DNA of 64,000 nt from Octopus vulgaris (lineage: Eukaryota): positions 80,290,001-80,354,000 of the forward strand of contig OX597816.1 in assembly GCA_951406725.2 (NCBI GenBank), written 5' to 3'. The notes beneath the pieces were generated by a model, which saw only the letters and a list, made by a program, of their open reading frames with translations, was not told where the DNA came from and made no database searches. The position numbers and the translations under genes are program-made. Below, one piece after another: positions 1 through 64,000 of the stretch (its first letter is position 1; every line of letters starts with the position of its first letter).

Positions 1-560
1 ACAGACACTTAAAAACAATTTCATACATAATATTATCGTTTTGAAAAATACTTCCCCTCATTTAGTAAATCCTTTTTCCAATATTCATATATGCCAGCAC
101 AACACAACTCTGTACACATACGCACATGCACAAAAAAGAAAACATCACAAAACACACACACATACAAACACAAACACACACATGTATTTACACACATACA
201 AAAGAAAACATCACAAAAAACACATAAACACAACTATGTACACACACACAACATACACATAAAAATAAACATCGCGAAAAAATACACATGCACAAATGCA
301 TCCACACATACACTCACACACACACACGCACACACACACACACGAACACACACATACAGTTGATGACCACACACATACACACACGTGGAGACACTCAAAA
401 TAATAGATCTAACCCAAAGAAAAATCCTAATTCTTTCTCCAAGACATTTTTCACAACATACACACCCATCAACTTACAGCTGGTCATTTTCTAAACATAT
501 TGAAAGGACATTCAACACCGCACGCACACACACACACACACATACACACACAGGTGGACA
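1..560. repeat. CA/A-rich low-complexity tract
   Basis: Degenerate (CA)n/(ACAA)n; the H/T-rich ORFs are translations of the repeat. Confidence 0.85.
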
Positions 561-1085
561 TAAAAACCCATTCAATAAATGACTTTTAGTCACTCTCTTG
601 GCAGGAACCCACAAAGATTTCTTTTTGACAATAGACACCCCTTTTCTCACTCTCTAACACTTTGAACTCTATACCAAACTATACTTCAAGAAGACTTCAA
701 TGAAAAATTTCCAGACATGTTCTTGACCCCCAGACAGAAGATAGATTGTTTTTATATCAAATTTTCATAAACTTGTACTAACATTTGATAAGATGAGATA
801 CATCGGAACTGATAATATTTTCTTTATATAATTTTAAAATCATTTTTATTAAAATCCTTCTTAAATTGAAATGTCTTAGACTTACTTCTGTGCTATTTCC
901 ACCTCCATCTATTATATATATATATATATAAACGCACACACACGCCAATACATAAAGAAACACACGCCTAGAGGCACATACCTTCGCCTGCACAGACACA
1001 CATATATGTACACATGCACTCAGACATAACATGTACTTATATACATATAAATATTTATACATACATATACGCACGTACATATACA

Positions 1086-1280
<195 letters not shown>

Positions 1281-1659
1281 ATATATACTTATATACATGT
1301 ATACACAGATGCACATACATCCGCACACATGCATGCCCATATACATATGCACGTACGTATATATCACAGCTTACATATATTCATATATACACACATAGAT
1401 ATGCACACATTCACCCACTAAACATACATATGTGGCTATACGTATATGCAGGCACATATAGAGATACATAATATATGTAGATAGATATGTCACATATATG
1501 TACGCATATACACTCATATACATGTACGTCTCAGTATACATATATACACACACACACACTTGTATCTACAGATGTATACATATATACTCACACATATTTT
1601 TATACACATACGCAGGTGTACATGTATACATTCACACTCATATTCGTATACACTTGCTT

Positions 1660-1760
1660 GTATTATTTTTCGGCCCCGAAGGTAAAGAAAGCAGAGGTGA
1701 CTTCGGCAGGATTTGAACTCAGGGCGCAGGGATCAGAAACATTTACTGCAAAACATTCTA
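1660..1760 (-). mobile_element. Degraded tRNA-derived SINE, family A
   Basis: Reverse complement resembles the B-box and core (gagttcaaatcctgccgaagtcacctctgc) of the other family A copies. Confidence 0.65.
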
Positions 1761-1863
1761 CTAGAAGCCCTATTTTAGTTCTATATTCAAGAGATGAGGA
1801 ATTATGTACATTATTTACATTATTTTCAATTCACGGATATTTGTCCTCATCTTGTTTGTTGTT

Positions 1864-1909
1864 AACACAACGTTTTGGCCGATATACTCTCCAGCCTTCA
1901 TCAGGTGTC
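1864..1909 (-). ncRNA. Minimal type I hammerhead motif, G12A mutant (probably inactive)
   Basis: Minus strand: gacac-CTGATGA-aggctgg...ggcc-AAAA-cg-tt-gtgtt; inverted copy of 2434-2479. Confidence 0.7.
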
Positions 1910-1973
1910 TTGGAAAAATTTCGAACCTGGGTTCTCATGCTTAAAGTATTTTTTGTTGTTGTTGTTGTTGTTG

Positions 1974-2015
<42 letters not shown>

Positions 2016-2039
2016 GTATTAATATTACTCAGTTCATTC

Positions 2040-2097
2040 TTGGGGTTAAGAGCGCGGGCTACTAACCCCAAGATTCCGAGTTCGATTTCAAACAGTG

Positions 2098-2142
<45 letters not shown>

Positions 2143-2410
2143 GCCCTGATGCAGTACCAGACTGGCTCTCATGGTTTCTGATCTTAACTGATTGGAATTG
2201 TTATCATGTACATTATTTTGTCTTGGTATAAAAGATGGGCTACAGCAAATATTCTGCTCAAGACCACAGATTTGCATGTCAGTTGTTTGAACTTAACCAG
2301 TTGAGCATGTCCCTTAGTGGATGACGATATGTGCATCTCTGACCACGAACAGAAGTAGTTGGGGAGCATCATGGCCCTGTGTTGAAAGGAATTCTTAGAG
2401 GTTTAGATAA
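2040..2410 (+). mobile_element. tRNA-headed SINE-like repeat interrupted by (AAT)n
   Basis: Head ggttaagagcgcgggctactaacccc...ccgagttcgattt with A/B-box-like motifs; extent of body is approximate. Confidence 0.55.
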
Positions 2411-2433
2411 TGCCAGGTTCGAAATTTGTCCAA

Positions 2434-2479
2434 GACACCTGATGAAGGCTGGAGCGTATATCAGCCGAAACGTTGTGTT
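2434..2479 (+). ncRNA. Minimal type I hammerhead ribozyme
   Basis: Stem I gacac/gtgtt; CTGATGA 2439-2445; stem II ggctg/cagcc; GAAA 2467-2470; palindromic stem III ACGT; GUU triplet. Confidence 0.85.
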
Positions 2480-2533
2480 AACAACAAACAAGATGACAAA
2501 CATCCGTCAGTTGTAAATAATGTAGAAGTCCTA

Positions 2534-2705
<172 letters not shown>

Positions 2706-2996
2706 ATGCTTATATGTGTGTGTATAATTGTATGTTTTTTTTACGCCGAGTTTCGCCACAGTTTGAGTTGTTTATAGCTGGCGAGAGCAGACCAGCCTCG
2801 AGACGAATTGAAAACACCCTGTGAAAGTTTATGATAAGCGTGCTACCCACTCTACCCGATGTATTGAGTTTTCTATCAGATAATCTTTGTACTATGTGAA
2901 ATGTATTTTAGCATTCTCTCCAATACATATATTATGATATGCCTATATGTGCGTGCGTGAGTGTGTGTGTGTGTGTGTGTGTACGTGTGTGTGTGT

Positions 2997-3036
<40 letters not shown>

Positions 3037-3220
3037 GAGAGAACTGGATCCTGAAAAGAGAGAGTTACAGAGGGCTTGAAAGAAGGAGAGTGAGAAAAAG
3101 TAGTTAGTGTTCATTTCACACTATGCATAGATAAGATGCAATTTTGCATCCGCAGTTCTAAGGTAATTACATCATTGGTGATTGCTGTAAACTAATTATA
3201 TGTCTGATAATTATAGCAGA

Positions 3221-3221
<1 letters not shown>

Positions 3222-3301
<80 letters not shown>

Positions 3302-3350
3302 CACCTTCATCGTCACCATCACCATCATCATCATCATTATTATTATTATT
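3222..3350. repeat. (AAT)n/(CAT)n trinucleotide repeats
   Basis: Read directly. Confidence 0.95.
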
Positions 3351-3934
3351 ACTATAGTAATAATGACAAGTAGTATCGTCAGTATCTTAATATGATTAGC
3401 AGTGTTAATAATAGTAGTTTTATTAATCAAAAGTGCAAAGCCATCGCAAAGTAGAAATTTTAAATAGTATTCTCGATCGCAAGGCGGAATGTAAGTTTTA
3501 TATACGCACATTGTGTGTGCATGTGCATGTATGTACGTATATGAATCTCTGTATGCATTGTTTTAGCAGCACTTACATGTATATTTATATGCATAAAATT
3601 ATACATATATATTTACTTACAAAACTTCACACACACATAGAGACAAGCAGTCATACATACACTCGTACGCACGCACACCACATACATACAGTCGCACTCA
3701 AAGTTATGTGGTTAAGACGTTCTCTACACAGTGACCACACACTATATATAAATATATATAATCAAAATAAGTAACAGGATATCAAGTAGTAATGCAGTAC
3801 GACTGTTTCAAGCGGCTCCATTTAGTAGAACAATGCAGTCATTCCATCAATCTAAATACATCGCTATCTTCAACAAGACATATATATATATAGTAAGAAA
3901 AAGGAGGAAGAGAATTTCGACTATCCCGTACCTT

Positions 3935-4515
3935 TCTTTCATTGGACACTAAACTCTGCTTGCGAAGACCTCTTGAAGCAAGTGAAATCGAAATCAAATT
4001 CGATGACAGCATCGCATGACTGGTGTCCGTGCTAGTGGAGCGCTAAGAGCACCATCCGAGCGTGATCGTTGCCATAGCTGCTGACTGGCCCCCGTACCGG
4101 TGGCGCGTAAAAAGCACCATTCGAGCGTGATCGTTACCAACGTTGCCTTACTGGTACTTGTGCCAGTGATACGTGAAAAGAAACATTCGAGTGAGGGCAT
4201 TGCCAGTGCCGCTGGACTGTCTTCTGTGCAAGTGACACGTAAAAACACCATTTGAGCGTGGCCGTTGCCAGTACCGCCTGACAGGTCCTCGTGCCGGTGG
4301 CACGTAATAGCACCCACTTCACTCTCGGAGTTGTTGGCGTTAGGAAGGACACTCAGCTGTAGAAACTCTGCCAGATCAGATTGGAGCTTGGTGCAGCCAT
4401 CTGGCTCACCAGTACCCAGTCAAACCGTCCAACTCATGCCAGCATGGAAAGCGGACGTTAAACGATGATGACGATGATGATGATGATTATGATGATGATG
4501 ATTATGATGATGATG
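3935..4515 (+). mobile_element. SINE-like retroposon with four internal ~64-bp tandem units and a (GAT)n tail
   Basis: Units agcaccattcgagcgtgatcgttgcca...gtggcacgtaaaa at 4048-4310; tail catgccagcatggaaagcggacgttaaacgatgatga. Confidence 0.75.
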
Positions 4516-4702
4516 AAAGAAGGAAAATGTACACAGTTTACACAGTTTAAATGTATTTTAAGTGAAAGGGCATTGTGGTTGTCGCCCGGTTTCGTTTTCG
4601 CCAGTCATGACATTTAAATTATTGTAATTTCGTATTTTCTTAAGATTTTAGCCCATGTTCTTGCATGAAAGTTATATATATATATATATATATACATACA
4701 TA

Positions 4703-4914
4703 CACAAGTGCAAACAAGGGAGTCAGAGAAAGGCAGAATGCTACTTATATCTGAACACTACTACAGAAATATTCTTTTAAAAAAAACCTTTCTTCTAATT
4801 TTTCTAAATTTAATTATTTAATCGTTACAGTTGAAAAGGTCTCAAAACGACCGAAACCGGTACTGAAAGATTCACTATAAAATCATCTTAGCATTTTCTA
4901 TTTTTGACTTGTTT

Positions 4915-4920
<6 letters not shown>
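4703..4920 (+). mobile_element. ~220-bp hammerhead-bearing element, copy 1 (PLE terminal-repeat-like or non-autonomous), inside (TA)n
   Basis: Near-identical to 62808-63025; flanked by TA-rich repeats on both sides. Confidence 0.8.
4825..4868 (+). ncRNA. Minimal hammerhead ribozyme with U3-A8 variant core
   Basis: cag-TTGAAAA-ggtc(tcaaaac)gacc-GAAA-ccgg-TA-ctg; palindromic stem III ACCGGT; GUA triplet. Confidence 0.78.
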
Positions 4921-4979
<59 letters not shown>

Positions 4980-6249
4980 TGTATACATACATACATGTAC
5001 GCACACACACACACACACACACGCACATATATATGGAAACTCCATCCATCCATTCATTTATACATACATATGTACGTACATGCATGAGAGACACTCAACA
5101 TTAAGCCTCATACATATGGCATGAAACACGAATCGTTGAATGTGTCATGAATACTATCTCCAACATTAATACAACTTCTATCAGCCTTGTTAAATATGCA
5201 GTTATATATCTGACGGCATGCTGTGAAGTAGACATTTGTTCAAAATCCTAGAGATATCCATCTCAAACTTGGATACACAATGTAGCGATTTGCTATAAAT
5301 AACATGGTTGAACATCTCGCTGACACTAGCTTGAACAACTGAAGAGAAATAACATCACGAAAGGTGAATTAAATGTTTTTAGTTACTGTTATAGAAATAA
5401 CCGTAACGATAAAGCACATTTTTCATGGAATTATGAACTCAATAATTATTTTATTAATTGTTTTATAATGGCAAAAATATTCCCTTGTTGGCTATACCTC
5501 TGTATTGGAACTACAGTAGGATGAACTTTACCCAGTATGAAATTATTTTGTGACGAAACAATTACCCAACAACTAAATTTGTTGTACGCAAGAGGAAGGC
5601 TGATAATTACTTTATAATTGATAAGCGTAATTTTATTGCCAGAAGTGTGAACATATTTTACAAATAACACTACGCTTTTACAAATAAGAGTACGCCTAGG
5701 ACAACATGCCTATAGCAACGATGACATCAAATGTCACAACAGATTGCCATGCTGTCAATGCCTGTGGCAGTAATGATGTTAATTAGTGTACTACAAACTA
5801 AAACAGCGCGGACTATTTAAAAATTAGTTGTATCGTTAGTGAAATATTTCAAGACGAGAATAATTTCATATTTAAGATTCTTGTTACAAACTCATATTGG
5901 ACTAGCTTTAGTGAAACCAACTGATTGTTGACTGTTAAAGCTGTTTAACGAAATAGAAGTAATGTCTTATATTTAAGGCAGATTTACACTAGCATGCATG
6001 CCTTCCCAAAAACTGCAAAGCCGCGTCTTAGAAATACTAAAGAAGTAAAATAAAAAGCAAGAAAAAGTGCTACTACTGATTTGATAAGTATAAATAAAAA
6101 ATAGTTCATCGACCGAAGACTATCAGTATGTGGTGTTTATCCTATTCAAGTAAATAATTACACTCTTCTGCAGATCAACACAAACATGTCCAGTGTCTTC
6201 AGAGTTACATCCAGAGTGTTTGGGTGTCAATCTGAGGATATGTACCAGC

Positions 6250-6852
6250 CTCATGGTGTTTGAAGTGAACACTAGTGATGGCGATGTTATGCCTCCATTC
6301 ATCTTCCACACGGCCTCAGACTCAAAACGGAGGACTACATCAAGTACCCGGAGGAAGTAGTGCTACCCTGGGTCAAGAGGGTGGCTGCTGAATGACTCTG
6401 TCTGGCAACAAGACTCTGCACCGTGCCGCACAAGCAGAAGAACCCATTCATGGCTGTTAGCCAATTTCTGTGACCATATCAACTCTAACATCTGGCCACC
6501 TAACTCCAAGACTGCAAACCCTTTAATTATTATGTGTGGGGCGCAGTTGAGCGATAGACCGACAAAACTCTAACACCAAAGATGAACTGAAGGCAAGGAT
6601 TATGGTAGCATATTAAACAAGGAGACCGTTCTTGTGGAATTTGTGGAAATTTTTCCCTTGTGGAGTTGCAAGAAATTCCGAAGTCGTCTTGAAGCTGTGG
6701 TTGAAGCCAATGGTGATTTTATTGAATAAATTTACTCTTTAGTATTTCAAGATATTTATATGTAATTTTGGTAAATATATCTGTTAAAATGAGATGTCAG
6801 TGTTATTTTCATTTTTGCATAACTTAGACGACAGTTTATTCACCCCACCCTG
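6250..6852 (+). mobile_element. maT/DD37D-type Tc1-mariner transposon, decayed 3' half
   Basis: Frameshifted MVF.V..SDGDVMPPFIF...VWQQDSAPC...IWPPNS...YYVWGAVE; ends caccccaccctg followed by TA. Confidence 0.85.
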
Positions 6853-7023
6853 TATATATGTATATACGTAGTAGTTATTTAAATTTTGGGTATACACCTG
6901 GTAGTATTCCGATTAAAGCACTTTCACTGTCTATGGCTACCTGATGTCACCCACAATACTTGTATAAATGCCACTAGATCAACCACAGGAATTCTTCAGA
7001 TTTTTCCTCAATTCATTGAAAAC

Positions 7024-7127
7024 TCACCTGATGAGACACAGCTGCACCGAAGAATGCACAATAACCAGTTGCATAGTATCTCACCCGTGAGGGATCGCTG
7101 CAAGATGAGTCGAAATGATCATTGCGA
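7024..7127 (+). ncRNA. Type I hammerhead with long stem II insertion
   Basis: tcac-CTGATGA(7028-7034)-gac...gtc-GAAA(7112-7115)-tgatca-TT-gcga; palindrome ATGATCAT; AATAAA at 7130. Confidence 0.65.
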
Positions 7128-7232
7128 TTAATAAAGAATCACGTGAATTCCATTTTCCGTTCCTCTCGTGTTGTATATAATTTGTGTATGTGTGTATATG
7201 TGTGTATCATTATTGATGATAATTACTATTAA

Positions 7233-7771
7233 CCCTTCGTTCGTTACATGAGGTGTGTTGTCACCCCAAAGTATTCTAAATGCTCGTAATTTCTAATTCG
7301 CGACGTTTCTCCCACTTCCTCTACTTTCTGATCCAGTGAGTGTTGCGGGTGGTGTGACGCAGTCGCGGCTCAGTTGTCGTGGGAGGTAGGCGTCGGTTTT
7401 GTTTAGTCACCCCATGTGTTCAAGTTTTGATTTAATGGATATTGTAACGGAGATTGCCTGTTATGCTATTTTTTAATATTAATATTCATCATTGATATTA
7501 AACAATTCCACAAAATAAATGTGATCTAAATCTAAGATTTTTTTTGTTTTTCCTTAATTTAATGATTTATTTTATTGTGTTGTTCTCTATTAATATCACT
7601 CAACTGCAAGGGCTTCAAATTTCTCAACAGTGATTGCAAATATATCCTGAACCAGCAAAATTAGTATATTTTACATAAATAATACTGAAACTATAAACAT
7701 TTTTGTATTTAGGTGTGCAAACACGCCAAGTAACTAACCATGTTCAGAAAGGTTAGGTGATTAACGAAGGG
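7233..7771. mobile_element. piggyBac-like non-autonomous element
   Basis: TTAA|cccttcgtt ... aacgaaggg|TTAA; no ORF. Confidence 0.75.
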
Positions 7772-8114
7772 TTAATGAAAGAGGGTCTACCGATACAAGA
7801 CCCATGACATAGTTTGTTTCAATCCTCTACAAAACGTTGTTGTTAATGCTTAGAAAACCTTTTATTGCTTTTAATCCGATTGCTACTTAAATTCTGATTA
7901 CAAAAGCGGCTGAAATATTATCATGGAATTTATGATAGACCATGAAGATTGGCAAGAGTCTAATATATTCCTGAAAATTATTCTCTGAGCAACTGATGTG
8001 TTACTATTTCATTATTGGATTATTGGATCATAGTAATATTAATAGTAATATTGGATCATAGTAATATTAACCGTAACCACAATACAATTCATATTAGAAA
8101 CCTTTGATAATATT

Positions 8115-8445
8115 GATTTCAAATTCTGGCACAAAGCCAGTAAGTAAGGGGGAGGGATATGTCAATAACATCGAACCCAGTGTTCTACTGGTACTTATTT
8201 TATCGACTCAAAAGGATGAAAGGCTAAGTGGACCTCGGCGGAATTTGAACTTAGAACGTACAGACGGCCGAAATACCTATTTCTTTACTACCCACAAGGA
8301 GCTAAACACAGAGAAGACAAACAAGGACAGACAAACGGATTAAGTCGATTATAGTTGAGTTTGAACTCATGACGTAGCGGCAGACGAAATACCGCAAAGC
8401 ATTTCGCCCGGCTTACTAACGTTTCTGCTAATTCGCTGCCTTCTT
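8115..8445 (-). mobile_element. SINE family A composite copy
   Basis: Reverse complement of gagttcaaattccgccgaggtc...gataaaataagtaccag core. Confidence 0.85.
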
Positions 8446-8659
8446 AAGTTCTATATATTACTTTCAACACGGAAATCTACGTAGCTACTCAACATGCAGT
8501 AAAATCGGCAAATGTTAACGAAAATCTATTGAACCAAGAACGGAACTGAATCATAATCGTGGTTTTCTTCAGTTTTCCTTTTTACGGGCTCTTTACTTAG
8601 TAATTGGTTGTGCATGATATTGTTTTGGGGCCAATATTATTTTAGGTTTTAGGTACGAC

Positions 8660-9030
8660 GGGGAAAATGCTAAGCGGTATTTCGTCTGACGTTACGTTCT
8701 GAGTTCAAATTCCGCCGAGGTCAATTTTGCCTTTCATCCTTTCGGGGTCGATTAAATAAGTACCAGTTACGCACTGGGGTCCATATAATCGACTTAATCC
8801 GTTTGTCTGTCCTTGTTTGTCCTCTCTGTGTTTAGCCCTCTCGTGGGTAGTAAAAAAAAATAGGTATTTCGTCTGTTTTTACGTTTTGAGTTGAAATACC
8901 TCCGAGGTCGACTTTGCCTTTTATGTTTTCGGGATCAATAAATTAAGTACCAGTTGTGTACTGGGGTCGATATAATCGACTGGCTCCCTCCCCCAAAATT
9001 TCTGGCCTTGTGCCTATAGTAGAAAAGAAT
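8660..9030 (+). mobile_element. SINE family A dimeric copy
   Basis: Two cores, e.g. gagttcaaattccgccgaggtcaattttgcctttcatcctttcggggtcga. Confidence 0.9.
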
Positions 9031-9385
9031 ATATAGAATTTAAGTAGTTAAATGAAACGAAACACATTTAGATGTAAATTATTATTTGAAAAATTATATT
9101 ATGTAAGCTTTAGTTGTGTATACATGTAAAACAGCAGTCAACAGTTGTCAATACGCCACTGACGTTGATGAATACCCTTATATATACAGCATGAACATCA
9201 CTATTTTATCATAAACTCTCGGATTCTGAAAGTCCCCGAACTTATCTTCTGACAGCCGATTGAGAGACCAGGTGCTACGATTCAATGTTATTTATTTTTT
9301 CCCACAAGATGTCTATAAACTTGTTATCAATAAGACCAATGCTTATAATAATATATAGTCAGAAGGATAAATGTATATAATGCAA

Positions 9386-9672
<287 letters not shown>

Positions 9673-10116
9673 ATGCTTTCTGAAGTTTCATATATTTTTA
9701 AATTTTAAAAATCATTATTCTTGATTTTATTGCGTTAGCCATGTTTTCACATCAAATTGGGATTGAAAGGAAAATCTGTTGAGATGAATTCCTGAGCCAA
9801 TAAATGGCGTACATTTATGTACATATACATAAATATACATACTTACACACGTACCTACATATATACATTCATAATAAATGCAGACAAACATGTAGGATAG
9901 ATCTATAGAAAATAATTTCTATAGAAGTTATGAGCTTTAAATATTGGTTGAAATTGCTTTACGCAACAATAAAATTTCGATTATATCTAAAGATAGATTT
10001 TTTTCATGTTTACTTCATTTAGGGAGAAAGAAGGTTCTTTTTACTGTGTAGAATGTTTTCACTCTTTTGCATACTTAACATTCACATTGTTATTGTTGCT
10101 GTTGTTGTTCTTTATC

Positions 10117-10117
<1 letters not shown>

Positions 10118-10184
<67 letters not shown>

Positions 10185-10285
10185 CATAATAATCAAAATA
10201 ATAATAATGATAATAATAATAATAGTAATAATAATAACAACAACAACAACAATAATTATAATAACAATAACAATAATAATAATAA
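10118..10285. repeat. (AAT)n/(AAC)n microsatellite
   Basis: Read directly. Confidence 0.95.
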
Positions 10286-10812
10286 TTGTTTATGCATACT
10301 ATTATGATGAAATATGTATGTTATACAATATTTATATATATGCGTATGTATGTTGCTTGTATACATATATAGGTGTGCGTGTGTATACGCATGTATGTTT
10401 GTATGCATATTTGTGTCGGTATTGTTTAGAAAATATTTAATGGGCACATTTAAAGAGCTTAATCTGTATATCATCATTAGCACAAAACTAAGAAACTATG
10501 AAGTGATGCATAGCTATGTGTGCGTGTATTTCTGTGAGTTGCGTGTCTGTGTGTGTATTGTAGGTACATCCCATCCAACTGACTTCTTCACAGTTTCCGT
10601 CAACTAAAGTCAATTTCCTTGCCATGTGTCGACAGATGGCTATGATGAAAGACAGTTACTAACTATCCAAACTATGTTTTGTCATGATCTCATGTCGGCA
10701 TATGCTATGTGAGTCAACTTAGTCTGTAGGAAACTGTACGGAATCTCGCCGGATATATTACATTTGTAATACACACAAAGACTCATTAAGAGAAACACAT
10801 ACACACGCGTAA

Positions 10813-10849
<37 letters not shown>

Positions 10850-10901
10850 CGTTTGTTTTGTACACCACCTGTCTTCGTCTTTTGTCTTTTTCGTAAACTC
10901 T

Positions 10902-10949
<48 letters not shown>

Positions 10950-10955
10950 AGAGTT

Positions 10956-11010
<55 letters not shown>

Positions 11011-11299
11011 ATGTATGTATGTATGTATGTATGTATGTATATACTGACATGTATGCATGAATATTTCATCATCAGTATATGCCGTTTTCACACTTATTGA
11101 AAGGAGTTTTGGATTATTGAAAATGCTGACAAATGTCTTAAAATCATTGTTGCTATATATGCGGAACTCCACTACTTTTCAGAATGCTGCAAACTCTTTT
11201 GTACACAAAACTCAGACAGAATTAGAGGACTCTGGTGGGAGTAGTTGAGCTGTACCAACTGTATCAAAAATATTCTAAACGTTCATACATTATTAAAGC

Positions 11300-11770
11300 A
11301 CCGCAATTCATCCAATGAATTCAAACTATTATCTATAATCATCCCAGAAAAACAATGGGTGCCCTCGCCAAAGAACTATAGATGTTGGAGTGGACTACTA
11401 TGTATGCGGTGCTCGAGGACTTTCGAAATTATTCGTACGTACTCGAGGAAAGGCCAATTCACTTCCTTAATGACAAGAAAACCATTCGTTCCATACCAAG
11501 CGGTTGTTTAACAAGATTTAAAACCCCCACTAACATAGCATAAACTTGGTTATTTTCTGATAAGAATTTCTTCGACTAAACAGAGAGTCTAACAGGAGAA
11601 ATCACGGATCGATATATGTAGATCCTTCCAATGTCCAGAGGTTGTGCACCCTAAGTTTCTTGCAACAGTGATGGATTTAGAAGTGGTGAGAAATAAAGGT
11701 CATGCCATGCCACCGTACATCATTTCACAAGGTCTTAGAGTTAAGGCAGCTGGATACTTTGAGGTGCCCG
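11300..11770 (+). pseudogene. Second decayed maT-like transposase fragment
   Basis: WLFSDKNFFD...RRNH and HPKFLATVMDLEVVRNKGHAMPPYIISQGLRV, homologous to the 6250 fragment; 5' boundary approximate. Confidence 0.7.
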
Positions 11771-11830
11771 AGACAATTCTTCGCTTGCATATTTGAGTTT
11801 GTTGGCACTGTTAGTTACGAGCAGATCTTC

Positions 11831-11869
11831 GAAAGCGATGAGAAGCCGAAAGGGTATACTCTCACTTTC
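11831..11869 (+). ncRNA. Degenerate hammerhead relic
   Basis: gaaag-C(-)GATGA-gaagcc-GAAA-gggtatactc-TC-actttc; U4 missing and stem II collapsed. Confidence 0.5.
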
Positions 11870-11899
11870 AGTGTTTTCAAATCCAAACCAAGGAGTTTC

Positions 11900-11951
11900 T
11901 GAGCTGATGATAGAAGTGTCGTGTTGACTAATCTTGAAACGTACGTTCTCA
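11900..11951 (+). ncRNA. Minimal type I hammerhead ribozyme
   Basis: tgag-CTGATGA(11904-11910)-t.aga..gtc/gac..tct.t-GAAA(11936-11939)-cgtacg-TT-ctca; palindrome ACGTACGT. Confidence 0.8.
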
Positions 11952-12136
11952 AATAACCTTTGCATTTGATTTTTTGATGTCTTTACCCCAAACTTTCGTG
12001 AGTTGAGTTAAGCAAACACTATATGAGAGAGGTTTTCTTTAAGTATTAGAAATAGTTTTAAAAAGTTTTTTAGCTGCTATTTCTAATGAGTTCAGTATGC
12101 GGCAAAGTAATTTATTTTACTAAGCCCTTTTATATA

Positions 12137-12225
<89 letters not shown>

Positions 12226-12786
12226 TGAAATAATCGCAGAAATCAAATTATTAATATTGCGAGTCCTTTTTTACAATTATTTCCGATAATTGAATCAAAA
12301 TTAATGAAGTACGCGAAATATAACTTATTGTCAACAACATTTAGGTTGACATTTAAATTTGTAAAACATGTGAATACTGGAGTGTAACATGGTTTGAATA
12401 CTGAGCCGCAATTCGAATGATAACGTCTCGTGCTGTCTTGCGCATCGCCAACTTCATTTACTCTATAGAGAGAGAGGACCCAACCCATTCAATATATGAA
12501 TACTGAGATACTCTATACTCATACATTTTAGCGGACCTCGAAAAGGTTTTATATCCGTAATGAATACAAATACATAAATGGAAGATGAAGCAAGTTTTAT
12601 CAACTGAAAAACTAACTGGTCATCGCCAATCAATGATATCTATCTCAATTTTCCTTTTGTTGGACAAATATCATCAAAGACTTCGAAGGTGAATTTTAGT
12701 TCCAGATCACACTGATCAAACAGCAGTGACTTTTGTATATCTGCCTCTTTGTATATTTAGGGTATTTAAGGTTACATTGCCTAACA

Positions 12787-12865
12787 CTGGGGTTCTCAAC
12801 CTGTGGTCCACGTTCTCCTGGTGGTCCGCAAAGGTAATGCTGACGGTCTGTGAATTAAATTCAAA

Positions 12866-12901
<36 letters not shown>

Positions 12902-12978
12902 TGAAGATAAGCATGTTAAAAGGGAAATCTAATTTAAATTAAAGGGGTCTCTGGTAGTGAAAAAGTTGGGAACCAGTG
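12787..12978. mobile_element. hAT/Charlie-like MITE
   Basis: TIRs ctggggttctcaacc / agttgggaaccagtg; imperfect 8-bp TSD gcctaaca/gtctaacg. Confidence 0.75.
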
Positions 12979-14059
12979 GTCTAACGTGTCCCCTGTTATG
13001 ACAGTAGAATATGATTAGTGGCATATGTATCTGCTATTTCTCTCGTAACAATTGCATAGACCCAGAAAATGACATAAAAATCATTTCCACCCTTAGTCTT
13101 ACAAGTGTATTGCTTCTTTTCTATGTTTCTTCTATATAATATTGTATTAACCTTTGTTCCATGAAGATGACTTAGCTCATGCCAGCTTATTCAAGCACCC
13201 CCATCTCACTCATCTCTCATCATCTCCTCCTCTGCATTTTATCCAAATTATCTGGCTCTGCACTAACCATTATGCCACAACTTCCTTTCCAGATTGTCGA
13301 CCTTCTGCATTTCCTGCAAGTGCTGAATTACAGAGGATTAAGAGGATGGCATCAATCTCATTGGTCTAGGAAGACCAGCAAAGGCTACAACTTCTTCCTC
13401 CAGATCCTGTAAATGTAGAACAACTGAAGAAGAAGAAAAAAAGGAGAAACCTCTTGCATAGTCTCAAGCTAGAAATAACAAGGTAAGACGTTTCCTCACC
13501 ATTCGTATTATATATGAATGCATACACGGAAACAATTAGAGAAAGAAAATTATGACAGCCTTAATTTTTTACGTATATAACAATGTACACAATTTCCTGA
13601 AATTTCTGAAATTTCCGAAATTCTTAAATGAGCCTGATAAAAAAATTTTATAAGCATCATATGTATAGATCATGGGAGATGACAACAAGTATAGTATACG
13701 TGATGATGATGATGATGATGATGATGACGACGACGATGACTATGATGATGACTATGATGATGATGATGATAGTAATGTTGGAGATGATTGTGATGTTCAC
13801 AGCCATGTTTAAAGTAAATTTAGCCCATTTAATGGGATATGCAGAACAGCGAGTGTCAAAACTACTCTGGTTAAAAGTAATATTTTATAAAGCGATTACT
13901 TTCGTTTCCTTTTCTCTTTAAATCCAGACAGAAAATTGAATTTATACACATTGAAAAACAAATATAATCTGTCAAAAAGTACTTTTCTACTGTTCGCTCA
14001 TTGGTTGACAATGTGTGTACATGTATGAGTGTTTATCCATTGAGGGAGAGAGTATGTGT

Positions 14060-14365
14060 AGGTATATATACATATATATATATACATATATACATATACA
14101 TATATATGTATATATATATATATATGCATGTATATACATATACATATATATGTATATATATATATATACGCATGTATATATATATATATGTTTGCATATA
14201 TATATACATACACACACGCACATATATAAACACATACATATATATATGTGTGTGCATACATAATTCATATATACATACACACACAGACGCACACACACAT
14301 ATATACAAAATATACAATATATATATATACATACATAATGTTGCCATATATATACATGTGTGTAT
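14060..14365. repeat. Degenerate (TA)/(CA) tract
   Basis: Read directly. Confidence 0.9.
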
Positions 14366-14974
14366 GAATCAGTGAATCTATCCAACGTAATCACATACTA
14401 AATGATGATGTATTAAGCAGAACATTTTTTATTAGTTTATACCCACCGTCATTATTACTGAACTCTTCGACCATCCAATCTATGCACTAGATATAGAACG
14501 TCTTGTTGTTTTATAGTATACAGAGTGAATGAATTGACTTTGGCAATTAGTGAAAAGTTTTCCGAATTTTCTGTACTAGACTCATAAAACATAATGCTGT
14601 AAAGCTTTCAGTGATTGTGGCAATTCCTTCCGATGCATTCTTCGTTTTAAATAATTCCATTAATCTTTTCAATGTACATAATTTAATTTTTCTGATGTCG
14701 TATTGTATAATAATATATGGTGGCTCACAGCTGTTTGAGATAATAGGAAGCAAGTCTAGTATTCGAATGGCAAGCAAGCTGTTCTTGTCATGTCACAGAC
14801 AGTGCGCTGAGTTCACAGACAAAACACTAAATTCTCTTGCTACTACTTAAGTATATCATGAAGATATGAGAAGCTATGTTAGAGGACAGCAACTTGTAAG
14901 TTTTATTATGTAATATCCAAGTGGGCTTAAATAAGAGCGCTCTAACAGTTCTGCTATCTAATAAATAATAATCT

Positions 14975-15165
14975 CTAACATAGACACAAGTGCACAAACT
15001 TTTGAGAGTGAGTTATTCAATTAAATGAACGCAAGTACTTGACGATACTTTGTTTGTCGACCCGAGAAAATCGAAAAGCAAATCTACACGGCAGACTTTG
15101 AACTTAGAAGAAATAATACATAGCTTTGTCTCTGACGCTCTAAGGATGCTGCTAATCTAGTGTCC
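14975..15165 (-). mobile_element. Old SINE family A copy
   Basis: Diverged tttgtcgacccgagaaa...tttgaacttagaa. Confidence 0.6.
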
Positions 15166-15617
15166 CTCCATACACTCAAGAAATATTAATAGCGACTGAA
15201 GCATTTGGATATAAAGGTAATCTTTATATCCAACTTAAAGCTTGGATGTTTTATTAGAACACCCAATACTGCATTATTAGCCTTGAGAGATCCCCTCATA
15301 AAAGCGTTTAGTGCATAAAAGCAGACATATAGTTAATAGCAAACGAGAATCATCCGTCATGGTTGTCGAAACTCCCATATCACTTGATTTCATCTTACTG
15401 GAAACCATCAGTGGGAGGCCACATACCAGTCAAATATTGCATGCGAGTCAAATCTCGCTGCTACGATATATAGAATATCAAGATCTTTTGGGACAGTGAT
15501 TTCGCAAGTAGCCAGTGGGCTTATTTGAAATACATTATTAACATCAGAAGCAGTATCAATACCAAAAGATAATTTTTACAACCAACGTGACATGTATGTC
15601 ATAGAATAACTAATACA

Positions 15618-15768
15618 TGTCATGGGCGCCGGAACTCCCATATCGTGATTTCCTTGTTTTGAAAATCACCAATGGGACGCGTCCGGTCACCGCATGTCAG
15701 ATGCTGATATCCTGTAACACGTAACTGCGAGATTTGACTGGCATGTGCTGAGTCTGGCGTCCATGACA
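15618..15768. mobile_element. Small MITE-like element; rearranged relative at 15356-15530
   Basis: TIRs tgtcatgggcgccggaactc / gagtctggcgtccatgaca. Confidence 0.55.
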
Positions 15769-15853
15769 GTACTGGGGTCGATTTGTTCGACTAAAGGCGG
15801 TGCTCCAGTATGGTTGCAGTCAAATGACTGAAACAAATAAAAGAATAAAAGAA
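15769..15853 (+). mobile_element. SINE family C 3' end
   Basis: ggggtcgatttgttcgactaaaggcggtgctccagtatggttgcagtcaaatgactgaaac. Confidence 0.85.
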
Positions 15854-15859
15854 AATACA

Positions 15860-17223
15860 TGTATTAAAGCGCTACTAATAATTCCATACGTTGAGAGAAC
15901 TCAAAAACATATTCTTCATGCGAGAAAGCACTTTTGTTCACTAAAGGATTAGAATGAGAAAAAAAGTCGCATACTGACGAACTGTTTGATGTATCTATGG
16001 GGCCATATGATAGTGCAGATGTCTGTAATCTTGTGGGTTTATTTATATTAATCACATTGAGATACCAATACCCAGCTCATGACATTGGCCTATACCGTGA
16101 CGACGTTTTAGGTATCTCCCATGGGTGTGATGGTCACACCCTTGATAGATTTAGGAAGAAACTAATTTCAACTTTTAATCAATTAGGACTTAGTAATTAC
16201 TAACCTCTGTATAGTTGATTATATAAATGTTTCCCTAGATTTAAACTCCTCGTATAAGACTAACGAATAACTCACATATACATAAACAGTCTTGTCACCC
16301 TCCTGTAGTATTTTAAAATCTGATAGCTAATATTAGTAATAGAGTGTCTAACCTCTCTTCTTCCAAAGAAATTTTCGACAAAGCTGCCCCTTATTATAAC
16401 AAGGCCCTAACCAATAGTGGCTTCAAAGATAAATTAATATATAATCCCTCTATTAATCAAAATATTAATAATAGATCTAGTGGCATCAAAAATAAAATAG
16501 TACCTAACCACTCTCGCATTAATCAGGATAATAAGAAACAAAACAATAGGCCAAGGAAAATGATTTGGTCCGCCCCTTCCCTTTTACCTTAATATAAAAA
16601 CTAACATTAATAAAAGATTCCTATCACTCCTAGACAAATACTTTTCAGATACTTGCAGGTACAGGAAAATATTCAATAGGCGTTCTGTGAAATTGTTATA
16701 TAGCTGCTGCCCAGGTATGGAGAGTGTCGTTGCACGTAGCCGGCACCGGGAGCCTGGTCCGGTTGCGGCTGCCACGGCCCAGGATCTTGTTCATTTGACC
16801 AGTGATGTAAGATTGACTCTATCACGTGTGAAGCAGAAGTTACTGCTACCCTAAATGGTGATACAACTGATGGGAAGACCTATACTGGATTTTGTGAGGG
16901 TGTTTGGTGATCGCTGTGCCAGTCACATGGCCTCCTTCTGACATGGGGACAAAAGTAGAGCTACTGGGTTGGCTGGTAGCGTGTGAACTATAAGAGATGG
17001 CGTAGCACGGCATGTAATTGAGTGGAAAGTGGTTGAGAAATCTATGCCTTGTGTGAACGGATCGAATGAATGTAGACTTTGTTTGGCTGAAGGGGCGCAG
17101 ATCATGTTCGGATCTAGGATCCCTAGCTCTCTATTGAACTCCAGGTCGGAAATTTTCAGTAGGTGCATGCATATGGATAAATGTTTTCTGAACAGTTGGA
17201 GAATTCTGCCTATTCCTGACTGA
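15860..17223 (+). pseudogene. Decayed Penelope-like element (RT + GIY-YIG)
   Basis: MGPYDSADVCNLVG, GLYRDD, FDKAAPYYNKAL, CRLCLAE...LLNSRSEIFSRCMH; several stops and frameshifts. Confidence 0.9.
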
Positions 17224-17507
17224 CTTGATGTATTTGCACCCTTGTCATTTGAGGATAGCACTTTTTATACCTTTTGACACTTTAGTTTCGCTTTCCGTTG
17301 TTTACTGTCTACATTTTCTATATGCTGCATTCACACTTCCTCGCGTTTTTTCTGTTTATTCAATTTTTAGTTCGTTATGCTATGTGGTTTGCACCTAAAA
17401 TAATATATTTGAGTTCTTTCAGCATATGAAACTATTAGTATCCATTTAATGCATGTATTGTGACTTTTAAATAATGATTATATATATTTATGTATGATGT
17501 ATATATT

Positions 17508-17722
17508 TGTGTTTGTGTCTGTTTGTCCCCCACTACCATTGCTTGACAACCGATGTTGGTGTATGTATGAGCCCCATCAGCAAGCGGTTCGGCAAAAGAG
17601 AACCGAAAGAATAAGCACTAAGCTTACAAAGAATAAGTCCTGGGGTTGATTTGTTCGACTAAAAACCTCTTAACATGGTGCTCCAGCATGGCCGCAGTCA
17701 AATGACTGAAACAAAGAAAGGA
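17508..17722 (+). mobile_element. SINE family C 3' half
   Basis: gcttgacaaccgatgttggtg...ccagcatggccgcagtcaaatgactgaaac. Confidence 0.85.
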
Positions 17723-17837
17723 ACATATAAAATTGATTTATGCTATGCCAAAGGTGCGCGTCTTCTTTTCTATTAAGTTTAGACCCTCAGTTATGCGTAC
17801 TCCCACATATTTGCTCGATTCTTATCACTGGATTTGT

Positions 17838-17884
17838 TAATATATCGCTATTACCACCAAATTGGTGGTAACAGCGATATATTA
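17838..17884. repeat. 47-bp near-perfect palindrome
   Basis: taatatatcgct-a-ttaccaccaa-a-ttggtggtaa-c-agcgatatatta. Confidence 0.95.
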
Positions 17885-17963
17885 TCTTACGATTGTACCA
17901 TTTATACCATTTAAGCTAACATCGCTAAGGCTCGGCTTCGATATCCCAACCTGTATATGTACG

Positions 17964-18064
<101 letters not shown>

Positions 18065-18408
18065 ACATACATACATACATACATCTATGTCTTGATGATG
18101 GGGATCGAAAGAATTACCTGCTCATCGAATTAGCTTGTACGTTGCTGAGAATTCCAGAGTATTTACGTGGGCCTTAACGTAATTCTCGGATTGAATCAGA
18201 GTCAATGTTGTACAGTAGAATTACGGGTATAAGTCATCCAACCGCAACTATATAGTTTCTGTCAATTCGATTTCAGTCAGAAGGTATGAGCTGGCCTGAG
18301 GCTATAAAACGTAAAATTTCCCTAAAGGCGTTACGCAGTGTAAGCAAACTTAGGACCTCACATTTGCGATGTGAATTTCTTAACTTTTCGGTTATACTTC
18401 TCCTACAC

Positions 18409-18439
<31 letters not shown>

Positions 18440-18471
18440 TGCACACGAGCGCGCGCACATCAAGCATTAGA

Positions 18472-18508
<37 letters not shown>

Positions 18509-18809
18509 GAGGACAGGGAATGAGCATTGCTGATACTCATGAGTATTGCTAATACTACACCACAGCATGGCAAAACTAATTTAATTACAAGACTGCTTTG
18601 TGACTGTAAGAATCTATTAGGCTTCGACTTGGTGACCCATATTGTGCTGATTTTATGTTGTTTGAAATTTGTAGGATAATTAAAAAGTCACAGAATTATA
18701 GTAGTTTACAAAAACAAAAATAATATAACACATGAATTAAGTCTCAGTTCAAATATTTTACTGCAAAAATGAATGAGAGTGTTTGACATTGATGCTTTTA
18801 AAGGGGAAG

Positions 18810-19348
18810 TAAATATAATTGGCTTTATAAATTTTGATATCATGTTTTTCATCCAGTTTTTCTGCTGTTGATGCGTAGATTATGCGTAGGTCAAATCTGA
18901 GCCAACAGATTAAAAGCGTTTCAACCGTGACTATCGTAACTTTTTAGATATCAAGAACTACGTTATCCAATATTAGCTTCCTATTTTGTTAAGACGGTAA
19001 AGATACACATAACGGTTTCTTTGTTGGCTTGTTTTTAGGCAGTAGTTTTCGATCTGATATCTCAAATTGAGAAAACCGAAGTTTTATATAAGATGAAACA
19101 TGTCAGGGAAAATATAAATCAATAAAGGAAAGGAAAAAAAAAAAAATACAGAAAAAATAGATTTTCACTTAGTCAAAATTCGTGGGCGAAACGAAATTCA
19201 AATAAAATATTCCCAAATCTGAATTAGAATCGATAAAATAATTTCAGTGTTCCTTCAATTTGATTCAAAAACAGAATTTGGAGTTCAGAGTCTTTCCTTT
19301 TATATTTTGATACATTAAAATATCTAGGTTTGATCAATTTCAGATTTT

Positions 19349-19408
<60 letters not shown>

Positions 19409-19440
19409 CACAAACACACTCGCACACATAAGTATGCATG

Positions 19441-19512
<72 letters not shown>

Positions 19513-19583
19513 TATATAATGTATGTAGATATATCTATATAATACGTACATATATATGTAATGCATGTATATATATCTATAAA

Positions 19584-19626
<43 letters not shown>

Positions 19627-19940
19627 ACTTTCAGTGAATATTCAATTGCTTTTTACTTTTTTTCTTCATCGATTTAAGTTTTCCCCAGTCATGTTTTATG
19701 TTCAGTTTCCTCAATTTGAGATATCTGATCGACAACTGCTTAAAAAAAACAACAACAAAGAAACTTCCATGTGTATCTTTACCGTCTTAACAAAATGGGA
19801 AGCTAATATTTGCTAATGTAGACCTTATTATCTGCAAACGTAGAATAGTCACGGTTGAAAAGCGTTTATATCTGCTGGATCAGATTTGACTATTTCTAAT
19901 GAGCAGCAGAAAAACTGTAAAATTTATAGTAATTATAAGT
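18810..19940. repeat. Long diverged inverted repeat (arms ~18810-19176 and ~19624-19940)
   Basis: Collinear reverse-complement blocks, e.g. gttaagacggtaaagatacacat/atgtgtatctttaccgtcttaac and gatatctcaaattgag/ctcaatttgagatatc. Confidence 0.9.
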
Positions 19941-20149
19941 ACTTAGCCTAGCACTTCTACCTTCCTCTGTTTGGCTGAAATCGCGCTTAAGCTAAACTGA
20001 TTTTCATTCGCGGGAGAGTTCTACCAACAGGTTGCATGGTTGGCAATGGAGACCCAACTTCGTGAAACCGCTCATCGACTATGTTGAAGCCAAAATATTC
20101 TCACACTTCACTGGTCCCACTCCTGAGCTTTAAGGTCGGTATATTGACA

Positions 20150-21095
20150 ATTGAATCTGTGCCATCTCACTCACCTGCAAACAATGAAACTCCTTCCTCT
20201 CTTTCGTCCAAGACCTTACACCTCCCCTTCTCTGCTTTGCTTGTGAAATCTCCATTAACCAAGTACATCTGTCATCTACACGCCTACAGAATCTCATTCC
20301 TATTGAATCTTCACATTCTTACACCTCACCCGCACCAACTATCCATCACTTACTCTCAGTTCCTTCGTATCCGACATCGAGACACAGAAACTACCTACCA
20401 AGGATATCCACCATCACAATCCAAGCTGCGTTCGTCCATACGCAGCCAGTGGACTGTCCATGAACCCATGAACCCTGTGTCTATCCCCTTTTAGCAGCGT
20501 CTTCTTCCCCATCTATCCTCCTACTATATTACCCCTCCAACGCACTATATTGTGTGCATTTCGCATACTTCCGTGCCACTTCCTAAGTTTTCCGAACTCA
20601 CGCCTTCCACCCTTCAAACGCATCCGGAACCGACGCAAGTTACTGTTGTGTAGCGCTTTTTCCACTCCTGGCACTCAACCTGGCTATTCCTTTACTCATG
20701 CACACGCTGCAGCACCTGCCTCTTCCGTTCTAACTCTATATTCCTCAATGGTAACCACCACCAATCCATCAATGTCACCGACCCCTTCACATGTACCACC
20801 TGCAATCTCATTTACAGCATCCCTGTACTTTTTTCCTCTCCATTTAAATTGGACAAACTGGTCTACGTAGGTGACAGTTTTGCAAAAACTAGCAGAATAT
20901 AAAACTTGGGAATAATACTTCGATTTCTTACCATTTCAATTCAGCTGATCATTCCTTTCACTGCTTGGCTATGTTCAACCTGACGTTGCCCTAAGATTCT
21001 CATGACTCTCATCCCTGTCAGCAGCAGGAATTATTTTTGTTCTTTTCAAACTTCCGCTCTAAACGGTCTCAATTCTTAACCTCCTTTCGTTTAAA
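20150..21095 (+). pseudogene. Decayed Penelope-like element (RT thumb + GIY-YIG)
   Basis: LSITYSQFLRIR; FTCTTCNLIY...IGQTG; HFNSADHS; LNGLNS. Confidence 0.8.
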
Positions 21096-21559
21096 CATCC
21101 ATTTTTCTACTTCACACATACTTATACACATATTCCATTTAGACCGTCCCCATTTTCCCACTACAGCTACAAAACACATATTAACAAAAAACACAACATT
21201 ATATACACCAACTTATTTAAACAGTGTACTCATACACATTGCTGGTCAATATGCACTTACAGACACACAACTGTTATCTCCTTCGTATACTCTACCACAC
21301 ACATTTCAATTACATTTTCACATGCTACATCAGATAAGACATCAGAAAAGGAGGACATTCATAAAAGATGAAATGAAGAAAGGAAATGGAGGAAATGAGA
21401 TAAGAAGTACACACTGAACACAAAATACCTGAACACATAAATGGCGTATTATTCCTGAGACAGACGAATCTTCCACTGGAACCAATCTAGGAACCGCGTT
21501 GCTCCAAGATCACCAAAATCAACAAGGGCGCTAACCATCGCTCATATGTTGTCCTTTAA

Positions 21560-22950
21560 TCTACAAATACATACTTAGAATGCGTCCATTCTCCTGATAA
21601 TCTATGCCACAGTCAGCCACCTTTCTGAAAATTGATTGGTTAAAGCACTTTCTGTTCCAGCCTGATTTTCCTGTCGAAATGGAATTTGTAAAATGAGGGC
21701 TTGACTGGAGAAGAAATTGCCTATCATCAATCGTTTCTGCGTTTGATAACGCACAATCTCTTTCGTCATAACCCCTAGACAGAGAAACACTGCCCACCTA
21801 CAATGTGAAACATGGGTGAAACATATGGCTGATCCTTATGATGGACTCAATCGATAACCGGTTTCGTCCTACACTCGACAGCGGATGTTCAATGTTACTC
21901 CACAAGTCAGTAATGCTTAGGCTTTGCATGAGTGCAATGTGGGTTTGTCAATTTGTGTGGATCTCATTCCCGTCTGATGGCACTTCCATGCTTGTAGAGT
22001 TTATCCCGAATAAGTAGTGCCCTTCGGCAGCTCTGCTAGGCCAAGGATTTCTGGTAATATCTATAACCATATGATTTAGTTCTTGTCGATTGCCTTGTTT
22101 CTCGAGAGCGTCATCGCTCTTACTCTGTAATAGCTCTCTATTCGGTGGGCGTAAAAATTCCACCCCATTGGCCGTTATCACGTTAGTGGTGAGCACGTGA
22201 TGACATTCAAGGTTCCAGACACCCAATCATATTGTTTTTCTTGCCCCAAGACAACAGCTCCATGAAAGCGATGAGCTGTAGAAAACATTTTACAAACGGA
22301 GATCACACCTGGTTATAATCCTGGAAAATCATCATGTTATGCAGCATATCTGCGCATCAGCAGCCACGGTATGCCCGGCCCATCTTTCAGAGGACATTGA
22401 TAGAAGGTGAACAACCTGAAAAATGGAACACGCTCTTTCATGGGATTTCCTTTCCACTGGTCGAGTCGAAAGCCCACTGACTAGGCTGTATTATGTTTGC
22501 TCCTGTCATTGCTTCATCATACTTTAAAATGGAATCAACTATTTGAACCTCACTGTTGTCGAACACTATTACTTTGTCGTCATCCGAATATGCATACACA
22601 GCTCTCCCACATCCTACTCCAAAGTGATGACCCCCACCCTCAAAAGGAGTTGCTAACGCAGCGATGGCTGGAGAGCCAGTGCACATAGAAAAGACGAGAG
22701 AGGAAACTCCGACGGACCCGACTTCTCGTGCATGCTCAACACTGATAACAGACAACAAGCATTTATTGTACCGGTGACAGTTTTCCAAACAATTATTCAA
22801 TGCGATGTGAATATTTCCAACCTGGATAGGATGCTGGTCCATTGCAAGTAACATTCTTTAATAAAACAGATGGCCGGTCGACAAAGGTGTTGATCAATGA
22901 GCCGACGATTCAGTGAGACTTAACCTTATTATTAACATGAAGTTGTGTTG
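21560..22950 (-). pseudogene. Very old non-LTR (L1/Tx1-like) RT relic
   Basis: AVYAYSDD followed by hydrophobic VIVF, with a weak QGCPLSP-like block upstream; heavily decayed. Confidence 0.4.
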
Positions 22951-23997
22951 TTGGCCAAGACACTGAGTACTCTAAAGTCAAGTCTTCCAGTGTATGTAGG
23001 TACCACAAATTACTATTCGTAGTATTCATATAGAGTGGGATACTTTAATGCTATAAGCAGCAATAGTATTTGATTTTCTCCTAGTTGCTGATTCAAGTCC
23101 CCGTATATGATTGGAAATTATTTTGACTGAGATGACACAAAATGTTGTCTGTCAATGATGTAAACACAGAACATTGAGAAATGTAGTTATGTCTTTTAAA
23201 TACATCTAGTTTGGCGATTTTGCGTTTCTGTTACTCTTACTCCGTCATATGCTTTATAACGTTAAAGTCTTTTGACTCGGCGCAGTATCAATTATTTCTA
23301 GCATTGGGATATGTTGTTAATTGAATCTACCTCAGTATATGATTGACATTTTATTGGGAGGGGGGGGGGTGTTGGAAATGGCAAAGAGACCATGATGTGA
23401 TTTAAACAATATTAGAAAGATCTAAACCGAATACTTTAATGTCTTTTCGTTGTAACACTACGATTTCAATTAAACCATCCCCTCACATGTATTGATTCCA
23501 TAGTTTTGAAAACGTAACCTTTTCCATCCTCTAGAGAACTGCAGTGAGAATATTTCGTAGTTTTAGTATTTATCTAATTCACAAATACCATTTTTTTAGG
23601 TACCGCAACTGTAATATAATTTGATATACGTGATAAAAGAAAAAAAAAATTTTTTTCAAACTCAGTCGAAATGAAAAATATATATTTGTTTTTGTAATAA
23701 AATCGTGCAAAATAGAAACTGAAAAACAGCGAAAATTAAAAATGTAGAAAAAACACCAGAATCATTTATAATATTCTATTCATATATTATTTCTTTTTAA
23801 CTTGTGTTATAAGCAATGGGCTACACAACTGAAATGCTATTTTCCACATTAATGGAAATATTTTATTTAGGCATACTGCAATGCTTGTTCGATAAAAGTA
23901 GTCTGTTGTAGGGACACCAGTAAGACGGTAGTATTCATTTTTATTTTTCAGAATAGGAGAGTATACCTATAAATTAAATTATTTCTTTGGATATTTT

Positions 23998-24240
23998 TAT
24001 CTTTTACTTGTTGCAATCATTAGACTGTGGTGATGCTGGGGCACCGCCAACCCAGTCCTTTTTTTCTTTCTTAATCTCATGCTTATTCCATCGGTCTTGT
24101 TTTCCGAACAGCTAAGTTACGGGGACGCAAACAAATCAATATGTCAAGAGGTGGTGGGGAACAAACACAAACACACAAACACGTATATGACATAAGCGAC
24201 AAGATTCTTCCGCTTACAAGGCTTTAGACGGCCAGAGCCT
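23998..24240 (-). mobile_element. SINE family C copy
   Basis: Reverse complement of ggcggtgccccagcatc...agtctaatgattgcaacaagtaaaag. Confidence 0.75.
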
Positions 24241-24250
24241 ATATATAAAG

Positions 24251-24860
24251 AGACAGATCTTGTGTCGTATAGCCAGCTGGAGACGATGTCTCCTGGGGCT
24301 AAACAACAATAGCATTCACCCCAAAATTGGACTTCCACATTGCGTTGGTAAGGAATCATTGCTTTAAAGTGCTGCTACTGAGTGTCACTCGTTGAGAGAT
24401 TTAGTAACAACAATGTTTATATTCTATGAGATGAGTGAGTGTGAGTTACTTAGAGAATTATATGTATTTTCGAACAGGAGTTTAGCAGCGCCATCTCAGC
24501 CGACGAGTTATACTGTACCGACTAAAGGAAATAACCCTGAAATTGTATGGTCCACAGATAACTGCTTTGTGCTGGGTGGGGATGCTAAGTTCCTCTGTTC
24601 GAAAATATAAGGACACAGATCGTGTGTTGTATAGCCAGCTGGGGGCGATTTCTCATGCAGCTAAACAACGGTAGCATTCGCCCCAAAATTGGACTGCCAC
24701 ATTAGGTTGGCAAAAGATCGTAATATACAAATGTACACATATACATACAATGAAAAATACCCTGTTGATGTTGAAATTCCAATGAAAGAACCTTGGATCT
24801 TGGTTAGAAACCGGCTGTTTCTCTGTTCGGAAGAAATCTGGAAATAAAACTGAATAATGA
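24251..24860 (+). repeat. Element with ~110-bp direct repeat (24251-24360 and 24612-24720), ending in (CATA)n
   Basis: Shared acagatc.tgtgt.gtatagccagctgg...gctaaacaac..tagcattc.ccccaaaattggact.ccacatt. Confidence 0.75.
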
Positions 24861-24950
24861 CATACATACATACATACATACATACATACATACATACATA
24901 CATACATACATACATACATACATACATACATACATACATACATACGTACA

Positions 24951-25330
24951 TTATGGCTGCCCCTCGTTATCGAGTATGTCCATTGCACGAAGCTTAACTG
25001 TTACTGGTGTTGCGATCGAATGGGACTTTTTAGCCCAGCTAAAGATCTACAATGCCTTGTACAAAATTGGCAACTAAAACCTTTACTGGTAATAGCCGGC
25101 TGTAGTTGTAAGTGGGATTCATGTACCTTTGCATGTCGTTTAAGTCCTCCTACCGAATTACACTCTCTTCCACATGCCCGACAGATATGATTAGTATGGT
25201 GTGTTACACTACCACCAGTGGACAGGTTGTCACTCATCTGTCTCGTTTTATGACTACGAAGATGACTCTTGAGTCCAGCTTTACTGAGGCAGGGTCTTGC
25301 ACAGACATTGCATGTCAGCATCAAAGGAAG
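24951..25330 (-). mobile_element. 5'-truncated RTE-like LINE 3' end encoding three C2H2 fingers, within (CATA)n
   Basis: CNVC..KAGLKSHLRSH, CRAC..GGLKRHAKVH, CQFC..AGLKSPIRSQ; short 3' UTR with ctcg-ataa-cgag hairpin. Confidence 0.7.
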
Positions 25331-25789
25331 ACATACATACATACATACATACATACATACATACATACATACATACATACATACATACATAAATACATGC
25401 AGATGAGTTGTATAGGATGTGTATTTAGACAATCCTGCGACTATACCAGAAAGCTCCTCTTACGGACTCGGTTATTATTCCACGTAGTGATCAATTACAA
25501 AGAAGTGTAATGTAGTGTGTCCATGTAACTGAAATTCCAGGAAGTCCATTCAATGAGATTATTTCATGAGATGCATATACATAGCGCAAAAACACTATTC
25601 TAATGAGAGTGTTTTGTAGTGATATCATTGTAATATATAATTATAGATTATAGTATTTTCAATGAAACACTGATCAAGGTAAAAGTAAATTATGCTGCAG
25701 TAAAATTTTGCTTGTTATTTGAAGTGTTTAAATTTAACTCATTTGCATTTGAAATAACATCTTCATTCATAATAAATTGAAACATAAAG

Positions 25790-26640
25790 TACTGAAGACT
25801 ACCGAACTCATTTAGTGAGCTTCTTGCATGTTTATCAGTTACCCATTAATTTTAGATATTTATTGATTAATGTGTGAAGTAGCAGCTAAATCACATCTTG
25901 TCGCCTTAAGGAGTCATAGAATAATCTAATACTAAGGCATGGTGGAAATCTGTGGACACTCTGGATAAGCCAACATATGGCTGTCCACATATGAATACTG
26001 GTCGTTCCGGTAAACATAAAGCAATCTTCTGAAATGTTTGCCATTGTGATTTATTAATTGTGAATGCCAATGTCAATTTAAAAGGAAATTGTTATTTAAT
26101 TAGTATAATTGGTAACTCTTCACCAACTGACGAATCAGTGAGTCTTAGAATAAAAACCGCTATTCTGTGATGTGGGCATCCAGTACCGATTTTGCCTTAA
26201 CGATTTTGCTCGAATGTGTTGAATAACTAAGCGTATACTGTTACACATGCCATTGTCTTGGTCAATTGTACGGAGAATGGTTATAGCATTAGTCTTTAAT
26301 TTTAATACGTACGATGGCAAATCTGAAATAGTTAATCTTTTTAAGTACTGTATAGAGGGTCATCTGAATGTGAACATTGATCTTGACTAAACAGAACCGT
26401 TTCATCTCCTGCAACTAGTTTTAGTATTTCTTCATTGATGAGATCAACAGCAACATTTTTTTAATGCTGGAATAGCCACTTTTGAAAATTTGTCTGGTTT
26501 TGGCATTTCTCAGTGACGTTTGTATTAAAAACAAATGGAACAATGTCATTGATCGCGAACAATTTCACATCTCTGGGGTATAAAAAGTTTTACTATTCCT
26601 CTAACACAGGTCCATTTTCTATTCGGAGAATGAATTTATT
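25790..26640 (-). pseudogene. Helitron Pif1-like helicase relic
   Basis: PSYVLKLK...GMCNSIRL; QFPFKLTLAFTINKSQWQTF; PVF..GQPYVGLSRV; possible 3' hairpin at ~25804-25827. Confidence 0.85.
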
Positions 26641-26967
26641 GAACTGAATTTGTTGAACGGAATTTGTTTTATTTTCTTCTTCTGAATTCTATGCATAAGA
26701 TTTAACCGCATATTTTCTGTCAGTTGAATAGCTTTTACATGTTTCCATAAAGAATACTTATCGAAAATACTGCCCATAATCTATGAAAAGAATCTTTTTG
26801 AAATCTAAGATAAATATTTTAGTAAGGTACTCATTCGAATGAAATACATCTATTCGTTGCAAGTTTATAATAATACTTTATTTCCATTTTCACTTATACT
26901 TTGCATTAAGAAATGTACAGTGAAAGAACGACATAGTGAAAATTCATAAGACGAAAACATGCTTTCA

Positions 26968-27002
<35 letters not shown>

Positions 27003-27008
<6 letters not shown>

Positions 27009-27725
27009 CAATATTGATGGTAAGGATTACTACGAAGTTGCATTACATAACCTTTAATACTTTAACTTATATACCGCCTTCCATGGACCAACATATGTTT
27101 CAATTGTAAAAGTTGCAATTGCAACCATACTATAAAATCAGTGCAGTTTTTTCAGGGGCTTTACTTGATATCCTTCGATCTGGTCGTTTAAAGATTTTCT
27201 TTCCTCTACTCTGCATTGTATAATGTAGAGCTGTCCATTACGTTAGACGCGAACAATCTACATTTGGAGTTTTTATTGGATAATCATTTTTAGTCCATTA
27301 TTTCAAAACCTTCTATTGTTTCAATGATAATTATTCATTTATACTTGGCAAGTGTAAATTTTCTCATGTGAAAGCATCTCGATGCTTGTTCTTGTCTTGA
27401 ATTTATTATATTATATTACCCTTGGATGTGAATATCCGGTAAAATTCTTCTAAACATAAGTCACATCTATTGGTTCCAGGTCTGTATGGTTTTTATAATA
27501 CAAATTAATTCCCATTCAATTGCCTAGTCTCTGTTACTGTCCTTAAAAGAACAGATTAATTTGCTAATACTCTAATGGAACATTTTATTTTTGTCTTTAA
27601 ATGAACTCAAATCATTTGCCAGTCTCTTCCTGAAAATGAATGATGTTCCAGCGATGTAAAAGAATTCCTTACCCTCAAATGTAACTTCACACACATACAC
27701 ACACACACACACACACATACACACA

Positions 27726-27768
<43 letters not shown>

Positions 27769-29350
27769 TACATTTTTAGTCTTACACTTATTTTCCACAT
27801 AACAGGATTCCCGATTAGAACAATTGCAAAGGTAATCTATATTTCTCTCAAATTTAGTTTTAATTTGATCAATCATTGTAGAATTATATTCATTTTCACC
27901 AAATTCTCTATCACTATTTACTCCTTTAGATAACACTATTTTTGTTCTAATTCTAGCTGAACTTTTATTCGATTTGACGTTATTAACCTTGTTTACTTGG
28001 GTTGTTTCCATTTTCACATTTAAATTCCTAGCGTTCCCTTCTATTTGAGCTTTTTAATTCCGTTTGATGTCATTATGCTTAACATTTACTACACCATTCT
28101 GATTGTAATCGCATAAATCAGTAACTTGCGCCGAATCCAAAGAACCCATAGCTATGTCAAAAATATCCGTTCTATACTTTCTAATGCAGTATTTATTCTC
28201 AAATATAATGATAGATTTTTTAGCCGCCAGAATAACATCTATTTCAATCCTAGTTATTTCTGAACTTTTCCTTAGCAAACATCAGTGCCTTATTATGTAG
28301 TATTTGGTTTATAGAGGCATAGTAATTTGAAATATCTACCTGAATAAATTTAGTTTTATACTTATTTTGTATTTGTGTAAACCAGTTAATCACTTCATAT
28401 AAACTGAACCAAATATTTAACTTTATTATGTTCCTAAGTTTCGGTTTATATTTATCTAATATGAATTTACTAATTTTACCAAGATCAGATTTAGGACATA
28501 TAAATCTAACAGTTGGATTTATATGAAAATTAAGTTTATGATCCTTAAACATTCTTGGTATCTTAGGTTCATGAGGTTTTGTTTTATTTTCCAAATTATA
28601 TCTTAGCATAATTTTTTGCTTGAAGGTTACGCTGTTTCAGGTTTTTGGAACCCGGAATCTTATAGTTTTTAATTATCTGTTTCTGTAGAAGTGAGTGATA
28701 CATTGGGTAGTTTAAATGCTATAGGTTACCCGTTTTATTAACATGAACAAGAATTCCATTATCTTTCAAAAGTTCTTCTAAAGTATGCAGTTCTTGAAGA
28801 TATTTGTTCTTCATAAGAGGAAATTTATGAAATTTTACATTTTAAATAATTCTCCAGAGTTCATCTTCGGTAGGGGCAAATGTTGGTTAGATGGTGGGTA
28901 TCGTCTTATTTTAAAATTTTGCTGTATGTTATTATAATATTTTAAAGATACTTTTTATCAGGAATGTAGGTTTTCCATCTCATACGATACATAAAAGAAT
29001 TTATCTTATATATGAGGTCGTTAATATATTCTTTCCTCGGTGGCTGTGGAATGTCTTTCAGGGATGCTTCAATGCTTGTCTTCTCCATAATCAGGTAAAT
29101 AGTTTAATTAGCGCGTTGAGTAACGATAATAATTATATTTGTAAACAGTAGGAGATTAGCCCAAAGCGATTACCGGTTTGCTCTCAGTAAGTTATTCAAA
29201 ATATGTTATTCAACAGTTAGCACATAAATCCAATAAAGTTCTTATAAGATAGGAAATTAGCTGATATTTTTGAATATATCTCCTTAACCATACAGGTTTC
29301 CATGAGTATAAATATTAACAAAATTAATAAGAATTACTACGAAGTTGCAT
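27003..29350 (-). mobile_element. Penelope-like element with disrupted ORF (29088 to 27335) and ~40-bp terminal direct repeat
   Basis: MEKTSIEASLKDIPQP; KDHKLNF; FIQVDISNYYASI; MGSLDSAQVTDL; CNCSNRESC; RCFHMRKF; attactacgaagttgcat at both ends; YxDD region appears deleted. Confidence 0.88.
27086..27159 (-). ncRNA. Decayed hammerhead in the PLE 3' terminal region
   Basis: gccc-CTGAAAA-aactg...caatt-GAAA-catatg-TT-ggtc; G8A uncompensated. Confidence 0.6.
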
Positions 29351-29599
29351 AGTTTGATGTATGCATACATACATATATAATCACGTACAAACATATACAT
29401 ATTGTGTGTGTGTGTGTGTGTGAACTTATCTTTGCATCAGATGTGTAACTGGAGTAACTTTGTAACTCCGATCTTAGACAATATATTGAAATCAGTTTGC
29501 TAGTAGTTGCTCACCTCCTGGTCGTCGTAGTACACTATTATATATATATATATACATACACACACATACATGCAAAAACACACACACATACATATATAC

Positions 29600-29933
29600 A
29601 ATGGCCAAGTGGTTAGGGCAGCGGACTCGCGGTCATAGGATCGCGGTTTCGATTCCCAGACCAGGTGTTGTGAGTGTTTATTGAGCAAACTCACCTTCAG
29701 TTCAACGAGGCTCCGGCAGGAGGTGGAGGTAAACCCTAGTGTATTCTTTCACCACAGTTTTCCTCTTGTTTCTGTTGTACCTGCATTTTAAAAGCCCAGC
29801 CTTGTCACGCTGAATCTCCCAGAGAGCTACGTTAAGGGTACATTTGTCTGTGGACTGCTCAGCCACTTGCACGTTAATTTCAGGAGCAGGCTGTTCCGTT
29901 GATCGGATCAACGTAACCGACGGAGTGCCACGA

Positions 29934-29935
<2 letters not shown>
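29600..29935 (+). mobile_element. tRNA-derived SINE family B
   Basis: tggccaagtggttagggcagcggactcgcggtc...gtttcgattcc head; homologous to 36790-37145. Confidence 0.85.
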
Positions 29936-29971
<36 letters not shown>

Positions 29972-30085
29972 CTTTATATAATTAGGGCTCAGCAAAAAAA
30001 AAAATTGCTTTGCCACATAACGAACTTTTAGAAATAGCAGCCAAAGAATTTAGCTATTTCTTCTAAAGTATATTATATCTCTTAG

Positions 30086-30125
<40 letters not shown>

Positions 30126-30829
30126 TGAGAGAGAGTCGGGGAGAGATTGAAGGAGAGAGGTCCTACCTGTGTGCATATGTGAATGAATGATAGTATACGA
30201 GTATATGTTGCCCTTGCAGTAAAATAGGGTATTGTAGATAAATATTGTGGTAACATATCCTCGAAGCAATGTATCACGAACGGTCATTGGAGCACAAGGG
30301 ATAGCCAAAGATTTGGGTTATATAGCGTATCATGCATATTAGCAAAGATAGACAGACATTAAACCCACCCGTAGTAATTGATTCACAGTTTATGTTAGCG
30401 AGCGTGGAAAGATACACAGGCAATGTTGAACATAGCGAATTTTAATTCTGAACGTAAAGAGCCGGTTCAAATAGGGTAAGCTCATCGTGCTAACGTTTTC
30501 CTAAGCCACCACCTATTTATTTTTTATTCTATCTCGACATCAAAATGAAAAATTTGAGTAGAGGAAAAGAGAATGATGTAATCTTCATGCATATCTCAAC
30601 GATGTAAATATATAAATTGAAATGGTTTAAGCGATAATAGAATCTCTGTGTGATGAACACTTCAAAAGAAAAAAATATGTTTCTGTCATTCTAAAGTGCT
30701 CTTTACTCCTTTTCGAATGTACGGTTTTCTAAAGGCTTGAATAATGTAGAATTTCTATTACGAATCTTTCTATTATGAATTTGTAACCTAATGTCAACCT
30801 TTTAAATATATCGTCTTTCTATTATAATC

Positions 30830-31020
30830 ACAATGCCTGAAACTCATGTGGAAGTGGGTGCGTTAGATTATATCGATCCTAGAAATCAACTGGTACTTAT
30901 TTTATCGACTATGAAAAGATAAGTCACCCTCGGCGGAATTTGAACTCAAAACGTGAATCTGGAAGAATACAACTATGCATTTTGTCTGGCGTGGTAACGA
31001 TCCTGCCAACTCGCCTGCTT
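30830..31020 (-). mobile_element. SINE family A
   Basis: ctggtacttattttatcgac...cctcggcggaatttgaactc. Confidence 0.8.
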
Positions 31021-31448
31021 CCTTTGAATATATATTGAAACCACGTTGCTCTTCCAAGTAACTGGTGCTTATAGTTTACACTAAACTATTCTCTTACGCT
31101 AAAAGTATGACCAACCCAAGTGTTGGTTTCAATTCTAGAATCTTCTGCAAATTAAATTATGTAAATGCACTTGTGATGCGGGTAGGTCTTGAAAACCTTG
31201 TTCACGAGTATATGATTTCATGGATGGTAGAGGATGTGTAAATTGCGTAAAACAATTTAATCTCCATGTTCAGTGAGACGTGATCAGTCAGCCAATTCGG
31301 AAGAATGTTTCGTGAATTCTCTGCTATGGATTCAGATTAAAACACAGGTTCAGCCTCTTTCTTTCCATTACCTACCACATCAACATGACATTCCTTTATC
31401 GTCTCCCGGGGAAATTAAGCTATATATATAAATACATACTTCCACACA

Positions 31449-31494
<46 letters not shown>

Positions 31495-31557
31495 GTGCAT
31501 GTGTGTATTTTTGTTTGTATATGAATATGTGTGTGTGTATACAGATGCACACTCATG

Positions 31558-31599
<42 letters not shown>

Positions 31600-33192
31600 T
31601 ACATATACACTTAAATATTCATATATACATATGCATATCTATATATGCATACATAAGTTCAAGAATAAGGATCAATGTGGTGTGATATCTGCAAACGGCA
31701 ACAGGTGTTAATCTTTGAAGGAACAACGCTGACTTTGTTAATTCGTGATTCCGATAGAGTAGAATAGAGTCGGTTAAAGTAGATTAGAGTAGAGTAGTGC
31801 AATGAGAGCAGGAATTTTGTTTCATCCTTGGTTGCACTTGACATATCGCTGGCATTTTACGTAATTGTGCAATGAAGCAGCTCAGATCAATACTGACATC
31901 TTGGCTTGAGTTGTGTTGGGAAGAAATTGATCAAATGTCGTTTGTTGTTCCCTCAGGCATTGACTAAATTTTACTTGTGAATCGATATCAATACCAGCTA
32001 GCAGCATGATGTAAAAACAATTCACCAACCACCAGCCACCGACAACACCAACCCAATCGGCTTACAACGTCTTCGACCTATAATTTTGCTAGTTTCTAGC
32101 ATCGATCGGCTCTTGATTAGATTTCAGTGAGCAAAAAAAAAAGAAAAAGGCAAGATAGTAATAATATAAAATAATAAAAATATCTATTCAAGGTAAGAGC
32201 AGTAGCAAGCTACTGCTGCCACTACCACTACAACTATTAATTTTGCTGCTGCTACTACTACTACCACTAATAGTAATACTAATACTATCTAAACACTATC
32301 ATAATTATGAGCGGATGGGGTTGAGCCGAAAAGCGCTTCGACATAGTTGCTAGAATTGTTAAATATAGCAGTTAAATCCCCTTCTAATCACGCTATACCA
32401 TCTTTGAAAGAAAAGGAAGATACATTGAATAATATAGTCTTCGATAGACTATATTATTTTCGATGTGTCAAAAGAAAAGAAATGAAAGCTGAGGTAGATA
32501 CGGCTTGAAAAGCTTTGATGATAAGTCTCTCCAATCAAAGCTAATTTGAGACTAGACAACTAATTTGCAGGAGTTGCTGCTGCTACTACTGCTGCTGCTA
32601 ATCTAGTGATTACGATAATCCTCATATCATACTGGATCAAAGCAGGTAGTGACACATATATAGGAGACTGGAATGTTCCATTGAATTAATTTCTGAAAGC
32701 GTTTTATAGATATTTCAATAAATGTAGAAATAGATAATACAAAGTTGATCTCAGCGGGATTTGAAGTCATAGCATAGCAGATTATTTAGCTCTGGCTAAA
32801 TCCCTTTTATTATTATTGAGCTGGCAGAATCGTTCGCACACCAAGCAAAACATTTAGCGGTATTTTGTCTGTCCTTACTTTCTGAGCTCAAATTCCGCCG
32901 CGGTCGACTTTGCCTTTCATCTTTTCGGTGTCGATAAATTAAGCATCAATTGAGCCCTGGGGTCCATTAATCGACTAGCCCCTCTCCCAAAATTTCAGTA
33001 GAAAGGATTACTACTACTACTATTACTATATTGTTATTACTAAGTGACACTGGGGTACACATATATGAAACCCAATATACCCATCATGACTACCCATCTG
33101 ATAAGAGTACACCAGGTACATGCATCTCAACCATATGTGCGTGACATGGTGATCTCATATCATTCTTCAAGTCGAATAGCCCATCATCATCA

Positions 33193-33227
<35 letters not shown>

Positions 33228-33229
33228 GG

Positions 33230-33274
33230 TTTGAATAACATTTCAGCAGATCATCTGTCTTCTTCAGTTTCAAA
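33230..33274 (-). ncRNA. Near-intact minimal hammerhead
   Basis: tttgaaa-CTGAAGA-agacagatgatctgct-GAAA-tg-TT-attcaaa; 1.1/2.1 mismatch and stem III CG changed to TG. Confidence 0.65.
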
Positions 33275-33346
33275 ATGTAAAATGGAAATCTTGCGTTCCA
33301 ATTCAAATAAAATTACATCATCAATGCTGACTTTCATAATTGGTAA

Positions 33347-33378
<32 letters not shown>

Positions 33379-36300
33379 AGAAAAATGTTAAATAGGAAAA
33401 TATTTTTCTCAAATCACCGCGGAGGTCAGTTTAAATTTTCATCCTTTTAGTGTCGATAAAATAAGTACTGGCGTCGATGTAATGGATTTCCACCTTTCCC
33501 TCAAAACAGCTGGCCCTGTGTCAAAATTTGAAATCGTTATTATTACTGCAGCAGCAGTAGGGATATCGAAATACTGCAAGGCATTTTGTCTGACGCTTTA
33601 ACGATTCTTCTAATCCAATGCTCTACAACCAAGCGTGTAATAGTTTCTATCATAAGCTCAGTGTCACAATTTTGTTTATTGGTGATAATGGAAAGTTAGT
33701 CAATCGGCCTCTGTATTTACCCGGTACTTTATTTTATTGTCCTCGGAAGCATAAACTAGGAATGTGACCTGGACAAAATTTGAACTCAAAATGTCGGACA
33801 AAATTCCTTGCAATATATAAATTGTGGTACTTTCTGCACCGAGGTCAATCTACGTCAACTTTGCCTTTCAACTTTCAAGTAAAAATTCCAGTGAAGTACT
33901 GAAGTTAATGTAATCTTACTCACTATGTCGCCCAGTAATGAGGGCTCATGTCTTAGTGATTAGGGTGTTGCATTTGCGAGTTCGCGATTTCAATTCTTGA
34001 ACCGGCTGGTGCGTTGTGCTCTTGAGCAAAACAATTCCGGTAAAGTTTTTCTGCAATCACCTCAACACCTGACGTGTTGTACACCTGTTAAAGCAACATT
34101 GATTTTTTTTGTTTTGTTTTGTAGAGTTAATTAAGGTACAACACACACATTTCATCCTTATAAACAAATCATTTGTGCAAGTTGTTCAGCTAAAAATTGC
34201 AGAATCATCTTTCCCGGACTTTGAGAGATTACCATCATATCATCCTCCACCAAAATATTCGACCCTGGGGTAAAATATAAATCGGTAGTGAATATTATCA
34301 AAAATATAAATGAAGAATGATAATGTTATCTATAATAGGCAAAATGTCACAATTTTTAACGGCAGGAATATATATATATATATACGTAGTAATTTTCAAG
34401 TATTTGTTTTATCAACCACGAAAGAAGACGAGTAAAGTTGACCTCAGCAAAATACGAAACCTCGCATGTTGAGATATGCAAATTACATAATGTATGAAAA
34501 TTTACCTGGCGCTCCACTAGTTATTCTACTCAAAGCACGGTTATCAACGGTTTCTTTTGTAGGCACACAGCCAGCAATTTGCGATACCATCGACACCGGT
34601 TCTTGGACTGATTCTTTATTTTATTAACCCACGAAAGGATGAAAGATAAAGTTGACCTCGATGGGATTTGAACTTAGAACGCCCAATTATAATAATTTCT
34701 CGTCTAGTCTTGTTCCATCTACAGTAAATGTCTAGCTTTGTATTTAGAGTTACAAGTCAAATATCTGTATTTCCGTAGTAGATTGACTTCATCGAGTTCG
34801 GAAGGATACAAAGCAGCTTCTTTTATAAAATCCAGAAGGATAAAAAACAAATGTACCCCGATGGTAAGTGAACTCAGAACAGAATTCTCTTCATCCCTAT
34901 TTTTTTCTCAAAAACTTTAATCATATTCAAACAGCGATTTAGATTTTGCTTATATTTAAGGAACAACTGTGCTGATGCATTTTTTAAAATTTCTGCAAGG
35001 TGGTTTTGTTATTCCAAAAATCGGTGAGGGGTAATTTAAAAAAAGGATAATTAATTTTCAAAAACAAAAAACAAAATCAGATTTATAATCTGCTATTTTT
35101 GTACATCTTAGACAATATTGTCCAATGAGCTCTTTATGTTATACGATATTAGATGTGTGACTTGAGGATGATCTGGTTGTTATTTCTAGTATGTTGGGTG
35201 TCTCCGTGCCTTTTGTCGTCAGCATGCATCCACACATATATACAAACGAAGAGAAGAGTACAAAATAATCCAAAACTTTGGTACCGGAGCGAGTATGGAT
35301 ATTCCAAACTCTAGGAGGAAGAAAATAGCAGTTAAAAACCAAAATTATGTTTCAATCAAATCTCTGTATTTGTTAACATAGAATTCAATAAATATAAATT
35401 CAAAACCAAACATTTCGCATGTGACAGAAACTAAAATTTTGGCAACTGAGATTTTTAGCAAATCTTTAATCTCCGTGTTGAAAACGTGGGTCTGAGTACC
35501 TCCACAACGTCCTGCTATAAACGGTCATAACTTCCTATTATGAGGTATTTCGACCGTTGCTTTACCAATTATAATATACAACATCAAATTATAATTGCGT
35601 TTCTTTCTTTTTTTTTCCACATCAGTGCAACACCAGAAATAAGCGGCGAGAAGTAAATCGAGGCTTTATCAATTCTGCCTGTCTACTTGGACGGGAAATT
35701 TAGGGGGATTGAGTAGTCGATTACGTCAGGTGGTATCTATTTTATCGATATCTAAAGAAGGAAAAAGGAAGTCGACTCCGGCAGAATTTGAACTCGAAGC
35801 ATAAAGAGCAAAAAGAAATACCGCGAACTAATTTCTCCAATGCGACATTCCTGTAATTTCGTCGCTTTGACCACGATAATTCTTCTGTAGGTACAAGGCC
35901 TGAAATTTGGAGAAAAGGGTTAGACGAATACAGCGATCCAAGTGTTCAACTGATAGTTATTTTATCGACCCCGAATGGATGAAAGGCAAAGTCGACCTCG
36001 GTGGAATTTGAGCTAAGAACGTAAAGTCGGAAGAAAATATACCTAAGTATTTTGGCGTGCTAAATTTTGCCAGCTCGCCGCTTTGACCACTACTATAACT
36101 GTTAATATCTTAGGCACAAAGCCAAAAATTTAGGGAAAAGGGCAGTCGATTATAGGCTCCAGAACTGGGCTGGTATTTTATTATATTCCCCACTACCACC
36201 ACCACCCCATATTGAAGAAAGATTAAGTTCACCATGGCGATATTTGAGCACTTAGAACGTAAAGAACTGAAACTAAATACCACATAATGTTTACGACGCT

Positions 36301-36789
36301 CTACCTATTCTATCAATCCATCACTCTTCACAAGCACTTACAATAAGTTTTTCTACTATAGACACACTTGTGGGAGGGGCTACTCGATGTTATCGACTCC
36401 AGTTCTTGGTAGGTACATTTTTGTGTCGGTCCCAAAAGGATGGAATCCGACATCGGTGGAATTTAATCTTAGAACGTAAAGACAGACGAAATGCCGCTAA
36501 ACAGTTTGTTCGGCGTGCTAACCATTCTGCCAACTCCCTACCTAACAGGTTCTTAAAGTAATTCTCTCTACTCTAGGCACAATGCCAGCAATTTTGTGAA
36601 AGGAGAATGGGTCGATTACATCGACTCCCAAAAGGAGTCAAATGAAAGGTAAAGACGACCTCGGCGGAAATTGAACTAAGAACGTAAAGAAGGACGAAAT
36701 GCCACTGAGCATTTTGTCCGGCGTTTTAACGATCCCAGCTCGCCGCCTTAATAGGTCTTCATAATAATAGATTCTTATTTAGATATAGT

Positions 36790-37145
36790 GGAGGCACAAT
36801 GGCCCAGAGGTTAGGGCAGCGGACTTGCGGTTTCGATACCTAGACCGGGCGTTGTGAATGTTTATTGAGCGAAAACAAAACACTTAAAGCTCCACGAAGC
36901 TCTGGCAAAGGATGATGGCGAACCCTGCTGTATTCTTTCACTGTATTCTTTATCACTCTTCCTTCCTGTTTCTGTTGCACCTGTATTTCAAAGGGCCAGC
37001 CTTGTCACACTCTGTGTCACGCTGAATCTCCCCGAGAACCACGTCAAGGGTACACGTGTTTGTGGAATGCTCAACCATTTGCACGCTAATTTCATGAGCA
37101 GGATGTTCCGTTGATTGGATCAACTGGAACCCTCGTCGTCGTAGT
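36790..37145 (+). mobile_element. SINE family B
   Basis: ggaggcacaatggcccagaggttagggcagcggacttgcgg; body matches the 29600 copy. Confidence 0.85.
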
Positions 37146-37643
37146 AATTTAGGTATAAGGCCAGCAACTTTGAGGTTTGTGGATAAGTCGATTACATTGA
37201 TCCAGTAGTTGGTGGATACGTTATTTTATCGACCTCGAAAGGTCAAAAGATGAAGTTGTCCTCGTTGGGAATTGAACCATTTATATTCTGAGTGGAAATT
37301 CTGCCGAGGTTAACTTTGCCTTTCATCTCTTCACAGTAGCAGAAATTAAGAACCAATACAGGAATCGATGAGAGCGAAAAAATATACTCCCCTCAGAAAT
37401 GGCTGGCCTTGAACCTAAATCAGAAACATCCACTTGTAATAATGGTCACCATTTACATTTGTACAATATTATGTATTGTCACAAACTACAAAGTTTAGAG
37501 TAGAAGTGTAGTTGTTTGAATATTCACTAGTATCTCACTAATATTCTATATTTTTGACCCGAATGAGAGAAGGATTGAAAGTCGGTGTCTGCGGTATTTG
37601 AATGAAAAGAGACGTAAATAACCGTACCATGGCAATTAACACC

Positions 37644-37838
37644 CTAGGACAATTTCTCCCCATAGGACAATTCCCCTTGACCCCTTGATGACAACTACCT
37701 CCCAGAACAATTACCCCCTTTGGTTAATTACCCATTCTCCAATATTTTAAGAAGTTTTGAACCATTATATGTTGTCCTCAGGGGTAACTGTCCTGGGGGT
37801 GGGAGGTTATTGTCCATGGGGTGGGATAAATGTCCTAG
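37644..37838. mobile_element. Foldback-type MITE with internally repeated TIRs
   Basis: ctaggaca...tgtcctag ends; ggacaatt(a/c)ccc-like units on the left mirrored by ggggtaactgtcc-like units on the right. Confidence 0.75.
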
Positions 37839-39409
37839 ACTACTAAGTAACTGCTGCAGGACATTTTTCCGATGATCTACCGAATTCGCTATTAGATGTT
37901 TATTATCTTTCAACAGTCATAATAATAATCTTTTCTACTACTTGGCCACAAAACCCGAAATTTTGTTGGAGGGGTAAGCTGATTACATCGATCCAAATAT
38001 GCTCAATAGGTACTTATTCTATTGACCCTGAAAAAGCGAAAGAAAAAGTCAACCTCGGCGGTATTTGAACTCAAAACGTAGACAGACGAAATGCCGTTAA
38101 GTATTTTATCTGGCGTGCCTACGATTCTGTCCGCTCACCGCGTTAACAGTTATAATAATAATCCTTTCTACAAAGGGAATTTGAGGGGAGAAGAATAGTC
38201 GATCCCATCGATCCCAGTACTTTACTGGTACTCCTTTTCTCGACTCCGAAAGGGTGAAAGACAACGTCGATATCAGTGGAATTTAAATTTTATACAAATT
38301 TGAACTTACTTTATGTAAGTGGAATTTGAACTTACTTTATCGACTTCGAAAGCGTGAAAGGCAAAGTCGACCTCGGCGGAATTTGAACTCCGAACGTAAA
38401 GACGAACGAAATGCCACTAAGCATTTTGCCTGGCGCGCTGACGATTCTGCTAGCTCGTCGCCTTAACATTTATAATAATAATTTCTTACATAGAGACGAG
38501 GCCAGGAATTTAGTGGTGGTAAGCAGTCAAATACACTCATTTCATTCCTTGACTGGTATTGTATTTCACTGAGTCGGGAAGGATGTAGGACTAAGTCGAC
38601 CTTCACAGAAATTGAACTTAGAACGGAAAGAACTGAACGATGCGGCAAGGCATTCTGATCGACATTTAAACGATCCTTCCCATCCACTGCAAACGCTGTG
38701 GATTGTTTTTAATATAGGCTAATGACATGGTATATTTTTAGCGGGAGAGGATTGTCAATTAAATTGATCCTAACACTTTACAGCACTTTATTTTATCGAC
38801 CTCAGAGGAATGAAAGGCAAAGTTAACCTCAGTGGAATTTGAACTTGGAATGTAAATCATCTTAACCCAATACCACAGAGCATTTAATCTAACGCTCTAT
38901 CATTTATTATTATTTTTTTTGTTTTTGTTTTGCAATCGTGTTTCTCGTTATCGTGTGAAAAATTATCAGAAGAGCTTTTCACAGTTGAATATTGACATAG
39001 TCTTTTATTTTCAATTTGATTTTTCAAATAATTGTTTGCACAAAAAAATAAAATTGTCGATTTGTACAGGTTGTTTGGATATTTTCCATAAAGGATTTTC
39101 TAACAAAACTGTTTGTAATCAGTTAATAAATTGATGCTAGTAATCTGTCTCAGCAAGAGATCGAATATTATCGACGATTATTTGGCGCTATTGGTTGATC
39201 GATTATTTCCGTGAATCAAATGATTTTTGCAATCTCTTGAAACGGATGATCGAAGTGGTATTGTCAATTTATAGCGCATATTACAGGTATTTCGTTGGAA
39301 GTATGGTAGGATGAATGTATTGATGTTTGTGTACTAGCAGTGATTAAAAATCTAAAGAAGTCTGGAAAACAGGAAATCCGAGGTGAAAGTTCACTCCTAA
39401 CCTCATCTG

Positions 39410-40420
39410 TACACCACCATTGCCCTGCAATGATCACTACAACTATAGCCGCTATTACAATGACCAGTAATACCGCGTTGCATATTAACTCTAATACTTG
39501 CTGCATCACAATCAACTACAACACCACAAACACCAATTGAAGGGCAGTCAAAATTAACATTAGTACTGTGGCTTTTTATGGCCATCAACATCATCCATAA
39601 CCTCCGCTACTCCCTCTGATACCACCATTATCACTACTATCACAACTTCAAATATCACCATCACATCACCAATCACTATCATAACCACACCACTAACCAT
39701 CACAAAAACCAGAGCCACAAACAAAATCCCCAATTCTCTCAGCTAATGTTCAATAAAAACGAGTTTCACCGTAATTACTTTTACCACACACAGGAGTCAC
39801 TAAGCGGTCGTTAGACATAGCAGAAATAACAGTCGAATCCCACCCTACCATATTGAAATCGGAAACACAGACTGGACAATGTATGTGGTATATTTTACTG
39901 AAAAAAGTGTTTGCCACCATCATTACGTTCACCACTATCATTATCTACCCCTCCAACATATCCTCTCTTACGTCTCTATCATCACTATAGGCATCAAGAA
40001 CAACATAACTCTACAAATATACCACCGATACAATCAATATCACTATCAGCATTACCAGCAAGATTCAACGTCCTTCCTCACCGTAACTGTCGAGAAAATT
40101 CCCCGTCATCATTCCACTTTATTACTAAAAACGCTGCAAGACTCACACTCATCAGCACATAACAATCGCCACTATTATCCACTTTCATTATCATTGCTGT
40201 TGATGCTGCTGCTGGCGGCGCTACTACTACTACTACTATTACCATTATAAACGTTCGCATCACTACACTCACTGCGAACGTCACTATTGCTAACATCAGC
40301 GTTATCTTTACTGTCATTATTAACACAAACACCACCACCAACAACTCCGAAATTACTATTAACTGCAGCCCTGAATTATTCTCTATCCGGACAACGAATA
40401 ACACAGTAAAACTACACATG
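39410..40420. repeat. Decayed trinucleotide (CAT/CAC/TAC) low-complexity region
   Basis: 3-nt periodicity; no recognisable protein. Confidence 0.7.
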
Positions 40421-41174
40421 CAACTTCTGAATTTTAAAATCCTATCAATTATGTAAATTTTCCATCATGATATATTGATGAATTGCGAAGAAAATGTCAA
40501 ATGTCAATCTACATTTTAAAGATCACTGCTTTAGAATTGTAACAAAGGGAAAGCAAACTACATTTATCTTTGTGCCGAGTTTATTATGAGGTTGGCATTT
40601 TCATAACGCAGTTTTATAGGACGTACGACGATCGATAAATAATAAATGGTATGGAAACCAATTACAGATATAATGTGCTATATGCAGTGGAAGATTTAAA
40701 TTTTAAATGGCTGCTAGAGATGGATAATTTGAAAATCTATGGTCAATGTTCAGTTTTCCTCGATGTATGAATACAGCACTGGCATTTTTGGATAAAGAAA
40801 CACGTATAAATACCTCAGTCAATCAATCACACAACCTATCAATCAATCAATCAATCTATCTATCTAATTATTTATCTATCTATCTATCCATCTATCTACC
40901 CAAATATACATACACACACATATATCTGTAAATTATATATATTTTACAGGTATGTTGGTGCAAACAAGAAAAATAGAAATCAAAAAATGAGTTTACGTAT
41001 ATTTTTATTAATATTTATTATTACCATTATACAAACATATTTATATGTATGTGTGTGTGTGTTATGTAAGTAGATATATATTTATGTGTGAGTGTACGTG
41101 TACGCGTGTGTATGCACACACGAGCATCTGTGTATAAATATGCGTGCGGCATATATATATATATATATATATAG

Positions 41175-41800
41175 ATGTGGGAAATTCTGTCTGTGGGTGT
41201 GTTTGTGGACTTGTTAGCTAACTCCCCTTACATCGTGTTATCGATTTTGATGAAACTTGACACATGAGTAGATCTCATGTCTGGAAACCTCATGGCATAC
41301 TCATACCATAATAGGGCCTCTGGAAAGGATCCTTTTAATAGTCAAGAGAAATAACCCATTCATTTTCCTAAATTGTTTGGTAAAAATGAAATTGTTTATG
41401 CTTATTTCTTAGTATTTGAACTGTTAGGTATTTTCGCAATTTATCCAGTACAACCCTTAAACAAGTAAATTCTATTTTCTTAAACAACATATCCATTTAT
41501 TTCGGTTATTGACTAATTCACGTACATACCAACACTAGCGCCCCTGAGGGTAATATTCTCTGGGAACGCACAAAAGCCTTTTTCAGAGTTATTTACTTTG
41601 AATTGTTATTATCTAATATCTTATTAGCCTGTTATTACGTAACATGCTTCACGATTTTAATATACATACCTTGTTAGTATTTCCGCCTATGTTCTATATA
41701 CTCTGGGAACACATAAGAGCCTTTTCGGGGCTACTTTATTTGAATTCTTACTATCGGGTAACTAATTTCATGTTATTACATAACTGACTTTATAACTTGT
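41175..41800 (+). mobile_element. Possible non-autonomous Helitron/Helentron-like repeat with ~144-bp internal duplication
   Basis: tctgtctgt...cgattttgatgaaacttg motif; duplicated ctctgggaac.ca.aa.agccttt at 41558 and 41701. Confidence 0.4.
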
Positions 41801-41970
41801 ATATTCAAAATTTATTGGGAATTCCTAAAAACAAGATCCTGTGTAAGACATTTCGGTTTTCTCTGTAAATTCACAGTTAGTATTGTTGTTATTGGATTAG
41901 CGAAACAGTTATGAGTACGGAACCAAGGGATAAGCCCCGCTTTCCCGGGAATTATTAATACGTCAGCTAG

Positions 41971-42026
<56 letters not shown>

Positions 42027-42046
42027 TGTGTGTGTGTGTATATATA

Positions 42047-42371
42047 TGTGGCTGTGTGGTAAGTAGTTTGTTTACCCAACCACATGGCACAGGGTTCAGT
42101 CCCACTGCGTGGCACCTTGGGCAAGTGTCTTCTACTATAGCTTCGGGCCGACCAAAACCTTGTGAGTGGATTTGGTAGACGGAAACTGAAGGAAGCCCGT
42201 CGTATATATGTATATATATATATATATATATCGAGCAACTCGACCCTGGGACTTATTCTTTTGTAAGCCCAGTACTGGGCTTACAAAAGAATAAGTCCCA
42301 GGGTCGAGTTGCTCGATTAAAAAGGCGGTGCTCCAGCATGGCCGCAGTCAAATAACTGAAACAAGTAAAAG

Positions 42372-42372
<1 letters not shown>
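42047..42372 (+). mobile_element. SINE family C (CORE-like accttgggcaagt) containing an 88-bp perfect palindrome
   Basis: Head gtggctgtgtggtaag...ggttcagtccc; palindrome 42230-42317. Confidence 0.9.
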
Positions 42373-42426
<54 letters not shown>

Positions 42427-42899
42427 CGTGTTCGAACGTTGATACTTAAAGGCCAGCTGAAGACAATCGCATGTATAACTAACCATAAAGAACAAATCAG
42501 CAGTACAAAGAAATAAAATGCCAATCCCTTTAAAACGGCAACCACGTAACTACCAGAATTACCATCCCACTATATCTACACATTCAAAGCAGTCTGCCAA
42601 CGGCCCATCCACAACGAAACACCCTGATAAGCTAAGTGACTACTATTAAATTCCGGCTCCGATAGACAGGATGTCCTTGAAGCCGAGCGTTTTAAACTTA
42701 CGGAGACAATATTTACATATCGACTGAGGAAACACAACTAGATCTCATAATGCAGGGAAATGGTTGCATAATCAAGTACCAGCACACCTGGAGAACTACG
42801 TTGTGTCGAAGCAGTTGTAGTGGTAAAAAATAAATGTCCAACCGTACCCCTTCTTGATGACTTAAAATTTTTCAATTATATAATATATATATACATATA

Positions 42900-42958
<59 letters not shown>

Positions 42959-43840
42959 GAAGAGTGAAAGGGCTATCAATAGAGATTACGAAATAAGTAC
43001 CAGAGAAAAAATATTGGGCATGATATGATACTACGAAAAATATTCAAGGCGTCGCTCTAGCATGGCCGTAATCTGATGACTTAAACAAATAAAAATACTA
43101 AAGAGAATGTGCGCTTGGTGTTGATATGAGTGAAACATTGTGAGATATTAGCTTAAGTGGAACATTAAAAACACAGTTTTGTACTTGTTTGTAAATTATT
43201 AACAATGTTTGTATTTCTTTACTATTTGATTATTTTTATGCGGAGCAGCAAAGTTCCTATGTGCATGGAAGTTTTTAGTCCATTAATGCGTGCTGCAACC
43301 GTTTTATTGTAGGAAGGAAACATGGAAATGATGTTATGTTAATGCTGGTATCATTAGCGTCGAATTTGAAAATTTTAACAGTGAACTCCAGGATTATGTC
43401 AACGATCAGGAAGTGGCCTTTATTTGTTATTAGGATACGCTATCTGTAAGTTAATTTCTAAGTTGTGTTCAGTTATTAATAAAGTTTCCGTGATTAATAT
43501 TTTAAGTGATGTTTGGAAATATTACAAAATGTGATTGAGATATCGGTTAACGATTTTTTTCTATTTAATCTTCTTTTGTTTGTCTAATGTAATATGTTCT
43601 GATGGTTTTTTGGGGGATAAAATGCGTAGCGATAAAGCTAACAAAATATAAAGGGCAACCAGGGGAAATAGGAGAAGCCTTGATTAAAAGAATAAACTTA
43701 AACACAGTCTTTTAATACAATACATACACACATAAACATATTTATACAACATATCTCCATCGTGCGTGCGTATGTGTGAGTGTGCGTGTGTGTTTTTGTT
43801 TATTTGTGTTTTTCTATTTGTATATATATATATATTCAAA

Positions 43841-44200
43841 AGGCGCAGGAGTGGCTGTGTGGTAAGTAGCTTGCTTACCAACCACATGGTTCCGGGTTCA
43901 GTCCCGCTGCGTAGCACCTTGGGTAAGTGCCTTCTACTATAGCCTCGGGCCTACCAAAGCCTTGTGAGGGGATTTGGAAACTGAAAAGAAGCCCGTCATA
44001 TATATATGTATGTGTGTGTTTGTCCCCCCACCCACCATCGCTTGACAACCGATGCTGATGTGTAAACGTCAGCAAAGAGACCGATAGAATAAGTACTAGG
44101 CTTACAAAGAATAAGTCCTGGGGTCGATTTGCTCGACTAAAAAGGCGGGGCTCCAGCATGGCTGCAGTCAAATGACTGAAACAAGTAAAAGAGTAAAGAG
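43841..44200 (+). mobile_element. Near full-length SINE family C
   Basis: ggcgcaggagtggctgtgtggtaag ... cagtcaaatgactgaaacaagtaaaagagtaaagag. Confidence 0.92.
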
Positions 44201-44204
44201 TATA

Positions 44205-44415
44205 TTGGTTTCAAATTTGGCACAAACCTAACAATTTCGGGGGTCGGGTAAGTGGATTACATCGACTCCAGTGCTCATCTGGTACTTACTTTATCGACCT
44301 CGAAAGGCTGAACTGCAAAGTCGACCTCGGCGGAATTTGAACTCCGAACGTAAAGACGGACGAAATGCCTCTGAGCATTTTGCCGGCGTGCTAATGATTG
44401 TGCTAGCTCGCCTTA
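44205..44415 (-). mobile_element. SINE family A
   Basis: aaagtcgacctcggcggaatttgaactcc. Confidence 0.88.
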
Positions 44416-44565
44416 TACACACACACACACACGGGCGTGTACGATTGTGTATAAAAGAATATATTACTGAAAGAAATTCTGTCTGATTTTTACGTTTTAT
44501 TTACAATCTTATAATAACATAATATAGGATAATACAATATGATAGAATATTAAATGCCCATTGTG

Positions 44566-44614
44566 AATGAACTAGTACTTTCGTGCATTAAACTATGCAA
44601 TCTTCAGGTTCATT
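44566..44614 (-). ncRNA. Minimal type I hammerhead ribozyme, best-preserved orphan copy
   Basis: aatgaac-CTGAAGA-t.tgcat(agttta)atgca.c-GAAA-gtac-TA-gttcatt; 7-bp perfect stem I; palindrome AGTACT; CUA triplet. Confidence 0.87.
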
Positions 44615-44652
44615 TAGTAGTGGTGACAGTTATGTTTAACAATTTACAACTA

Positions 44653-44688
<36 letters not shown>

Positions 44689-45373
44689 ACTTACACACAC
44701 ATTCTACATACACACGATATGTTAAACTTTTACAAGAGAAAGATTTACAGTGACTTGAAAGTTTCAGTTTGCTTCTCATTTTGAGACTGTACTATATATT
44801 TGCATTCCTTTTGGCTCTATATACTCTTTGGCAAGTTCATATTTTGTGTATGTCGTATGATATAGTGTGATATTATATGTTGTATTTTGAACGCAACATA
44901 TCTATGACAGGTTTTTCTCTCAGCCAAAGCAATTGGCTCATACTTATTATGTGTGTGTGTGTAAAGCATGATACACTAAAGTTGTTTATGATTTAAAACT
45001 GTTCCAATTACGCACTTCAAGTATATATTAGCATAGCAAAACGTTATGCAATGTATTATTCTCGGTTCGGCAAATATCAGTAACAGATTTCGTGTAGGCA
45101 TCTGAATAAAGGATACACTATTTTCACAAGCCTCCAAGTAGGATGAAACGCACATGGTTTTCTACTGCGGGAATCTTTGAGTCTTTCCTATATATATTGT
45201 GTTTGTAACAGATATAAATGCCGATGTATTCTTTCAGTCAAAAACCACAGTACCATGCCTGTCAAAGATGTATATATGTTAATTATGATATACATATTAG
45301 ATATATAGTTTAATGCAGTTTCAATTGCGTACACCGGTTATATATATATATTTATATGTGTGTGTGTGTGTAA

Positions 45374-45680
45374 GTGCAGGCGTGGCTATGTGGTAAGAAG
45401 TTTACTTCCCAACCACATAGTTCTAGACTCAGTCCCGCTGCGTGGCACCTTGGGCAAGTGTTTTTGTACTATAGCCTCGGGCCGACAATCGTTCGTAGAT
45501 TTGGCAAGCAGAAATTCAAAGCTCGTCGTATATAAATATATATATCGAACAGACATACAAAAGAATTCGATAGAATAAGTACCGGATTTAACAAAATTAA
45601 GTAGTGGGGTCCATTCAATCAACTAAAAATTCTTGAATGTGGAACCCCAGCATGCCTGCTGTCTAATGACTGAAACAAGA
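45374..45680 (+). mobile_element. SINE family C, diverged
   Basis: ggcaccttgggcaagtg core; tail cccagcatgcctgctgtctaatgactgaaac. Confidence 0.85.
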
Positions 45681-46159
45681 ATGATATATACAATATATAC
45701 ATATATATATATATATATATAATTGTCACTAAATATGAATAGGGTGTTAGAACACCTACATTGCTAAAAAAAGGTATTTTTTTGCACAGATGTCGCTGTA
45801 ACAACATGTTACAGCTTGAGATATTCTCGTGCGTATATCCTTTATAACAGAATGGTATTGTTATCTAATGTTGTTTTCATTGCGCAAATAAAGTTTATTC
45901 TAACCTGGTTAGCCTTCGCACAACTCAATAATTGTCTTGTTTTTCTACAAGCTAAATATGTCTGTAGCATACGTCCCCGAAAAGACTAGATCACGCCGAA
46001 ACACAGTGTGTAAATATCCACTGGTATTCTGAGCGAAGAAGTGAGTTCTATTTTCTACGAGTCTCTTTGAGGAGATTTTCTGACCCAGAATGTAACAGTT
46101 TGTGCCGTTGCTTGTCTATATAGTATAAAAGATATAAGAATTGGTATTTTAACTATCTA

Positions 46160-46238
<79 letters not shown>

Positions 46239-46241
46239 TTA

Positions 46242-47458
46242 CAGGAGTTGGACAAAATAATGGAAACGCCTTAAAATTTCAAACAAATTTATTTTAATAT
46301 GGGGTAGAACCGCATTTGGCAGTAATTACAGCTTGAATTCTACGAGGTATGGACTCGTACAAAATTTGAATTGCTTCACAGTCCCCAGTTCTTGTAGTGA
46401 TGATGGTCGAGGATATGACTTCTTACTTGTTTTTCTAAAATGTTCAATAATATTGATATCTGGGGACTGTGGTGGCCAGATAAGATGTTCAACTTCACTA
46501 GAATGTTCATAATGCCATTCAGTAACATTATTTGTTGTGTGAATTGGTGCATTATCATCCTGGAAGATTGTGTTTCCCTCAAGAAACTATAGGATGAATT
46601 TCATGAGATAAAATGCTTAAATAGTCTTGACTATTAATTCTAGCATAAAGGGAAACCATTGGGTCGGCGGATTTCCGAGATATAGTCGCCAGATCATCAC
46701 AGATCCTCCTTGATGTTTAACAGTTGGAAGAAAGCAGTCTGGGTCAAATGCTTCTTTTGGCTGTCTCTACGCGTATACTCGGCCGGTGGTCGGAAATAAG
46801 GTAAAGAATGATTCGTCCTAGAAAATAACAATCTTCCACTGCTCTGGGGATCAATTCTGTAGATTTTACTCCACTCTAAATGCTTTGCAACTTTTGTTTT
46901 TGAAAGTAGTGGTTTTCTGATTGCAACCCTCCCGTGAAATCCGGCTTTGTGCGGCTCCCGGCGAACAGTTTTTGTGGAAACTGGGTTCTCGAGGTGGTCA
47001 TTAAGCTCTGCAATAATTTCGGGAGCTGTCTTTTGTGATCCTTTCTAACAATTCGCGTAAGAGTCCGACGGTCCCTATCTTAAAGTTTTGATTTTCTTCT
47101 GGAGTTTTGTTTCGACTGGGAGATTTTTATCCTTTTCCTCAAAGGCTGTCATTACGTTTGGGACAGTACTTCTTGATACACCAAACATTTTGGGTGTTTT
47201 TGTTACGCTAGCACCTGCCATACAAGCACCAACAATTTGACCTCTTTGAAAATCCGACAGATCTGTCATTTTAATGAATTTTAATTACCTCTTTCTTATG
47301 ATATCCGAAAAGAAACAGCAATTTTAGAAAAATATATTAAGTAATACTAATAATAAATCAAAAAACATAAAAATAAACAAGCTTTTGACAGTTTTATAGA
47401 TATTTCAAAATTATGATACTATGATGCTAGATGTTTCAATTATTTTATCCAACCACTA
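46242..47458 (-). mobile_element. Tc1-like transposon, both ends present, decayed transposase
   Basis: TIRs caggagttggacaaaataatggaaac / gtttcaattattttatccaaccact, TA flanks; MTDLSDFQRGQIVG, FQDDNAPIHT, WPPQSPDINIIE. Confidence 0.93.
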
Positions 47459-47472
47459 TACATACATATATA

Positions 47473-47522
<50 letters not shown>

Positions 47523-48868
47523 GATATATAGCGGGGTAAGTGAGTGTGTGTTTGTATGCCTAAGGGAGGAATGTAAAGAGAAAGAAAGCAGCTGATAGAG
47601 AAACATATGATGTGATAAATAACTATTTCATTGACATTTGATCAGAAATAATTGTAGTGGATTAGGAAATGTGTATTCATTAGTTTTTCATGATAATTTA
47701 ACGCAATTACTGAAATAGCTATTCCCACAAAACAAACATGTGTCGATGAATCAATTCGCTGTGGGCTAAAGTATTATATTCAGATTTACATATTTTCATT
47801 CTGAAACAGATTATAATTCGCTTTCGGAAGTAAAGGAATTTACAGTCACATAATAGAATAAATCTCCGGCAAGACAGATACTGGTTTGAACTTAGGCAGA
47901 TAGCATTTCACTAATGTGAAGTATTTCTCATGCGAAGAAACATTTACGTTTGTTGAACAGTCCAGATTGATGAGCTAAAAGAAATAATTGTCATTATTCA
48001 CTCATCTGTTATCAATTCCTTTCATTGTATCCTGTGATTCTCATAGTTATGCCAACAATGCATAACTTTAAAGAAGTTAACTTTATTTAAATTCATTAAT
48101 GATACATATAGAGGAACCATTTAGATATAAATACCGAATCACGTTTGAGCCACTCAACATATATTTAATTTTAGATTTTAACGTTAGTCATGTGCTTATC
48201 ATTAAATATTATTAATTAACTCTACTCCTGATAAAGAAAAAGAAAAAGAAAACAAATTATCAGAGAAGACGAAACAAATACATACTGTAACAAACCTCCT
48301 GCTTAGACAGAAAAATATATGCTGGAAAATGGTCTCAGTTGTGATTATTGTGAGGTGAAGGCTGAAATAGATATTATTAGTTTTGATGTAGTCATGTTCA
48401 TACCTTTTCTGGTATTATTGAACAGAATCTATACAAACACTTTACATTCATCATTCAGGTATTTGGATAGTGACTATGTCACGATTAGTAGGTAACGGTC
48501 CACCAATTTTTTTGTTTAACAAAGCGTGAAGATATTTCTTTAAGATATGACAGAAAGGCAAAATTAAGCTGGAGCCTTGATTACTTTCTTCTTTTTTTTC
48601 GTTCAGACTTGCATTCCTGCGTCTGCTATTTGATATTCTATATCAATGTATACAAAGACATACATTCATTCATTCACACAAACTTTGTTTGCCTGTCTGT
48701 TAGTTTGTATACATATACATTCATCTGTACGTGCAAGTATATCACGGACAAAAAACTTTATATCACTGATTTAGTATTCATATAAAAAATAATTATAGTG
48801 TATTCTTCCAAACTTCCGATCACGTTTAGCTAACTTGCAGTATTATTCAGTAATGATCACACCCCCCG

Positions 48869-48869
<1 letters not shown>

Positions 48870-48913
<44 letters not shown>

Positions 48914-48974
48914 GTATATATATATACTAATATAAATATACATATACATATATATATATATACATGTACATACG

Positions 48975-49012
<38 letters not shown>

Positions 49013-49059
49013 GATATACGTATATATACATATACATACACATATATACATACATACAT

Positions 49060-49111
<52 letters not shown>

Positions 49112-49176
49112 GAGAGAGAGAGAGAGAGATAGATAGATAGATAGATATATGTATATAGATATACATACATCTATAC

Positions 49177-49210
<34 letters not shown>
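48870..49210. repeat. Compound (CA)/(TA)/(GA)/(GATA)/(GT) microsatellite
   Basis: Read directly. Confidence 0.95.
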
Positions 49211-49213
<3 letters not shown>

Positions 49214-50410
49214 GCAGTCTGTAAATTTTGCTTTTCACTGACATTGAAAGTAATTCTACTGTAAGAGGAGTGTCCGTTAATTAAAAGTGGCACTGTACAG
49301 TATATCACTTTAAGAAAAATAATGCAGATTTCCGGCTCTCTCCACACTCGTGCAGCTGTACATGATTGGAAATATACTGTGAAGTATCACCACGTCAGCT
49401 ATAAGATGCCAGCTCTTTCATCAACATGACAAGACTCGTAAGCGAATGGAAATCAAAACAGAAAGTTAAGTCTCTGAACAATATATCTTATTTTCTTTTC
49501 TGTTTCTTTAATTTTTTCTTTATTAGATAAATATATGTTTTGCAGTGAGCTCAAATATTTTGCAGTTAGCTCAATATAGCGTTTGTTTTAAAGATAGTGC
49601 TGTTAACTTCCCATCCCTCGTTTCTTAGCCAGTCGTATAGGCACCATGTATACCACAAGAAGAAAAGAAACCGTGTCCATTATTGTTCCCAAGAAAGAAA
49701 AAAAATCTTGATGTTTAATCTAGCAAATTAAAAATAATTTAACGAAAGAATGATAATAACTCAAAGTGTAGCTGTGTGGTTAAGAAGCTTGCTTGCAACC
49801 ATGTGATTTCGAGTTCAATCCTACAACAGAACACATCCGACAGGTGACTTCTACTATATCAGCAACCGACCAATTCAATGTATATACTTATAAACAGATC
49901 TATTTTTGTTGTATTTTGGGAGGTTCATTATGCCAATAAGAAACACACAGGTTCAATTTCATTTATTTATTATCAGTCAACTAATGCTATCATAAGTTTA
50001 AATACTGAAGTGGTTTTTCTAAGAATAATATATTTCTTCTGAATGTTGTTTTTGTAGCGTTCACATATTATTGATCTTACTTCAGATCGCTTTGAATTTA
50101 ACCTGTTTAGGTCTCCTTGTTAACACTGTATTAGCATAAATTTTCGGATATTTGGGTTTGACTTGTATTTTGTATCTCTTTTCGACATCTAAACATGCTG
50201 GCACAATAGAAACGAGCGTCGGTAATGTATGGTGTAATCATCAATTAAAGATGTGATATTCTCCATTTTTGTCCATGTTGCTATATACCCTCGATTTCTT
50301 GAAATTATCGTGGGCTATATTTGGATTTACTTACTATAAATGAGGAATTGTATCATATAAACCCGAGGCATGTTCTTTACCGCCTCGTTTTTATATGTTA
50401 ATCTTGGCTT

Positions 50411-50485
50411 CCTGCTGATGAGAGCTTCGCCAATTGTAAATTATTATATTTACAAAAGATTGCTTGAAAATATGCATAGTCCGAC
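50411..50485 (+). ncRNA. Partly decayed hammerhead
   Basis: CTGATGA(50415-50421)-gagc..ttgtaaat/atttacaa..gctt-GAAA-a.tatgcata.g-TC; stem I weak. Confidence 0.55.
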
Positions 50486-50888
50486 AAACGTTTTGCGCAA
50501 CTTCCGTCTAAGATAATATCCTAATAACTATTAGACAACCGGAGGCTATAATAGATGATAACTTGCGCACGTTAATGGGTAACGCAAGCTTGAATAGAAC
50601 ATCGCGGTTACGAACTAAACTAATCACGCAGCTCTGTGTACTCCTATTCGCGTCTTTTCCATAACGGAATGTCAAGAATCTTCAGAAGGAAGAGCACATG
50701 TGTAATAAAAGCTAAATATTGATTAATGTTAATATAAACCATTATAGAATTTCGTTGGTCACGTCCAGTCATGGTAAATTAAACGTAAAACATTCTGCAC
50801 ATCATGCAGAAAGAAGGGGAATTCTTTTTTCATTTGGTTTAGTAAAGAAGAAGAGGTTGTTTTCAGGAGGTTTGCAGGCCCTCAGACA

Positions 50889-51003
50889 CTACTGATATTC
50901 ATTATTTTGATGGTGGGTTGGAACACTTGTAAGTCGATATTTAGAACTATTTGTATCCACGAAATCATGACCTGATTCTGTGGTATCAAAGTACTGTAGA
51001 AAC
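50889..51003 (-). CDS. Candidate terminal coding exon of an unidentified host gene (..FLQYFDTTESGHDFVDTNSSKYRLTSVPTHHQNNEYQ*)
   Basis: Strong acceptor tttcttttctttcttttag|G in unique sequence, then 37 sense codons and TAG; a second frame is also open; no homology recognised. Confidence 0.4.
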
Positions 51004-54000
51004 CTAAAAGAAAGAAAAGAAATTTAAGTGGATAGAAAATGACAAAGTGTGTAAACATGATAGTTTAATCTTAAATATAGATCTGAATGAAATGTCTATT
51101 TAATGTGGAAGGTAAATTAACATGTTAAATGTAAGAAAACGACTTGTATGTATTATGATTAACTGTCCATTTAGTTGTATGAAGTAGAAAAGTGTCAAAA
51201 GATAAAAGAAAACAAATTATAGATGTTATCAGCAATATTCTAACACCTGTTTCTTTTCATGTTGACATGAATTGGATAGGTAATAAGGAGAGTATAATAC
51301 ATATGTTAAGAATTTGATTTGATATTCTGCACATTTAATGCATCTCAATTTTTACGATGAAAATCAGCTGTGTAGATTGGTTGTTTTCATTTTAGTCCCA
51401 CAAGTCTTTATCTATTCGATATCAGTTTTGTTTTGGAGAAACTAGTTTTCTATTTGTGTTATTTTTACAGCAAGAATGTAATCTGCGTTTCCCCAATATA
51501 GGTAAATGTACAACGTAGGAAAATAGATGCTTCACCTCTATTGTTGACTGCTATGAATCATTGAAATAGGCTGAATTTTTATCTAAGAACAATGGAGATT
51601 AGTAGTGTTTGAGTATCTATTTACGCACACGGAGCAGATTTCAGAAAACGACAGTGATGAACCAACATATTAATTCTTTGGCAAGACAGAATGTTAACTG
51701 GGGAACAGTTAGAGGATTTTTTATGAGTATATCAATTATATAGGTGGAGTAAGAGAGAGAGGGGGAGAGGAACAGAAGAGGTAGGGAGAGAAAAGGGGAG
51801 AGAGAAAGAGCTAGAGACAAACAGACTGATAAATGCTAAGGGTTTTAATTCTACAAAAATTCGACATAAATACGACGCAATACAGATATAATACAGAATT
51901 TAATATAATTAATTTAGGACAAATTGCTCAACACAGGTCATCATTATCTCCTTTATTTTTACATATGTACATACGTTTTATTTACTACTTGTATGACCTA
52001 GGTATGTTTTGCTGGTTCAAGCTGATCGGGTAAATCAACAATAACCAAAATGTTTTTATTGATGCAAAGATATGAATTTTCTTTCAACTTTGATCTTCAC
52101 TAGAAAATTCCCAATGTAATATGTTTATCTTAGATAAGATAAATCAAATAGATTTCAAAATTTTTATCGCAGCACAGCTAACATATCATCGATCACAATT
52201 ACTTGAAAGTAAATATAAATGTAATCCTAAGATGCCAATGATTTATTTAAAATTAAGCAAATACATCTGTTTCTGGTAACATATACAATGATACAATCAC
52301 TCGTTAGCTGATGCAGTCTCGGTGACAGAGTGAATCTGTTGCACGACCGATTAAAGAAAATAGAAAAAAAAATCATATTGCTTGATTTGCTTTCACTATG
52401 TTTTGATAATTTCCTTTTCTTTTGTCAATGTGAGAAGATCTGCATAAAGACTACAGGTGCTGTATTTCTTCCTCTGATTAAGCCTTTAAAATATCCTACT
52501 TTGTCGAGTGTTTAAAACTCGGAAACGATACCTTCAGATTGATTTGACTCTGCAAAGATTATTCAGCAGTATCCCAACCACCCAAAGGGTTAAACCAGGA
52601 AAATTTCACTGAAACCAAAATCTGATCTAAAAGCCTAGTAGTTGTAAAAAGAAAAGAAAAATGAAAAAAAAAAAAAAGGAAAACAGAGTCGCAAACCATA
52701 ACCGTTACAGCGTCAATTCCCATAGTAACAAAATATCTTATTCAATAGCGCTTGTTTCGTTTACTCTATATAACTCATAAATGGCTGTATATCAATATTG
52801 CTCTTCCGCAGATGAAAGCGAAATAATTAAGAAGGGAAATGTTAAGAACTTTATTTTGAAAGAAAATTGTCAGATCTTGGAAATATAATCAATATTCGTA
52901 GATGCAACACTTTCACTTCACTTCATTAATTGTTTACATCACTTCATTAATTTTCAGGTGTTATCTTTCTGTAACAGTGAGTTTGCCAAGATTTTTTTCC
53001 TATTGAACTTTACACATAAGAACAATACAAACAGCTTTCAATGAGGTAGGCTGAAAATAATATATTATTTAGTCTATAAAAAGAATGCATTAACATCTGG
53101 CGTTTTTAGTCGTCTGTATTTAAGCGTATTTATGTATGTCTCAGTGTGGTGGTAAACCCCCACTGAGACAAGTATACTACACAATTTAGATGTTTAGTTG
53201 AATCATTTCCCTTCATTTACTCCACATATGTGTTCTAATATTCAAACCTTGCCAATATTTTGACAATGACTTGACAGAGCTCATGTAAGGGAAATCTTTG
53301 GTGATGAGCTAATTAACCATTAAGATTTATACAACATATAAAATCAATATTTGCGTCAAATATATTTCTATATTTAAATTAATTATGAGTTGCGTAATTT
53401 TATAATTAGTGGACGCAGGCAACAACGTATACCAAACGACAATTTTCAATAACACAGTTTTAATTCCTGGTTTACATATATTCACTTCAATTCAATCCGA
53501 TATGGATGTCACAATTTCTCAGTTATCCCTTCCCTTCCTTAAAATGCGAGGCTTTATAACTCACCCGGGAGAAACTAATATTTATAAGTTATAAATTTGT
53601 GATATGGCAGTGAATTGATAAAACTAGCAGAGCACTTACTAAATATTCTGATGTAGTTAGTTGCATTTCTTTCCGTTATTAGATGAAATCACACCGTAAC
53701 TAATTTTTTACTTAATCTCTACAGTCTACATATGTACATACATGCATACATACACACACGTTTGTATATATATATATATATACATACACGCACCTTTTCC
53801 TACATATATATCTGCTTATGTGATCTTAGTAATATAATCTTTTATTTAAAAGAGTCTGTATTCGGAAATATATTATTAGAAGACAAATTATACATCGTGT
53901 ATTCTTAACCTGTCATTGCAAACCAATGAAACAATTGTACTAAGGTTAACGTGATATAAATTTCACGGTTAATCACAGAGCCGAAATAAAACTCCGTGAC

Positions 54001-54647
54001 ATTAAATGAAGGCGCCTTCATAGTTTAAGAGGAAAATAAGTCGCTGTTTTTAGTTATGTCATGTGTTTGTGCTTGAGTGTGTTTATGTTCGTTCGTGTGC
54101 GCTTATTAGATACATACATACACGAATGTGTTTCTGTCATTTTTCTCGCCCCTCCTTAATTCTTCTGCCCCTCTGCCTCTACCTCTCTCTCTTCTCCTCC
54201 CATGTGACCGGCGTTCGGCTAAGCCTGATCTTTCTTTCTTGGTCTGGCCGTTGTTCGTGCAACATTGATATTCCTCCCTGTGCCCGCAAAATATTATATC
54301 CCTGCCGTAAGGCTTTATTTCCACACACACCAGCTTAATTTAATTCGTCCTTAGTCGAAATACATCTGTTGTTGTGTCCTGTTATTATTTTTATTGTATT
54401 AGTGTAACAGTGTCCGTTTTTTTCCCGTTCTTGTTTTTGTATACATTCGCTGCTTTCTTCCAAAGAATCTAATGTTCTTAGCTTAGTTTTACCTCGGGGC
54501 TGGCCTGCTTGGAGCAATCTCGAGTATAATCAGTCGAAATTGCGAAGATAATCTGTCACTCGACTGAGGAAAGAAATCTTCAAATGACTCGTCCTTGTTT
54601 TCTTTATATCGTCTATCTGGATGTTTTGTTGTCCCATTTTTGTATCA

Positions 54648-54690
<43 letters not shown>

Positions 54691-54869
54691 TCATACAAAC
54701 ATACATACACACATATGTATATATGTGTTTGTATGTGTGTGTGTGTGGTGGATATGTGAGTATATTACAGCAATATCGACATTTAAAACTTCGGAGACTG
54801 TTCATAATGCAGTGTCAGGCTAAGGAATTCTGCTTTGAAAGAGAAGGCGAACGGTTTTACTAGTCAGAG

Positions 54870-55900
54870 GAAAGGCAAAATATAGTAGCTTCCCTAAATT
54901 GTTGCCAAGCGTGTTATTGAGGTCAAGGCCATGTTGAGACAGGATTTAACTGCCATTGAAAGTTAGGGCTGGCAAAAAGCTTAAGGGATGCTGTTATTAA
55001 CAGAATATTATCGGGTTTTAGAATCAATGAATTACCTATAACATGAATGAAGAGAATGGAAACTAAGCTGACATATTCCTATATAACTGGTTTGGTCTCT
55101 CACCACCCTTCATGGATGTTGAGCTGTATCAGGCTACAGCAAAGCATTAATTGTTGAGAAATGAAAGACCTTAAAGTTGCAAAATCCTGCTGTTTTATGA
55201 AGCTATGGGATTCTATGGAGTCCATTTACTGTACAGGTCATCGGGTAGTGTTGACAGGAAGAAAATGTTTAGTGAGGATAGCCCTTGAGGTGGCAGAGAT
55301 AATTACCATTAGGTAATGAAGCTTGTGGTAAATGTAATGCAGAAGTCACAAGTTTAGCTGATGTGGACGAAAGACAGGTCGATATTTCACCATATAAACA
55401 ATTATTTCACCATAGGCAACATAAAGAACATTTCCTTCTTCACTTTTATCTACTCCGGGTTTCGAACGTAGTAACAAGACGCGACTTTGTTAAAACAGTC
55501 GTTTCCGCAAAGCAACTATTTTTTAAAATTGGGATTTGTGGAGGGTTAAAGTGGTGACAAAAATAGAACAGTGAGAACAAAATAGTAAAACAAACGGTAA
55601 GGGCTGTTAAGCCATAACGAGGTGAGGTGGTGAACGCCGGAGAAACGAGTTTTGAGAAGAGATAGGCAAAAGCACGTCTTGTCTTTAGGAAGGAAGTGGA
55701 AGAAAGAAAGTTAGATAACCGTTGGTCACGTGTAAGCAACGAGACAGTCAAGGGGGAAGAGTGAGGTAGAGTGATCGGTGAAGGGGAGAGACGAATTAGA
55801 GAAAGGGTGGGAGGGGAAAACTAAAAGGAAGAAGAACAAGACAAGGAGATAAAATAGAGATACGTTGTTGTGTACCCATCGGAATTATTAAGGTGAACTT
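54870..55900 (-). mobile_element. Unclassified retroelement-like relic, possibly a PLE 5' region
   Basis: Higher GC, no microsatellite, weak H...LPNG motif; not firmly assignable. Confidence 0.25.
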
Positions 55901-55936
55901 ACTTGGAAATGGATGCGTGGCGTTCGGTCATATCAT

Positions 55937-55951
55937 TATATATATATATAC

Positions 55952-55996
<45 letters not shown>

Positions 55997-56067
55997 CATT
56001 TATACGTATATATTTGCCTCCATGTAGATATGTGAGAATGTTATGTATATGTGCACATGTGTGTATG

Positions 56068-56154
<87 letters not shown>

Positions 56155-56587
56155 ATATATATGTATGTATATATATATGTATGTATATATATATGTATGT
56201 ATATATATATGTATGTATATATATATGTATGTATATATATATATATGTATGTATATATATATGTATGTATATATATATATGTATGTATATATATATGTAT
56301 GTATATATATATGTATGTATATATATATATGTATGTATATGTATATATATATATGTATGTATATATATATATGTATGTATATGTATATATATATATGTAT
56401 GTATATATATATGTATGTATATATATATATATATGTATGTATATATATATATATGTATGTATATATATATATATGTATGTATATATATATATGTATGTAT
56501 ATATATATGTATGTATATATATATATATGTATGTATATATATATATGTATGTATATATATATGTATGTATATATATATATATGTATG

Positions 56588-56618
<31 letters not shown>

Positions 56619-56624
56619 GTATGT

Positions 56625-56665
<41 letters not shown>

Positions 56666-56759
56666 TATGTATATATATATGTATGTATATATATATGTAT
56701 GTATATATATATATATGTATGTGTATATATATATATATGTATGTATATATATATGTATG

Positions 56760-56813
<54 letters not shown>

Positions 56814-56921
56814 TATGTATGTATATATATATATATGTATGTATATATATATATGTATGTATATATATATATGTATGTATATATATATATATATATATGT
56901 ATGTATATATATATATGTATG

Positions 56922-56954
<33 letters not shown>

Positions 56955-57095
56955 GTATGTATATATATATATGTATGTATATATATATATGTATGTATAT
57001 ATATATATGTATGTATATATATATATATGTATGTATATATATATATGTATGTATATATATATATGTATGTATATATATATATGTATATATATATG

Positions 57096-57132
<37 letters not shown>

Positions 57133-57449
57133 GTATGTATATATATATATGTATGTATATATATATATGTATATATATATATATGTATGTATATATATAT
57201 GTATGTATATATATATGTATGTATATATATATATGTGTATGTATATATATATATATGTATGTATATATATATATATATATGTATGTATATATATATGTAT
57301 GTATATATATATGTATGTATATATATATATATGTATGTATGTATATATATATGTATATATGTATATATATATGTATGTATATATATATATATGTATGTAT
57401 ATATATATGTATGTATATATATATATATGTATGTATATATATATGTATG

Positions 57450-57480
<31 letters not shown>

Positions 57481-57515
57481 GTATGTATATATATATATAT
57501 GTATGTATGTATATG

Positions 57516-57553
<38 letters not shown>
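55937..57553. repeat. ~1.6-kb (TA)n/(TATG)n array
   Basis: Almost uninterrupted alternating purine-pyrimidine; source of the 500-aa Y/I/C/M ORFs. Confidence 0.98.
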
Positions 57554-57557
<4 letters not shown>

Positions 57558-59240
57558 TGATGATTCTAGTTTCAGCTTATGAGCTGTGGCCATGCTGGGG
57601 CACTGCCATTTGGTGTTGCTACTTGGTTTCACTTCATGGAGGCTTTCTAGCAACTGCTATTTGGTGCATGAGAGAGTTCGATGCAGCTGCCCTCATCTGC
57701 CCCTCCTGCCGTGAAGTTGGTTCATCTGGGACACCTGACAGGAAGAGATCCAGCTTCATTTTTAAGACATCTGTATCCACCCCATGCAGGTCTCTCAGGT
57801 TCTTCGGGAGGATATTGAAGAGCTGTGGGCCTCGGAAGCCCAGGCTATCACAGAATCTTGTCCTACATCTTGATGGCAGGTTTGGAGTCCTAGGCACCAC
57901 GCAGTGGCGCCCAGTTCTGGCATTTGCGTAACTCTCGATGCCAAAGTTCAGGACCTTCCTCCAGGATCTTCCAGATGTATATTATGGCATATCTTTCCCG
58001 CCTACGCTCCAGGGAATATAATTTTAATCTCTTGAGTCTTTCCCAGTAGCTTACATTCTGCATAGAGGCTATCTTCTTTGTGTAGCTTCGTTGATCGCCT
58101 CAAGTTCTGTGATCAACTTGACACTGGATGGTGACCATAGCTGAGAGCAATAGTCAAAGTGGCTTAGGACAAGTGTCTTCCAGAGGACCATCATGGTTTC
58201 TTGTTCTCTTGTTCTAAAGGTTCTAAGATTCCAGCCAGCCAGCCGTCTACATTTCATTGTCAGTTTAGCAACATGTACATGAAAGGTCGCGTCATCACTC
58301 ATGTGCATACCCAGGTCACGCACTGATTGTGCCTCTGGGATTGCAATCCCTCCGGGTCCAGTGTATTCATTGGGTATTGCATTCAGTTTTGCATGCTGAT
58401 AGTATAAAGCTTGAAACTTTCCAGCATTGAACTGCATGCTATTCTTTTCAGCCCACTTGTATATTTCGTCCAGCTCACATTGCAGGTGTTTAGTGTCCTC
58501 AGGGTTCTGTATTGCCTGTGAAACTTTTGTATCATCTGCATAACTTGTGATCGTGGCTCTCTGCGTGGCTGAGGGCATGTCTGAGAGGGCCATTACGAAC
58601 AGTAGTGGTCCCAGAACAGTGCCCTGCGGAACACCGCTCACTATTTGTGTGTTAATGGAGGTGGCCCCATTGGCTACTACCACCTGACTTCTATCCTTCA
58701 GAAAGTCATGAAGCCATTCTCCCAGTTTTCCAACTATGTTGAGATCACGCAGTTTGTGACATATCATTCCATGATCGACTTTATCAAAGGCCTTTGCAAA
58801 GTCGAGATATATCACTTCCACATTTGAGTGGTTGAGCAGCCGTTTCAGCACCCAGTCATAGGAGCTGAGTTAAACAGCTTCTCCCTGGTCGGAAACAATG
58901 TTGCGTGTCGGGCAGCAAGTCATTCTCTTCAAGGAAGGTGATCACCTTCCTTCTGACTATTCGTTCCATGACCTTGCTGATGTGTGAGGTCAGAGAGATA
59001 GGTCTATAGTTCTTGGCTTCCGCTCTGCTACCTCCTTTATGAATGGGGCATATTTTACCTTCCTTCAGTTTTCCTGGAAGTTTGCCAGCTGCAAGGAAGC
59101 TCTGAAAGAGGAACTGCAGTGGTCTTGCTAGGACTCTCTTACATGCTTTTAGGAGGATTGCCGGGAATCCATCGGGGCCAGTAGCTGAGTCTGTTTTCAT
59201 TTCATCTATAGCCTTCGTTACATCGTCTTCCTTTATATAC
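57554..59240 (-). pseudogene. 5'-truncated CR1/L2-group LINE, subfamily A (RT with at least 3 frameshifts)
   Basis: GPDG, NYRPISLTS, YLDFAKAFDKV, SGVPQGTVLGP, YADD; frameshifts near 58860, 58100, 57955; stop 57634; structured 3' tail. Confidence 0.95.
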
Positions 59241-59241
59241 A

Positions 59242-62196
59242 CTAACCTCCACATTCCTACTCAATGCACAAGGTGTCAGCCCTTCCATCAATGCACAAAA
59301 ATGGAAGGTCCAATTCATTGAAGACTGGGTTGGTAACCATTCACACCACATCCCTTTCTTCATTCTCACTGAGACCCACCTTGACAACTCCTACTTGGAA
59401 GCCGAAGTGAGAGTGAAGAATTTCACAACCATCCGCGCGGATCGTATCGGCAGGAGGAAGGGTGGAACTGCCATTTTCCTGCATGATTCATTTACGGCAG
59501 ATGGAAATAGTATATTCTCCAACGGCTACTGTGAATCAGTCACCGTGCACAACAAAGCCAATGACCTGACAGTAATTGGGCTCTATAGGCCGCCCCAAAC
59601 ACCCATACTGTGCTTTAAAGAATGCCTCAACAGCATTAAGTGCTTTATTCAACAGTGCCATTCTAGCAACATACTCATGATGGGAGACTTCAATCTACCC
59701 TGTGTTGACTGGACTACAAACTGTTTGAAACCAAGCACTCCCGCCTCAACCGCTGACAAAGAAGCAGCAGAGTCACTTTTCGACTTTACGAATGAGTTTT
59801 TCTTGTCCCAACTTGTCCTTGCACCAACAAGACATCAGAACATTTTGGACCTAGTGTTTAGTAACCACACTAACACTATACATAACGTTACAGTGGAAAA
59901 AACCCTTCTTTCAGACCATGACATGGTTCTCTGTAACATGAAATTCCACCAGCCGAAAGCTAATCCTAGTGACCTTCCTCCAGCCCACCCATTTGACAAC
60001 ATGGATCTCCATAAAGCCAACTGGGATGCAATCAGGAACGAGCTATCAAATGTTGACTGGTCCTTTACACATACACACATCTCCACCAACCATAAAACAT
60101 CTTGGCAGATCTTTGTAGACACCGTCACAGACATATGTGCAAAACACTCCCCACCAAGACCTGTGAACAAAAAGTGCAGAATCCCCCAAAACAGAAAAAC
60201 CATTATCAGAAAAATAAAAAGAACAAACAAAAAAATTAACAAACTAAAGTACTGCCAACAGCAACACACACATTCGACGGCTATCGCACTGCTTGAATCC
60301 CAAAAATATAACCTCCAACAATGCATGAAGACCCTCATCAATAACCAAAGATCAGCTGAGGAGAAGTGGGCCATTGAAAAAATCAAACTCAACCCCAAAG
60401 TGTTCTTTTCATTTGCGAGGAAACGCAGGGTCACTGTCTCCACTGTAGGCCCTCTAATTGACGAAACTGGCACTCTCCAAGATAATGCCAAATCCATGGC
60501 CGAGATACTGCAGAAACAATACTGCTCTGTTTTCAGCAATCCTGATATGGCCGATCTGGGCTGTATCAGTGATGTCAACCCCCAACACACTATATCGGAC
60601 ATAACGTTTAGTGCCCCTGATGTCTTAGCGGCGATAAACGAAATAAAACACAATTCAGCAGTAGGCCCCGATAGGTTCCCTGCTTGTGTCCTGAAGGTGT
60701 GTCGACACCAACTTGCATCTCCCCTTGCTAATCTGTGGAGAAACTCACTGGATGCTGGCTATATTCCAAAAAACCTTCTGTCCCAGTCTGTTGTCCCGGT
60801 TTTCAAAAAGGGAAACAAGTCCCTTGCTGTGAATTACTGTCCGATCTCACTCACCTCTCATATCATCAAGGTATTTGAGAGGGTGGTGAGATCTCGAATA
60901 ACCCAATTTCTGGAAAGCAACAGACGGCTGATCTCCAACCAACATGGGTTCCGTAATGGAAGGGACTGCCTAACGCAGCTCCTGCATCACTTTGAGGACA
61001 TTTTGAGAGCTTTGGGAGAGGGCTCCAACACCGATGTCATCTACCTTGATTTCAGTAAGGCCTTCGACAGGGTCGATCACAAGATCCTATTGAAAAAACT
61101 ATCCAACATTGGTGTCTCTGGAAAGTTACTGAAATGGATTAAGTGTTTCCTGACAGACAGATCTCAACATGTTGTAGTTGAAGGGGTAAAATCAAGCCCA
61201 GCCAAAGTCAGTAGTGGCGTTCCGCAAGGCACTGTGCTGGGCCCACTTCTTTTCATCATTTACATTAATGACATTAATGACATCATCAAGCACAGCAACA
61301 TAAAAATCTTTGCAGATGACTCCAAGCTACAGAAGGTCATAAATGAGGCGAGTGACCGGACATGCCTTCAGTCAGATCTACTGGCTGTTATCCAATGGGC
61401 AGAAAAAAACAATATGCTGCTGAACGAGGATAAATTTGAGCTAATCCACTTTGGAAAAGAGGATGCCCTGAAACTCCCATACTCCCTTCCTTCAGGTGAA
61501 ACTCTCGCGGCGTCCAACAACATCAGAGACTTGGGAGTAATTGTGGACAACAACGTAAGCTGGGCCACTCATATAAACACCAAAGTTGACATGGCCCGCA
61601 GAATGTGTTCCTGGATTCTCAGAACTTTCCAGTCGAGAGATATCCACACCATTATCCTTCTCTTCTCCACTTTTGCCCGACCCCACCTTGAATACTGTTG
61701 TCCACTGTGGTCTCCCCACACAATACAAGGTATCATAAAAGTTGAAGCACCTCAAAGGGCAATCACAAAAAAGATAGATGGCATGACAGGCCTCGACTAT
61801 TGGGGTCGACTAGAAAAGCTAAAACTCTATTCTCTCCAACGTCGTCGTGAGCGCTACATCATCTGCATGATGTGGAAAATATTCCATCAGCATTGCCCAA
61901 ATGATGTTGGCATCACCTTTAAGGTACATCCAAGGCTTGGGCCCCGTGCCATCCGCCCAAAACAAAAATCGCACTCTCATCTCATAACAACAATACGGCA
62001 CAATTATTTCACCTCAATTGGCCCCGCTCTCTTTAACATTACACCAAAACACATTAAAACAGAAACTGACCCTATAGGGTTCAAGAAGTCTTTGGACAGA
62101 TTCCTTCAAGAAATCCCGGATAAACCCCCTACACCCGGATATGTCTCTGTAAACAATAACTCTCTACTTGAGTGGGCCATAGTGCCCAAATTCTGA
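59242..62196 (+). CDS. LINE ORF2 (APE endonuclease + reverse transcriptase), CR1/L2 group, subfamily B; frame is open upstream of the listed TTG
   Basis: LLNAQG, TETHL, GLYRPP, GDFN, LDLVF, SDH (APE); YLDFSKAFDRV, SGVPQGTVLGP, FADD (RT); PHLEYCCPLWSP; no internal stop; NYCPISL in place of NYRPISL. Confidence 0.95.
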   Translation, partial: LTSTFLLNAQGVSPSINAQKWKVQFIEDWVGNHSHHIPFFILTETHLDNSYLEAEVRVKNFTTIRADRIGRRKGGTAIFLHDSFTADGNSIFSNGYCESVTVHNKANDLTVIGLYRPPQTPILCFKECLNSIKCFIQQCHSSNILMMGDFNLPCVDWTTNCLKPSTPASTADKEAAESLFDFTNEFFLSQLVLAPTRHQNILDLVFSNHTNTIHNVTVEKTLLSDHDMVLCNMKFHQPKANPSDLPPAHPFDNMDLHKANWDAIRNELSNVDWSFTHTHISTNHKTSWQIFVDTVTDICAKHSPPRPVNKKCRIPQNRKTIIRKIKRTNKKINKLKYCQQQHTHSTAIALLESQKYNLQQCMKTLINNQRSAEEKWAIEKIKLNPKVFFSFARKRRVTVSTVGPLIDETGTLQDNAKSMAEILQKQYCSVFSNPDMADLGCISDVNPQHTISDITFSAPDVLAAINEIKHNSAVGPDRFPACVLKVCRHQLASPLANLWRNSLDAGYIPKNLLSQSVVPVFKKGNKSLAVNYCPISLTSHIIKVFERVVRSRITQFLESNRRLISNQHGFRNGRDCLTQLLHHFEDILRALGEGSNTDVIYLDFSKAFDRVDHKILLKKLSNIGVSGKLLKWIKCFLTDRSQHVVVEGVKSSPAKVSSGVPQGTVLGPLLFIIYINDINDIIKHSNIKIFADDSKLQKVINEASDRTCLQSDLLAVIQWAEKNNMLLNEDKFELIHFGKEDALKLPYSLPSGETLAASNNIRDLGVIVDNNVSWATHINTKVDMARRMCSWILRTFQSRDIHTIILLFSTFARPHLEYCCPLWSPHTIQGIIKVEAPQRAITKKIDGMTGLDYWGRLEKLKLYSLQRRRERYIICMMWKIFHQHCPNDVGITFKVHPRLGPRAIRPKQKSHSHLITTIRHNYFTSIGPALFNITPKHIKTETDPIGFKKSLDRFLQEIPDKPPTPGYVSVNNNSLLEWAIVPKF

Positions 62197-62278
62197 CTTG
62201 AAAGACTTCACCAGGTGGTGCTATTAAGTTAGACATGGCCTGGGCCAATAATGGCCGAAACCTATCAAAGTATCAAAG
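62197..62278 (+). other. LINE 3' UTR with double hairpin and (TATCAAAG)2 tail
   Basis: ggtggtgct...acatggcc-tg-ggcc(aataat)ggcc-gaaac-c-tatcaaag-tatcaaag, then TA repeats. Confidence 0.8.
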
Positions 62279-62309
<31 letters not shown>

Positions 62310-62419
62310 GTATATATAAGAAATATATATACACACACAAATATTACACTCCATAGAATCCATTACTAATCAGCCCCATCAAAGCTATACTTACACCCAT
62401 TCATATTCTCCCTTCTCTG

Positions 62420-62600
62420 TTTTTTTCTTCTTCTTCTTCTTCCACTTCTTCTTTCATCATCATCATTATCATCATCATCGTCGTCATCATCATCACCACC
62501 ATCATCACCACCATCTTCTCCTTCTTCTTCTTCATCATCATCATCATCATCATCAACATCGTCATCTTCTTCTTCTTCTACTTCTCCACCTTCCACCCCT
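62420..62600. repeat. (CTT)n/(CAT)n trinucleotide repeats
   Basis: Read directly. Confidence 0.93.
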
Positions 62601-62807
62601 TAACCTTGTCACTAATCTCTTTCAGTATAACGCCTACGCAAATTCCATAAACAATTCCTGAATTGAACTGCGACTACTGTCAGCCACTGTCAGCCACTGA
62701 CCATTCAAAATACGACCATTAAGGCATTCCCAGATTTCCCCACCCCTCTCCACATCAGCCTCATTATTCTTCACCTATCCCACCAAGAACTCAAAACGAC
62801 CTCGAAC

Positions 62808-63025
62808 ACACAAGTGCAAACAAGGGAGTCAGAGAAAGGCAGAATGCTACTTATATCTGAACACTACTACAGAAATATTCTTTTAAACAAACTTTTCTTC
62901 TAATTTTTCTAAATTTAATTATTTAATCGTTACAGTTGAAAAGGTCTCAAAATGACCGAAACCGGTACTGAAAGATTCACTATAAAATCATCTTAGCATT
63001 TTCTATTTTTGACTTGTTTTTTCAT
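62808..63025 (+). mobile_element. ~220-bp hammerhead-bearing element, copy 2 (may extend 5' to ~62640)
   Basis: Near-identical to 4703-4920; same 3' junction ttcat|(AT)n. Confidence 0.8.
62930..62973 (+). ncRNA. Minimal hammerhead ribozyme with U3-A8 variant core
   Basis: cag-TTGAAAA(62936-62942)-ggtc(tcaaaat)gacc-GAAA-ccgg-TA-ctg. Confidence 0.78.
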
Positions 63026-63169
63026 ATATATGTATGTATATATATATGTATGTATGTATATATATATGTATGTATGTATATATATATGTATGTATATATA
63101 TATGTATGTATGTATATATATATGTATGTATGTATATATATGTATGTATGTATATATATGTATGTATGT

Positions 63170-63210
<41 letters not shown>

Positions 63211-63487
63211 TGTATGTATATATATATGTATGTATATATATATATATATGTATGTATATATATATATATATATATGTATGTATATATATATGTATGTATA
63301 TATATATGTATGTATGTATATATATATGTATGTATGTATATATATATGTATGTATGTATATATATATGTATGTATGTATATATATATATATGTATGTATA
63401 TATATATATATGTATGTATATATATATATATGTATGTATATATATATGTATGTATGTATATATATATACATGTATGTATATATATAT
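63025..63487. repeat. (TA)n/(TATG)n array
   Basis: Read directly. Confidence 0.97.
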
Positions 63488-64000
63488 GCCCAAGGCATCA
63501 GCCCTTCCACCAATACACAAAAATGGAAGATAAGATTCCTGGAGGACTGGGTCGAGGCCCATCCAAACCACATCCCTTTCTTCGTCCTCACTGAAACCCA
63601 TCTTAGTGACCTCCACTTGGAAGCCGAGGTGAAAGTTAAAAATTTCAAAACCATTCGTGCTGATCGTGCTGGCAGAAGAAAGGGTGGGACTGCCATTTAT
63701 GTCCATGATTCATTCTCAACAGAAGCCATGAACATATTTTCGAATGGATACTGCGAAGCAGTCGCTGTATTCAGTCAAACCAACAACTTAACAGTAGTTG
63801 GGCTCTACAGACCACCCCAAACGCCCCTACCATGCTTCAAGGAATGCCTCAACAGCATAAAGTGTTTCATTCAGCAGTGTCAACCTGACAACATTTTAAT
63901 GATGGGAGACTTCAACCTTCCCGGGGTTGACTGGTCTACAAACAGTCTGCCGCCAGGTTCTTCTCTCTCAACCCCTGACAGGGAGGCAGTGGAATCGCTT
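63488..64000 (+). mobile_element. Third CR1/L2-group LINE (sister of subfamily B), APE domain, runs off the window
   Basis: Open frame [15 protein letters not shown]...TETHL...GLYRPP...GDFNLP, not in the ORF track. Confidence 0.93.

Follow-up and report, generated by a model that had tools for sequence, protein, structure and literature searches.

A young Penelope-like retrotransposon with a U3-A8 hammerhead motif and a probable −1 frameshift is the likely source of two repeat copies in an octopus genome

The stretch of octopus DNA analysed here, called the window throughout, is 64 kb long and holds two related repeat copies, all features of which lie on the forward strand. Copy 1 (4702..4919) matches the 3′-terminal 225 nt of the full-length element at locus L045 with 98.7% identity and reads as a 5′-truncated 3′ end (pLTR) of a Penelope-like element (PLE), and copy 2 (62314..63024) is a longer 5′-truncated 3′ end that takes in nearly the whole 3′ UTR and aligns to the same element with 93.5% identity over 752 alignment columns. 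The copies are 98.2% identical to each other over 221 nt and both terminate at TTTTTCA followed by (TA)n, i.e., at the shared end base that the first-pass annotation had reported. Beyond its main 3′ terminus, copy 1 is followed by the (TA)n target tract (4920 to 4993), whose first 7 bases are the element's own TATATAT, and a (TA)n/(TACA) tract (4674..4701) abuts the truncated 5′ junction; copy 2 is followed by a (TA)/(TATG)n tract (63025..63488). Whole-window Rfam and repeat searches returned nothing but microsatellite noise among the matches listed. The TCT/TCA trinucleotide tracts in the 3′ UTR (62426-62579) vary between copies of the element, which thereby spreads microsatellites. Elsewhere in the window, a perfect head-to-head inverted repeat of ~44 bp per arm (42229-42316) lies beside a (TA)n tract and resembles a different interspersed repeat copied in fold-back form, which a PLE-type inversion may have produced.

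Each copy contains a type I hammerhead motif. That of copy 1 (4820..4872), recognized from sequence, motif scan, folds and a weak match to Rfam HH9 (22.5 bits, E 0.0015, under the gathering score of 52), is built from helix I strands at 4820-4830 and 4863-4872, the core U3-U4-G5-A6-A7-A8-A9 (4831..4837, with U3 at 4831 and A8 at 4836; sequence, scan and family state), a helix II of GGUC/GACC closed by a 7-nt loop (4838..4852; scan and fold), and a segment comprising G12-A13-A14-A15.1, the palindromic helix III ACCGGU (4856-4861) and A17 (4853..4862; sequence and two-copy fold). The position of the hammerhead cut is set by an established consensus, which places the predicted cut site between 4862 and 4863 in copy 1 and between 62967 and 62968 in copy 2, where the motif spans 62925..62977 and was found by sequence, scan and fold. 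Both cores read TTGAAAA (4831-4837 and 62936-62942), and both copies have helix I (cag/ctg, extendable to AATC/GATT), helix II (GGTC/GACC), GAAA, the palindrome ACCGGT and the triplet GTA, so that all the defining parts of a type I hammerhead can be read off: U3-A8, G5, A6, A9, G12-A14, A15.1-U16.1, GUA and three helices. The earlier claims that a UUGAAAA core stands between intact stems in both copies, and that the motifs differ only in loop II, thus hold; the sole difference lies at 4848/62953, and the C4848 of copy 1 occurs in one of the haplotypes tallied. Scanning both strands of the window for type I hammerheads with any paired 3-8 state found these two sites only.

Taken as monomers, the hammerhead copies fold no better than shuffled sequences (z −0.17 and −0.38), and the significance of the motif therefore rests on its core pattern, its copy number and covariation across families. 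Helix III is stable only between two copies, according to folding, and the two-copy fold pairs the ACCGGU palindromes at −23.7 kcal/mol, compared with −8.4 kcal/mol per monomer. This agrees with the dimer model, which predicts palindrome pairing between two copies (PMC4209133; PMC6765202).

A search of the whole genome (2.8 Gb) yielded 1,077 candidate copies, of which 40 were scored, with 93-100% identity among those listed. The flanks of genomic copies encode reverse transcriptase (RT) and GIY-YIG ORFs, which answers the question of whether such coding capacity is linked to the repeat. Pfam recognizes the RT (RVT_1, E 3e-8, above the cut-off) and comes just short of its cut-off for GIY-YIG (E 3e-4 to 7e-4), and the endonuclease part of ORF2 has a YIGQT motif with two cysteines ahead of it. 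Between RT and endonuclease (EN) lies the linker CGRPNCGIC, a CX4CxxC that fits the CX2-5CxxC of the Neptune/Nematis type; it also occurs in close relatives and is absent from a distant group. The Cys-linker is defined in a set of papers that also mention esterase-bearing Neptune-like elements (PMC6431247, PMC3846280, PMC5408684, PMC9004415). ORF1 (411 aa) and ORF2 (776 codons) were both intact in 10 of 17 units picked by similarity to one copy, a fraction that does not apply genome-wide, and several intact units stand in tandems of ~4.4 kb. On this map copy 1 is the last 218 nt of the element and copy 2 approximately the last 710 nt, reaching back to just after the ORF2 stop.

We therefore place at roughly 85% the probability that the window repeats are 5′-truncated 3′ ends of a young endonuclease-bearing PLE of the Cys-linker (Neptune/Nematis) type, in which U3-A8 is the family consensus and the hammerhead is likely to cut weakly and only when two copies pair. 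Like the Neptune and Nematis EN+ PLEs (Craig et al. 2021, PMC8557442), the element has an RT followed by a CX2-5CxxC linker and GIY-YIG, partial tandems, inverted 5′ copies, a one-sided 30-40 nt tail and a bias for (TA)n. It has pLTRs in partial tandem or inverted arrangement with the optional 30-40 nt tail, and a hammerhead within the pLTR, as expected of EN+ PLEs; canonical EN+ PLEs, however, are described as single-ORF elements (PMC8557442), whereas the clade found here has a separate ORF1 of 350-470 aa joined to ORF2 in the −1 frame. At locus L045 a second, unrelated GIY-YIG-like ORF (6479-7666, reverse strand) adjoins the element, which suggests nested Penelope-like families.

The first-pass annotation had instead taken the repeat for a stand-alone element of ~220 bp, which is the length of the shorter copy. 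That the family might be a non-autonomous SINE or a retrozyme-like element moving as circular monomers has some appeal, as animal retrozymes derive from PLE pLTRs (bioRxiv 10.64898/2026.07.22.740005) and 15 of 30 copies in an unbiased sample are stubs of ~300 nt or less. The 3′ pieces, however, range from ~110 to >1,600 nt without a fixed 5′ end (30 position-ordered copies on one contig, with lengths taken from BLAST boundaries, which may break at indels). Nor did the loci examined contain the short non-coding tandem units, each with a hammerhead, that mark non-LTR retrozymes: the tandem units are ~4.4 kb long and coding, no short head-to-tail array was seen and the window copies are single. 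As the main reading, a 220-bp SINE or retrozyme is refuted by the length of copy 2, the coding tandems and the variable 5′ ends, and we consider it very improbable.

Across the whole genome, the exact 20-mer context of the core was matched 2,356 times, and 2,344 of these matches are U3-A8; the others are four C3-A8, one G3-A8, one C3-G8, three U3-G8, one U3-U8 and two U3-C8. U3-A8 was likewise present in all 26 hammerheads found beside ORF1 with a query that excluded the motif. The double change was proposed to be the family consensus rather than decay, and these counts bear this out. The 13 changes in 2 × 2,356 sites (0.28%, or about 0.3% per site at positions 3 and 8) imply a young family and, with the 10 of 17 units intact, agree with the recent mobility that had been claimed. 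Because the family is young, fixation of U3-A8 alone says little about selection, and near-fixation also follows from descent from one master. By the 3′ strand of helix I, copies at loci L093-L122 fall into two subfamilies (AAAGATT and AAATGTT), both of which, judged by eye, still pair with the 5′ strand.

Better evidence on selection comes from the paired 3-8 states of relatives. Eight loci of sister families have C3-G8 (L142, L144, L145, L146, L147, L154, L222 and L223, the last read by eye) and one (L226) has U3-A8, while L152 is ambiguous, and across these sister families helix III takes the form of six palindromes (ACCGGT, ACGCGT, ACATGT, ACTAGT, ATATAT and AACGTT). The scan found no hammerhead in the remaining close loci, e.g., L143, L148, L153 and L224 (21 loci, many of them short). 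More distant PLE loci (L157, L212, L215, L187 and L197) contain motifs resembling hammerheads, three with U3-A8 and the others with G3-C8 and A3-U8, so that all four paired 3-8 states occur in the sample of PLE loci. One copy of the family itself (L085, G000:C13:524796) has a canonical C3-G8 core. Compared over 233 sites with the closest haplotype (in L246), this copy shows 3 differences, and positions 3 and 8 account for two of them. Independent mutation predicts ~0.008 such copies, a figure that concerns one case only, noticed post hoc. The haplotypes nearest to this copy included no intermediate (C3-A8 or U3-G8) lineage, and a search of the same genome for a canonical-core sister family with one tight pattern, which leaves room for other architectures, gave 3 matches against 2 for the control, this copy being the sole family member among them.

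The U3-A8 hammerhead described here is a fresh example of a published variant, and the repeat that bears it is the tail of a known retroelement class. U3-A8 covariation in natural hammerheads is on record (PMC3088659), and U3-A8 hammerheads were reported in the pLTRs of Cercyon PLEs from Schistosoma mansoni, with ~1,300 hits (Cervera and De la Peña 2014, PMC4209133). Common to Cercyon and the present family are the type I motif in the pLTR, the U3-A8 covariation, a dimer-type helix III, and over a thousand mostly single copies with inverted pairs (PMC4209133). Unlike in Cercyon, helix II here has 4 bp and position 9 is not followed by an additional base, a palindrome of 6 nt persists in helix III, the copies are nearly identical where those of Cercyon are heterogeneous, and a U3-A17 pair is possible with the triplet GUA.

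The predicted fold indeed pairs U3 with A17, the counterpart of the inhibitory C3-G17 pair that has been linked to 8- to 100-fold slower cleavage (PMC3884650), and on this model the pair may dampen cutting. As modelled, the hammerhead likely cuts weakly and only when two copies pair; for this it would rely on the ACCGGU palindrome of another copy, and protein may assist. An alternative that we regard as unlikely is that the motif is a catalytically dead or near-dead relic carried by a successful master element whose transposition does not need it. The U3-A17 trap is consistent with such a relic, as is the lack of any 5′ end at the cut site among 30 ORF1-bearing copies. Published work can be read in the same direction, in that hammerhead mutants of an anole PLE had no effect on in vitro insertion and reads ending at the cut site were absent (PMC11167929), and Naiads thrive without hammerheads (PMC8557442). 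Against a relic stand the change of both positions in such a way that the pair is kept, the intactness of all other core positions, the retention in sister families of 3-8 pairing and of a palindrome in helix III, and the reported in vitro activity of U3-A8 covariants (PMC3088659). Weak, pairing-dependent cutting remains our preferred reading. Being young, with intact tandem units, a natural C3-G8 copy and sisters in both core states, the family is a rare test bed for asking what PLE hammerheads do.

How copies insert can be read in part from their 3′ ends. Among ~123 near-unique copies (de-duplication was imperfect), 62 end at the main terminus, TTTTTCA + (TA)n, 34 have a tail of ~32 nt, 25 run into ORF1 and 2 are of other kinds, so that there are two 3′ termini ~32 nt apart. 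In all eight inverted pairs the tail is at one end only, a published PLE signature (PMC8557442, PMC11167929). On one contig, 29 of 30 copies are followed by at least five TA units and the remaining one runs into ORF1, which substantiates the suggestion of TA targeting. Since both termini fall at TA-like stretches of the element's own sequence, pairing with the nicked (TA)n target may help priming. Insertions begin downstream of the hammerhead cut site and read through it, and the templates were therefore uncut or re-ligated.

In the mechanism that we propose, tandem copies would be transcribed, the GIY-YIG domain would nick (TA)n, and RT would start internally on uncut RNA at either of a pair of UA-rich sites that lie downstream of the cut site by 57 and ~90 nt. 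RT would usually stop early, leaving stubs such as both window copies, which on their own are probably inert. The PAc Poseidon element of Anolis (Frangieh et al. 2024, PMC11167929) resembles this scheme in that two adjacent internal RT starts define its tail, its hammerhead has a 3-8 pair and uncut RNA is the template. PAc, however, starts at RNA lacking homology to the target, whereas the termini here lie at UA-rich stretches matching (TA)n, and it has one ORF and a C3-G8 core instead of two ORFs and U3-A8 (PMC11167929). The two ORFs set the present clade apart and raise the matter of how the second is expressed.

In retroviral-type frameshifting, a −1 slip at U_UUU_UUA joins a structural ORF to a polymerase ORF, and Athena PLEs have a frameshift between ORF1 and RT. 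In the present family, ORF1 overlaps ORF2 in the −1 frame at U_UUU_UUA, and ORF2 has no AUG ahead of its conserved N-terminal motif IINL..KGLKFTPTP, the first AUG coming after it. The heptamer T_TTT_TTA is present in all 36 rows listed (~33 places), where the search anchor included two of its Ts. All eight relatives with the junction covered (33-45% identity) have U_UUU_UU(A/G) in a −1-compatible frame, 38-86 codons before the KGLKF motif, and upstream of the slip site the frame is open for 110-467 codons in seven of them and for only 38 in L154. The junction thus carries a conserved, in-frame X_XXY_YYZ heptamer. The ORF2 homologues are 612-803 aa long and none is fused to ORF1 (120 listed of 534, with lengths to 1,372 searched); looking for ORF2 relatives of greater length (1,373-3,920 aa) turned up none, which adds little weight. 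ORF1 is homologous across the −1-joined elements and has 951 relatives at 50% clustering, which measure at most 536 aa among the 150 listed. In a FastTree RT tree of 39 rows, which contains no named reference element and leaves out L149 and L154, whose RT match was too short, a branch with SH-like support of 99 separates seven −1-joined elements from 14 single-ORF elements. ORF1 itself had no Pfam family in more than one of seven members, no Atlas match and, at E 0.001, no similar fold. In its structure model the chain consists of helices as far as residue 243, after which confidence is low (mean pLDDT 61).

From these patterns it is likely that ORF1-RT-EN would be made by a −1 ribosomal slip. 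As in retroviral-type and Athena frameshifts, a slippery heptamer would join a structural to a polymerase ORF, whereas folding finds no conserved 3′ hairpin and there is instead a conserved spacing to the ORF1 stop. No stimulatory structure 3′ of the slip site was conserved (z +1.4 to −2.4, with pseudoknots outside the folding method); z fell below −2 at one of nine slip sites, and the family's own site folds at −0.2 kcal/mol. This lack of a structure could also be taken to mean that ORF2 is expressed by splicing to an acceptor-like TTTTTTAG, or by reinitiation, an explanation that we judge improbable. Introns can persist in PLEs (PMC4209133, PMC8557442), and the junction is TTTTTTAG in the family and five relatives; in three of the eight (L144, L153 and L222), however, it is TTTTTTGT, and splicing is disfavoured because these lack the AG. 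The −1-compatible frame of the run in all eight relatives, and the position of the family's first ORF2 AUG beyond the conserved IINL..KGLKFTPTP motif, also speak for slippage rather than splicing or reinitiation. In the literature searched for Penelope and frameshift, we found no paper on programmed frameshifting in endonuclease-bearing PLEs; the legend to Fig. 1 of PMC8557442 states that a frameshift with a pseudoknot can set ORF1 apart, and the passages searched in the supplement of that paper hold nothing further on it. Frameshifting would alter the annotation of this PLE clade, in which RT ORFs are now called as separate, N-terminally clipped proteins. Some PLE contigs and proteins (L222-L239; P0029, P0068, P0075, P0076, P0080 and P0096) are filed under bacterial genome records and are most likely host DNA binned with symbionts.

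The spacing between slip site and stop was examined in 152 ORF1 homologues (P0121-P0272), 78 of them with at least 340 aa. Phe-Leu occurs within the last 35 residues in 63 of these 78, compared with 6, 5 and 2 in upstream control windows, and the distance from its start to the end is exactly 12 residues in 22 of the 63 and never less. Over all 152 homologues, 83 have Phe-Leu, 27 of them at 12 and one at 8. At the DNA level, the stop is at codon 12 in five of nine junctions and earlier in none, whereas the expectation from off-frame stops of these ORFs is 57% below 12 and 4% at 12. The rows are related, so that formal P values overstate the case, and the spacing is longer in about two thirds of the homologues. 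The sequence between slip site and stop is not conserved.

The 12-codon spacing matches that of collided ribosomes, whose disome footprints are offset by 30 and 33 nt and accumulate at stop codons (PMC7784341). With a stop at codon 12 and a 33-nt offset, UUU and UUA would occupy the P and A sites of the trailing ribosome, whose next step would close the gap to 30 nt, and queueing at termination may then stimulate the slip in place of RNA structure. Tentatively, and as a possibility that we hold to be less likely than not, a widespread EN+ PLE clade would use a −1 frameshift stimulated by queueing rather than by RNA structure, in which termination at the ORF1 stop, 12 codons past the slip site, would keep the following ribosome exactly on U_UUU_UU(A/G) and so tie RT output to the ribosome load of ORF1. 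A rival reading is that a length requirement of the ORF1 tail explains the stop spacing. If the 12-codon spacing does reflect stimulation by a terminating ribosome, it would represent a structure-free way to programme −1 frameshifting. The Phe-Leu-to-end distances also have minor bumps, at low counts, around 22-25 and 32-33 residues, which might be the product of longer queues of ribosomes.
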